DNA of 64,000 nt from Neoconidiobolus thromboides FSU 785 (lineage: Eukaryota > Fungi > Entomophthoromycota): NCBI GenBank assembly GCA_025603075.1, contig MU626352.1, forward strand, positions 17,437 to 81,436, in the 5' to 3' direction. A model generated the notes under the pieces. The model was not told the origin of the DNA and searched no databases. It saw only the letters and a program-made list of their open reading frames with translations. Of the stretch, positions 1-64,000 are shown piece after piece (position 1 is the first letter of the stretch; each line of letters opens with the position of its first letter). Made by a program: the position numbers and the translations under genes.

Positions 1-821
1 TAGTTTTTAAAGTTTTTATTATAATGGGGGGGGGGGAAATCCGGACTACCTAAGCTTTATAACTTACAAGGCTCAAATAGTGCTGGCAGGGTGTACTTTA
101 AAATTTAAGAACTGTAAAGTAGCATTTTTACTACTCTATAGATAGGAAACGTAATCAAGCTTAATCATCATTAACGATCCAAATTTAATAGAATTATATC
201 CCAACTCGTGAATTCATTATCAACAATATCTTATAAACAATTCGAAGCTTGAGGTGTTAAATATAACTCGACATCAAACTCAGTTAGTAATTTGACTGTT
301 TTAAGTTTTGTTGAATTGTTAACATCTGTAAGTCCCTTATCCAATTTACCCATAAATGTCAAAATTATAATATTATTCGTAGTTTAAATAACATATAATA
401 ATCAGTAAAATTATAGATAGTATATAACAGTTTAAACTGGAATTCAATAGCTATAATTTGTAAAGTATCAAAGGTTAAGTTTTAAATATGAAGTGAAATC
501 TTTAGCTCAGGGATGTTTATCAAAATTAAGAATAATCCAGTGTTAAATTCAATTGGCAAAACTTCAACCGAATTACCAATGATATTTACTAGTTTATGAA
601 ATCCATTGGTATACTTAAGTTTGTAGCTTTGGCTAGTAATTCTTCAATTAAAAAAAATGTCATAATTCACTTAATTTCAAAGATTTCATGTTCTAGTGTA
701 GAAGAATGCTCAAATTTTTATTGCAAAGTTTAATCTGCAACTTGGTTGAGTGATTCCAATTTTATAAAAAAAAATCGTTATTCCTATTCCATCGTCTTAT
801 AAAAAAAAAGAACACCCAAAA

Positions 822-2876
822 ATGAAACTATTACATCAACCGCGGATATTGACAGCAATTCTTAACAGTATAAAATTGCAACCCAACTTAATAACTTTAA
901 GAAGTGCCCACAACATCAGTTTAATGAAAAAAGAGTTACAAAATTTAACTTCCGATTACCATCATCTCAATAGTTCCATTGTATATAAAGAATATGACTC
1001 CATCCTACAGCAAATAGCCAAATTACAATTGAATTATAGCCCATTAAATTTGAGAGATATGAATATATTGAATCTATTCTATAATCGATTATTAGAAGAT
1101 AAAAGGATTAGCGGTGATAAAAAGAGAATAGAGGAGATTTTAGAGATTATTAACGTGGCTAAGTTGTTACCATTTAATTTTGTCTTGTTGATAGATAATA
1201 TGCTGAATTCAGGTTTTGATTATGTGGATATTGCGAAGACGATGGAGAAAGGTAAGCATATTGTTTTCTATAATAAATTACTCGATAAAGTGGTGAGGAA
1301 GTGGATAATGGAAATCAAGGTCAACAAGGAATGGAAACGAGATGAAATGGAGATGAAATCAGTGTTGGACTTGATGAAGCAACATAAGAAATTTGATGAA
1401 AAGGATTTACAATTGATTGAATACAGTATCAGAAAAAATAAAGAGTTAAGTAAGGAACTGGAGTTAGAATATCGCTATTTTTTGTTTTTACAAAAAGCCA
1501 AAGAATTTAAATTAAATTGGGAAGAAGTTTATTGTTTTAGAGATTATCCAAAATATATTAATAAAGTTTACTATAATATATTAGAGTATTACTTATATAA
1601 TAATAATATACAAGTGGATATTCAATTAGTATTTCAACTAATTAATAGTACGATAAAGATCCAGGAGGTCAAACCCAGTGAATTAAATCCAGCTAAATAT
1701 CAGGTCAATTATGAGAGAATCGAAGCATTTGAGAATGTTATATTAAACCCCAATCACTTGAATTTGATATTTTTACATTGTATTAAATGGAATTATTTTG
1801 AAGAGTTAATTGAGTTATGGGAACAATATCCAGGGTTAATTAATGAACAAATTGTCACCAATTGTTGTATAGCATTGATTAGGAATAAACAACTAGATAA
1901 AGTAGAATATTTATTGAAATTAGCTAAAATTAGAGGATTAAACGATGGGAAAATTCAAATCAATTTGTTATTGGAGCTGTATAATCACCAGGAATATCAA
2001 ATGCTTTTAGAGTCCTTTAATACGAATTTGGAGTTATTGACGGAGGATAAGAATATTAATATAGAGAAAAGCAATGAGATAGAACATAAATTATACAATG
2101 ACTTCAATTTAGTTAAATTAATCCAACAAATTAAAGACAATGAAATTATAGAAATAATAGAAGAAATGGGAATTAAAAATAAGAATTATAAATTAACAGA
2201 AAGTTTAATTATGAATCAAAAGTATACTTTTAAAAGGAAACAAGAGTTATTAAAAAAATATTTATTTTATTTACCGAAATTTAAAATCACTAAAGAAAAA
2301 TTGATTATGAATTTGATTGATAGTTGTATAGAGAAGAAGATTGGGAAGGAGGAATTTGATATTACAGTTAGAAGTTTAAATTTACAAATGAATAATAAAA
2401 TGTGGTTGTATTTTAAGTTAGCTAATGAAGAGACTGTTAACATCAATGAGGTTACAGCTGAGGATTTAGAATCCTTATTTAAATTTGATAGGTTAGAGGT
2501 GATTTATCAACTAATTGATAATAAACAGTTTTTAGCTGAATTGATTCAGGATGTTAATAAACATTCTATGGAGTATAATAATAGTGTAGTAAATAATAAT
2601 AATAATAATAATAATATAGAGGCTAGTAAAAGTATAAAGTATAGTAATGAACAATTAAAAATTATATACTATACATTTATAAAGTTTAATGATAAGAAAA
2701 GAATGATATACTTAATTAATCAATTGCCATTGAACATGAGTTATTTTTATTTGATTCAATGTTTCGAAATATTATTGCCCGATGTTAATGTAGATAAATA
2801 TCTATTTCAATTTAATTTATTAAATTTAATAGATCTTTTATGGGAGTCATTAGAGAGTAATAATAGTAAAATATAA
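822..2876 (+). CDS. 684-aa alpha-helical protein, probably mitochondrial, PPR/TPR-like
   Basis: Intronless ORF. The N-terminus is basic with no acidic residues over the first ~35 aa (presequence-like). Segments such as IVTNCCIALIRNKQLDKVEYLLKLAKIRGL and NHLNLIFLHCIKWNYFEELIELWEQ resemble the PPR helix-turn-helix pattern. The CDS is secure; the family call is tentative. Confidence 0.6.
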   Translation: MKLLHQPRILTAILNSIKLQPNLITLRSAHNISLMKKELQNLTSDYHHLNSSIVYKEYDSILQQIAKLQLNYSPLNLRDMNILNLFYNRLLEDKRISGDKKRIEEILEIINVAKLLPFNFVLLIDNMLNSGFDYVDIAKTMEKGKHIVFYNKLLDKVVRKWIMEIKVNKEWKRDEMEMKSVLDLMKQHKKFDEKDLQLIEYSIRKNKELSKELELEYRYFLFLQKAKEFKLNWEEVYCFRDYPKYINKVYYNILEYYLYNNNIQVDIQLVFQLINSTIKIQEVKPSELNPAKYQVNYERIEAFENVILNPNHLNLIFLHCIKWNYFEELIELWEQYPGLINEQIVTNCCIALIRNKQLDKVEYLLKLAKIRGLNDGKIQINLLLELYNHQEYQMLLESFNTNLELLTEDKNINIEKSNEIEHKLYNDFNLVKLIQQIKDNEIIEIIEEMGIKNKNYKLTESLIMNQKYTFKRKQELLKKYLFYLPKFKITKEKLIMNLIDSCIEKKIGKEEFDITVRSLNLQMNNKMWLYFKLANEETVNINEVTAEDLESLFKFDRLEVIYQLIDNKQFLAELIQDVNKHSMEYNNSVVNNNNNNNNIEASKSIKYSNEQLKIIYYTFIKFNDKKRMIYLINQLPLNMSYFYLIQCFEILLPDVNVDKYLFQFNLLNLIDLLWESLESNNSKI

Positions 2877-2966
2877 ACTAAGACAACATAGAGTATTAAT
2901 AAATAAATAAATAAAATATAGAATGAAATAATAAGTTAATTAAATAATTACATTTATTAGTATTAA

Positions 2967-4025
2967 TTAAAAGGGAGGAGGGGGTAATTCATAGTTAGGT
3001 AAACTATTTAAGATAGTATCTTTTGAGGACAAAGGTAACAAACAGATGGGATGATTTAAAAATAAATTTTTTTGATTATTTTTAAAATTAATTTTGATTT
3101 TTAAATAATGGTTAATTGTAAATAAATTGTTATTACAGTTATAATAATAATCTTGTTTTGGATTTTTGTTGATATTTAAATCAATTTTGAATTCATTAAC
3201 ACTACTTACAGAGTTAGTATTGCTATTGATTAATACAGTAGAGGAGTCGAGGATATAATTTTTAGTTTTAGTACAGTTGGAATATTCACTTTTATAAATA
3301 ATTTCTCGCTTAATTAAACAAATAATACTATCAATAGTATCGTTTTGATTTAATAAATTGAAGTTAAAAAATACAGTCACGGGATCTTGGTTGCCAAAAC
3401 AAGAAGATAAACAATAAATATTGTAAGTCAAATCATTGCTCTTGTTAGTAAATTGAATCATATTATTCATGATTGGACAGGTAGGTAAAGGTAAACGATG
3501 AATGTTAATAGACCTAGTGGCATTCGATTTTAAATAGAACTTAATAGGTAAGAGTTGATTCAATTTAAAATTCATAGGGAGATAATGGAAAAGTAATTGA
3601 ATATCATAGGTCAATTTACCATTTTTAATTGTAATACTATTGTTTAAGTTACCCTCAATTAAAAAATTAAAAGTAAAATAATGAATTCCTCGGTTTAATA
3701 TTACTTCATCTTCTGTATTATTATTGTTTCTATTATCTTGTAGTAAATCCAAAGATTGATTTAATATAGTTTGTTTTGCTTGATAGCTTTTTTGATTATT
3801 AGTAAAATTAACTTGATTATTTCCAACTAAGTTTAACTTCATTTGATGAATAACAATGCTTCCTTTGTCATTATCTTCGATTATTGGAGTTGTATTAAGG
3901 TTGTTTTCAATTCTCACTCTTCCTTTAATTATATTACCATGACTTTCATTAGTATCGCCGTGTAAATTGATAACATCTTCTAATAATTCAATTGATGCTT
4001 TAACTTGATTATTTAAAAAAAACAT
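2967..4025 (-). CDS. alpha-arrestin (ART/Rsp5 adaptor-like)
   Basis: Arrestin_N-like motifs IIKGRVRI and LNRGIHYFTFNFLIEGNLNNSITIKNGKLTYDI, a beta-rich C-terminal half, and terminal PY-type motifs LPNY and PPPPF. Confidence 0.8.
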   Translation of the reverse strand: MFFLNNQVKASIELLEDVINLHGDTNESHGNIIKGRVRIENNLNTTPIIEDNDKGSIVIHQMKLNLVGNNQVNFTNNQKSYQAKQTILNQSLDLLQDNRNNNNTEDEVILNRGIHYFTFNFLIEGNLNNSITIKNGKLTYDIQLLFHYLPMNFKLNQLLPIKFYLKSNATRSINIHRLPLPTCPIMNNMIQFTNKSNDLTYNIYCLSSCFGNQDPVTVFFNFNLLNQNDTIDSIICLIKREIIYKSEYSNCTKTKNYILDSSTVLINSNTNSVSSVNEFKIDLNINKNPKQDYYYNCNNNLFTINHYLKIKINFKNNQKNLFLNHPICLLPLSSKDTILNSLPNYELPPPPF

Positions 4026-4899
4026 AATGACTAATTATAAAAATAATAAAGAAAGGGAATAAAGAGAACAAAGAGAAACAAATAAGAGATATAAGTTATA
4101 TATAAAAAATAATTCAAATTTTTTTTGTAAATTTAAATTGATTTTTAAGTTTATTTATATACTTTTTTTAGATAGCGTATAAAAATCATTACCATAATTA
4201 ATTTACTACTCATTAACTTTAATATTTATGGAGTAATTATTTTTTCAACCCCAGAACATTTAATTTAATTTCATTAAGTATTTATAAATGCTAAAAAAAG
4301 ATTGGTCCAATTTTGAAAAATGATGGCAACTTACCCTTAACTCAACAAAGATTATTATAACGATTGGCCACAAAGGTATCATGGTGATATAGCTATTTTA
4401 AGTTAGTGGGAATTAGATAAGCATTTGTTACAAGTATTTTTTTGTATTAATTTATACAATCCATTCATAAAACTAAAATTACAATGTCATTGAGGTCCAT
4501 GGGTTAGAAATCAACTTAATTGGTTGGTTTAAACAAGAGTGTTATCAAAAGTGATCTAAGACTGAAATCATAGCGTTTATTTCAATGGAGATTTTTATAT
4601 ATATTTTTGTTATATTAATAATAATACATTTAGTCTTTAAGATAATCCTATCAAAATAAATATATCAAAATTATAATTTATTATTTAGTTGTAGTAATTA
4701 TGGTTGATCGGTGAGTCATAATTTTAATTCAAAGGAGATGTGAAATAACTTTTTAATATTTATTTTTAGTTTCAATAAAAGATAAATAATAATGAAATAT
4801 CGAAATTCACACTTTCTTATATAATACCATAGAATAAGTGAAACGTTATTTTAATTATTTAAGCAAAACATTATAATTCCTCAATTTTAAAACAATAGA

Positions 4900-5690
4900 A
4901 ATTGTTTTGATAGAACCTTGTTTTAATTATATCTCATGAACTCATCCCTCCTTTCTTAGTTTAAATCTAAATATGAAATAATCAAGAATATTTAATAAAA
5001 CTTTTTGTTTTAAAAATATCCGATCATTTTCTCGTTATCTACTTCTTTAATATAAGAGTTCTTCTCTAAAACCAAGCTTACACAATATTCGATTCTCATT
5101 TTTTATCACCAAAAGTACCCTTAATATTGAATCAAAGAATAAAAACGTTAAGGGATCCTTACTTACCCCACTTAATTTGATATATGCCATTTTTGGGTTG
5201 TTGGGTAGAATTTTTTGAAGATTAATAAATTACTTGAAGATGCATTTAAATAAGATGATCTTGATTTTGACTGTAAAGCTTGATATTTGAGTGGTTGTTA
5301 ATGCTTATGCTAAGATAAAAGGATTGTGGAGCTATTTACAACAATGTGAAGTATAAGTCATAAGATCAAAATTAGAGGAGGAATTGGTAGTATATTTATT
5401 AAATTGTTACTTTTTTATTTCAATAGTTTTTACTTAATGCTATTATAGTTTTGAGATTTTATTCAAATAATAAAATAATTAGAATAAATAATTTCAAATA
5501 GAATAAAACTCTGGATCTTTTTTAAAATGGAATTTTTAGAAAATGGCGTTATCTAATTTATAAAACCTAGTTATCTTGCCATTATCAAATAAACAGTAAA
5601 CCACACTTACCAGCTTTTGATTTAAAAATCAAACTTTCAAGTTATTGCTTTTAATTCACTTAGATTACTTAGTTGTCATTATTGGGGATG
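4900..5690 (-). pseudogene. degraded intron-containing gene relic, family unknown
   Basis: Two well-formed minus-strand introns (GTAAGTGTGG...AACTAG near 5610-5567; GTAAGTAAGG...ATTAAG near 5167-5121) flank exon-like sequence with in-frame stops in all frames. Confidence 0.3.
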
Positions 5691-5851
5691 CTACTTTTTT
5701 CTATAATATGATAGATATTATATTATTGATATATTAAATCATTAGTATATTAGATTATTAATATATTAAATTATGACTATCTGGAATTATCAATATACTA
5801 ATTATAGTCATAATGTTTTATATATATATTTTTATTGATGTAAAATATAAT

Positions 5852-6457
5852 ATTGGGGTTTCGAGCTTATAAGATTCTTATTGAAAATTTTGATCTATTC
5901 TGTATAAGTGATAAGGATTTAAAATTACAAGATAATAATCATGAGCAATCCGAATAACATTATAATCTAATTTTAGTAATAAAGTCTAAGCATTAATAGG
6001 CATTAGCTCAGGATTTATTTATAATGTGTATAATCAAGTTTTATTTTTATTTAATTGTAGGAAGTAATTTTTATTAAATAAATTTAAAATTTAAAATGTT
6101 TTTGAATAATGTTATCATTTTTATTTCATAAAATTTCAAGCAAACTAATTGACTATTATCACTCATACTATCATTATCAATAGTAGGTAGATGAATACCC
6201 TCAAATATCAATATAACTAATAAGCACTACTTATTAAAGAATAAAAGAATTAAATTCAAAAGTAAAGACAAAATAAAACTAAAATGAGTTTTGGGGAGAC
6301 TTTTATTTACTAATAATAATAATGGCGTTAGTTATGATAATAGATAAATATCCCCAAAAACATTTTGAAATTATTATTTATTCATATTAGTTTTGTAATT
6401 GATGACAATATAATTATTTTATAAAAAAAACTAATTTAAGATACTCAAAACCCCATA
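5852..6457. mobile_element. possible ~600-bp non-autonomous TIR element
   Basis: Short imperfect inverted termini TGGGGTTTCGAG ... CTCAAAACCCCA. An internal inverted repeat (AAAATGAGTTTTGGGGA ... TCCCCAAAAACATTTT) lies at about 6281-6366. Confidence 0.3.
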
Positions 6458-6633
6458 ATGTTTTATTTATTAAGGGTACTCTTGTCTACTATCTAACAAT
6501 AGTAACGTTATCAACAATAACGCTATTAAGAATTATAACAGATAAAAGTTGTTCTTATTAATAAGAATAAATATTTGTTTCAAAAGGTAAATCAACATTT
6601 CAAATAATATTTAAAATCCTTATTATTTTATAA

Positions 6634-6738
6634 ATATGGGGGTACTTTTTTCGGCTTCACTTTTTTCATCTTTTGAGCACTATTTGAGTGGAAAAATCGG
6701 TAGTAAAATTCTTAAACATAAAAATAGATATTCATATA
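6634..6738 (-). mobile_element. MITE-like 100-bp TIR element, copy 1
   Basis: Matches the reverse complement of the family consensus TATGGGGATGTATTTTTTTGTTTAAGAATTTTACTAACAATTTTTCCACTCAAATAGCGCTTAAAAGATGGAAAAAGTAATGAAGTCAAAAAAACATCCCCATA. Confidence 0.8.
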
Positions 6739-6993
6739 TAACCTTATTTTCAATGTATTAGTACTATTCATATAATTCCAATATAAAATTTAACTTATAG
6801 GATACTTAATATTTTTAAAAATTTTGCTTTTTTTTTCTTCTAAAAACGCCAAATATTTACTAAATAAATACTTTATCTCATTAATTAAAGTAAGAAAAGT
6901 TAATCAAATTACTTTAATAAAAACATAATATGAAATAATTAATAAAGGTTCGCTTCAAGGTTATGTTCGTCAATAAAACTTTAATTATACAAC

Positions 6994-8742
6994 TTAAAAA
7001 GAAGCCAAAGCATCTAAAAACTGGTTTAATTTACGTACATCGTAACCGAAATCCTATTCAATGAATTTTAAGTAAATACCATAATATAACTAATAAACTT
7101 CTATTACCTCCCCAAGTTGTATAAAAGCGACTAAATTTTTCTTAATATCTGGTAATGTATTTTCCATTGAAGCAATACCCAACCCACGAGAGATTTCATC
7201 CAATAATTTATTTGTTAATAAAGTCCATAGAATTTCGACCTATATTTGCAAAAATAAGATATGTGATATTAAAGAGAAAGAGAAAGAGAAAGAGAAAGAG
7301 AAAGAAAAATCAATCAAAAAACTCCAACTTACATCTGTAGGATATCTAAATCTCGTTGTAGTATTAATAATAGTTCTTTCAATTTGAAAGAAACCTAGGA
7401 TATCTGCTAAATGAATTTGAAATAAATCTAAACTTTTCTTGCCCAAAATTAAATTCGTTTCACTTAAATTAATGGCCATTTGCTATTGATGGATAATAGT
7501 TAAAAATAATTTTAAAAAAAACTGTATTATTTGACTTACTCTTCGTTCCTCTTCAAAAGATTTTTGGAATTCTTCAAAAGAACCTAATTTGTGATGGATA
7601 TGTAAACATTGGTAAAACGGCTGGAAATCTAATTCCATGATATTTTCTTCTTCATCTTAAAAAACATATTAAAATTCTAAACTTATAGTTGAGCTCTAAA
7701 ACTACATACCAATTTCTAACTCATCTTTAACAAGATGAATAGCCGCTGGATAATTTGAATTTTCTTTTTTTTGTCTTACAATCCAACTCTGTTGTTTATC
7801 TAACATCTTTTGTATCTTTGATAAGCCATAATTTCGACTCTGTTCTTTTAATCTATTAATTAATTTGTTAATTAAATGTTAATTAAATATAATTCATTCA
7901 GATTACTGTAACAACCAATCTCTCTTTTCTAAAATAACCGCTTGTTTCACTAAATCCCTCATACTTGGTATACACTCCTCTAGTTATTATTTAATGTTGC
8001 TTTATTTTATTATATATTAAATTATTACCCATATATTTAGCAAACAAATATTGATTGATATGAGGTAAATGCTCGTTTTGCAACTCATCTAAAGTCTAAA
8101 AATATTAAAATCAAAACAGAAAATTAAAAAGCTTACTTTCAAAGCCGAAAAATAATTCCTTTGATTCAATAGAGTATTAACTCTATTAGCTAACTTTAAA
8201 ATATGCAAACAAGTCTGTAAAGTTTCAATACAAGTTTCAATATTTTGTTGGATACGGCGATGTTGGATTAACTCACTTTTCTTTTAAATCTTGAATTAAT
8301 TTATTTTGAATTTTGAATTTTTTATAGTTACCGTAGCCAATAATTTATTCCCAGATTGTTGTAAACTTTCGTTAACTTCTAATATATTTTCTTTTAAAGT
8401 ACTAGTCCCCTTTTTTACTTCAAGTAATTGATCTACGGATTGAATAAACTCCTAAACAATAAAAAATCAATTTAACTCATAATATCTATCCATTTGTTTC
8501 ATTTTTCTAATAATCTTTAATTTGTTTTTCTCTCTCTTACTTACTTGATAATGTGAATAGCATAGCTTTTCAATCTCTAATTCTTTTTTATTTAATAAAT
8601 CATTTAATTTTTCTAATATCTCATTCTGTGTTTGATTCCTTAAACTGGATTGTAAAATAGGGATAATTGGTTGACTTTGTCCCTCCAATTCGTTACTTCC
8701 ATCGATGATGATCAGTTGATTCAGTTTACTGCTCAAATCCAT
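6994..8742 (-). CDS. SEC15: exocyst subunit Sec15/EXOC6 homolog, N-terminal ~400 aa only (10 exons)
   Basis: Spliced by eye, in frame across 9 GT-AG introns: KELEIEKLCYSHYQ / EFIQSVDQLLEVK / ETLQTCLHILKLANRV..RNYFSALK / TLDELQNEHLPHI / IPSMRDLVKQAV..DWL / LDFQPFYQCLHIH / LGFFQIERTI / VEILW / DFGYDVRKLNQFL, then TAA at 6996-6994. These match conserved Sec15 motifs. Confidence 0.85.
7271..7306. repeat. (AAAGAG)n microsatellite in a Sec15 intron
   Basis: Five perfect AAAGAG units plus one variant unit. Confidence 0.9.
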
Positions 8743-10431
8743 GGCGCGATGATAGTAAAAATTAAAATTAAAGAAATAAAGATAAAATGTTTTTAACTAA
8801 AGTGCCACTTTATGTTATTAAAATGACTATCATTGGGTAAAAAAAAGATGGAATTTGTTGAAAATTTGTTAATATTTTGTTATAATTTCTATTTTTTGTG
8901 TTGAAAATTTTAAAATGAACTTTGTTTTAAAAATCACCTTTTTTACACCTACTGCAACTCATTTGCAATCTACTCAACTGTTCAATTAAAAAAATAACTT
9001 ACAAAACTCCTAAGAAAGGTTGGGCTTTAAAAAAGCCAGATAAGCAAATATTTAGTTCTAAGGATTATCGCAAAATAGGTCAAAATAGAGCTGTGGCAGT
9101 TATAACCTAGTTGGACTATTTTTTAGGATTTTAGGATTTGAGTTTTTTGACTTGAAATGAATAATTGTGAATAAAAAATATGTAATATTTTATTTTAATA
9201 AATAAAAATCAATAAATCAAAGCTACACGAATTGAAATAGTATCTATTTATTTACTAAATAACATTTAATAGTAAAACATTAAATATATTATAACCATAT
9301 AAAGTAGTTTATATAATATAATAAAATGAATTTAAAAAGGTTGCTTAATTTGAAAGCGTTTTGTAGAAAAAAGTTAATTACTTATATTCATTTAAATAAA
9401 ACCTAACTATAAGTTCAACTATTTGAATAGCTTGTAATCTTCATAAAATTGTTTGAATATTTTATATAAGTGTCTACTAGTTAAAAACTTGTAAACAATA
9501 ACTAAGCTTTATTCTAGTTTTATTTTCCGGGTCAAAGTTGAGTTATACTTTTAAAGCGAGACAAATGAAATTAATGCTTTTCTTGTATTTTTAATAGAAT
9601 TTTATATTAAACCTTTGTGAATACGCTTTTTTAAAATACTAAATAATTGCAGATTATAACTTTATAATATAAATAATTAGCACTGACTAAAAAATTACAA
9701 ATTTTAATCAAACTATTTTTTATCGAAAAATGATTACATAAATTAATTACAAACAATAAAAGGTTCATGAACCAAAAATAGTAAATTTAAGCTAAAGAAG
9801 TTTCTAGAATAAATCATTTGAATTTATGGTTCGCTTAAGGGAGAAGGACATCACTTAAAAAGAAATAATACTTTGTAAGTTAACTCTATTTATAATAATG
9901 GCAATATAACAGAAAGAATGATCGAATAAGGCTAGTTGGAATTCTAAAGCTTCGTATCTATTAAAACATTCTAAATAAACTTAGATTTTATCTAACAGGT
10001 TAGAACAAAAAGAAAAAAAAGGAGAATTTACAAATAGTTAAAACTGTAGAATAAAAAGAAAAACGGTTTAAGGTGGTAGCATAACCTTAATCAGTTATGG
10101 GTTAGCTTTTATTTGTTAATCAATTAGGTAAATATAATTAAGTTTATGCTTTCTAAAATCGTTGTCTTGAAAATAATCATCCGAATAAAACTTGTTATTG
10201 GTTTCTTCAACTTCTAGAATAAATAGAAATTGGCATAAGCAGCTTTTTTAAAACACTGCTAAAACCAGATGATCTTTAAAAGTTTCAAAATGGCAAGTTT
10301 ATAATTTACAAAAATAAAAGAGGATCTGACTACTAAAAAATAGTATAAATACTCAAAATATCTACTATTCACTCTTATCATATCATTATTTAAATTTTCA
10401 TTTTCTACATTTAATACTTAATTCAAAAATT

Positions 10432-11070
10432 ATGAAATCCATCTCATTACTCGCTGTAACTTCCCTTTTTTTGAACTCTATTTCATCTCATGTGACTGCT
10501 AATCCCGCTGTTGGATTAGCTGGTAGCTATTTTGTTACTTTTATTCGTGTACCTCATGGTTGTGGTACATCTGGTACTACCAAAGTAACGGTAAATCTCA
10601 CTGATGATTTAACTACTGGAGCCACTGCTCAAAGCGTTTCTGGATGGAAAGTAAGTTATGGTTACCCTAATGATAAACAAGGTAGTACCAACAGCACTGA
10701 AGGAGAATCAGGTGGAGCATCCAAAGTCCCTAATTCAGTTACTTGGGAAGCTCAAAATAATGCTGAATTACCCCATGATCAATTTATGGATTTTGGACTT
10801 TCTCTTAAATTACCTCTTACTGCTACTTACAATAATACCATCTATTTCCCTACCATGCAATATTGTAAAAACGGTACTGGTGACTGGTCTTCATGGCCTG
10901 GAAACCCAGGTCAAAATCCTGAAAAAACTCCAGCTCCTAAACTCGTATTGACCAATAGTACCGATAGTACTGCTTCTAAAACAGGTCCTAAATCAAATGC
11001 CATAAGTCTAAGCCCAGTATATTATTCATTCGCTTCCATGGGCTTGGTTGCATTTACTTTCTTGTTGTAG
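10432..11070 (+). CDS. secreted YcnI/DUF1775-family copper-binding protein with probable GPI-anchor signal
   Basis: Signal peptide followed immediately by HVTANP. Motifs RVPHGC, TTKVTV, GWKV, SVTWEA, FMDFGLSLKLP, YFPTMQYC, W and PAP are typical of bacterial YcnI. A Ser/Thr linker precedes a hydrophobic C-terminus. Intronless. Confidence 0.85.
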   Translation: MKSISLLAVTSLFLNSISSHVTANPAVGLAGSYFVTFIRVPHGCGTSGTTKVTVNLTDDLTTGATAQSVSGWKVSYGYPNDKQGSTNSTEGESGGASKVPNSVTWEAQNNAELPHDQFMDFGLSLKLPLTATYNNTIYFPTMQYCKNGTGDWSSWPGNPGQNPEKTPAPKLVLTNSTDSTASKTGPKSNAISLSPVYYSFASMGLVAFTFLL

Positions 11071-12276
11071 ACTGATCATCCGCTATTCTTTATTCTTCAT
11101 TATTCTTAATAAATATATTATACATTTTAAATTATATTAAATACTAACTTAATGAATAAGAACTGTTGATATAAAATAGAATAGGAAATCATGTTAATAA
11201 AATAATGAAATTGTACTAAATATTGGAATCCCAGTTAAATAAATAACAAATCAATATAGTTTTATAAATCAATACCAGATTAGAATTTCACAATACTAAT
11301 TGTATTATTATAAGACATCATGTTTAGTCAGTAGCTTTAATTTATGAAAGATTTAGATCAACTTTTTAGCATAAAAAATTACTTAAAAGTTTTAGTAAAG
11401 AGATTGATAAAAAATTTAATACATCTATATACATTTAAATATGAAACATGTTACATATGATCATATAGCTTTGTATTTTAATATAAGTTTTTATTACGGG
11501 CACAGCTATTCAAAAAAACGTCATAAAACCTTCTTCTACCCCATAGCCTACTTATAGTAATTTATTAAAATTAATGTTGATAAAATCTTAGTAAAGTTAC
11601 AGAGAATCAACTTATTCTATGTACTAATGGATTTTTAATAATACTTTCATCCTTCAGATGTTAAAGTTAAATTTTTGAATGCCTAGTGCTTTTTTGCCTA
11701 GGCCTTATTACTAAATTAATAACGCTGGTCTAGAGAGTTGATAAAGTTGCTTATTTTTATCTCCCCCAAGCTCAAGCTTATAATTAACTAATTTCAACCT
11801 CTTGTCTTCTATATTTTCTCTCTTTAGACATTATTTAGCATGTTTTTTGGGCTTCCTGTATATTCTATCTGTATGGGTATCTTATTCATATACTTTAGAT
11901 AATCATCGTAATGAGCATAGTATAATATATAAATAGAGATCCTTTTTTGTACATGATCATGATATTTTATGTTTCAATTAACTATTCTAGTTATTTGGGT
12001 CATTAATAGGCAATATTATAAAATTATCTTTGATTTCTTGATTGGGTTTCTTTCCAGTTCATTGTTCTCTTTACGAATGAAAAGTTTTCTTGTCTAAATA
12101 GTACCTTACATTTTTTAGGCTTAACTACTCGAAATCTGAAAAAGAAATTTTCACTAATGTAGTTTTTAGTTCTTTGGTACTATATTTGAAAATGCTGTTT
12201 GTTCTTGACCTTTTATTATGGATTGTTATTTGAAAGATACTACTTTAACTACTCATTAAAAACTAAAAACATCCCC

Positions 12277-13188
12277 ATATGTTTTTTTTATTTCATTACT
12301 TTTTCCATTTTTCAAATGCTATTTGAGTAGAATAGTTGGGGTTGTCCGAATTGGTTTCAGAATCTACTTAAAAGTTAATCCAAATTTAAAAATTTTAAAG
12401 TTATGTCTAATGTGATGATTAAATCTAAAAAGCCTAAAATCAAATCTCTTTATTTAAAACTTATTTTAATTGTTTCCTTTTCTTAAATAGCTAATTTTCC
12501 TAACTGTGAAATATCGCTTTGTCAGTCCCATCAATAATTATAGCATAATAGTCGCCTAAGCTGTTGTGTTCTCGAGTTCAGAGAAAATCAGTTCCACATT
12601 CTTGTTTCGATTTGCTATGAGAATTTCTAGCTCCATCACAAAGAACATTATCTTCTCATTTTGATATTTATACTTTTCAGAGTATAAAAGAGTTTACAGA
12701 GTATAGTAGTTCGAGGCTTTTTAACTGAATTATTCTTTAATATCTCGAACATTTAATAAAGCCACTAAGTTTTCTTAATAGTATTTTACGTAGATTTTAC
12801 ATTAGTATTGTCTATTCTATTTGTCTTATATAGTTTGTAACCTATTACATGCTATTCCTCATAACCCAAGTTTATCTTAGTCACATAAACTAAGACCTTT
12901 TGACTTATAGTGTAGTCAACCCAGCAATAACTGTTCTTGACTCCAAACCCTGAGTACCAGATTTCACACTAACTATACGTTTATAAATATTTCTCGATAA
13001 AGTTTTATAAGAATATTTATTTAAGATCTAGTAGAAATTCAGCTAACTTACAGTATAAACTATAATACAATGATTTAGAACTGTGTCCGGGTACTTTTGT
13101 TTTAATAAAAAATTGGATAAAATAACGAAACTAATTCAGACAACCCCAATCGTTGGTAAATTCTTAAACAAAAAGATATATCCCATAT
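12277..13188 (-). mobile_element. MITE copy 2, split by a nested insertion (halves 12277-12335 and 13150-13188)
   Basis: The left half ...TTTCATTACTTTTTCCATTTTTCAAATGCTATTTGAGTAGAATAG and the right half TCGTTGGTAAATTCTTAAACAAAAAGATATATCCCATAT join to give one consensus copy. Confidence 0.75.
12336..13149. mobile_element. 814-bp non-autonomous DNA transposon with 23-bp TIRs
   Basis: TTGGGGTTGTCCGAATTGGTTTC versus the reverse complement of GAAACTAATTCAGACAACCCCAA: 21/23 identical. It interrupts MITE copy 2 and has no long ORF. Confidence 0.7.
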
Positions 13189-13381
13189 ATTCTCAACTTT
13201 TAATAAAAATCAATATTAGTTAATTGTCCATTTTATAAATTAACAAATATTATTTGTAGTTCAATAGGTTTAGCATTTGAGTTAGTCATTTCAACCTAAT
13301 TCTCAACCTTATTAAATAACCCCCAATTACGCATTTTAATAGGTATATAAAGTCAAACTTTGAAATTTGTCTACTAAAACT

Positions 13382-13486
13382 ATATGAGGATGTATTTTTT
13401 TGTTTAAGAATTTTACTAACAATTATTCCACTCAAATAGCGCTTAAAACATGGAAAAAGTAATGAAATCAAAAAAACATCCCCATG
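13382..13486 (+). mobile_element. MITE copy 3
   Basis: Near-consensus full copy. Confidence 0.85.
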
Positions 13487-14267
13487 TGTAAAAAAGCTTC
13501 TAGATTTCGGTTAAATATTCACTGGTTCTTTTTGATTTAATAGCGTTTTCGACTACTTGCTAGTTTATTATGGTTAGTAACTCAATATGTCTATCAACTA
13601 AGAGGAAACAATGACTAGTGAACATCTAGTTATTCAAAATAAATTTATCAAAAAACTTTTAAAAGGATAGAGTTCTATGGTTCCAATTAAATTTTAGAAA
13701 TCAAAGGTTTAGTTTATTAAATTCAAATTGTTAATTGATCAACTGCGTTGTTAATGATTTACCTTGTGGTATTCGAGGATTGAATGGCATTACAATAGTT
13801 AAGATCTAGGGCGAAATATCGCAAGACTAAATAGATATCAACAGTTTAAATTAAACTTTGAGCTAATCCTTAGGGAAAAAAATGAATGACATTATAATCA
13901 AGGATAGTATTCTGAGATTCACCGACTTTTCTACCTTTTTCAAGGGGTAGACATAGTTAACTTGGGAGTTAATTATGTAATGTTTATCGGTTGCAGTTGT
14001 CTAACCGGGGCTTGTATCAAATAGCTATGCAAAATCCTTTAAAAAAATCTTCTTTTATGACCTAAAAAAATCTAATTTCATCATTTAGTCCTTTAATAAT
14101 CTATACAAGTGTTATATGTTACTTGATCAATTGCATTATTGTAGTATTTGTTAAACTGAAATTGGGCCTGAATTTTTATGTATACAATCTTCATAGTTTT
14201 ATTTCGATTGTATAATTACTGTTAATTTGGTAGAGTTATGTTGATTGATAAGATCGTTGGTAATAGT

Positions 14268-14373
14268 ATATGAGAATGTTTTTTTGACTTCATTACTTTT
14301 TCTATATTTTAAGCGTTATTTGAGTGGCAAGATTGTTAGTAAAGTTCTTAAACACAAAAACACAACCCCATAT
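14268..14373 (-). mobile_element. MITE copy 4
   Basis: Full copy in reverse orientation. Confidence 0.85.
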
Positions 14374-15242
14374 TGATATATAGTCATAAATTATTATTAA
14401 ATGTATTGGCTATAATTTAAAGGGAAACATGGCTTGAATAATATCATAATTCGAAAATGACTTAGCTAGTAGCTATAGAAACCAAATAACTGAGGTTATA
14501 GAAATCAATGTTAGTCTTAAATGCTTTATTAATGGTTTATATAATGTATTAGTTTTGTAGAAATTAAAATAAAATTCATTTGGTCCTGACCTTTTTCAAG
14601 TTTTATCAATTATAATTAATCATTCAATAGTTCTAGTATGACTATTAAGTTGATTTCGTCTTTTAGCTTTTTATATTGATTAAAGTTATTAATACAAGTT
14701 ATTTGGAGAATTATATTGTTTAACAGTAGAAAATGCTGTGGGTAGACATGTCTAAAATCTATAGCCACTTTATTTAATGAACTGCTTTGAGAGCAGCTTT
14801 TTAGTAGTGATTATAATATATTAAAGATATAAATTAAAGATAGTTTTACTCCTTTTAAAATTAAGCATAGTTAGAAGGGTACTAGATCACCTTAAATATG
14901 TAAATGATTAAGGGATAATAAACCATTGGTGATAAGATAGGCTTTACATCAAAAGTTAGTTTTTTGCAATAATATCCAACTGTTCTCTTAATAAGCTGGG
15001 CTTTGACTGCTGTTCTACAAATATCAAATAATATATTTAATGGAAACCAATATTTCAAATATTTTGCTATTTATTTTGTAATTTCTCATAATTGACTTAT
15101 TTTTTAATTCAGTTATTTTTACTAATAAAGTTTCAAAAGTTTATATTGCTCAAAATATGAAAATTAATGAAAAAACCTAAAATTTCAATTATCTATTTTT
15201 GAATGAAAGACAAAACCACATCAGTTCTTTTTTCGTAAAAAA

Positions 15243-17976
15243 ATGCTATTAAAATCCAATTTCATTCGAGGGTAATTCATTTTAACAACAACCACACTTA
15301 ACAACAATTGATAAAACCTATTTATTTAGGAAAAAGTTATTAATTCAAATCAATTTAATTCATACTAGACTGGCAAAAAGTAATCCCAATTATTGAATCG
15401 TTTCAAAATTAAATCATTAACACTCCATAGCGAAGTCCAATTCGATACGACTTCGAAATTATCAAAAAGAATGTATCGAGAGTACCATAAATGGATTAAA
15501 TTCAGGAATAACACGACAAGCTATCTCTTTACCAGTTGGTAAATAATCATTTTTATTCAACACTATCAAAACAAAAACTCAATAACAATAATTTTATTAA
15601 ATTTTAATCTAGGTAGCGGAAAAACAGTAATGTCAAGTATTCTGAAAACTAAGAGTTTGGATTTAATAATGGATAAAAAATAGGTAGTAATGGCGCACTT
15701 GATACCACAGATACCAACATTTATAAAAGGTGGAGATAAAGTATTAGTATTAGCACATCGACAAGAGTTATTATTTCAAGCTTTTAGAACTATTAAAAAT
15801 TTTAACCCAAAATTAGTAAGTCAGTTCCGTTTTATTTACTATTCGTATTATCGTTTTTATATTTATATATAAAAATGAAAATAAAAACAAGTATTTAAAT
15901 TGAAGATTATATTAAATAGATTCAAAAACATTAGAGAATTGATATCGAGCGTGGACGTCATCAATGTGATATTGATAATACGGATGTGATTTTAGTATCA
16001 GTACAATCTTTAGGTTATAATAATAGTAAAAGGTTAACTAGATTTCATAAAGAGAAGTTTAAATGTGTGATTATTGATGAGGTAAGTGATAAAACTTATA
16101 AGGAATTTAATGAAATAGAAATAATGTTATCATTTTGTTTAATCTTTTATAATTCTTTTTAATTCTATAGGCCCATCACTCATCGGCTATCACTTATCTT
16201 AGAATATTAAATCATTTCGGTTTGATTAAAAATGAAGAAGAAAATAATTTAGATAGTAATAAAATTAATAATAAAATATTATTATGGGGCTGTTCTGCTA
16301 CTCTAAGAAGACATGATGGTGTTGGACTATCTAAAATATTTGATAAAATTATTTATCATAAAGATTTTTTTGAAATGGTAAAAGAAGGATGGTAGATATT
16401 CTATATGAATTAATAGGATTTTATTTTTTATTTTTCACGATTTAACTTTAGGTTATGTGATATCAAAGCTACAACAATCAAAACAGAGATTGATCTTTCT
16501 AATGTGGGTTATGTATTGGGTGATTATAATCAAACTCAATTAGCAACTGCTATTGATACAGAAGAAAGAAACAATTTAATTATTCATGGATATAGAAGAT
16601 TAGCAAGTAAGTTTATTAATTACCTCTATACATCGATAGTTATATTAATAATTATTAATACTTTTTTTTATAATTTTGTTATTCGTCCATAGAAACCAGA
16701 AAATCAACAATAATATTTGCGTTAAATATCCAACATGCTACAAATCTCGAAAAAAAATTTAAATTTTGGAAAATTGAATGTGAAGTTATTAGTAGTCAAA
16801 CAAGACTTGAACTAAGACAAGAATATATTGAAAATTTTAGAATTGGGAAATTAAAAGTTTTAATTAATTGTAGTAAGTTTTAATTTATTTCTATTATTTA
16901 TCTTAATTATTTAATTAATTTATTTTTATTCTTTAAAATATTAATAGCTATTTTAACTGAAGGTTTAGGTAAATTAGAATTTAATATTTATATTTATATT
17001 TGTTAAAAATAATACAGATATCCCAAATATTGATTGTATTATCATGGCCCGTCCAACAAAAAGTAAGCCATTATATCAACAAATGTTAGGACGAGGGATG
17101 CGAAAGCATACAGGAAAAAAAGAATGTTTAATATTAGATTTTGTTGATGTACAAAAAGATAAAACATTATGTAGTATACCTACTCTTTTAGGTATGGATT
17201 ATAATTTAATATTAAAAGAACAAAAAATAAGTCAATTGATCGAGAAAAAAGAGAAGATGAAAGAAAAAGAAAAAGAAGAGAAAGAGAAAAAAGAAGAGGA
17301 AAAAAAAAAAGTGGTATTACCAAATTTTATTAAAAATATTCAATTAATTCATTATGATAATTTGAATCATATTAATTTTATACAAAATCAAACTAAAAGA
17401 AAAGAAGATAATATGGGTGATTTTGATTGGGTTATGTTAGATGAAAATTGTTTTGTTTTAAATTTATTAAATGGTCAAATTCGAATTGAAAAAGAAGATA
17501 GTAAGTTGAATTATATTAACAAAACATAATAGTTAATAAAAACATACTTAACATTAGCTCATTACATCGTCAAATATCGCAAAAAAATCCTATATAATAA
17601 AGCATTTATTTTCTATACACCTCGAGTGCTCCCGATCAAATCCGATAGTTTAGAATCTATTATATTATCATGTGAAACTTATATTCGTAATCGACACTCC
17701 AATTCAATACCATTTATACTAAAAAAAGCGAATTGGAAACAACAACCTATTTCCAAACTACAGGAAAAATTAATTAATAAATTGATTTTGAGATTAGATG
17801 AAGTGAAAAGAAAAGGAGTTGATTTGGAAGGTGTAAAAAAGTTGACAAAAGGTAAAGCGAGTAATTTGATTTTGTTTATTAAAGAGGGAGGTCTGAATAG
17901 AATTTTTAATGGACAGAAGGAAAAGGAGGTGATATTAGATAAAGAAGATTTGTTTTATGAAGGGTTATTCATTTGA
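15243..17976 (+). CDS. IRC3: mitochondrial SF2 DEAD/H helicase, Irc3-like (multi-exon)
   Basis: Spliced N-terminus MLLKSNFIRGKKLLIQ... (presequence-like), then [99 protein letters not shown]. Confidence 0.85.
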
Positions 17977-18208
17977 TAAATGCTTTTTTTGTTAATTAAA
18001 TAAAACAAATGTAATTAAAAATATTAAAAATTAGTTTTTTACAAATTCTTCGATTTTAATTGGTTTAAATTTTTTTTGAATTTTGACATTTAAATTCAAT
18101 TTTTGACTAAAGTGAAAGTTTGATTCTTTTTTTTTAAGACTAACATTTTTATAGATAAAAAATAAAAGAGGAATCAATATCCATCATATAGAGCAATAGT
18201 AAAAAATA

Positions 18209-19618
18209 ATGGATTGTTTAACAGGTAGTGAAATCAAAGAAGCTTTAAAGCAACCGCAATTAATAGAATCTACAATTCGGCAATTATATGAACAAATTCA
18301 ACCTAAAGAAAATCAATTACATTTATCTACTCTATTGATCTATTTAAAACATTCTCCCAATATTGAAGAGATATTAAATTATTGGGAAACATTAGAATCA
18401 TCTAATTCCACTCATTTCCAAGTAAATATCCATCTACTTCAACTAATAATATGGAGTTTAGAATTATTATCTTATGATGAAGAGGTATTACAATTTAAAG
18501 GTCATAATGAAAGAAATTCATTGATTAAAAAATTGATATTAAAATTTAATGATAAAATTATGAGTTATTTAAAAGTTAATGTAGCTAAATTACATCAGCT
18601 TTGTTTTAAATTATTGAAAACAATTGTCTTTTATTTTAATGGTAATTTCAATGAAGTGTTTATTGTGTTTCAAATGAAACCACAAGTAAGTTAAATAAGA
18701 GAAAAGGCTTTAATTGATTTTATAATTGATATTTTATTTTTAGATTATTGGTCGCGTTTTAAATAATATTAAAGTTAATGAAGAATTTTTGGATGGTAAA
18801 AGTGTACAAGAATATCAAGAGCAAGAAAGGAAGAGTAAGTTTAATAATTCAACTAATAATAAGATAATACTTAATATAATAATAATTTATATAGAAACTC
18901 GATGGGAATTTTTGAGGTATTGTGAAACTTGTTTTGAAGTGATTAAATATAATAAATCAAATTGGAATTTAACTTATCAAATACCAATTCAACGATTAGT
19001 TAAAGGATTACATTTGGATGATCCAGAGTTTATATTAAATCTTTTTAATATCTTAACTAAGTTTATAGTCAATATTATTAGTAATACAAATTATAATAAC
19101 AAGATGTTTTTATTTGATTTATTTAATGATGATTTTTTAAGTAAAGTAAGTTTTATTTTTAATTTAATTTATTGTTATGAGTTAAATGTTAATGTAATTT
19201 TTAGTGCTTAGAATTATTAAATAATCATCAAATTGTGAATGATAATAATAATGAAATTGAAATATCAGATTTAGTTTATAAATTTTTAGTATCAATATGT
19301 AGTGTATCAGGCTATGGTATATGTATTAAATCTAATGGATGGAATGAAATAGAAACAATAGTGATTCAACAAAGTAATGAAAAAAAGAAGAGAAAAATGA
19401 ATAATAATAAATTATTAGAGTTTTGTTTTGGGTTACAAGCAAATACTAATTTAATTCATCAAAAATTATTATTAACAATATTTAATACTTGTCCCGAATT
19501 AGTATCTTATTATTGGAATTATTGTAATTTAAGTTTTGAACCAAGATTATCTGTTAATTGGTTAAGTAATATTTCATTATTATTGAAGATTATTAATTTG
19601 GATGTCCCAGAATTTAAC

Positions 19619-19654
<36 letters not shown>

Positions 19655-22600
19655 CAACAATTACAATTACAACAATTACAATTACCTTCATTTAAAGTAA
19701 TAATTGAAAACATATTACCACAAAATATATTGAAAACATATCAATTAAAAGGAATTCAACATGATAACAAAATGATTCAATATTATACATGTTTAGTTAT
19801 TAAAATTAGTTTTAATAAATTGGAAAAAGTAAATCAACAAATTCAATTATATATTCAGCAATATAAATTATTAAATCAAAGCAAAATTGTCAAAAAATAT
19901 CAAGAATTAAATGAACAAATTCAATTAGAATACAAAAAAAGAATATTAGATTTTCAATCTTTATTAACAATGACAAATAATTTAAATTTAATCAAAAATG
20001 AAAAAAAACAATATTTATTACAAGAAATTAATTTAAAACTATTAATCGATTATTTGAAATATTTTCCAGATTTAGTATTACAATCAAATATCGATTTCAA
20101 TAAATTTATTATTAACAAAAATATTACTAAATTAAGTCCATCAATTCAATCGAATTTATTAAGTTTATTGGAAAATTTGGCGGAACTTAAATGGTATTCC
20201 AATCAACCAGATAAAAAAGAATCAATTTTAATACAAATTATTAAAATTTATATTAACAATTCGGGTAATAATAAAAATAAGAGTGATAAAATTCAATTAC
20301 AAAGTAAAAAAGTAATTGAAAAATATTTTAGTTTATCTAATTTATTTAATAATAATAATAATTTAAATCAATTAGAATTAAATATTTGGTTAAATTGTAT
20401 TCAATTATTTCAAAATAAGAATATTATTTATTCAATATTAGATTTTTCATTTACTTATTTTATTAAATATTCATTTGCTTTAATAGATCAATTAATTTAT
20501 TTACAACAACAACAACAGAATAATATCGAAGTAACAACAGTACCCTTTTCACCATTATATTTAGCAGTGTTAGTTATCTTTAAAGATCAAATTCAAGATC
20601 AAAACATTGGAAAAGAAGATAAATTAATAATAACTCAATTTTTAATGACAATCAGTATCGATTTAACTCATTTTATTAAAGATTTTCAATTAATTTATAA
20701 AGTATTAAAGGAGTTTTATGTTCAAAATCAAAGTATTATTATGAAAGAGAAAGAGATTAATGAGTTATTTATGACTATATTGAGTTATCTTGGTAATTAT
20801 TGTAAAGATAAGGAAATGAAGATTATAATGACGGATAAAGTATTTCAATTTAATACTAGCTTATTACATATTATAAATCAATTAAAAGTAAATAATGGAC
20901 AATTAAATGAAATTAAAAAACAATTAAATAATAACAATAATATAATTAATAGTCAATTATTTTATCAATTAATAAAAATCATCACTAAAGATACAATAAA
21001 TGAATTTAATAGTAACATAATAATAGAATTTATTCATAATAATTATTATTATTTAAAAGGAATTATTAATTTCAATTGGATTCAAATTGAAAATTATAAT
21101 GAATTAAAACCAATTATTGAGTTTTTTAAATTGATTCAACCTAATATATTTCTATACTTAATTAATGAAGAATGCTTTGAGAGTGAATATTCTAAATTAA
21201 TATTTTATTATTATAATGAACATTATGAAGTTGAATTTAATTTTATTAGTAATTATTATTTATTCTTAATGAATCAAAGTAATAATAATGATAATAAAAG
21301 GATTAATTCTTTGTTTTTAATCTTATTTAACAATATTGATATTCAATTGCAATCACAATTTAAGTTCAAAGAGAAAAATATCAATCAATTTATTAATAGA
21401 ATCGGTTTATTGTTGGAGAATGAATGTATTAAAAGAAATTATTTAAAAGGAAATTTAATAGCAAAATGGATCAATCAATTGTTATTATTTGTTTTAAATA
21501 GTTTCCAAAAGTTTCAAATGGATTCCAATAGAATAGATTTTATATTAAAATATTTCAAAATTCAATTAATGGAATTCATTGAAAGTAACAATAATGGAAT
21601 AGAAAATGATGAGAACATCATTATGATAATCAATTATTTAATACCTAAATTTCAGTATAATGAAGAAGAAAGAATGGGATTAATTATTAATCAATTAATA
21701 TTAAAAAACAATCAAATTAATTTATTATGTATTAAATTAATATTAAAAATTAAAAATCTCAATATTAAACAATGGTTATTTAGTCAACATTTAAATTTAA
21801 TATTAGAAACTTATTTAAATAATAAGAGTAATAATAAAAATTGGGATTTAATTTTATTAGATTTATTGCATACTTTAGTTCCATTTATTAAAGTGGAATT
21901 AAATCAAGAGAAATCAATTAGTTTAGAAGAAGAAAAAGAAGAAAAAGATAATAATAATAATAATAATAATAATAATTTAATTCAACAAAATTGGAAACTA
22001 ATTAATAATAATCCAATGATAGAAAAAATATTAAATAAATTAATGCGATTTAATTTAAATAGAAATGAGATCAAAGTCTTATTAAGTATATTAATATTAA
22101 ACCGAAAATATAAATCTATCTTTACGCAATTTTTATTAAGTCAAAAGATTCTTATTGATGAATTGAATTTTCAACAATATTTTGAGTTATTTAAAAATTA
22201 TTTTAATATGTTAAGATACAAGGAAAACAATGAGGACTTAATTTATTTTGATTCAACTGATATTACAGATAAAAAAGTAATGAAAAAAATTAGTCAAATT
22301 TATGTCCAATTTTTGATAGAAAAGGAAAGATATGAAATGGAGATGTTAAATTTATTTTTACCTTATATAAAAGAAGATGAGAAAAATGTGATTAACATAT
22401 TAAAACAATGGAAATTGAAAAAATGGAATCAAATTCTAGATATCAATAGAGAAGAATTAATATTACTATTTTGGAAATTTCAATTATGGAAAAGTGAAGA
22501 TATTGATATTATTTTTAATCAAAATAGATTTGAGGAGATTTCAAAAGAACAATTAATTCAATATTGTAATAAAATGATTGAGTTGATGAAATGTTATTTT

Positions 22601-24574
22601 GATCAAAATGAAAAGGAGAAATTGAAGGATAAAAAAATGGTTTTATTTTTGTTCAAATTAGTTTCAACTTACTTAAAAATGGAATTCAATGTTAATGTTT
22701 TTAAATGTTTTGAGTATTTCGATTTAAATGTAATGAATCAAATGGTAAAGTTTATTTTTATTTTTATTTTTATTTTTATTTATTTTTATTTTTAGAAGAG
22801 TGAAGTTGAATTAATAATTATTGAAGTTATGGATAAAATAGAAAATTTAGAATTACAACATCAATTAATTCAATTAATAGTTCAATTTTATAATATTAAT
22901 CCAAATTTTGTATTAAAAAAAGAAATATTAATTAAATTAATAAGTATTTATCAAGGATATTATACAAAAGATCAACGTCAACTATTAAAATTAATTTGTA
23001 ATTTTGAAATTAAAGAGTTAATGTCTACAAGAAGTTATTTATTATTATTTGATAAATTAATCTTTAAATTTAATGAATGGGAAATTAAAAAATTAATAAT
23101 GAATGGAGATATTGTTACTCATTCGATGGACAAATTAGAAGCTAGTAATGTACTCTTTTCTTGTAATCATTTTCCAGTGAATGTAAGTTTAAATCAATTA
23201 GAATTATTAACTGAGAAACAAGAAAAGGAAGTTCAATTTGTCAATGAAAATAATAAGGAAAATTCAATCAAAATTTATGATCCCTATTTTTTATTAAATT
23301 TAATAGCTAATTATTTTACATTTGGTAATAATTTAAATGTAGAAACATTTATTAAAAAGAATTTATTAAATTATTTAATAATATCTTTATCATCCAATGA
23401 ATCAAGTACTCGCTATATAGCTTATAGATTATTAGATGAAGTTTATAATTTAATTATGACTAGTAAATTTATCGAGAGAATACAAGTATTAACGGTCTTA
23501 AATTTATTAAAAAATTCAATAGAAGATAGAGAATCTAATCCAAGAATTCCATCGGGTATTACAAATTTTATTAGTTTATGTTTACAAACAGTGATGAATC
23601 CAAAACATTCAATGTATCTTTTAATTAATCGATATCTCTTAGCTAAACCTAATTTGAATTTCAAAGAGTTGCCCTTTTTTAGTAAGATGATGGAAGGATT
23701 TCATAAAAATTCAAATGCAGAAAGAAAATGGATATTAAAATTAATTAAAAATAGTATCAAGAATGAATTAGATTTAAAATTAATTAAAGTAAAAAATCAA
23801 TTATTATTACAAACTTATTATTTTTCACCAGTTAATGGAAGTACATTAATGGAATTACATCAATTACCAATACTTGAATATTTATTTAATGTAGCTAGGT
23901 TTAATCCAAATCATCAATTTTATTGTATTAAAGTTCATTTATTTGAATTTTTGTTGAGAATTATAGAATATGAAATTCAAAATAATAAATTAAAAAGTAA
24001 AATAATATTACTAATTACTATTCGAATTAGTAATATGTTTATATTGAACAACAAAATGAATAAATTATTGATTGGCTGGCCATTATGGAATAATAAAATA
24101 ATGATGTTTTATTTTAAAATTATTCAAATATTAAAAGAGAATTTAAATAATTTAGAAGATTATGCAATTGTATTGAATTGTTTGAATGAAGTTACGAGAG
24201 GTGTATTGAATGTATTAAGATTTAATCAACAATTTAATATTGAATGGAATCACTCAATGGTAGAAAAAATGATTGAAAACAATGTATTTATTGTTAAACA
24301 AAGTATTAAAGAAGGGAATATTAATTTAATCAATAATAATTCAGATAATGATAAGAATAACTTCAAGATTATTATCAATAATGAAAATGAAGAACAGAAT
24401 TATAATAGTTTAAATTTTGAATCAATTAAACAAATGAAACAATTAGATACTTGTTTAATTGAAGTGATTGAAAATGGGCTATTGATAACTAGCTATATAG
24501 GAAAAATGGAGCCTAATTTGATGATGTGGGGATTCCAATTGAAATTGGAATTTATTAGAAATTTATTGTTTTAA
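18209..24574 (+). CDS. URB1: nucleolar pre-ribosomal-associated protein 1 (Urb1/Npa1), multi-exon
   Basis: LSFEPRLSVNWLSNISLLLKII near the N-terminus. C-terminal NopRA1-like block YDPYFLL...ISLSSNESSTRYIAY...PRIPS...MNPKHSMYLLINRYLLAKP..ELPFF...ERKWIL. Contains poly-Asn tracts. Joins ORFs 18209, 18789, 19235 and 22829 via short introns. Confidence 0.85.
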
Positions 24575-24934
24575 AGAGGGGTGAGGAGATCAAGAATTGA
24601 GTTATTTTTTATAGAATAAAGTTCACGTTATAGTATATTAAAGAAGAGTTTCTGATAACTTTACTTATTGTTTATTATAACGATAAATAATAATAATAAC
24701 TTTTGATTTCTGAAAAATTGAATATTGATAAGTGATATAATATAAATAATGGAAGTAAAAATGGCTTATCAGATTTTGAATTTCAAGGAGGGATAAGATA
24801 GTTTATTTTGTTAGCTAGTAAGACTTCAAGGTAAGTTATTAATCGTAGATTTAAAATACATAAATCATCAGAGAAAATCAAGTAAAGCTGACAATATAAA
24901 GAAAACTGAAGATGTTTAAGCTGGTTTAAAGTAA

Positions 24935-25038
24935 ATATGAGGGTGTTTTTTTACTTCATTACTTTTTCCATCTTTTAAGCACATTTGAACGAAAAAATTG
25001 TTAGTAAAATTCTTAAACACAAAAATACGTTCCCATAT
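24935..25038 (-). mobile_element. MITE copy 5
   Basis: Full copy in reverse orientation. Confidence 0.85.
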
Positions 25039-25724
25039 AAAAGCAAATTTCTGATAAATTTAAGAATAACAATAAGATAAAGCTAACAATTGAATAAAAA
25101 AGCAGGGATTCTATTTTTTGGATTCATTTATTTAGACTCAGTTGTTATAAAAAGAAGAATTTACTTAATATTGGTCGGATAATAATCAAGGTATAGAAAG
25201 AGAGAAGGACTAGGTTTAATTAAACTGAAGAAAAATAGAAAAGAAAATAAGAGATTTGATCGAAAGGAAAATATTAAGGTAAGGAAGTTCTTGAAGTTTA
25301 GGCCACCTGTTTATTATAAAGAAGGGTATTGGGATATTTCTTTTTAATATTTGGAAAGTACTGTTTATCCAAAATTATCAATAAACATTGAAATATTAAC
25401 TATGTTATTTTAATTGAAATTATAAGCTTGTAACATGTATTCATAGCAAGAAAAGGTTTCATTTATCTGGGATTATAGCTCATTGTTTTTTATTAGTTAC
25501 TAAACATAAAAGGTTTATTTTTCAAGAATTCAACATGGGGTTATTTTAATATAATACAATATGATATTAATTAATTTTTATTTTATTTTATAAAATATTA
25601 ATAGCAAAAAGCTCTAGATCTGTATTTAAATAATTCTCTTCTTTCTTATTCTTTATTTGCTGCATACTCAAACATATAACATCATAAATTCTATCTTTAT
25701 TTAAAGACTTATTATTATCTATCT

Positions 25725-25828
25725 ATATGGGGATGTGTTTTTTTATTTAGGAATTTTACTAACAATTTTTCCACTCAAATAGCCCTTAAAAGATGGAAAA
25801 AGTAGTGAAGCCAAAAAAACATCCCCAT
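25725..25828 (+). mobile_element. MITE copy 6
   Basis: Full copy with well-preserved TIRs ATGGGGATGT...ACATCCCCAT. Confidence 0.9.
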
Positions 25829-26030
25829 GTATTATATTGATAATTGTATTGATTAATATTCGATTTTAATAAAATATACAATATACGACTTGAATTTTAA
25901 AAAAATCAATATTAAATACTTCACAAATTATTTAAAATCTTTTTTTTTAGATAAAATATAAAAATAAACCCCATTATGTTTACTCGGCAACCTACTTTAT
26001 GTTTTCAACCCTTTATATGAACAATAAAGC

Positions 26031-26130
26031 ATATGGTAATGTTTTTTTGATTTCATCACTTTTTTATTTTTGGGCCCTATTTGAGTAGGAAGATTGTTAG
26101 TAAAATTCTTACAAAAATACGTTCCATATG
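26031..26130 (-). mobile_element. MITE copy 7
   Basis: Full copy with small internal deletions. Confidence 0.8.
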
Positions 26131-26304
26131 TTGTTGAGTCATAAAGAATCTGGGTTCTAATTTTTCAACTACTTACTTTTCCATTGAATAATGAATTGCT
26201 TAGTAAGAAGATAGTTACTGAGTAACTAAATGCCTTGGCAATAATGCTTGTGACCAAACTATCCGTTTTGAGTGATCTCTTAGATCAATTTAGATTATTG
26301 AAAC

Positions 26305-26409
26305 ATATGGGGATGTATTTTTACGTTTAAGAATTTTGCTAACACTTTTTCCGCTCAAGTAGTGTTCAAAAGGTGAAAAAGTAATGAAGTCAAAAAAACA
26401 TACTAATAT
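26305..26409 (+). mobile_element. MITE copy 8
   Basis: Full copy with a degraded right TIR. Confidence 0.8.
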
Positions 26410-27400
26410 CTTTAAATACACTAATAAAGCAATTAAAAGTTTTGATTTGAGTAAGGTTTTAAATTTAAAAAAATATTTGTATTTAAGTTTAAAACAAAAA
26501 AAAGTAAAATGGCAATTTTTTTTGTTAAAATTAATTTTATTAATTCAATTATGAAAACTTAACAAAATACAAAATAATCAAAAAATTCAATAAAAAACCA
26601 TTATACTAACCTTGACATTCAAAATGATCAATAAAAAAGGAAGCCATCGTAATTACTTTAAAAGGAAAATAGCGCTTCTTTTGAAAGTAATGATAAAAGC
26701 GGAAAAAAGAATATAAATATTAAATTTTATAAACATCTCACATATTATGTATTATTTGTAATGTTTGTGTATGTTGCTGAGTCAATAGTTGTGGTTTGCT
26801 TATTAATTTAATATTTAAGGATATTTAGAATTTCAATGTTTATTCTAGTTTAAATTTAAACGTTTTTTATTAATATTAATATTAACTAAAATTTGTTATT
26901 TTTTAAATTATAGAAATGTTAGGAAAGTAGATTTATTATATAAAATGAAATCATATAGTTAGCACCCGGTGCCAAAAACGAAAATTTAAAAAGTAATATT
27001 AGTTTAAATCATATCAATAGTATTATTAATATAATAATAATACAATTAATTAAAAGGTGATTAGAAGGATCTAAACTACTAGTTTAGAAACATAGTTTAA
27101 ATTGAAGTGCTTACTTGCAAAGCTGGAAAGATGGCATTAAGTTGGTGGAAATTTTAGTGTATTGATTGTGTTCTATGATGATTATATGAAAATGTATTGA
27201 GGTGGAAAAGTTATATTTAAAAATAATAAATCAGATTATAAAATTCTTTAAGGTGTTGATTTTTGAAATTGATAATCAATGTCTTTCGAAAATGGTATAG
27301 AATTCTTCACCAAACTTGTATACTATTACGCCATTTTGATATTGAATAGAATACCAAGATTAAAAAGAGACTAAGATTAAATATTTAGTTTACAAGAGAA

Positions 27401-28201
27401 TTAATATTCGGATTTTGAATAAGATGATTGAAAATAGGGATCAAAATAAAAATTTCCATTACTTATAATTCCACTGTTTGGCATGTAACTACTCATACTC
27501 TGGTTTGCATTGGAACATATATTTAAATTATAGCCAGCTCTTAACTCAATGTTTGCATATACATTTAGGTCTTGGTCGCTTCCTTCTCTAATTCTTGAAT
27601 ACATATTTAAGTCATAGTCACCCTCTTGGTCTATGTTTGGATACATATTTAAACCATAATTCATACTATCAAAAGGAGAAGTAGTTATAGGTGGCGATCT
27701 CCAAAGCTCTTGATTAAAACTACTATCTATTAACTGAGGATTAATATAAAGTGGAGCTAAAGAGCAATTTTCTGGTAATATATGAACGTTCGATTTGACT
27801 TGATGAGGATACTCCATTGATGTACTAAATGAAATAACTTGATCATATACAATATTGCCACTGCTTCTTGCTAAGCTATCATTAGCCACACTAATATCAT
27901 TAGTTTCCTCATTACTATCTTCTCCATTGTCTTGAGTCAAATCATTATAAAGTAAATGAATATTACTTGGATCAAAATTAATGAAAGTATTATCCACTTT
28001 AATACATTGAATTCTATTTTCCATTTGATTCATCATTGCTATTTCTCTCTCTCTCATCTTCCCACGTTTGTTATTTTCCATAGCATAAGTACATTGATTC
28101 CCTTCTTTTCGACAATAATAACAAGAATTCTCTTCAAAGATACATTTGCGATGTTTTTTTTTACATTGGTCACAAGCTTGAATACAGTTTTTTTTACCCA
28201 T
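27401..28201 (-). CDS. small Zn(II)2Cys6 transcription factor (no middle homology region)
   Basis: CDQC-x6-C-x6-CYYC-x6-C at the N-terminus, followed by an acidic/Asn-rich tail. Paralog of 45848-46345. Confidence 0.85.
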   Translation of the reverse strand: MGKKNCIQACDQCKKKHRKCIFEENSCYYCRKEGNQCTYAMENNKRGKMREREIAMMNQMENRIQCIKVDNTFINFDPSNIHLLYNDLTQDNGEDSNEETNDISVANDSLARSSGNIVYDQVISFSTSMEYPHQVKSNVHILPENCSLAPLYINPQLIDSSFNQELWRSPPITTSPFDSMNYGLNMYPNIDQEGDYDLNMYSRIREGSDQDLNVYANIELRAGYNLNICSNANQSMSSYMPNSGIISNGNFYFDPYFQSSYSKSEY

Positions 28202-31200
28202 TTATTGTTTTCATGGTAACTTTAAACAATCAAATCAATTTAATTAGTTTATATACTTTTTCGATATGGATTTGTCAATTAACATTTTGATTGATTTCAA
28301 AATCATAATTAAATAACTAACTATATTTATGTAAATTTGGTTCTTAATAGTCTTTGATTGTTTTTATATTCTTTATACATTCTAGAGTTATTATTTTTTC
28401 AAGAATAGGTCTCCTGTTTTTTATTTGAATTTATTTTGATAACCTATTCATAAACAAAACATTAATTTATTATTACTTGGCCCTTTGGCCCCATGTTAGA
28501 AAAATTTTAATAGTAATATATATAATTAAATCATACACTGTTTAAACATATTATAGGTTATATATATGCTATAGTATATTACCACTAGGAATATATTGAA
28601 TTTTATTTTAAGATTAATTTTTAAAACTTCGATTTATTTGAAATGAACCTTGTCTAATTTATCTAATTCAATCCAAGATCCCCAATAGTACTATAAAAGT
28701 TCGAGTATACTGTATTTGGAAATTATCATTTGTACAAAAATACAATAAAAAATAAATTACTGTTACTTACCCAAACCCATTATTATTCAAAATAGACTAT
28801 ACTTTTTCCGTATATTCGCTAACTATGAGTCTAAGTGATGCATTAAACTAATTACTCATTTTAATATTATTTTTTCGTAAGATTCAAATGAAAATTAAAT
28901 AATTTTAGAGATAACATAAAAAGTTAAAATAAAATAAAATATTATTTAGTACATTTTATTTAAAAACCATTCGCTATTGTTAGGATTGAGGTTTAAGAGC
29001 ACTTAAGATATAACTTTATCTCTTGCTCACATATTTGCTTTTTACTCATATTAACATTAGCTATTTTTAGCAATTGACACTATGTATAGCAATAAAATAT
29101 TATATTAATACGATTTTGGTACTTCAATTAAAATCTATTTTAAACTCAAATAGGCGAAACAAGTGGTATAACGTAATTCTCAACCATAAAGAAACTTCCA
29201 GCACATAATCATTTGATATAATATAATATATTTCATTATACGTTTTTCAATTCCATCCTCTAAAGATTAAGAACACTTAATAATAAAAACTTACGAAAGC
29301 ATAGTACTTTAAGTGCCTTAATCTATTTTTAAAATAATAAGTTATATCATTCTAGTGGAAATAAAATTTCATGTATGGTTTAAATCGCTATTTACAAATT
29401 AATGTATTAGAATATCCCTCGGCTTTACTTTTAAATGAACTATAAAAATTAATAAGGTTATTTGAAAATCCAAACTATTATAATATACCAACAAAAGAGG
29501 CTATTCCGTAAATTGCGTTCATATCTACATATATAGAATCAATTGCAATAGAGATTTATTTATGATATGGAACTGAAGAAATGTAATGGTAGCTTATCAT
29601 ACTTTAAATTCTTTAGAATTATGCGAAATTAGACCTAATTTGTATTTATCATGCCATTAGAATTTAACTTTCAATCTTTCAAATGACATGGTATTCAATA
29701 TTGTTATATATTATTTAAATTGTTAACCTTTTTATTTAGTGTTTAAAGCTTGAAATGTTGTTAATTTTATAACATAAAAATATATAGACATCTTAGCAAC
29801 TGAATTTTTATTAAAGAAGAGATGATTAAAGTAATTAACTTTATATGTATAAACACTAATTTCTCGGTTCGGGACATAGCTAAAAGAAAATAGCGGGAAT
29901 TAAATTGAAGAATAGAAACATGCCTACAAACAGGAAATAAAGCTTAATTACGTTAGTATAAACTACGATATCAGTTATTAAGCAAATTAGTATCTAAATT
30001 AGGATTGTAGCTTAAACCTAATAGAATAACTACTACAAAAGTTTTAATAACATTTCTTTATACAGTTTACATTTCTAAAGTTAAACTTGGTTCCTAGAGA
30101 CTAGTGATTTAAGCTATCATTTATCTCTAAGCCATCTTTTATCATTAAATTTTCTTTTATATTAGCCAAGTAAGATGAAATTCTTTATCATGAGTGCCAT
30201 CCCTAATTTTAATCCCACGCATATTATCAGTTATATTTTTGACATCTTTTTGAAAGTTTATTTGATATTTTTTTAAAATGAATATTTTGTTACCAAAGCT
30301 AAGAAAGTTAAGATCATTTTTAATAGGCATGACTATTTTATTCATTAAATTACCGATTCTTCATCCTTCAATTATTTTATTTTCCCCCTTTATTACTCGG
30401 TGTTTTTAAAAAAAATTAAATGGTAACTGTAATGTTATTATTATATAAAACACCCTCTTATTATATTCATTACAAGCTTATTTACAGACTTACGTTTTTA
30501 CTTTTTTTAGTCTTTAAAATCCAGGTCATAATTAATTAAAAATATTTATTAAAGGTTTTTATTTCGAAAAATTATATCAAAAATTTATGCGTATAGTCTA
30601 TAGCGCATGATGGTATCAAAAGTATACAATTCTAGATTTATGGAGGGTTTATTATAGAAATAACATGACCAAACGACACAGGAACCTAACTCCTAAATGA
30701 TACTTAATTAAGATCAAAAGAAGTTTAAGCTTAATTCTATAACCTCAAATTTACGCTAATTGAAAACAAGTAGAGATCAAAGCTTTATATTACAATAACC
30801 GCAATTTACAGCATATTCAAAGATTATGTTTGTCACCTAACTTTTGATATTTATGTATAGTCAAAAGTAGTCGCTGTTTATAATCCGATTTTTATAGTTA
30901 TTATAAATATAAAAATGGTAATAAAAAATTTATCATATCATGAAATTTTATTCAATATAGTTTATTATATATGTAAAAAAAGTTATTTTAGTATTCCTTT
31001 GCCCTTAATGTCCTTTGTGAAATCTCCATTGCTTAAGATATATACTAAGTAATCTGTTTTTTATATAAATTATAAACAGCTTAAGTTTGTTGAAAAAGCG
31101 TATTTTTTATATAATATTATTTATGTTTTTAATAAAGTAAAATCTTTTAGTGTTTATATGTATTATACATCTAATAATCTACTTCGTATTTAATTTGGAT

Positions 31201-32442
31201 TTTAAAATAACCTTTTTAATAAACATTTTATATTTATAACAAATATTTTATAATGTAGTATTTACTATTGTTATATTACAGTTGTAATAGACAAAGTAAC
31301 ATTAGAACAAATATAATTCTATAATATTTAACTTTCTACTTGTTTTTTTGAAGCTCATTTACTTTTATAAATCAATATGATAATACTTTCTCAATTCAAA
31401 TGTACAGTATTATAATTCATCATAATTATTTAAATAATTTGCACAAACTGATAGATAGCTTTATGATAATAATACTGCCAAAAATGAACATGCACCAAGT
31501 CTTTACAAAATTTATAATAGCTTAGATCAGAAAAACAAGTAAAACTAAACAAAAATTTTACTATTAATACATCCTATTATTGAGCAAAAAAAAAGGACAT
31601 TTAAAACATTACTTTATAAACATTCTGTCCATTTTGCTCAAAAGCGTTGATATCTATATTGGGAACTATAGCTTTTTTTATTTTCGGTTCTGGTTATTGT
31701 CAAAAAGCTCTTATCAATAATATAGTCCTTTCGTTTTAAAACTGTTGAATGGTATTATATACATATATTACAAAACGAGGATATTATTTAAAATGATTTG
31801 TTTGTAAGATTTAATAGTTTATTTTTAAATAATATCCCCGCTTTTAATAAATATTACTAGCACAGTTTCAATTTAAGCCTTAAAGCAAAATAAATAAATT
31901 GAAATTACAGCAGGTTTTGAATCCAGCGATAACTGTAGAACTTTGATGTTATAGATATGAGCTTGCTATTTTTTATATATTCAATGTTTTTTGTTATCTA
32001 TACGTTTTTGTGCTCTAGGTGTAATTGCTATCTATTAGATATTGATTCTTATGAATTTTTAGTTTTAAACAGCTTAATAGAGAGCCAATAGCATAGTTAT
32101 TACAGTGCATGAAAATGAAAACTAGAGTAAAAGTAACAAATTATTTTTATCAAACTTAAATAACCAACAAATAAGATTACTTCTCAGCCAAATGAAAAAA
32201 TGAGTGATTTGCAAAGTTAATCCGAAAATTCGAATCAAAATCTAATTAGCAAATAAAATAATAGTTTATAGCTAAATATAGCAAATACGTTGTAATGATT
32301 GGACATGAACAAATTTAACTGTCAAATTAATTGGATGAAATTACGGATAAGATGACAAATGCTGCAACTAAAATGATCTTATTTTTGGTATAAAAACAGA
32401 ACCAAAGAGATTTGACTTTATTTTTTTTACTTTTTGAAAAAA

Positions 32443-33021
32443 ATGACATTATATCAGCAAGAAATAGATTGTGAAATACAAAGCATAAACAGATTCGATT
32501 CGCGACTTTTTCCTGCTATTATAAATAAAAAGTATAATGAAATAACCCAACTACCGGATTCAACGATAATTAATTTTATACAAAGAATCATCTATATTCA
32601 AGCTAACTATGATAACAAAAAAGGATTGATCCCCAACCCAAATTTTTATCAGATGTTAATCAGTAGCTTACGCGCACCACCAAGTATTATATTGGTAAGT
32701 TTGAACTATTTTACTCGCTTGGTACATAAAAAATCTTTCTTATTAAATAATTATCCTGTTAACTTGATCTTTATCGCATGTTTGAAGTTAAGTTATATAT
32801 GGTTATTGGATACCAAATACAACATGGAACTCTGGCAAAGCATTACCTTGGTTAATAAACAGGATTTAGCCAAAATGCAAAACTTAATTTTGATGGAGCT
32901 GGATCACCGTCTATTTATTTTACACTCTTGTTACATGAAGTGGGAAATTTGCTTGTTAAATTTTTCAAATCATTACAACTTTCATGACTTTCCTATTGAT
33001 ATTAATCAATTTTTCCTTTAA
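32443..33021 (+). CDS. divergent PCL/Pho80-type cyclin-fold protein
   Basis: Cyclin-box pattern IILVSLNYFTRL...LIFIACLKLSYIWLLD..YNMELW..IT....DLAKMQ..IL.ELDHRLFI....Y..W. The first ATG is at 32443; the ORF track began at an upstream TTG. Confidence 0.7.
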   Translation: MTLYQQEIDCEIQSINRFDSRLFPAIINKKYNEITQLPDSTIINFIQRIIYIQANYDNKKGLIPNPNFYQMLISSLRAPPSIILVSLNYFTRLVHKKSFLLNNYPVNLIFIACLKLSYIWLLDTKYNMELWQSITLVNKQDLAKMQNLILMELDHRLFILHSCYMKWEICLLNFSNHYNFHDFPIDINQFFL

Positions 33022-33700
33022 TGTTTTATTCTTTTCACTATTGTTAGCAACAATTAATATTATATTTTTCTTTACCCAATTCTTCAATATCCCCCTTTCC
33101 TCATATTTGTTTAAGCAAGAAGTTTATTTCTGCATTTTAATCCACCTTATTCAATCTAAACTATATTTTATTGCCCTGTTTAGTCTTACATCTTATTCAT
33201 TTGGTTTTTATGTTTGCTTTCTATCTTTTCAACGTTAATCTTATATATATTACGAATCTATTACAATGATTTATTTTTATCATTCCATATTCAATAAACT
33301 GATTATTCAATATTATACTGTACAAATTTATTAAGTCACATTATTATGTATAAATGATTTGTTCTTTTAGTTTAGGTGCGATTAATAGGCTAATAATTTA
33401 ATCAATTAACTTTATCCATAATGTAATCCCCTACTTTATTTAGTCACCACAGCCAATGAAAGTTCTTAAAATTAGGTATCTGTATTAAATAATTAGTGTA
33501 TTATTCATCTATTTAACACCCTAAAAAGAATATCCAACTTTACTTGATAAAGTTAATTTGTATTTATCATATCCAATGAAATCACCATGTTATTTATATC
33601 TTTCCAATAACTTTAATTCATCAATTTTACTTACCTAGTTTATAAAGTACTGATAAATTTAGGTTTATTTGAAATATGAAAGTTTATTAAAAGGAGTTTT

Positions 33701-33802
33701 ATAAGGAGATGTATTTTTGTATTTAACAATTTTATTAACAATTTTTTCACCTAAATAACGCTTAAAAGACGGAAAAAGTGAAGTCAAAAAAACACCACCA
33801 TA
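33701..33802 (+). mobile_element. MITE copy 9
   Basis: Diverged full copy. Confidence 0.75.
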
Positions 33803-34041
33803 AAATAAAACAACAGAGTTAAGTAACTCCTTTTAATTATGACCTTATCTATTTGAATTTTTGTAGCTTTAGAGTAGATAGTTTATTTTGTAAACAAAAA
33901 GCTCTAAAGTTGCTTGAATTTTTAGTTTCAAATGTGTTATTTTGCTTTAAAAATAGCTAAAATGGAATAAAATATTAAACTATAAAAATTAAAACTTCAT
34001 ATTATTATCGCACTGCATATGTTTTTGTATAATACAGCTAG

Positions 34042-34147
34042 TATAAGGGGATGTGTTTTTGTGTTTAAGAATTTGCTAGCAATTTTTCTACTAAAATAGT
34101 GCTTAAAAGATGGGAAAAACAATGAAGCCAAAAAAAACAGCCCCATA
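34042..34147 (+). mobile_element. MITE copy 10
   Basis: Full copy. Confidence 0.85.
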
Positions 34148-35395
34148 ATATGTTTATTAAAGCTAAATGTGTAATTTTATTTTAATTGACAATTTTATAT
34201 TAATAAGTACTTTTGGAAACTAGCCTAAATGGGTGGATCTTGCCTCAACTGATAGAATATCAGTTCTCAATCATATAACTTTGAATGATAAACACTAACA
34301 GAGTAACCCTCAAATTTTGTAATAATGAAATAAAATTTATATTAGATACTAAAAATTACTTTTTAGTTTGAATTTAAAATTTAGATAAATTTCAGTCAAC
34401 TATTCAAATCATTTCATGGCCTGATTTTAAGAATTTCAAATTTTAGTTGGCATTTTAAGATTTATATTTAATCTAAATATATACCTATATTTATAAAATT
34501 TGAGTTATGAAGGTTTTACAAATACATGTGTCTTTTCGAGATACATGTTATTTAAGCATTTGACATATTTGAAAAATCGAGCTAAATGGTTGTCTCTTTT
34601 ACCAATATATACCGCCTATGTTTGTAACTTAATATTTAAAATAAATATTTTAAAGTGCTTATACAAATTCAAACTTTTGATACAATAAAATTTGAGTTTT
34701 CAATTACACCAAAACCTTCTGTAACTGATATTATATATACTCTCCTTGCTTCCATCATTGACCTATTTGGTTGATTTTCTGGAAAAGTACCTGTCAATTA
34801 ATGATTTATTCATTTTAATGTCTATCTCTTGATCCGCCAATATTATTTGCCCAATCAAACAACAATTGGCAAAATTGGTGTTTATCCAACTAAAAAATGG
34901 TAATCTTGCATTCAAACCAACAATAGTGAAGTAGTCCGGTTTATCGATTATATTATATGCTAAAGTATTTTATTAGCCAGAGGAATAGATATATACAAAC
35001 ATAAAGTTTGTTATTTACTTAGAACAATTTAACTTTTTTAACATAAACATTTTATCATGTACTATTTATTTCTTTAAAGTCCAAGTTTTCACATTTTTCG
35101 AAATTGTAGCTAGTTTTATAAAAAATAGAATTCTTTGATGAAAGTGAATTTATTTATGAGGAAGGATTCAAGTTTTAAAAAAAGTAACAATGTCTCATGT
35201 AAAGAGTGATCTATTATGAAAATCAGTTTTGCATTTATTTTTTCAAAACGAGAGTTTCTTAATAAGTTTAATATTTTGGACTTTCAAGGTACGTTTTTAG
35301 AGTAGTTTGCTTTAACGATAGAAGGATATAAAACACAAAATATAAGCCAGTATATATATAATAAGAGATCTAGTATTTAGACATACTTGAAAAAA

Positions 35396-35499
35396 ATATA
35401 GGGGTGTATTTTTTTGTTTAAGAATTTTATTACATCTTTCCACTGAAATAGCGCTTAAAAAATGAAAGAATAATGAAACTAAAAAAAACAGTCCCATAT
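35396..35499 (+). mobile_element. MITE copy 11
   Basis: Full copy about 340 bp upstream of the RPL28 start. Confidence 0.85.
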
Positions 35500-35839
35500 T
35501 TTCTTTCATTTATTTTTTTTAAATTTTGTTTAACAATTTACTAAAAAAAATTATGGGAATTGAGATTTGCAAAAGAAATAATAAAAAAAGATTTTTCTAT
35601 AAAAAATTGCAGGGGTATTGCAGAGAAAAAATCGAAAATTAGCAGGCTTGTTTTGTAGTAGCAAAAAAATTAGAAACTTTCTTTTCCTTCAAATTTAATT
35701 ATAAATAAATAAGGTTAGTTTCTATGGAAATTAAATATGATGGTTTTGAATAAAGACAACCCAAAAGTCAATATTATTCGATCGATATATACATGTTTTA
35801 TAATTTATAACATTTCTAACCATGAAAAATACAATGTAG

Positions 35840-36336
35840 ATGGTCTCTACTGATCTCCTTTGGGAAGTTACCAAACGTAACAACACTTACTTAGTTAAAA
35901 GATCTGGTGTCACTTTCTCCCGTGACCCATTAAACTTAACTAACTTACATAACCGTGCCCAAGCTGGTTTCATCCAAACCAATGTAAACAAAATGTTAAA
36001 ACATAGAGAAAAATATTAACCTAATTTTGTAGGCTATCGGTTTAGTTGCTGGACCTAAAGGAGTTACAGCCCATTATACCACTGGAGCTAAAAACTTCAA
36101 TAAACCAAGCAAACATTTAGTTAAAGTTAACGTACGTGCTAACCACTTCAAACAAGGACAAAAGAAGATTGTCGGTTTAGTTACCAGAAATGCTCACCGT
36201 GATGACCAATACAAGGTAAAATTTTATATTTTTATAATTTCCTAAAAGTTAATATCATTAGAATGCTCAACTCCGTGCTTTCGCTCTTTACCGTTCTAAT
36301 AACAAAAGAGTTAAGCCAACCACCAAACAAGCTTAA
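35840..36336 (+). CDS. RPL28: 60S ribosomal protein eL28 (3 coding exons)
   Basis: MVSTDLLWEVTKRNNTYLVKRSGVTFSRDPLNLTNLHN.. / AIGL..NKPSK..RNAHRDDQYK / NAQLRAFALYRS..*. Highly biased codons. A probable 5'UTR intron (GTTAGT...TGTAG) ends immediately before the ATG. Confidence 0.9.
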
Positions 36337-36732
36337 ATCTAAAATATAGTTTTTATAAAAATGAATTAAGTCTTTTTTATTTATGGTTTAGTTTTGTTTG
36401 TAAATTTTGGTTATTAAGTGGATTATATAATTATTTTAATATTATCAGTAAAAATAAATCCAGAAGCGAGCTAAGTTTTAGTAAAACTAACTGAATTTTT
36501 AGTTTCAAATATTTTATTAAAATTGTTATCTTCAGAAAACACGTCTGGATATAAATTTCGATAGATATTACCTTATGCTTGCTTTAGTTTATTTTTTAAT
36601 CAAACAATAAAATTTCAACTTAAATTCTCATTATTCTTAACATTTTTTATATATAATGATTATTTAATCTTTTAATTACATAAGTTCAACTTTTTTAGAT
36701 AAATGCAAAAAAAATAGGGGTCAAAATTATTT

Positions 36733-39700
36733 ATGAAAATGTTTTTAAATTATTTTATTCATAGAAATTTACAAGTAATAAGAATTTCCCGATGCTTTCT
36801 AGTTAGCAAAAGAAAAGTAAATTTAGTTACAAAGGATAAGGAGTTGGGGAATTTGCTTCTTCAAGATGTTGGGAAAATAAATGCTGAACAGGATCCAGTA
36901 GATTTAGACTTACCTTCTAGTAAATTACTACAGACAGTGAAAAAATACCAACTTGATAATAAAAACCAAGTGGCTTTAATAAGAGTTGGAGATTTCTATG
37001 AGGTAGCATCATATTATTATTACTATAATTTATTAAATTTTATTAGATGTACTATGATCAAGCTGAACAAATTGGTGAACTTTTAGGATTGGCTGTAGTA
37101 AAGAAAAAAGTAAAAGAGCATGTATTTTCATTTACTGGGTTTCCAGCAAAAAGTTTAGAAAGACAGTTAGAAAAGCTTATTTCCCATGAGTTAGATGTTG
37201 CCATATTAGAACAATACCAAGATGAAATTACAAAGCAATTTTATAGAAAAGTGGATAGAATTTATACAAAAGGAACATTAATCGACCTTCCATTCCTAGA
37301 CACCTCCAAATGCAATTACTTATTAAGTTTATACAGGAAAGGAAATGATATTAGTATGTCATGGTTAGATGTTACAACTGGAGAGTTTTTTATTTCAAGC
37401 AGTAAAATCGAAAATTTATTAAATGATTTAGCTGTTATTAAGCCTAAAGAAATCATATTACTGGAAGAAGAAACGGAGTTAATCAAGCTATTAAAGGGGT
37501 ATAAACTAAGTTTTGAAAGTAAGGAATTATTCTTAAATAAGAAAATAAAAGGCATTCGAAAGATACAGAAGGAAATAAAGCTGTATACAAAGTTGGAACA
37601 AAAAGCAGCTAATGGTATTATCAATTATTTTGATAAAGTGATGGGGAATAAAGAAATCAAATTTGAATTAAACGTTAATAAAAAAGACGAACAAACTGTT
37701 AAAATGGATAAAAGCACAATTGATAGTTTAGAGATATTTGGCGGAAAAAATAGTGTGTATAACTTACTCAATAAAACAATCACCAAAGGGGGATCTCGCT
37801 TGCTTTATCATTACCTATCGAACCCATCAACTGATATTAGCTTGATTGAAACTAGATTGAACCTAATAGAAGTATTTATATTCAATAAAATCATAATTAA
37901 TAAAATAAGACAAAGTCTAAAAAAGACTAAGGATGCCCAATATGCTATTCAAAAATTATCTTTAAATCTAGGTTCTTTTTCGGAACTTTTGGATATTTAC
38001 AATATGCTTCAAGTAGCTGAAGAATTAAATAAATTATTAGGAGAATATAAAAATCAAAGTATCATAAAGGGATTAACAAAGAAGCTAAATTTCAAAAGCG
38101 AATTGTTAGATATTACTAAAAATACGTTGCAAATAAATGACATGGAGGTTAAAATTAATTATGAGTAAGTCAATCGCTTTAATAAGATAGTGTTTAATTT
38201 CTTCTTTAGATCTGATAAGCAGTTGTTAAATTTTCAGCAGCAACATGAAAAGCTAATTACTCAGAAAGAGGACTTGGAATTGAATTTAAGAGAATTATTG
38301 AGTACACCTAATATAATATATAAAATGATTTGATACTTATTATATGATAGATTGTAAATCATTAAAATTAGTTACATTTGGCAATTTGGCACACATCGTT
38401 GAGATTAGTTCTAGAGACCATAACAAATTTGAAGATAACAAAAGTGAACTAAAATCACCACCAACTCTATTTCAGTCCTTGAAAGGAAAATACCGATATT
38501 ACGTTGAGGTAATTTAAATTTTAGATAAACAGGAACAATAATAATATGTTGTAGGATTGGTCCAAATTAGCAACTGAGATTGAAGCTATAAATTTAGATA
38601 TTATGAACCGTGAAAAGGTTGTACTAAATGATTTAATTCAAAAAGTAATTTAGCCTAAAAATATCAAAACAAGTACTGATATGGTATTTTAGATATTGAA
38701 AAGTAAAGAGTCAATTATCGAAATGAGTAAAACTATATCCGAAATTGATTTAAGTAGTACAATGGCCATGCTGAGTGATGAATATCAATTAAATAGGCCA
38801 AAATTAGTCCATGATGAGCAGGTAAAAATGATGAATTGTCGACATTTAACAGTAGAGCAAAGTTTATTAAAAAAAAGTAAATTATTTACTAATAACGATA
38901 TCCTTTTGGACAGTAATCAAATATTGGTTTTAACTGGACCTAACATGGGTGGTAAAAGTACTTTTTTAAGAATGGTAGCTATTAACATTATACTGGCACA
39001 ATGTGGATTTTTTATACCAGCTGAAAATGCGGTAATTGGTGTCACGGATGCTGTTTATTCGAGAGTACTATTATTGTACTTATTTGTTGTTATATGGTTT
39101 TTTAATTAATTAGATAGGCACAGGCGATAACTTAACCAATGAACAATCTACCTTTATGATTGAAATGCAGGAAGCAGGAGATATATTAAAGAAGACAAGT
39201 AGAAAGTCACTAGTAATTATTGATGAAATAGGTAGAGGCACTTCACCTCTGGAAGGGGAAGCTATTGCATATGGTATATTATTAGAATTGCAAAATCAAA
39301 TTCAATGCCGAACTCTATTTGCAACCCATTTCCAGAATTTAGCCAACAATTTCCAAGAGTTGGGGTTAAATAAATGTGTCAACTTTCACAGTGAAGTAAT
39401 CGAATTGGAGGTATAAAATTTAATATTGATTTTCTAATTAGACTTAAATTATTAGAACAATTCGTTTACCTTTTTGCATAAACTGAAACCAGGGGCTGCT
39501 TCTGACTCAGCTGCTTTAAAAACTGCCCGCTTAGCAGGTATTCCAGAAAATGCTTTGATTGAGGCAAATAGTTACTTAGAGAAATTAAATCGAAACTCGC
39601 TTTCTGGTAATCAAAAGGTAAATTTTTGTATATTATTAAATCAATCCTGACATTTTTAATAGTTGCCACCTAATAATTTAGTATCTAAAGAGGTAATGTG

Positions 39701-39873
39701 TTTTAATTTTATGTAGTAGCATTTATTTACTTACTTTCGTTAGCTTTCAAAGGTAGATCTAAACGCACTTTCACCTATTGAAGGTAATTATTATTATTAT
39801 CATTATGAATTAGATTTTACGTTTACACATTTCAGCGCTTCTATTTTTGAAGAAATTAAAAGAGCTATTATGA
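36733..39873 (+). CDS. MSH1: mitochondrial MutS homolog (Msh1-like), multi-exon
   Basis: Presequence-like N-terminus, mismatch-binding motif LIRVGDFYE, Walker A LTGPNMGGKSTFLR, STFMIEM, IIDEIGRGTS, TLFATHF, FLHKLKPG..SAALKTARLAGIP. Last exons give LSKVDLNALSPIEALLFLKKLKELL*. Confidence 0.9.
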
Positions 39874-41233
39874 TTGAAAGTTATAAGTTACTCTGGAAAT
39901 TATCTTAAATAGTAAATTATAAATAAAATTCGAATGAAATCATTTAATTTTTGACATTTTTAAATGTTCGTTTAATTCATATATTCAACTATAATTTGAT
40001 TTTGATTATCTCAACAGTGGACTATTCCTCAAAAACTAACTCTAAAAATGATTTTATCTAGTCTAAAAAGTTTTTTTCCTTCCATTACCTTACTTTATTT
40101 TGTTTTCCTTGATTTTCATTGTTTTAGCAGAGTAAATTAATATGAAATCTGATTGGCTCTTCCGAGATTTGTAAAGTACATTCAGAAATAACAACCTAAG
40201 CCTTTGAATACCAAAAACGAATTAAATGCAAAAATTTTCAGATCGAAATAAAATCATCATAAGAGCTAGATTCATTGTCTAACTTAGCCCTAATTGGGCA
40301 AAAATCTGCTTCAATAGTAAAAGGTTAAAAAATTCTGGCCCAATCAAACAGAGTTTTTGAAAACTTGTTATTCAAAGGGTTAGAAATGAAGATAACTTGA
40401 AAATAAATTTAAAATTGTAAATATTAATTCATTAATTCATTCATTCGTTTAGCATCTTGTTAAAATATTTTTTGATAAAACTAACCTTTTATATCATTAA
40501 TTAAAATCTAAATTGACAACCTAACTTAAATCTCACTTTAAAATTAGTTTATGAATTAATTAAAAGGAATATTTTGAATGAGAATGTTTTTTTACCAAGA
40601 TCAATTTTGTTAAAACAAGCATATAAAGCATCCTTTAAACTTATTTAGTTTCATTACTGCTATATTAAAATGATTTTAATTCTTAAATCTTTAAATTGAA
40701 CAAAATATTACTTGTTATAAATAATCGATCGTACATTAAACATTTATTTAAAACACTATATATATTTGGTAAATACTTAAATGTACTTATTAGAGACTAT
40801 TCACCTAATTTAAATTGGTTTAGTTATAATTTATTTCACTTTAATTAATATTTGATTACGCAAGCTTGCTTTTTATCCCTCCAATAAAATTAAATTTTTT
40901 AAAAATAAGTTTTATTTTAGAGCCACAAAATTATTATTAGTTAAATTTACCACTCTTTTTAATAAAGGACAAGCAAAAATTTACCATAAATAAAATGAGT
41001 CTTTTTAAAATAATATAGTGGAGTCAAAAATAAAAACTAACAAATTTATTAAAGCTTGAGCCTTTAATAAAAATCAAGAAATTAAATTAAAAGTTCAATA
41101 AACTAAGAATGACCTTAAATATATAAGATTAAATGAATAGAGCCATAAATTTTATAGCTGAGGATGTTGAAGCCAAATAGACATATATAGATCAAATTGA
41201 TAGTTGAACATTACATTGGGTTATTTTTATGGT

Positions 41234-43084
41234 TTACGAAAAATACTCAGAATGTCCAAATGGGTCCATTCCCATAATAGATTCAAGGGAACCAGTAAGG
41301 TCATCTTCATTAAGACCAGAGGCTGCTGAGATCCCAGATGTTTTGGGAGGACTAGTGTGGGCCTCAAGACCTGAAAGAGCATTATCAAAATTAAAAGTAT
41401 AGTCTCCATCATTAATATATGATTCAAATGATACTTTGTCGACTTTAGATCCATTACTGGTTGGTGGTGAAGCTTTTTTATCACTAGTACGTGGTTGGAT
41501 TTGTTGTGGGGTTGCATGAATACTAGTAGTGTTACCTTGGTTACCACCATTTGGAGTGTTTGTATTAAGCTCCATAAACATACTTTCAAAGTTAATGCTA
41601 TTACTATCCAAATCCACAATCTTATTAGTATCCCCTGATTGTGATTGCATTTGAACTTGAGGAGTGGCGCTAACTTTAGCTTGAGTTTGATTTGAGCCTT
41701 GATTTGAGCCTTGATTTGGGGCTTGGCTTTGGTTTGGATTGAAATTCATATTACCTTGTTGCATAGGGTTTTGCATTCCATTTGGTCCCATATGTTGTTG
41801 CATTGCCTGATTCATCTGCTGGTGCTGCATTACCTGCTGTTGACTCATACCCTGTTGTTGCATTGCCTGGTGCATCATATTTTGTTGCATTAAAGCGTTC
41901 ATTTGTTGCATTTGCTGGAGACTAGACATTTGATTGGGGTCTATTGGGGCTGAAGCAGAATTGGGTCCTTGCCCAGGAGTATTCTGAGAATTTTGGGCCT
42001 TCATTGCTTGAGCCTGTTTGTGATGCTCTACAAAAGCAGCTTGCTGAATTTGCATGTTATTACGGGTTTGCATGTTTTGATTACCTTGAGCATAAGGACG
42101 CATCATCCTTGGATTAACCATAAGCTGTCCATTGCTATTAATTCCAATTTGACGCTGAAAGTTTTGCTGGGCTACAAATTGTTGCTGTTGGAAAGCATGC
42201 ATCTGTCCTTGAAGATTACGCATCAAAGCAGGGTTGTTCGCCATCATAGTATTGGGACGTGACATGTTTGCCAATAAGGCTGGGTTGACTTGATTTGGTT
42301 GCATCATTTGTGGATTACCTTGATTTGGTTGCATCATTTGTGGGTTCCCCTGATTGGGTTGCATTACCTGTGGAGTGCCTTGCATTACTTGTAGGTTGTT
42401 TGGCATGTTTTGTCCGGGAGTTCCCATTGGATTTTGATTAGGATGAGGTGGGCCATTTTGACTTGCCCCTGGTCCATTAGGGCCATTACCTGGCCAAGCT
42501 TGAATTGGAAAATTATTAGGTGGGATTGAAATAGTTTGAGGACGAGCTGGAGTGCCAACATTGTTTTGGGTTGATGGGGTAGCTGATCCTTGAGGATTTC
42601 TTGGTGTCTTATTAGCATTACCATTTTTTGGTGTGGCACCTGGAGGAGGGTTTTGAGGAATTGTATAGCCTTGTTCATCCTTGACGATTTGTTGATCAGG
42701 TCTACCATTTTGCTGCTTGGAAGGAGCTTGTTGGTGAGTAAGGTCGCTTCCACCGTTAGGAAATTCATCTTTGACCTTATTGGCTTTAAGTTTTTCAATT
42801 GAAGGCTCGTTTGATAAAATATCGTCAACCAACTTCCTCACTCTTACATCTTTATTGTCAGTCTGGGTACGACTATCAAGATACATAACCCAAAAAGGCT
42901 CGAACCAATCTTGTAAAAAGATAACACCGCCCTCAGCAACTTCTTTAGCAGCAATCTGTGCTTCGACAATAAAAGCAGCTGCGGCACTTACATGATTTTT
43001 TTTGATGAGATAATCATATATAAAGGTGGCAAGTGCCTTGTCTGGGTCTTCAATAAGCGGAATAGGATTTGTGTAAGTTTTCAT
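41234..43084 (-). CDS. LisH/LUFS-domain Gln-rich transcriptional regulator (Flo8/Mss11/SomA/SSDP-like)
   Basis: LATFIYDYLIKKNHVSAAAAFIVEA followed by FLQDWFEPFWVMY, then a long Q/N/P/M-rich low-complexity region and an acidic C-terminus. Intronless. Confidence 0.75.
   Translation of the reverse strand: MKTYTNPIPLIEDPDKALATFIYDYLIKKNHVSAAAAFIVEAQIAAKEVAEGGVIFLQDWFEPFWVMYLDSRTQTDNKDVRVRKLVDDILSNEPSIEKLKANKVKDEFPNGGSDLTHQQAPSKQQNGRPDQQIVKDEQGYTIPQNPPPGATPKNGNANKTPRNPQGSATPSTQNNVGTPARPQTISIPPNNFPIQAWPGNGPNGPGASQNGPPHPNQNPMGTPGQNMPNNLQVMQGTPQVMQPNQGNPQMMQPNQGNPQMMQPNQVNPALLANMSRPNTMMANNPALMRNLQGQMHAFQQQQFVAQQNFQRQIGINSNGQLMVNPRMMRPYAQGNQNMQTRNNMQIQQAAFVEHHKQAQAMKAQNSQNTPGQGPNSASAPIDPNQMSSLQQMQQMNALMQQNMMHQAMQQQGMSQQQVMQHQQMNQAMQQHMGPNGMQNPMQQGNMNFNPNQSQAPNQGSNQGSNQTQAKVSATPQVQMQSQSGDTNKIVDLDSNSINFESMFMELNTNTPNGGNQGNTTSIHATPQQIQPRTSDKKASPPTSNGSKVDKVSFESYINDGDYTFNFDNALSGLEAHTSPPKTSGISAASGLNEDDLTGSLESIMGMDPFGHSEYFS
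42291..42370 (-). repeat. 30-bp coding tandem repeat (QPNQGNPQMM, about 2.7 copies)
   Basis: Directly visible TGATTTGGTTGCATCATTTGTGG... units. Confidence 0.85.
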
Positions 43085-43404
43085 CTTCGAACCAAGTGTT
43101 TATTAAAGTGGCGCTTAAAGACAAAAATGCTAATAAACAGTAAATTACTAGATTGAAATTAAACTTTGAATAGAAAAAACAAAATAAAATCTTTTATAGC
43201 TAAGCACCCCCTAATTTTGCAGCTTTAAAATAAGGAAAGATTTGAAAAAATGGGCAAATTAATTATATTGAATTTTAATAATCTGATTTTAATCTACTAA
43301 TAAAATAACATTTAATGCCAAAAAACTCCTTAAAATCCACAAATTAAATGTGATTATATGTTAAAAAGTCATAATTTCTTCCCAAAAATAATTGTTTGAA
43401 AATG

Positions 43405-43615
43405 ATTGGTAGAGTCGCTTTATGAAATTAACCAATGAAATCTCGCAATCTAGGAGAGTTATCCTGTGATTGGTATAGTCGTTAGAGTCAATTTTCTTTA
43501 CCCAATTAAAACTCGCATATTTAATTAGCATGTTTCAAACGCTATTATGCTTGTCTAAATAAAGTCAATCAACTTTAATATAACTTTACCAACTCAAACA
43601 CTCGGGTTTTATTGG
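43405..43615. promoter_or_regulatory. cluster of five CCAAT/ATTGG pentamers upstream of the LisH gene
   Basis: ATTGG or CCAAT at 43405, 43432, 43469, 43502 and 43611, 320-530 bp upstream of the ATG. Function is inferred only. Confidence 0.35.
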
Positions 43616-45847
43616 CTATGTCTAAAACTTGGTTTCAATTTAACATTTTTTTTTAATATATTTTCATGTGAGAAAAAATCATAACACTATTTAAATATCA
43701 ACATTCTATTATACTACGACTCTACCTTTCCTTCTATCTTTTCTTTAATAATACTTCTTTTTTTAGAGATAAGCTATTTGATAACTTTTTAGTCCTTTAA
43801 AAGTTTTAAATAAACTACTCAAGCGAAGAATTATACTACGATGCTATACAATGTTAGCATAAAATTAAGTTTATATGATAAAACGTTTAAAAGCTGATAA
43901 ACAAAGTTAAAGTATGAAAATTAGACTATGATCTTTACGGTATATCACTCTATTTAAACTTGTTACAAATTGCTCAAATCGTTAATGCTGTAATGTAATT
44001 TAATATTTTAATATTTGTGTTATTTTAAACTTTTTCCAATAACATATTCTTTTTTTTCTCATAAGCCTGAGAGCATGTTTATTGCAGTATTTAAGATATC
44101 TATTTAAATTCAAGTGTAATACGTATAGCTGTCATTTTTATAACCACTAATTTGTATTGTCATGCTGATTTAAAGTTTAAATTCATATTCTTAAATAAGT
44201 GGTTGACTAGCACACATTTGAACCTAAACAGTTCCAAATTGACTAATTTTGTTAAACCTCAAAAGAGTGAAGCTTCCAAGTATTTTACTATTAAAGATAA
44301 AAATTATTTGGAATTTAATCTATTACATTAATAGATTAATGGATGAGGAGCAGTAGGAGATCAATGAGCAGGAACTATTTGAAAAGTAGGAAATCATCTG
44401 ATTCTAGCTTATTCGGCTTTTGATTTGAGTAAATTATACTTAATATCTAAGTAATCTAGTTTGTACGGTTCTGCTCAAGTGTGAAATAAAACACACCTTT
44501 CTTGAAAATATTTTTTTATCTAAACAAAAGTAGCACTTTGATTATTAAAGGATAATTTATACGGGTGTAACGAATTATCAATACCTCGTTACTATGATAA
44601 AGGTTAAGGTGAGAGTAAGAAAGAAGGAAATGTCAAGAGAAGTTGGTCAAAGCTATCGGAAGGTACATTGGAGTGAAAGTATTATTTAGCTTTTTCACTG
44701 TATAAAAATAGATACAAAAGGAAACCAAAAAGACATATACTTGTTAATACTTTTTTAATCTAATAAAAAAAATAAATACATATACTAAGCTTTTCAAATT
44801 TAACTTATTAATATATCTAACGTTTCTTTATTTATTTATAATAATTAAATTTTTTATATATTATTGTTATTCTAAAGCTTGAATAACTGATTTTAAGTAA
44901 TGTGTTTATTGATTTATCTTTTAACTCTTGATTCACTGAAAGTTAATCAAGCTATTATTGCATAAAAGAATATTATTTTTAAAATGTTATTATAACTACT
45001 CTTTAAATTGGTGCCACTTTAATTCCAAATTTAGGTTATTACTTTTGAAAACCCGAGCATTTGTTCTAAAAAGTTTAATTTATTATTATCCTTTAAACCA
45101 AGGTAGAGTTTAACTTGAAAGTTCAGCTTTTAAAAGTTACTTTTAGAGACAATATTTTCATTTTGATTATTGATTCTTATATTCATAGAAATGTATTATT
45201 TTGTTTACCATTTCAAAATCAAGTTTAATTAAATGAATTTAATGTTATGAAGCTTTAAATTTTAGTAATGTAAATAGTTAATATCCATAAATCGGGACTA
45301 TAATATTAACAATGATGCGCTTTGAAGAGAAATCATCAAGGTATCTAAGAGCAGCGTCGATTTCACTAATCAAACCATAACATCATAAAGAGTTGCGTGT
45401 ATTGATATTGAAGCTAACAACTTGAAAGCACTAAGCTTTATTTCGTTTTATTATCATCGCTAATTCCCTTTGGGAATAATTAACTTAAATAGTAAACTGC
45501 AATAGATCTTAATTAATAGAATAAATAAATAATACAAATAGACTATCTTTTTACCCAATATAACTATAGCCCAATTACCTCATTAGTATTCTATTAATTA
45601 ATACTTCATGCTTTAAACAGTATTGAATGTGAAGTTGGCAAATGTTTATTATCAAATCAAACGCCAAATATAATAAATTATTAGTTATAACCTTTAAACA
45701 TTGATTAAAGTCAAGAATATGATAATAAATCAAAGCCACGAATACATTAATAGTGATAATAAATTAAAACTATATATAAGGAAAATTCAATGAGACAATT
45801 ATTAAAAATATGGTAAAGTTATAAGTTATTTATTAGTTGTATAGTAC

Positions 45848-46345
45848 TCAAGACCAGTATGAGCCATAAGAAGGAGGAACAGCACAAAAATTTACATTAG
45901 AATATTCTAAAGAATATCCATCCATATAATATGAGAAATGATCACAAAGAGGAAAAACATTGCTAGCAACCTGCGGCGCAGATAAAGGGGATGAGTAAAG
46001 AACAACATCTATTGGTAGTGTTACATTTGAAGCTATAGTTGGTGTTATAAATTCTTTGGATACATTTGTGTCTTCAAATCCTTCATCTTGCTCGTATAAC
46101 AGATGTATATTACTAACATCAAAGTTGACAAATCTATTTTCTCCATCAGTGGAGTGACCATTTTCTAACTCATGAATTTTGGCTTTGAATCTGCTACCTG
46201 TTCTCCCCCGTTTGTTATTTTTTTTGAAATAAGTGCATTCTTTTGCTTCATCTATACAATGCTGACATTTCAATCCCATCTTAATACACCTTCGTCTCCT
46301 TAACTTACAGTAGTCACAAGCTTGAATGCAATGTTTATCACCCAT
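45848..46345 (-). CDS. small Zn(II)2Cys6 transcription factor, paralog of 27401-28201
   Basis: CDYC-x6-C-x6-CQHC-x6-C, plus shared motifs CIQAC, NNKRG and NFDxSNIHLLY. Confidence 0.85.
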   Translation of the reverse strand: MGDKHCIQACDYCKLRRRRCIKMGLKCQHCIDEAKECTYFKKNNKRGRTGSRFKAKIHELENGHSTDGENRFVNFDVSNIHLLYEQDEGFEDTNVSKEFITPTIASNVTLPIDVVLYSSPLSAPQVASNVFPLCDHFSYYMDGYSLEYSNVNFCAVPPSYGSYWS

Positions 46346-48093
46346 TTTATTTTTTTGTTTCGGCTATCTTGAAGTCTATTTATATAACCTTACTCCAATA
46401 TTTCCTATAAATATCGTTATGACTAGATACTTTCTTTATTTGGAAAGTACGTTCTGTCAGCAGTTCCCCACAACTCCAATCTAATAAAATACTATCAACA
46501 GTCACTTATTCACTATTTACACTATTTTGAAACTCTTAATCAAGTAAGCTTTAAACTTCCATTTTTGACATACCTTTTTTTATAGCTGGATTAAAGTTCA
46601 AAAACTTGTTTTTAAATCGTGAACTTTATTCTAAGGCTTATGGTTATAGATTCAATATCGGGCTAGCGGTTATTATTTTATCTTTTAAACCAATAGCTTT
46701 ATTTAATATTCAACTTCAGAATAAAAACAAGCTTTATAAACAATAAATAGTTAATTTTTATATTTCCTAATCGCTTTTTAAGTTGAACCGACCTCCGCTT
46801 GAAATTCCTGTTTTACTTACACCATAAAAATAATATTTAATTTTACTCAACTTCGGTAAGCCTCAAAATAGGCTAATAATTAATCAACTCTGTTATGCAA
46901 CTGAACTTTATTTGAATAACTTATTACTATTACGTTTCAGTCGAGGAACTCGAATTTTTCACAAACTGGCTAATATATTAATCATCTCATCACACAGAAA
47001 CACGGGGCTTTTCATAACGAGGTATTAGCAAAGATTCGCCTGATAGTAGCCACTAAGTGAATATATTGAAAATAAAGTGATAGTTATTTGTACTAAAAAT
47101 TAATATATTATACCCCATTAAGAAAAAGTAGAATAAGAATTCAAAAGCTTTATGGAAAATTCAAGCTTTTGGTTTGAATATATGTATAACTTTCAAAGTC
47201 AATTTAACTTCCACTTCGTATCTATTTTTCCGTGATGGAGAACTCTACTAATGCGGTAATTTTAGTGATAATCTTGTCACTTCTGGTCATTAGATTTACT
47301 TTTAAATTTAATACTACGATATCAAGAATTCTAGTAAATTATGCTTTGTTTATTAGTCTAGTATTACAAGGTATGGACAAAGCTTTATAATCACATTTTA
47401 GTAGATAGATCCTTAGTGTACAAATAAGATATACTAATAGTTATTAGGATTTTGCACAAGCCAATGTTAATGACTAATTTGTGGATTTAGATTATAAACA
47501 GATAAAAATTAGTCACAATTCAAGTGTATCATTATTTATCAAGGACATTAGAATGTGCTTTTTGGTTTCATTTAATTATCCATTCTTTATACACCATATA
47601 TTTTAAAAAGGTTATATGATAAATGCTAGAATATAAAAGATTCTATTACGTTTTTTATATATAAAAACATTATATAAGTTGCTAATTACTACGAGTATAT
47701 AAAATATATATATCCGAATTCATTAAGTGGCTACAATATTTAAACTTCTTGAAAGATTGCATAAATTGAAAATCAAAGCTTTATACTAAAGTAATTAGTT
47801 TTAAGTGAAAGTGACTTTTAAAGTTTCAGGCAAAATCATACCCTAATAGCCATAACACCCATATTTATTTTGAATCGTTTTATAGATATTTTAGGATACT
47901 AGACCTAAATAATATTCATTGTACTATATATCAAAGTTTGAATCAGCATTAAACCGAAGCCGATAATCATCATAATCATAAGATTTAATGGTAAGTTGTA
48001 TTTATTAGATTGAAAATAGTTTTACTTTTATACACAGCCATAAAGTCTGAATTTTAATGAAATTAATAATAAAGACGTATGGGAAACGATTAA

Positions 48094-48605
48094 TCAAATA
48101 TGAAGATATAAGCCTAAAAAGAAATCTGGTTCCTGGGTGATGCTACACTTTGAATCATCATCAAAGCTTTACTCACAAAAAATAAGCTCCATTATAATAT
48201 TAATCTTTTTATAACAAGTTTATGGTAACATGTAAGTATACCCAAATCCCATTATAGATACATAATAAACAATATCACTAGTTCTACTGTACCTTCATAT
48301 CTTAGTATCAAAGCTTGAAAAATACTTTAAAAACTATAAGTTAGAAGCCTTGAAAAACCATAAACAAACGCTTGGACCAGACGACTATTACCCTTAGCTT
48401 TCATAAACTTTACCTTATCTGGCATCAAAATCGTGGCCACTGCCGCTCCTAAACTACAACCGGTGTTATGTAAGATATAATTCTTATACTTTGGATTTTC
48501 TAGTACCCTTGTCAGAATCTCTCTAGCTTTAAAATAATTTCTTAAATAATGAGAACAAAAGCTACTATGTACCTCAATCCTAGACCATATGTAAAAATCT
48601 ATCAA
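48094..48605 (-). pseudogene. class-3 (fungal) lipase pseudogene fragment
   Basis: VHSSF...NPKYKNYILHNTGCSLGAAVAT (GxSLG nucleophile elbow), VYGFSRL, then frameshift/stop, then SDIVYYV..GFGY and DDSKCS. No N-terminal exons seen. Confidence 0.7.
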
Positions 48606-49110
48606 ATTTTATTTTAAAAATTAAATAAACGCAAAACCAATCCCAACCTTAACTCTAGAGTAGCTTGACCCTAACTATTTTAGCCTTAACTTGATAATTT
48701 TGGTATATAGTCCATTTGTTTTAATTAAGAACCTCAGTTGTACTTTGTTTTTTATCAATATCATTTATAAATTTACAACTGTGTAAATTGAGCTTTAAAT
48801 CATGCTTCAATATAAAAAGTACCAAAATTTTCAGTACTAGTAATTTAGATGAAAGTCCATAACTAATAGTCCTTTAAAAAACAAGCATTTTAACTTTTAT
48901 ATTTATTGATCTGATTACTGATTTGCATTTTCAAAGTTCAGGGTTACCAAATTTGGGAATACATATAAATTAAATTTAATTAACAGTTAAAATAATTGAA
49001 AATAGTGAGTGATATTAAAAATTGTATACCATTTGAGATATAAAATACATTTTGAAAAATCAGCTATTTAGTAAAGATAGCTATTTTTAAATTTCATTAG
49101 TTTTAATCAT

Positions 49111-49213
49111 TTAGGGATGTATTTTTTTGTTTAAGAATTTTACTAACGATCTTTTCACTCAAATAGTGCTTAAAAAATAGAAAAAGTAATGAAATAAAAA
49201 AAAACATCCCCAT
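49111..49213 (+). mobile_element. MITE copy 12
   Basis: Near-consensus full copy. Confidence 0.85.
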
Positions 49214-49558
49214 TTGTTACTTAATTAAAAAAGTGAATTTCTATGACCATGTTTTTTTGCTACGAAATTAATCAAAAATGCTTTAAAATTATAAACAAAA
49301 AAATCATACAATAATGAATTGAAAAAAAACATTTACATATATCAGTTATTCTATTATTTTAAAAAATAGTTACTTTTATGATTCATATTGTGACTTTCCA
49401 ACAATCTACTCTCCTTGAGTTAAATCATAAACGTATATTTTGCAATCAATCAATTTAAATGAAATAAAAAAGTTAGGAAATAAAATTAAAAAATAATATA
49501 AACTAAATTTATACATAAAGAGGAGTAATTATTCTATAGAAAACCTGCATATCAATTA

Positions 49559-50348
49559 TTATAAAGTGACATTAGCAATTTCTTTTTTCAATGGGATTAA
49601 AAACTGATCCTTAACAAAATTACGAAATTGTTCAAACTGTTCTTCTTTCTCCCCAAGCTGTCTTTTTAACTCTTCAACCTCTTTTTTTAATCTATTGATC
49701 TCCTTTTCTTGTGCTAAGAGTATTAAATTATTACTAAACAAAATAAATTACTTTAGCAGTACCTGTTTCATTGTCTACTTCCGCTTCATTCCCAGTATCG
49801 TCTGAGTCTTCTAATATGTCTTCAAATTCTAAAAATGCTATTAATTACGAGTTACTTTAACATTCCAAAAAATACCATATAATAGAGCGTCATCGTCCAT
49901 AGCTGGAATTAAATATTTTTCATCTTGTATAACACCCCAATCCAAATTACCAAGCTCGAATACTTCATTATTTACTTGCTGAATAAATAAAATCAATCAG
50001 AATTAAAACAATAACAAATAATGAACTACCTTTTCTCTTAAAAAGTTAAATAATTTTAAGGAGTTATAAAAATCCAAATCTATATAAATTAGACCCAAAT
50101 ATAAAATCAAGAATTGACGAATTACTTTTCTCCTTTTTTAACTTTAAAAAATCGAAGCCGTGCTCTTGTTTAAAATGCTCAAACAACTTAGTAATGCTTA
50201 CCTCCTCCATTTCACAGAATAAGCATTTCTTTATATCTTCATCACTTTCCCAATCATCCCACCTTTCCTCTATGATCATTAATATATTCTTGAAATGCTT
50301 GAATAATTTACCTTCTGCATCAATTTGTGATTCGGTTGGAGAGTTCAT
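49559..50348 (-). CDS. stand-alone PRMT3/Rmt3-type N-terminal C2H2 zinc-finger module plus coiled coil (6 exons, ~190 aa)
   Basis: Spliced by eye: WDDW..CLFC..LFEHFKQEHGFDF..K / LDFYNSLKLFNFLR / DEKYLIPAMDDDALLY / EFEDILED / QEKEINRLKKEVEEL..FEQFRNFV..TL*. This matches the Rmt3/PRMT3 N-terminus. No SAM-binding domain follows. Confidence 0.75.
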
Positions 50349-51942
50349 TTTAAAAAAAATTAAAAAAAAGTTTTTTTTTTAAAATAGCCAATTGCTATCG
50401 AAATTTAATTAAAAAGAGTAGCAAATTAAATGAGACTTGTTTTGGGTAAATCTACCGTTTTTTAGTAATTTTGATAACTTTTATCAAGCATAGCCAAGTG
50501 GGATATATTCCATACCATTAAATAGCTAATAAGAACGCAACTTGTTAAACTAGTATACTCATAAGACCACAATATAATAATAATACCTTTATTTAGCATA
50601 AAGAACATACAAATCTACAGATATTATCGATTTTATTTAATAAATCATTTATATATTTCACTTAACTTAAAGTAGATTATTGAAAACAATAGGAGCAAGC
50701 TTATTTGCATGCTTGCTTCAATAGGTTTGATAAAAGTCAAATAAAAAATGTTTAAATAGTCAAAACCAGTCACATTGTATCTGATTTTTAGTGGCTCTCA
50801 CACTTTAATCACCAGTTTTAAAATAGTATAAAATAATGATAAAGTGACTATTTTTAATAATAGGAGAATTATTTGAATTATTTAAAACATTGTTACTGCT
50901 ATCTATTTATAGTTGTTATCGCCCATTTTGCCACCAGGTCCGAAGCAGTATGAAGCAATAGTGAAGCGACCATTTAGAATAATAAGAAACACATTTGAGC
51001 TATTAAAAGTAGTAAAAACTCCTTCTATTTCTAGTAAATGTCACTTATTAAATAGAAATATTAAAACAATATGAAATAAACCCAATTAAAACTTTTCAAT
51101 TGATTACATTTTATATTTGATTACCCTTTAGATCAATATATAAAATGTCGTATTAAAGGTTACTTTTGATATTGTGAACCAATTACACCACATCTAGTTA
51201 TTGAAAAATATAAGTTGCTTCGAAAGCTTTTTTAAATTCTTATACTTAGGTTTTCTCTCTCTTTCTAAAATAGTATTCCAACTAGGGTATACTATGATAA
51301 GAAAACCTAATTTAATAGTAAAACAAAAATAACTGGAACTAAAACTTAAATCGGAATCCCACTTTAATAAAATTAGAATTATATAATCTATTTAAAATAG
51401 ATTATAGTATGATTAATGACCAAAATGTTTCAAATTGATAGAAAGTTCAATTATCGGAACAAGTATTTATATACAACTACTTAATATAAATATGCAATGT
51501 ATAACTATGAAGCAAATGTTTATAGCATACATATGATATATTTAAACTATGGGCGTTCTAACTTTAAAGCATCAATTTAACTAACTTTATTAACATAAGC
51601 TGTCTAAAGAGCATTTTATTGAACATTAATAAAATATAATATATAAAATACAAAAGAACTAACTATAAAACATAATCCATCCAATTTGTATCAAGTTTTG
51701 TTAGTTTAATTAGGAAATCTACATAAATAAGCTAAGTTTTAATATTGTTAATAAATAAACTTTAAAATAAATCCCAAATGCTCACCTATTTATTAAAAAA
51801 TATGGTGAAAATCGTCTTAAAAAAGCAATTGCAGGTCACTAAAAATAAATTGTTTATTCCTATTAAAAAAACTATTTATATTAAAGCATTCATCTAACTC
51901 TGTCTTTTATTTACATCTTTTTATCTATTGAAGTGGTTATTG

Positions 51943-52572
51943 ATGAGCCACTTTTACAAATTGCTTGCTTTTATTTTAATAACAAATGTATTATCGAGTG
52001 CTAGTCCACCATGTACTACAACCACCAAACTCACCACAGTGACAGCCAGTTACCTTCGCCCAGAGGGCACTGGAGCTAGCGTCGAAATTCAAAAACCAAT
52101 TATTCAAACCAGAACAATAATTCAATGTCCAACTGAAGCTTCCAAAGTGACGAAGGGAGATAATAACGAATTACAAAACTTCAGAAAGAAAAAAGGCGAC
52201 CGTAATAAATCACGCCCATCAGGTAGAGGATCAAAAAATCATCGAGGACGATTTATAAAAACAAGCGTCTTTAATACTATCTATGACAACAATGGCTCTG
52301 TGGGCTTATCAGGGGTGGACGAGACTAACTCTGGAAGTTTTGTCTATAACCCAATTACTGGTTATTATGAAAAAGACCATAATACGGATGGATCACAAAT
52401 ATTTTATCAAGGCCTAGGAACTTATAACCCTGCTACTTTTGTACCTGCGTCTATGCCACCTAGTAGACAAAAGGGAAATAATAGATACACAATGAATCAA
52501 AAAGAAAATTATAGACATCCTAGGAACCAAAAGGAAAATCGTAACCCTGCGGTTAACCAAAATAAAGATTGA
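51943..52572 (+). CDS. lineage-specific secreted protein (~209 aa)
   Basis: ATG at 51943 gives the signal peptide MSHFYKLLAFILITNVLSSA, followed by a Thr-rich stretch, a basic patch, a Gly/Tyr-rich region and C-terminal NQKEN repeats. Intronless. Confidence 0.7.
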   Translation: MSHFYKLLAFILITNVLSSASPPCTTTTKLTTVTASYLRPEGTGASVEIQKPIIQTRTIIQCPTEASKVTKGDNNELQNFRKKKGDRNKSRPSGRGSKNHRGRFIKTSVFNTIYDNNGSVGLSGVDETNSGSFVYNPITGYYEKDHNTDGSQIFYQGLGTYNPATFVPASMPPSRQKGNNRYTMNQKENYRHPRNQKENRNPAVNQNKD

Positions 52573-52744
52573 AATATATTTGGGCACACTATTAACTAGC
52601 CGTTTCATTAGCAGCTAAACATTAATACCTTTATTCTGCTCTTTCCCACATGTTTTTTATATTAATAAAATAAGCAAGTTTTATGTCATAATACCATATT
52701 ATGTTTTACTAAACTTTTGAAATATTGAGAATCAGGTATAAATA

Positions 52745-52843
52745 AATGGTGATGTTTTTTTGGCTTCATCACTTTTTCTATTTTAAGTGTTATTTGAGTG
52801 GAAAGATTGTTAGTAAAAAAAGACTTAAAAATACATTCCTAAA
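52745..52843 (-). mobile_element. MITE copy 13
   Basis: Diverged full copy about 170 bp downstream of the secreted-protein stop codon. Confidence 0.8.
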
Positions 52844-52939
52844 TGATAAAGTTTTAAATTTACTATGATAGATAAATATACCAAACACTTTTAAGAGCTA
52901 GATTGAAATTCTGAGATAAAAGTTAAAAAAATAAAGAAT

Positions 52940-53047
52940 ATATGGGGGTGTTTTTTTTGGCTTCATTATTTTTTCTATCTTTTAAGCACTGTTTGAGTAG
53001 AAAAATTGTTAGTAGAATTCTCAAATACAAAAATACATCTCCATATA
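52940..53047 (-). mobile_element. MITE copy 14
   Basis: Full copy. Confidence 0.85.
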
Positions 53048-54015
53048 TACTTTAAGTAAATTAGTAATATTATTCAGTGTATTTTTATCGTAATTTTGAT
53101 GTACCTGTACCTTTATACCAAAATATTTAAATATTAAATGAAAAATTGTATCGTTTTAGAATAATGATATTCCTAGTATGATATTTTTAAAAGCATTAAA
53201 AAAAGGGAAATTTAAAAGCATCAAAGTAAACTAGTTAAATATGTATTTTTATCTGTATTTGATCAATTTCTATCAAATTTATTTTACTAGTTACTTTTCA
53301 GTGCTTTGTATAAATATGTTACTCACTACCATAATCAAAAGGCGCTCACATCTCAATATAACATTATAATTTTCAAAATAAAATGCTCTTTATCGGATTA
53401 TGGCTTGACTATAATCATTACCACTTAGTGTTAATAATATAACATTTATGATCATTGGTTTTATTTTATGTTGAACTTCCATACTTTTATCGAAAACAAA
53501 TAATTTTAAAATATTTAAAGCTTATTATTTTTAAAAAAAATTGTATTTTTAGTTTATTTATAATGATAATAATTTCATTTAATAAATTTTTATATTAGTA
53601 TATACAATCAAGACTTGAAACATAATCAACGACAAACAAAGTCAATAAAATCCTCATTTATAGCATGTATCTAACTATATTAATTTATTATTTTAAATTA
53701 ATTATTATTTTAAAAAAACTAAATAATTATACTTTTTTATATTTTAAAACCAAACATAGATAATACCATATTTATTCAAAAAAGGATCTGATAATTGTAT
53801 TACTATTATTAATTTAATTCAATACAAGCTTTTAAAATAATAGATATATTTATTAATATTGATAATAAATATTTTCAAATATCAAATAATTTATACAATA
53901 ATAGAGTGATTGGTCAATTTTTTACAATTATTGAGTTAAGCAAATAGTAGTGTAAATTTTCTTACTAAAACTTCCTTTTTGTTAGCTTTTTAGACGAAGT
54001 TATCATCCACACATT

Positions 54016-54953
54016 ATGGGTAAGTGATAATCCGGTACTAAAAAATAAGGATAGCGTTAGCCCAAGTTAAAGACATAAACAACTACATCCATCCAAAAAT
54101 TAAAGATATTAAACAATATTAAAGAGAGAAAGTTAATAAAAGGGATACAAATAGTAATATACATTGTCGAAATTAAGGATGGGGTTAGAAACTAACATCC
54201 AATTTGATTTAAATTCATAAAGTAAAGAATACAAATTAACAACCAAAACTAGGTATAAGCAGAGACTCTCGTCACAAACGCTCCCACACCGGAGCTAAAC
54301 GCGCACATTATCGTAAGAAGAGAAAGTTTGAACTTGGTCGTCAAGCTGCCAACACCAAGCTTGGAGCCAAGCGTATCCATACCGTACGTGTACGTGGTGG
54401 AAACACCAAATATCGTGCCATGCGTTTAGATACCGGAACCTACTCATGGGGTTCTGAATCTATTTCCCGTAAGGCTCGTATCGTTGCCGTTGTTTACAAC
54501 GCTTCTAACAATGAATTGGTCCGTACCAACACTCTTGTTAAATCTGCCATCGTACAAATTGATGCTGCTCCATTCCGTCAATGGTATGAAAATCACTACG
54601 GTGCTGCTCTTGGACGTAAGAAGGCTTCAGTATAGATTTTTAATTTTATTATTTTAAGTTGTTAAATTTTGATTAAGGATGCTGAAGAAGTCGCTAATGT
54701 CAAGCGTTCCAACCACGCCCAACGTAAAATTGATGCCCGTAAAGAAGCTTCAGTCCTTGATTCACACGTTGCTGACCAATTCAACACTGGTCGTCTTTAT
54801 GGTAAGCTTTAAAGTAGAAAATATTGATTGTATTTAATCTTTTCTATAGCTATCATCACTTCCCGCCCTGGACAATCTGGTCGTTGTGATGGTGTCATCT
54901 TAGAGGGTAAAGAGCTCGATTTCTACCTCCGTAAAATCAAGAGCAAGAAATAA
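54016..54953 (+). CDS. RPS8: 40S ribosomal protein eS8 (4 exons)
   Basis: ATG G|intron|[83 protein letters not shown]. Confidence 0.97.
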
Positions 54954-55561
54954 GCTATTATTTAAAAATACTAAAGTACTGAGCTAAGAAAAGTTGTATA
55001 AATAATTTGTTTATTTTTAAGAGTTTTTCATGTTGTTTGTAATTATTATTTAATATATAGTTGTAGGTTTTTAAAGGTATATTCAATAGGATTTATAAAG
55101 GTTATGGACAGGATTTAAAACTATAATTAAAGTGGTTTTGACGGAAAAAAATTAAAATGGAGATACTCAGTATTAATGGTAAAGATTGTATTAACAGTAG
55201 ATTAAAAAGCTATTGTTTTATGTTGAAATAATATATTTTGCTATTTTAATAAAGTAAATACACATCAATGAACGCCTTTTAGAATATTATTTAAGTGTAT
55301 AAATCATAATCAAAAGACTAATATATTTTAAACACATTAGGATACAGATAAAAGAGTCATTTTAAATCGATAACGTTTTTTCAATTAAAAAAGTAATAGA
55401 GTGTTTGAATAATTAGTTATATTCAGTATCTTTTATAGTAAAAAGTAATATTGTTATTTAAAGTGAACTTTAATCTTATAAAATATAAATAATATAAATG
55501 AGCAGTAGTTATAAGTAAAAACAAATACAGAAACAAAAGACCCTTTCTTAGTTATTTTGCC

Positions 55562-56890
55562 CTAAATATGAAAGAAAAGGATGTTAGAGTGATTTCTAAT
55601 TTCATGGAATAAGGGGTTAGAATCTGGATATGAACCCTTGTGGATTTTAAACTGGAATAGAGGTAAGTCATTTAAAAATCGAAAGGAAGCATCAAAGATG
55701 CCTGAGCTAAGCTTGCCACGATAAAAGTACAAATATTTTAATTCTGGGAATAGTGATAGAAAAGCAAATAGATGATCCACAGTCATATGAGAATGGTAAA
55801 AGTCAATTCTTTGTACTTTTAATTCGTTTGGTGTAGTCATTGCATTCTCAAAAGCTATGTCTTTGTCTTCAAAATACCAGTATAATTTTATCACTTTTAA
55901 ACTTGTAAAATAAGATAGCTTAGTTAGTAAACTCGAGAAACCTTTAAAACAGTTTAAATTTAACTGTTTGATATATTTAAACCCATCATAGCCTTCAAAA
56001 TTAAGTTTTGTACACCCACTAAGCATAATAGTCTCAAGTTGAGTATTTGGTGGTGATTTAAGTTGAAGGTTAGAGCATTGGTTATGGTTGCAGTAGTTAA
56101 ATAATAAAGTTTTTAAATTTGGTAATTTTGTAAGATAATCATAAAATAAAGATAACTGTGATAAATCAGTAGCGATAGTAGCTGATAGTTCAAATGTTGT
56201 TAGACTTTTGAAACCAATAAAAGTTGGATTAAAATGCTGAAATTTCAACTCCCAAGCGTTTAATTGAATTGTTTTTAAGTTGTCAAATACTTCAAATCGT
56301 GTAAAGTCTTCTAATTCTAAATATTGCTCACAGCTGATTGAAATTTTGATTAATTTATCCGTACTTAAATTTTCCAAAAAATAATTAATATGGGTTTGAG
56401 AACACCTTTTTAACTGCAGCTGGAACTGAGTTAAGTTAGCCAACATAGGAAATGGCGGAAGCTCAAATGGTAAATCTCCATCAAACCCAATGGATAAATT
56501 CCTAAGAAATGGTGCTTCGTCACTTGAAACCAGACTTAAGTCTCTATACTGAAAAGTATCATACTCTTTAATATCAAGACTAACAATATTGGAACATTGT
56601 TTTAAAGCTAAGGGTAGGCTATAAAAAAAATGAGTAAACTCTAAGTGCTGTACTTTGGTGCCATACCTTGAGTAGAAATTAAGTTGATAATTTCTACAGC
56701 CTTGACTAAAAAATTTAGATAAAGTTAGACGTTCATATAATACTTGATTCACCACCTCATAACATGTTTTATTTAAAAATCTTAGGTTTAGTAGCTCATC
56801 GTTAGAAGCTAGCTCAATAATATCTTTTAGGATTAAATATGGGAGCTTATCTAGCATTTTTTTAAATTTCTTGTTTAAGGCTTGAGTCAT
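55562..56890 (-). CDS. F-box / leucine-rich-repeat protein
   Basis: N-terminal F-box-like LDKLPYLILKDIIELASNDELLNLRFLNKTCYEVVNQVLY, followed by degenerate LxxLxL repeats. Confidence 0.75.
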   Translation of the reverse strand: MTQALNKKFKKMLDKLPYLILKDIIELASNDELLNLRFLNKTCYEVVNQVLYERLTLSKFFSQGCRNYQLNFYSRYGTKVQHLEFTHFFYSLPLALKQCSNIVSLDIKEYDTFQYRDLSLVSSDEAPFLRNLSIGFDGDLPFELPPFPMLANLTQFQLQLKRCSQTHINYFLENLSTDKLIKISISCEQYLELEDFTRFEVFDNLKTIQLNAWELKFQHFNPTFIGFKSLTTFELSATIATDLSQLSLFYDYLTKLPNLKTLLFNYCNHNQCSNLQLKSPPNTQLETIMLSGCTKLNFEGYDGFKYIKQLNLNCFKGFSSLLTKLSYFTSLKVIKLYWYFEDKDIAFENAMTTPNELKVQRIDFYHSHMTVDHLFAFLSLFPELKYLYFYRGKLSSGIFDASFRFLNDLPLFQFKIHKGSYPDSNPLFHEIRNHSNILFFHI

Positions 56891-57271
56891 TATTTTTTTT
56901 CTATCTGATTAAACTAGTGAATCACAAATCAAGAAGAATTTTAGAAATTAAAATGTTTGATTGGTTTATAAAATTTGGCTTTATTTTAAGTTTAATTAGA
57001 AATTTTTAATGTATCATTAAGTATATGTATACTAACTATAATAGTACATCAATACAACCCATATGTAAAAAATGGGTATAATGTACAATGAAGTTTAGAT
57101 TCGTATAAAAATTTAATTCTAAAGCCTTTATACTTTCTTATTTAATACAATAGAACAATGAATAAGAACAATCCCCAAATATAGTAAATGGAATAATTCC
57201 AAGTATCTTTTTAGTTTATTAAAAATAATAATAAAAAAAGAGCCTAATTAATTTTCACTTTAAATTGATAT

Positions 57272-58760
57272 ATGGAAGGGGAATTCAGTAGCCAAACGTG
57301 CGATCGATGCTCCAAATGGAAGAAAAAATGTAGTCGACATATTGATGGGTGCATTCGTTGTTTAATGAGTAACGTCAAGTGTGCTTATTCAATGATAAAA
57401 CAAAGAAAGAGAAGATTTAATTTAGAAATTAAATTAAAACTGGATACGGGATTGCCTACGATTCGAAGGTAGTTTTAATAAATATGATAGATGTTAATGT
57501 ATATAATGATTTGTTAGCCTACAATTGCCGTCTGACTCATCGTTTGAGATAAAACTAGAAAGATATTTACTAAAATCACCTTTAATAGTTTATTTTATGG
57601 GATTAAGCAATATATCAAAGGATACCAAGTTGCCTCAAGAAAGACTAACAATCATCAACATGCTGGGAGCGTTGAATAAGTTTCGACCAGATATTTTCGG
57701 GAACAGAAAGAATAACTACCCAGCAGTAACAGCAGATAGCCCGCTAGCTATCTATGGAAGTGAAGAATTATATCAGTCTTGCTGCGACGCATACTTTACC
57801 TATTTTAATACCTATTTTCCATTATTTTGTAAGAAAACATTTTTGAAAAAAGAAGATAGAATGATAAAATTGGTGGTACTCGCTAGTGGGATACGTTTTT
57901 TGAAAATTAAGGTTAATTTTTTAGACTTGTTGCACCAAGAGATCTATACCTTAGTTAGTAGAAGGTTGTTTAAGCCCAGTTTAAGCTTGATTCAAGCTTT
58001 ATTTATCATATCTTATTTTTTATATTCCACTCCCATTTTTTTTAAATTGATAAGATACAGTGCATATAGTTTACTGGGTCTATGTTATAGTCTGGGTTTA
58101 CCTTACAAGAAGGATCTAGAAAGTAAGTTAACTTGGCTAACTCTTATTAACTACAAGAGGATTGGAATGTTACTAAGTAGAACGATTGTGCCCGAAAGTT
58201 TATATCACGGGCATATTTTAAAAAATATTAAAGATGAAGAATTAAATATTCGATATCAAGGTATGCTACAACAAAATATACTAGTATCCCAAATTTTCGA
58301 TGCTTCAAAAAATAGTCAATTAAAGATATCCGTTTTAAAATTAGTTCAAAAAATGAATGTAATTCTCCAAACTTTAAAGTCGAAAGAAGATTATTACCCT
58401 TATTTAACAAACATGGGTAATGCCAACCTTTTGTTCTTGATAATTAAAACAATCGATTTGTATCCCAATTTAAAATCGAATTTTAATCTATTAAAGTACT
58501 ACCAGGCTTCCCATCTTCAGCTAATATACTTACAATTAAAATATAAAGGAGTTCCGTTATTAGCAGATCAGTTTTTTATACTCACAAGTACTATTTCAAG
58601 TTTGATGAAAAGTTTAAATCTCAATAAAATACAGTTTAAATCAGAATTTAAGCAAACTATATTAGATTATTACAGTGAATATAACCAACTTCCTCAATTT
58701 GTTGGAGTAGTTAATATGCATTTATCTTTAATTGATAGGTTGACTAAAGCAGTTGAATAA
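57272..58760 (+). CDS. Zn(II)2Cys6 transcription factor with fungal TF middle homology region (1 intron, 57469-57517)
   Basis: CDRC-x6-C-x6-CIRC-x6-C. A 49-nt GT-AG intron joins in frame to the 57525 ORF, which carries LYQSCCDAYFTYFNTYFPLF and SLSLIQALFIIS. Confidence 0.85.
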
Positions 58761-58818
58761 ATTTATAATAATAATAATAAACACAAACATGTATAATAGA
58801 AATATTTTATTTTATCAT

Positions 58819-60138
58819 CTATTTCTTTCTTTTTATCAAAGACGTATTAATTACATTTATTTCACCACTACGCTTTACTTGTTTCTGTTTACCAAATTTT
58901 AAGCCCTCGACGGATTTAGGTTCATGGATTGGGATTTTATTATCTAGTAAAATAGTTTCAACTTCTTGGCTTGCTTTTAAAGCCTTTTCATAGGTACTGA
59001 AATCTGAAGTGTTAGTTATTATATTAAAGATTCTATAAAAGCTTTTTTCTTCCTCAGGTCTTGACTCTATTTCATTTATCAAGTCTTCAGGTTCCAGGCT
59101 TTCAGAATCTTCACTATCTTCGCTTTCATTAGCTGATGCATCATCATTTTTACTATATCCATTTTTACCCTCTTCTTTATGATCAAGTTCGTTATCCGAT
59201 TTCGTTGATTCATTATCCTCTTCACCACTTTGGTTTTCTTTTTTTGCAGCTTCCATTAAAAGTTTGTCTAAAACATCTCTCTCTAATAAACCTTTCTTAC
59301 AATTCATATTAAAATTTGACAAAAAAAAAGTGGCTACTAATTGGCCAGTATTACACTCTTCAGTAAAAGGCAAGATGAGTAAAAACTCTTTAATTGATAA
59401 ATCTTGATTATATTCACTTTTACTCAATCTAGTTAAACAATCATCATTTAGATTTAAAATGACTTGTTTTACTATATCATTTTCGTTGTAAATAGTAGAA
59501 TAATTCCATCCATCCAATGAGTTTTTAACTAATGACTTGATTTGACCTAGTTCATTCCCTGGTACATAAATATATTTTTTATAGTTTAAGTTCACTTCAA
59601 ATAATGGGCTGTCCAAAATATCTACCCAATAGTTAATCAACTGTTTATCATTCAACATCTTTTTATTAATATTCCTTTTGGAATTTTTAAAAAGGTACTG
59701 GGGTTGAGGTTTGGCAAATAAATAGATCAAATGTCTACTTTCTCTATAATGATATTTTCTATAATCCAAATAGCTCTTGAGCACCTTTTTCATTACCTTT
59801 GGTGTCTTGCCGTAACCAGTAGTATCCACCTTATCAATGATTGTAATAAATCCTTCCTCATCTCCTTGTAATAAAACCTGGTATTCATAACTTGTAAATC
59901 CACCTAATAGTATTTTGTCTTCATATACCAATGTTACCCTTTCCCTTGTGAATCCAAAGCTCACCTCTATATCATCCAGCTTCTCACATATATTTTGTTT
60001 CTCAACACAGGTTAATGTGGTTGCGAATCTAATATTTTTAAATTCGAATAGACCTGCCTTTATATAATCTTCTAGAGTTAAGGTTTCCATTTTGTTAAAA
60101 AAGAAATTAGTGTCTTTTTTACTCAAAATCGATTCCAT
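58819..60138 (-). CDS. RTT109: histone H3K56 acetyltransferase Rtt109-like
   Basis: IIDKVDTTGY, LFAKPQPQYLF..S..N..K.ML.DKQLI.YW, NDD..TRL, EECNTG, plus an acidic insertion and a basic tail. Confidence 0.85.
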   Translation of the reverse strand: MESILSKKDTNFFFNKMETLTLEDYIKAGLFEFKNIRFATTLTCVEKQNICEKLDDIEVSFGFTRERVTLVYEDKILLGGFTSYEYQVLLQGDEEGFITIIDKVDTTGYGKTPKVMKKVLKSYLDYRKYHYRESRHLIYLFAKPQPQYLFKNSKRNINKKMLNDKQLINYWVDILDSPLFEVNLNYKKYIYVPGNELGQIKSLVKNSLDGWNYSTIYNENDIVKQVILNLNDDCLTRLSKSEYNQDLSIKEFLLILPFTEECNTGQLVATFFLSNFNMNCKKGLLERDVLDKLLMEAAKKENQSGEEDNESTKSDNELDHKEEGKNGYSKNDDASANESEDSEDSESLEPEDLINEIESRPEEEKSFYRIFNIITNTSDFSTYEKALKASQEVETILLDNKIPIHEPKSVEGLKFGKQKQVKRSGEINVINTSLIKRKK

Positions 60139-63100
60139 GTTTCATTACATTAATGATCCTTAAAATGATGAAAATTGGTATATTTTAAGTTCTAATTTTT
60201 GTATTTTAATATAATAAAAGAGTTCTGGTTTTCTAATAGACATACTTAATTAAGCAGATAAGTTATGATAATTAATTATTATATACTAAAATACTGAATA
60301 CTCTTACTAGCTAATAATTAGTAGAGCTTATGAATAATTAGTAATAATCATTAATATTAATTGAACATTGATTTTATATTGTTATTTCAACTTATAACTA
60401 ATTTATTATTCCGTATTTAATATAGCATTTTATTTTTGGATCTTGAGACAAAGATGCCAAGACCAATGTGTTAACCCAATAGATAATTAATTATTAACTG
60501 TTATTGTACCTTTTTATAAAGCAATGATAAGTCATCATTTCATTTATTTTTTATAAATTTAAGTGTCTCATAACTTTCAAGAACTTAATTGCTGAAGAAA
60601 AATCATGCTGTATAATAGTAAAGAGTATGATCACTTCAAAAACTAATTACCTCAATGTTAGATTAATAAGGTTCGCAAAAAACTTTGGAAGTTACTGTAC
60701 AATTTTTATGGTTGTAAGTATGATTTTAATTCTACTAAATTCACAACTTGATCCGAATAAAACTTATTTAGGTTGCTTATGAGCTATAAATAGTTTTGGT
60801 AGAAGATTATATATATTATTATAATTGACTGTTGCTGTTATGAACTTCATATGAAATCGGCTTATCACTATTATCCCTTTTTAATTGATATTTTTTACTT
60901 TAAGTTGTGTAGAATAATAGAGGAGCTAGCTGCTCCATTCAAGGTCTATTTATAAATGATAGGAATTCTCTATATTTTATAAGAAAGAGTAAATTTGGGT
61001 TATCTATGTCATCATTGATGATTTATAAAAGTCTTCAAAAAATAACAATTGACTATACTCAACGTCATGAAAAGATCATGTAAAATTTATTATTATTCTT
61101 AGAGGGAGAATCATGCTATATCTTCAAATGTCTTAATGTCAATAATGAATCTCTGAAAAGCTCTTAGTAAATACTTCTAGCTCTTTTCAATTTTTCACTT
61201 AAGTTTTAAATATAAGGGTCCATTTTTTTAAAATATTTGTTCATTTTAACAATCATTTAATGATAATGTATTATTTGAATTGTTAATGTTAAAATAGTTC
61301 GTGGTTGATTATAACCAAGTACACCTTAAGAGAAATAGCCTATACAGAGCCTATTTACCTATGATTAAATAGAACAAATTTAATACGAAAAGTTAGACAA
61401 AGTTCTACATAATTTTATTCTTTAAATAAGTTAAACTACTACCACGCATATATGGCTAATAAATTGATTGAGAACCGACATTCATAATAGATCCAATAAA
61501 ACTAAATGATTTAACACAACATAAAAACGAATAACGAAATATGACAGTAAATTGGTAAATTTAGGTTATATATACTTTCAATAACGCTGAGCTCAGATGA
61601 TAATAATAATAAACAATAGAAAGTTCTTAGGTGGAAATGAGAATAGAATCTTAGCAATATATTCTTTAAGTTCATAACATTCGAGTTTTCTATCATTTGG
61701 TTCCTTTAAGTTGAGGTTGGGTTTGGTAGTTATTGGCGTTGGTGAAAATCAAAAGTTTTAAAATAAGATGAAACTATCTTTAAAGAATAATAATAATAAA
61801 ATAACTATTATATAATTATTATATAATAAGTTTATTTTTATAATGAGTAAGCTATAAAACTCAATAACAGTGGTGGGCTATGGTATAATAAATGGTAAAA
61901 TAATTCTGTAAATTTAAAATTTTGAACTTAGTAACTTGATAGCAAAAGAATAAATCTCATGATTTAATAAAGCTTTTTAATCATTAATTTCTGGGTACCA
62001 AAAATAGCGACTTTTTAGTTTCAACTAAGTGACCAAATATTACAAGTTTAGATTCCTAACTAAGATTAATGGGAGATATGTTATAGTGAAGTTTACTATA
62101 TTATTATTATTAATATAAGATGCTTATAGCTCTATTGGACAAAATACACAATAGAGTTAATAGAAAAATAAAGTGATAAAGCGGCGAAAGCGTATAAAGT
62201 ATGATGGACTTTGATACATTTGCATTATTAACTAAATACACTATTTATTGACATTGAAATATATAGCTAAAAAATGAGACTTGTAAATTTAATAATGAAT
62301 AAATATCCCAACCTCTAGTTTCTTTGAATTTCAATTTACTATACGCACAGTATACTTAAAATAGGCCAGCAGTAGAGATATTATTGAAATTTCTATTGAA
62401 CATCATTTTTTTATCATATAGTTTGTATATAGCTATTAGTCTATGGTAAAGTCTGCATAAAATCAAGTTTAATAAAAGGTTATACTATCGTGGTTCAAAT
62501 AAACCTGGGGTTGTAGGAGGAATAAAATAAAAGATCTATTAATACGGAATCTATTTTTGGAAAGTCCGACTTTGAATTTCTAAGCCACATTTATTTTTAT
62601 CTTTTTTATTCATCATCTTTTATTAATTCTTGTAAATCGACAAAAAATAATAAAAAATAATTAAAAATAAAACTTTAATTAAATACACAAGTCAAGTCAT
62701 TTTTCATTTTGTCTTTTTCATATTTAAATATGGTTAACTGTATATTTTAGCTTATTATGTCTATTAGACGCTTTAATGTGGAACTAGTAGTAGTTTCAAT
62801 AGCTCCATATAGCTTTATTAATTCGTTTTAATAAATTGTAAATTAGACATTAATTAATTAAGGATAAAAACATTTATCTGTAATGGTAAAAGGAAGTTCT
62901 AATTCTCCATATTTTTTACTCCAATTGGATTTAATGCATTAAGTGAAGAAACTTAAATGATTAGTTTGAATCTGAATCCGAAATTAATTATATACAAGGG
63001 AACCAATAAGCTCAAAGCTACAGCCAATAGTGAGATCATTAGGAAGAAATTCTTCTGTGTTAATGTGTAATTTCTAAAATTAAACTCTTAATAAAATGTT

Positions 63101-63413
63101 CTTAAAAGAGGGATTGAATTGCAGCCTAAATATGTAAGAAATATTCCATTACCTCGGTTTTGGTTGTACTACAAAGTGCGCTTAACCTATTAAAATGAAT
63201 TTTTGGATTAATTTGGAACATTAACCACTATAACAAAGTTGCTACTAAAAACTATTACCAGATAATACTTGAAATTAATTTACATCAATTTAAAAGTATA
63301 TAAAGAATAGTAATTTCAATTTATTTTTTTACTCTTTAAATATAAATATTTAATTTGGTGGTTTATAAAAAGTTCAATTTTATATAAATAATTTACTATA
63401 TACATAATTTAAA

Positions 63414-64000
63414 ATGAAATCCTCTCTCATTGCCGTTTGCGTTGCTTTAATCACTGGACAATTGTCCGCTAGTGCTAGTTATGAAGTTCCTTCATACAAC
63501 GTCGAAGTTCCTTCTTATGAAGTTACTTCTTCATCAACTGTTTCAACTCCAGTTTATGAAACTAGCACTTCATCAACCGAATCAACCACTTCAACTGTTT
63601 CAACCCCAAGTTACGAAGTCACCACCTCAACTTCATCAAGTGTATCTTCCTCAGTTTCTACTTCAACTGTTTCCACCCCAACTTATGAAACTGGGTCTTC
63701 ATCAAGTGTAACTTCATCAACTACTAGTCAAACTACTACTACTGATGAAGACTGCGAAGAAGAAACTAGCACTACTGCTACTTACACTGTCCCAGCTGAA
63801 ACTTCTTCAACTGCTACTTACACTGTCCCAGCTGAAACTTCTTCAACTGCTACCTACACTGTCCCAGCTGAAACTTCTTCAACTGCTACTTACACTGTCC
63901 CAGCTGAAACTACTCAAACCACCCCAGGAAAATGCCATGTCATTACTCGCACTATCAAAAAGTGCCACTCAACTCCTACTTACGAAACCACCCCAGCTAC
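63414..64000 (+). CDS. secreted Ser/Thr-rich mucin/adhesin-like cell-wall protein (runs off window end)
   Basis: An open frame missed by the ORF track: MKSSLIAVCVALITGQLSASASYEVPSY... with STPxYE motifs and TATYTVPAETSS repeats. No stop before 64000. Confidence 0.85.
   Translation, partial: MKSSLIAVCVALITGQLSASASYEVPSYNVEVPSYEVTSSSTVSTPVYETSTSSTESTTSTVSTPSYEVTTSTSSSVSSSVSTSTVSTPTYETGSSSSVTSSTTSQTTTTDEDCEEETSTTATYTVPAETSSTATYTVPAETSSTATYTVPAETSSTATYTVPAETTQTTPGKCHVITRTIKKCHSTPTYETTPA
63774..63911 (+). repeat. 36-bp coding minisatellite (TATYTVPAETSS, about 3.8 copies)
   Basis: ACTGCTACTTACACTGTCCCAGCTGAAACTTCTTCA units, nearly identical to each other. Confidence 0.95.

What the first reader, a model, noticed from the sequence alone, without database searches (positions are those of the whole stretch)
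10432..11070. Bacterial-type YcnI copper-binding protein remodelled as a fungal GPI-like surface protein
Seen: an intronless gene in an intron-rich genome, with His as the first residue after the predicted signal cleavage (SISS|HVT), YcnI/DUF1775 motifs (RVPHGC, GWKV, SVTW, FPTxQxC, W, PAP), and a Ser/Thr linker plus hydrophobic tail. Known: Bacillus YcnI binds Cu(II) through an N-terminal mono-histidine brace plus a Glu; the family is mainly bacterial. Here the Glu position falls in PHGC, and two Cys could form a disulfide. Inference: a horizontally acquired, codon-ameliorated gene repurposed as a cell-surface copper acquisition or buffering protein, which would be relevant to host copper immunity if this fungus is a pathogen.
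Basis: partly seen in the sequence, partly recalled or inferred. Interest (0 to 1): 0.78.

Follow-up and report, generated by a model that had tools for sequence, protein, structure and literature searches.

The report
Fungal surface copper-binding YcnI protein
This insect-associated fungus makes a cell-surface version of a copper-catching protein known only from bacteria; it is not a recent bacterial pickup but belongs to an old, unstudied fungal branch that sits beside copper-importer genes in other fungi.

Summary
Window 10432-11070 (+) is a real, transcribed, unspliced 212-aa gene. It has a signal peptide, then His20, a full-length DUF1775/YcnI domain (Pfam E=3e-28; model matches YcnI crystal structures, TM 0.86), a Ser/Thr linker and a GPI-type tail.

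The genome is Neoconidiobolus thromboides FSU 785, which also carries a tandem DUF1775 pair elsewhere. Relatives with the same eukaryotic layout occur in Chytridiomycota, Blastocladiomycota, Zoopagomycota, Mucoromycota and oomycetes. In a careful tree, 32 of 34 bacterial representatives lie beyond a supported branch. The window gene groups with Entomophthorales genes, including its own paralog. Seven of 12 fungal genes have introns, and GC3 matches the host. So this is not a recent transfer.

PHGC...QxC is not a fungal remodelling. It marks a large bacterial class whose genes follow CopC-CopD importer genes.

A copper-uptake role is supported by neighbourhood. In three fungal groups the gene lies beside a Ctr importer, and in two also beside a DOMON (haem) gene, one fused to cytochrome b561. 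This window has no such neighbour.

The scan found this family before on other DNA of this genome (s1-255128), with the same conclusion. Copper binding, GPI anchoring and the second-His ligand remain untested.

The parts
10344..10351 (+). TATAAATA, a candidate TATA box about 41 nt upstream of the first base covered by an RNA contig
   Evidence: Read directly from the sequence. The 5'-most RNA contig base is 10392. This is an inference: contigs cannot fix a transcription start.
10392..11086 (+). Extent covered by contigs of RNA runs: an unspliced mRNA of at least about 0.7 kb
   Evidence: contigs of X5, X8, X9 and X12 lie only here. There are none in the flanks 9900-10391 or 11087-11600, and no joints.
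10432..10488 (+). Signal peptide, residues 1-19 (MKSISLLAVTSLFLNSISS), with predicted cleavage SISS|H
   Evidence: Hydrophobic core at residues 3-17. In 272 aligned homologs the invariant His is preceded by A/G/S at -1 and A/V/T/S/I at -3. No SignalP was available.
10489..10950 (+). DUF1775/YcnI domain, residues 20-173, of the PHGC class
   Evidence: Pfam E=3e-28. The AlphaFold2 core has pLDDT 93-97. Foldseek finds YcnI 7MEK/7ME6/8UM6 at TM 0.86 and 3ESM at 0.79.
10489..10491 (+). His20 codon, the predicted N-terminal residue and copper ligand (equivalent to YcnI His27)
   Evidence: Aligns to residue 1 of the mature YcnI chain. Present in 272 of 274 homologs.
10555..10563 (+). His42-Gly43-Cys44 of the PHGC motif. 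Gly43 sits at the YcnI Glu50 position. His42 is the candidate replacement ligand. Cys44 is half of the proposed disulfide.
   Evidence: H-G-C...C occurs in 255 sequences and N-E-x...Y in 9, and the two patterns are mutually exclusive.
10864..10866 (+). Cys145 in the FPTMQYC motif, the proposed disulfide partner of Cys44
   Evidence: both Cys are present in 258 sequences, both absent in 16, and only one present in none.
10885..10887 (+). Trp152, equivalent to YcnI Trp137, which stabilises the copper site
   Evidence: Profile alignment to 7ME6. Present in 272 of 274 homologs.
10951..10992 (+). Ser/Thr-rich linker, residues 174-187 (TNSTDSTASKTGPK), including one N-glycosylation sequon
   Evidence: AlphaFold2 pLDDT is 54-64 here, consistent with disorder.
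10993..11070 (+). GPI-attachment-type signal and stop codon. The best omega site is Ser188 (S-N-A), followed by a short spacer and the hydrophobic tail YSFASMGLVAFTFLL.
   Evidence: Rule-based reading. All named fungal homologs end the same way, whereas bacterial ones have a transmembrane helix plus a basic tail, or no tail at all. No GPI predictor was available.

Best explanation
The gene encodes a secreted, probably GPI-anchored, glycosylated cell-surface protein of Neoconidiobolus thromboides. Its single domain is a YcnI/DUF1775 beta-sandwich of the 'PHGC' class. After signal-peptide cleavage, His20 becomes the N-terminus and binds Cu(II) through its amino group and imidazole, as in B. subtilis YcnI. 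The Glu ligand of YcnI is missing; His42 is the likely third ligand, which would make a two-His brace. A Cys44-Cys145 disulfide holds that loop in place, and Trp152 caps the site. The protein is proposed to capture scarce extracellular or wall-bound Cu(II) and pass it towards a Ctr importer, probably after reduction to Cu(I). That role parallels bacterial YcnI with CopC-CopD and Cryptococcus Cbi1/Bim1 with Ctr1. The gene is one of at least three paralogs in this genome. It belongs to an old eukaryotic (mostly early-diverging fungal) branch of the family, inherited vertically within Entomophthoromycotina. Shown here: family membership, fold, transcription, lack of splicing, phylogenetic position, the conservation pattern, and Ctr/DOMON linkage in other fungi. 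Inferred: cleavage site, GPI anchoring, copper binding, His42 as a ligand, the disulfide, and hand-over to Ctr.
For: Family and fold. The invariant N-terminal His follows an AxA-type site in 272 of 274 homologs, and Trp152 is equally conserved. The Cys pair co-occurs perfectly, 258 both / 16 neither / 0 single. PHG and NE are mutually exclusive. Expression: contigs in four runs (two on record as RNA, two guessed RNA) cover only the ORF plus short UTRs, one of them (X8, guessed RNA) from a run labelled with the source organism at word depth 5810. Variants in those contigs are 18 synonymous to 15 non-synonymous and spare the conserved sites. Copper link for this class in bacteria: the PHGC-class genes in L013 and L014 directly follow CopC-CopD(-YtkA) genes. 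Copper link in fungi: a Ctr gene is adjacent in Calcarisporiella, Synchytrium (divergent, 229 bp apart) and Mortierella. A DOMON/CDH-cyt gene lies immediately downstream in the first two, and the Calcarisporiella one also carries a cytochrome b561 domain (verified in 78, 80, 82). YcnI biochemistry: PMC8424229, PMC12362106. Cbi1/Bim1 analogy: PMC9258870. A CYBDOM protein with Cu-reductase activity: cited in PMC10784552. Vertical descent.
Against: No Ctr or DOMON gene lies in this 64-kb window, nor beside the paralogs or the homologs in C. coronatus, E. muscae, Hyaloraphidium, Umbelopsis, Polychytrium or Allomyces. Linkage is therefore seen in only 3 of 11 fungal loci examined. No PHGC-class protein has a solved structure or a copper-binding measurement. 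Damle et al. note that members lacking the Glu may use another ligand set or have another function. His42 sits next to the Glu-equivalent position, not at it, and I could not read model coordinates to check the geometry. The -3 residue is Ile and the -1 residue is Ser, which are allowed but uncommon in this family. I found no copper-responsive promoter motif.
Confidence: 0.6

Rival explanations
1. One reading: a recent horizontal acquisition from bacteria, later adjusted to host codon usage and given eukaryotic targeting signals in this lineage.
For: The family is overwhelmingly bacterial (PMC8424229). Of 1249 hits, most of the best 150 look bacterial. This particular copy has no intron.
Against: Homologs with the same eukaryotic layout occur in four fungal phyla and in oomycetes. 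A branch with 99/84 support separates 32 of 34 bacterial representatives from all eukaryotic sequences. The window gene's nearest relatives are Entomophthorales genes and its own paralog, with 98/85 support. Seven fungal homologs have introns, and one intron position is shared by two chytrid orders. GC3 is 0.24, inside the range of neighbouring genes, 0.15-0.31.
Confidence: 0.03
2. It is a copper buffer or shield rather than an uptake aid. On this view the surface protein, present in several copies, soaks up excess Cu(II) at the wall and protects the fungus from copper toxicity, for example in the insect host or in soil.
For: The same binding chemistry would serve either role. The gene is not next to an importer in this genome. 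Word depth in the run labelled with the source organism is very high, which would suit a stoichiometric binder. Cbi1 loss alters resistance to high copper in Cryptococcus (PMC9258870).
Against: In both bacteria and fungi the conserved genomic partner is an importer, CopCD or Ctr, not an exporter or metallothionein. B. subtilis ycnI supports growth under copper limitation (PMC12362106). One site per protein gives poor buffering capacity.
Confidence: 0.15
3. It is a redox-active histidine-brace protein. On this view the PHGC class forms a true two-His brace and acts as an oxidoreductase or electron-transfer partner, LPMO-like on wall polymers or a copper-dependent relay fed by DOMON/cytochrome b561 proteins, rather than as a chaperone.
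For: His42 is conserved in 265 of 274 sequences and excludes the Glu ligand. The neighbouring gene in two fungi carries a CDH-type cytochrome/DOMON domain. To my knowledge that domain type reduces LPMO copper in Dikarya. The FEBS Letters review raises electron transfer as a possible YcnI role (PMC10952591).
Against: No catalytic activity is known for any DUF1775 protein. I saw no substrate-binding surface or carbohydrate module. Ctr adjacency is explained more simply by reduction of Cu(II) to Cu(I) before import.
Confidence: 0.12
4. It is a non-metal structural or adhesive wall glycoprotein that merely keeps an Ig-like fold inherited from YcnI.
For: The fold is an Ig-like sandwich also seen in cohesins and pilins, which appear as weak Foldseek hits. 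The protein has a GPI-type tail, a Ser/Thr linker and five N-glycosylation sequons.
Against: The metal-site residues (N-terminal His, His42, Trp152, Gln143) are almost invariant across bacteria and eukaryotes. That conservation would not be expected without the site being in use. Linkage to Ctr also argues against it.
Confidence: 0.07

Closest known systems
Bacillus subtilis YcnI (DUF1775, PDB 7ME6/7MEK; Damle et al. 2021, PMC8424229; PMC12362106)
   Same: Same Pfam family and same fold (TM 0.86). Both are extracytoplasmic, with His as the first mature residue. The capping Trp is conserved. Both have a C-terminal membrane tether. Both are genetically linked to a copper importer, in related members.
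   Different: The Glu50 ligand is replaced by Gly, with His42 beside it. A Cys44-Cys145 pair is present that YcnI lacks. The tail is GPI-type rather than a transmembrane helix. The host is a eukaryote, and the protein has N-glycosylation sequons. The partner importer in fungi is Ctr, which is unrelated to CopC-CopD. Sequence identity is only about 26%.
Bacterial PHGC-class DUF1775 proteins (for example Gaiellaceae L014, Egicoccus P0006, Paenarthrobacter 'YcnI family copper-binding membrane protein')
   Same: They share the same diagnostic motifs: H...VPHGC...QxC...W...PAP. Identity is 30-39%. They belong to the class that Damle et al. describe as having His and Trp but no Glu.
   Different: The bacterial proteins end in a transmembrane helix with an Arg/Lys tail, or are short periplasmic proteins. 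Their genes follow CopC-CopD genes in operons. They form the other side of a supported branch.
Cryptococcus neoformans Cbi1/Bim1 and the X325 LPMO-like family (PMC9258870, PMC10952591)
   Same: They work in a similar way. They are GPI-anchored fungal surface proteins with an N-terminal-His copper site, and they act with a Ctr importer under copper limitation.
   Different: The fold and family are unrelated: there was no Pfam or sequence match, and the top structural hits are YcnI only. X325 is reported from Dikarya, whereas this family was seen only in early-diverging fungi and oomycetes among the named hits.
Fungal DUF1775 entries in databases (C. coronatus KXN70832 'DUF1775-domain-containing protein'; UniProt 'YncI copper-binding domain-containing protein' in Synchytrium, Basidiobolus and Boothiomyces; an ESM Atlas cluster of 92 eukaryotic members)
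   Same: The same eukaryotic branch with the same layout. They are true orthologs or paralogs of this gene.
   Different: They carry only automatic names. None of the 10 papers mentioning DUF1775, nor those pairing YcnI with fungi, deals with a eukaryotic member.

Membership tests
DUF1775 / YcnI (PF07987) | Full-length match to the family HMM above the gathering score | tested here: met
   99.5 bits against a cut-off of 25, E=3e-28, profile 1-146 of 146.
DUF1775 / YcnI (PF07987) | Cupredoxin-like or Ig-like beta-sandwich superimposable on the solved YcnI and 3ESM structures | tested here: met
   AlphaFold2 mean pLDDT 82.8, core 93-97. Foldseek: 7MEK, 7ME6 and 8UM6 at TM 0.86 and rmsd 2.5 A; 3ESM at TM 0.79; the next hits fall to 0.5 or below.
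DUF1775 / YcnI (PF07987) | His as the first residue of the mature protein (mono-histidine brace) | tested here: met
   His20 aligns to residue 1 of the YcnI chain. It follows a signal peptide with Ser at -1 and Ile at -3. The actual cleavage site is not testable here.
DUF1775 / YcnI (PF07987) | Glu ligand equivalent to YcnI Glu50 | tested here: not met
   The aligned residue is Gly43. This is typical of the PHGC class and does not exclude family membership: about 35-40% of the family lack the Glu according to PMC8424229.
DUF1775 / YcnI (PF07987) | Conserved Trp capping the copper site (YcnI Trp137) | tested here: met
   Trp152 aligns with it and is present in 272 of 274 homologs.
DUF1775 / YcnI (PF07987) | 1:1 high-affinity Cu(II) binding | not testable with these tools
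   This needs ICP-MS, EPR or ITC on recombinant protein.
DUF1775 / YcnI (PF07987) | Gene next to a copper importer (CopC-CopD/YcnJ in bacteria) | tested here: not met
   There is no CopC, CopD, Ctr or DOMON gene in the window. An analogous Ctr neighbour is present in 3 of 11 fungal loci.
Two-histidine 'histidine brace' proteins (LPMO, CopC, X325) | A second His side chain coordinating the same copper as the N-terminal His | tested here: inconclusive
   His42 is conserved in 265 of 274 sequences and is mutually exclusive with the Glu ligand. Model coordinates could not be read, and no PHGC-class structure exists.
GPI-anchored fungal surface proteins | N-terminal signal peptide plus a C-terminal omega site (small residues), a short spacer and a terminal hydrophobic stretch with no cytosolic tail | tested here: met
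   This rests on rule-based reading only. Ser188-Asn-Ala, then a spacer, then 15 hydrophobic residues ending the protein. The same pattern holds in all named fungal homologs. No predictor was run and there is no biochemical test.
X325 / Cbi1-Bim1 LPMO-like copper proteins | Sequence or fold homology to LPMO-like X325 domains | tested here: not met
   The only Pfam hit is DUF1775, and there is no LPMO or X325 among the structural hits. It is a functional analogue only.

The most novel reading that the evidence does not exclude
The eukaryotic PHGC-class YcnI proteins may be the copper-capture part of an ancestral three-part fungal uptake module. In that module a GPI-anchored two-His-brace protein binds Cu(II). 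A neighbouring DOMON/CDH-cytochrome protein, fused to cytochrome b561 in one of the two cases seen, carries electrons across the membrane and reduces the bound copper. Ctr then imports the Cu(I). The module would have been kept as a gene cluster in some chytrids and Mucoromycota, dispersed in Entomophthoromycotina, and functionally replaced by X325/Bim1 plus Fre reductases in Dikarya.
Probability: 0.25. Interest if true: 0.7.

Novelty: new variant of a known kind. Interest (0 to 1): 0.5.

Why it matters
YcnI/DUF1775 has been studied only in bacteria, and only in its Glu-containing form. This gene belongs to a eukaryotic branch that spans the early-diverging fungal phyla and includes insect, amphibian-associated and opportunistic human pathogens (Conidiobolus, Basidiobolus), as well as oomycete pathogens of fish and crops.

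If the protein works as proposed, these fungi solve the 'hand Cu to Ctr' problem with a different fold from the Cbi1/Bim1 protein of Cryptococcus. That would be an independent case of a GPI-anchored N-terminal-His copper protein.

The PHGC class also offers a natural test of whether a second His can replace the Glu of the mono-histidine brace.

The Ctr-DUF1775-DOMON/b561 arrangement gives a concrete, testable model for extracellular copper reduction in fungi that may lack the classical route.

Tried and rejected
1. NCBIfam scan of the protein gave no family.

2. Rfam scan of the whole window at gathering threshold found nothing.

3. A paper search for the assembly accession returned no papers. 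The organism was identified instead because P0126, named N. thromboides FSU 785, lies on the same assembly.

4. The word-index search with the mixed alignment A1 was swamped by Arthrobacter-group sequences and found no further fungi. The exhaustive profile search was needed.

5. tblastn with Ctr and DOMON exon pieces against the window and loci L001, L003, L004, L005 and L009 gave no hits.

6. Promoter comparison of six Entomophthoromycotina DUF1775 genes found no shared GC-containing 8-mer. A single Mac1-type CuRE match appeared, in C. coronatus only, which is chance level.

7. The first 'quick' 159-row tree was poorly searched. A constrained search later found a tree 53.7 log-likelihood units better (p-AU 0.857), so that AU test says nothing about whether the window gene lies inside or beside the other fungi. 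I rely on the careful 77-row tree instead, whose bootstrap had not fully settled (correlation 0.92).

8. I considered and dropped the idea that PHGC and the two Cys are a fungal innovation.

9. Model coordinates are not exposed, so the His20-His42 and Cys44-Cys145 distances could not be measured.

10. In one search, exons of seven fungal homologs were joined inside a script, only to locate introns by exact match to the database proteins. No joined sequence was printed or sent to a search tool, and Pfam checks were done exon by exon by reference.

Full report
**What is there.** Window 10432-11070 (+) is a 212-aa open reading frame starting with ATG.
- Pfam places residues 20-173 in DUF1775/YcnI (PF07987) over the whole profile: E=3e-28, 99.5 bits against a cut-off of 25. 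NCBIfam gave nothing.
- Against the PDB the only sequence relatives are 3ESM (Nocardia) and B. subtilis YcnI. Query His20 aligns to residue 1 of the mature YcnI chain, and Gly43 aligns to the YcnI ligand Glu50.
- An AlphaFold2 model built on a 97-sequence alignment has a core pLDDT of 93-97. Foldseek returns only YcnI (7MEK, 7ME6, 8UM6; TM 0.86, rmsd 2.5 A) and 3ESM (TM 0.79) as strong matches.
- The first 19 residues form a signal peptide.
- The domain is followed by a linker, TNSTDSTASKTGPK, which is half Ser/Thr.
- After the linker come a plausible omega site (Ser188-Asn-Ala), a short spacer and 15 hydrophobic residues that end the protein with no charged tail. I read this as a GPI-attachment signal by rule of thumb; no predictor was available.

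**Expression.**
- Contigs from four public runs lie only on 10392-11086. Two runs are on record as RNA. One of the others carries the source organism's label and has word depth 5810.
- Nothing lies in the flanks and there are no joints. The gene is therefore transcribed as an unspliced message of about 0.7 kb.
- Divergent alleles in these contigs carry 18 synonymous and 15 non-synonymous changes, none at the conserved sites. That is roughly dN/dS 0.26 by my own rough count, which fits purifying selection.
- The deposited gene model in the collection (P0001, 181 aa) lacks the first 4 and last 27 residues of the ORF.

**Whose genome.**
- P0126 is named 'Neoconidiobolus thromboides FSU 785' by NCBI.
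- It is encoded on assembly GCA_025603075.1, the same assembly that holds the window. The window is therefore from N. thromboides (Entomophthoromycotina, Zoopagomycota), a saprobe and broad-range arthropod pathogen (PMC9409958).
- Fungal markers in the window agree: a Zn2Cys6 domain and an Rtt109-type HAT.
- The genome has at least three DUF1775 genes: this one, and a tandem pair of 247 aa and 202 aa on scaffold MU626434.1.
- Conidiobolus coronatus also has a tandem pair.

**Not a fungal remodelling.**
- In an alignment with bacterial relatives, the columns His20, Pro-His-Gly-Cys-Gly 41-45, Trp72, Gln143, Cys145, Trp152, Pro167 and Pro169 are invariant.
- Across 274 collected homologs the pattern H-G-C...C occurs 255 times and N-E-x...Y occurs 9 times.
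- The two Cys are either both present (258) or both absent (16), never one alone.
- PHGC plus the Cys pair therefore defines a large class of the family. It is the class Damle et al. describe as keeping His and Trp but lacking the Glu, possibly with another ligand set (PMC8424229).
- The perfect co-occurrence supports a disulfide. The exclusivity of His42-Gly43 against Asn-Glu makes His42 the natural candidate for the missing ligand. Both points are inferences.
- No PHGC-class structure exists.
- What did change in eukaryotes is the tail. Bacterial members end in a transmembrane helix followed by Arg/Lys, or have no tail. The eukaryotic ones end in an uncharged hydrophobic stretch and carry N-glycosylation sequons.

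**Not a recent transfer.**
- The exhaustive profile search found 1249 relatives at E up to 1e-3. About 35 of the best 150 have the eukaryotic layout.
- Those that carry names come from the following groups:

| Group | Genera or taxa |
|---|---|
| Chytridiomycota | Hyaloraphidium, Synchytrium, Quaeritorhiza, Boothiomyces, two Phlyctochytrium, Lobulomycetales, Polychytrium, Cladochytrium |
| Blastocladiomycota | Allomyces, Blastocladiella |
| Zoopagomycota | Syncephalis, Conidiobolus, Neoconidiobolus, Entomophthora, Massospora, Basidiobolus |
| Mucoromycota | Calcarisporiella, Mortierella, Umbelopsis, Benjaminiella |
| Oomycetes | Saprolegnia, Aphanomyces |

- No Dikarya were among the named hits. 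This is not proof of absence.
- The ESM Atlas holds a 92-member, all-eukaryote cluster auto-named 'YncI copper-binding domain-containing protein'.
- In the careful 77-row tree, 32 of 34 bacterial representatives form one side of a branch with 99/84 support. All eukaryotic sequences and two bacterial-looking ones lie on the other side.
- The window gene pairs with P0002 (59% identity, 100/99). That pair joins Entomophthora, Massospora, P0005 and the window genome's own paralog P0126 (98/85). Deeper eukaryotic relationships are an unresolved comb and the tree is unrooted.
- Seven of 12 fungal genes examined have one to four spliceosomal introns. Synchytrium and Polychytrium share a phase-1 intron in the Pro codon of VPHG.
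- The gene's GC3 of 0.24 lies within the range of neighbouring genes, 0.15-0.31.
A very old bacterial origin of the whole eukaryotic branch remains possible but is not shown.

**Why copper uptake.**
- B. subtilis YcnI binds Cu(II) 1:1 with femtomolar affinity through the N-terminal His, Glu50 and Trp137. It supports growth under copper limitation and exchanges Cu(II) with the CopC domain of the importer YcnJ (PMC8424229, PMC12362106).
- For the PHGC class, I checked the closest bacterial loci returned by the genome scan. In a Gaiellaceae MAG and another Actinomycetes MAG, the PHGC-class gene directly follows a CopC-CopD(-YtkA) gene. A third locus has CopC upstream.
- In fungi the importer is the unrelated Ctr family. 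A Ctr gene lies next to the DUF1775 gene in three loci:
  - Calcarisporiella (Mucoromycota);
  - Synchytrium (Chytridiomycota), where the two genes are divergent and 229 bp apart;
  - Mortierella.
- In Calcarisporiella and Synchytrium, the gene immediately downstream encodes a DOMON/CDH-type cytochrome domain. In Calcarisporiella it is fused to cytochrome b561 (27.2 bits against a cut-off of 23).
- Plant DOMON-b561 (CYBDOM) proteins are ascorbate-dependent trans-membrane reductases, and one is reported to reduce copper (PMC10784552, citing PMC10784544).
- Ctr is known, from established knowledge, to carry Cu(I). A capture, reduce and import arrangement is therefore a coherent reading.
- Ctr genes are few per genome. 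Three adjacent pairs in three distant lineages out of 11 loci is far more than chance by my rough estimate (order 1e-6), but it is not universal.
- No Ctr or DOMON gene is found in the window, at the paralog locus, or in C. coronatus, E. muscae, Hyaloraphidium, Umbelopsis, Polychytrium or Allomyces.
- The closest functional analogue is Cryptococcus Cbi1/Bim1, a GPI-anchored histidine-brace protein that works with Ctr1 under copper starvation (PMC9258870). It has an unrelated fold.

**What remains open.** Cleavage before His20, GPI anchoring, copper binding, the role of His42, the disulfide, and regulation by copper are all inferred. I found no shared promoter motif. The alternatives I considered are a copper buffer, a redox-active brace protein fed by the DOMON cytochrome, and a non-metal wall protein; they are weighed in the rival list.

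**Literature and novelty.**
- All 10 papers that mention DUF1775, and all that pair YcnI with fungi, concern bacteria or only cite the family.
- Databases already auto-name the fungal proteins, so their existence is on record, but the eukaryotic branch is unstudied.
- I re-derived both points independently. I add the identity of the genome, the bacterial CopCD context of the PHGC class, the Cys-pair and His/Glu exclusivity statistics, the intron evidence, the DOMON/b561 neighbour and the RNA evidence.
- I rate it a new variant of a known kind, of moderate interest.

Noticed in passing
L004:5842-7615 (N. thromboides scaffold MU626434.1) and L005:8001-10566 (C. coronatus): Both Conidiobolus-type fungi carry a head-to-tail tandem pair of DUF1775 genes. 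In N. thromboides these are 247 aa and 202 aa, and the 202-aa copy has a 75-nt phase-0 intron. In C. coronatus they are 203 aa and 209 aa.
   Followed up: partly
L009:4080-8824 (Hyaloraphidium curvatum): A 529-aa protein (P0125) holds three consecutive DUF1775 domains, each beginning with its own His, followed by one GPI-type tail. Only the first His can be an N-terminus unless the protein is processed. It lies divergently beside a single-domain paralog (P0140).
   Followed up: partly
P0138, P0172, P0275 (Saprolegnia, Aphanomyces) and P0258 (Polychytrium): A 'PHSY/PHSF ... QxT' variant keeps His42 but has lost both cysteines together. It is a natural experiment on whether the disulfide is needed.
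   Followed up: no
window 10444-10986 versus 10432-11070: The gene model held in the protein collection (P0001, 181 aa) lacks the start codon region and the last 27 residues, which include the whole GPI-type signal. RNA contigs cover the full ORF.
   Followed up: yes
window 10406-11067 (RNA contigs of runs X5 and X12): A second haplotype or close relative, about 5% divergent, is co-present in a poly-A metatranscriptome and in another run. The transcript also turns up in fish-gut RNA libraries, so the fungus or a close relative is widespread in environmental samples.
   Followed up: partly
L006:5195-7613 (Calcarisporiella): Three small genes without Pfam hits (245, 74 and 203 aa) sit between the Ctr gene and the DUF1775 gene. 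They may be further members of the same copper cluster.
   Followed up: no
P0142 and P0171: Two short, bacterial-looking periplasmic PHGC proteins fall on the eukaryotic side of the main split. They are the best lead to a bacterial sister group.
   Followed up: no
window 19235-24574 (+): Very AT-rich long ORFs (GC 18-20%, GC3 15%) with Npa1/NopRA1 ribosome-biogenesis domains show how extreme host codon bias can be in this genome.
   Followed up: no
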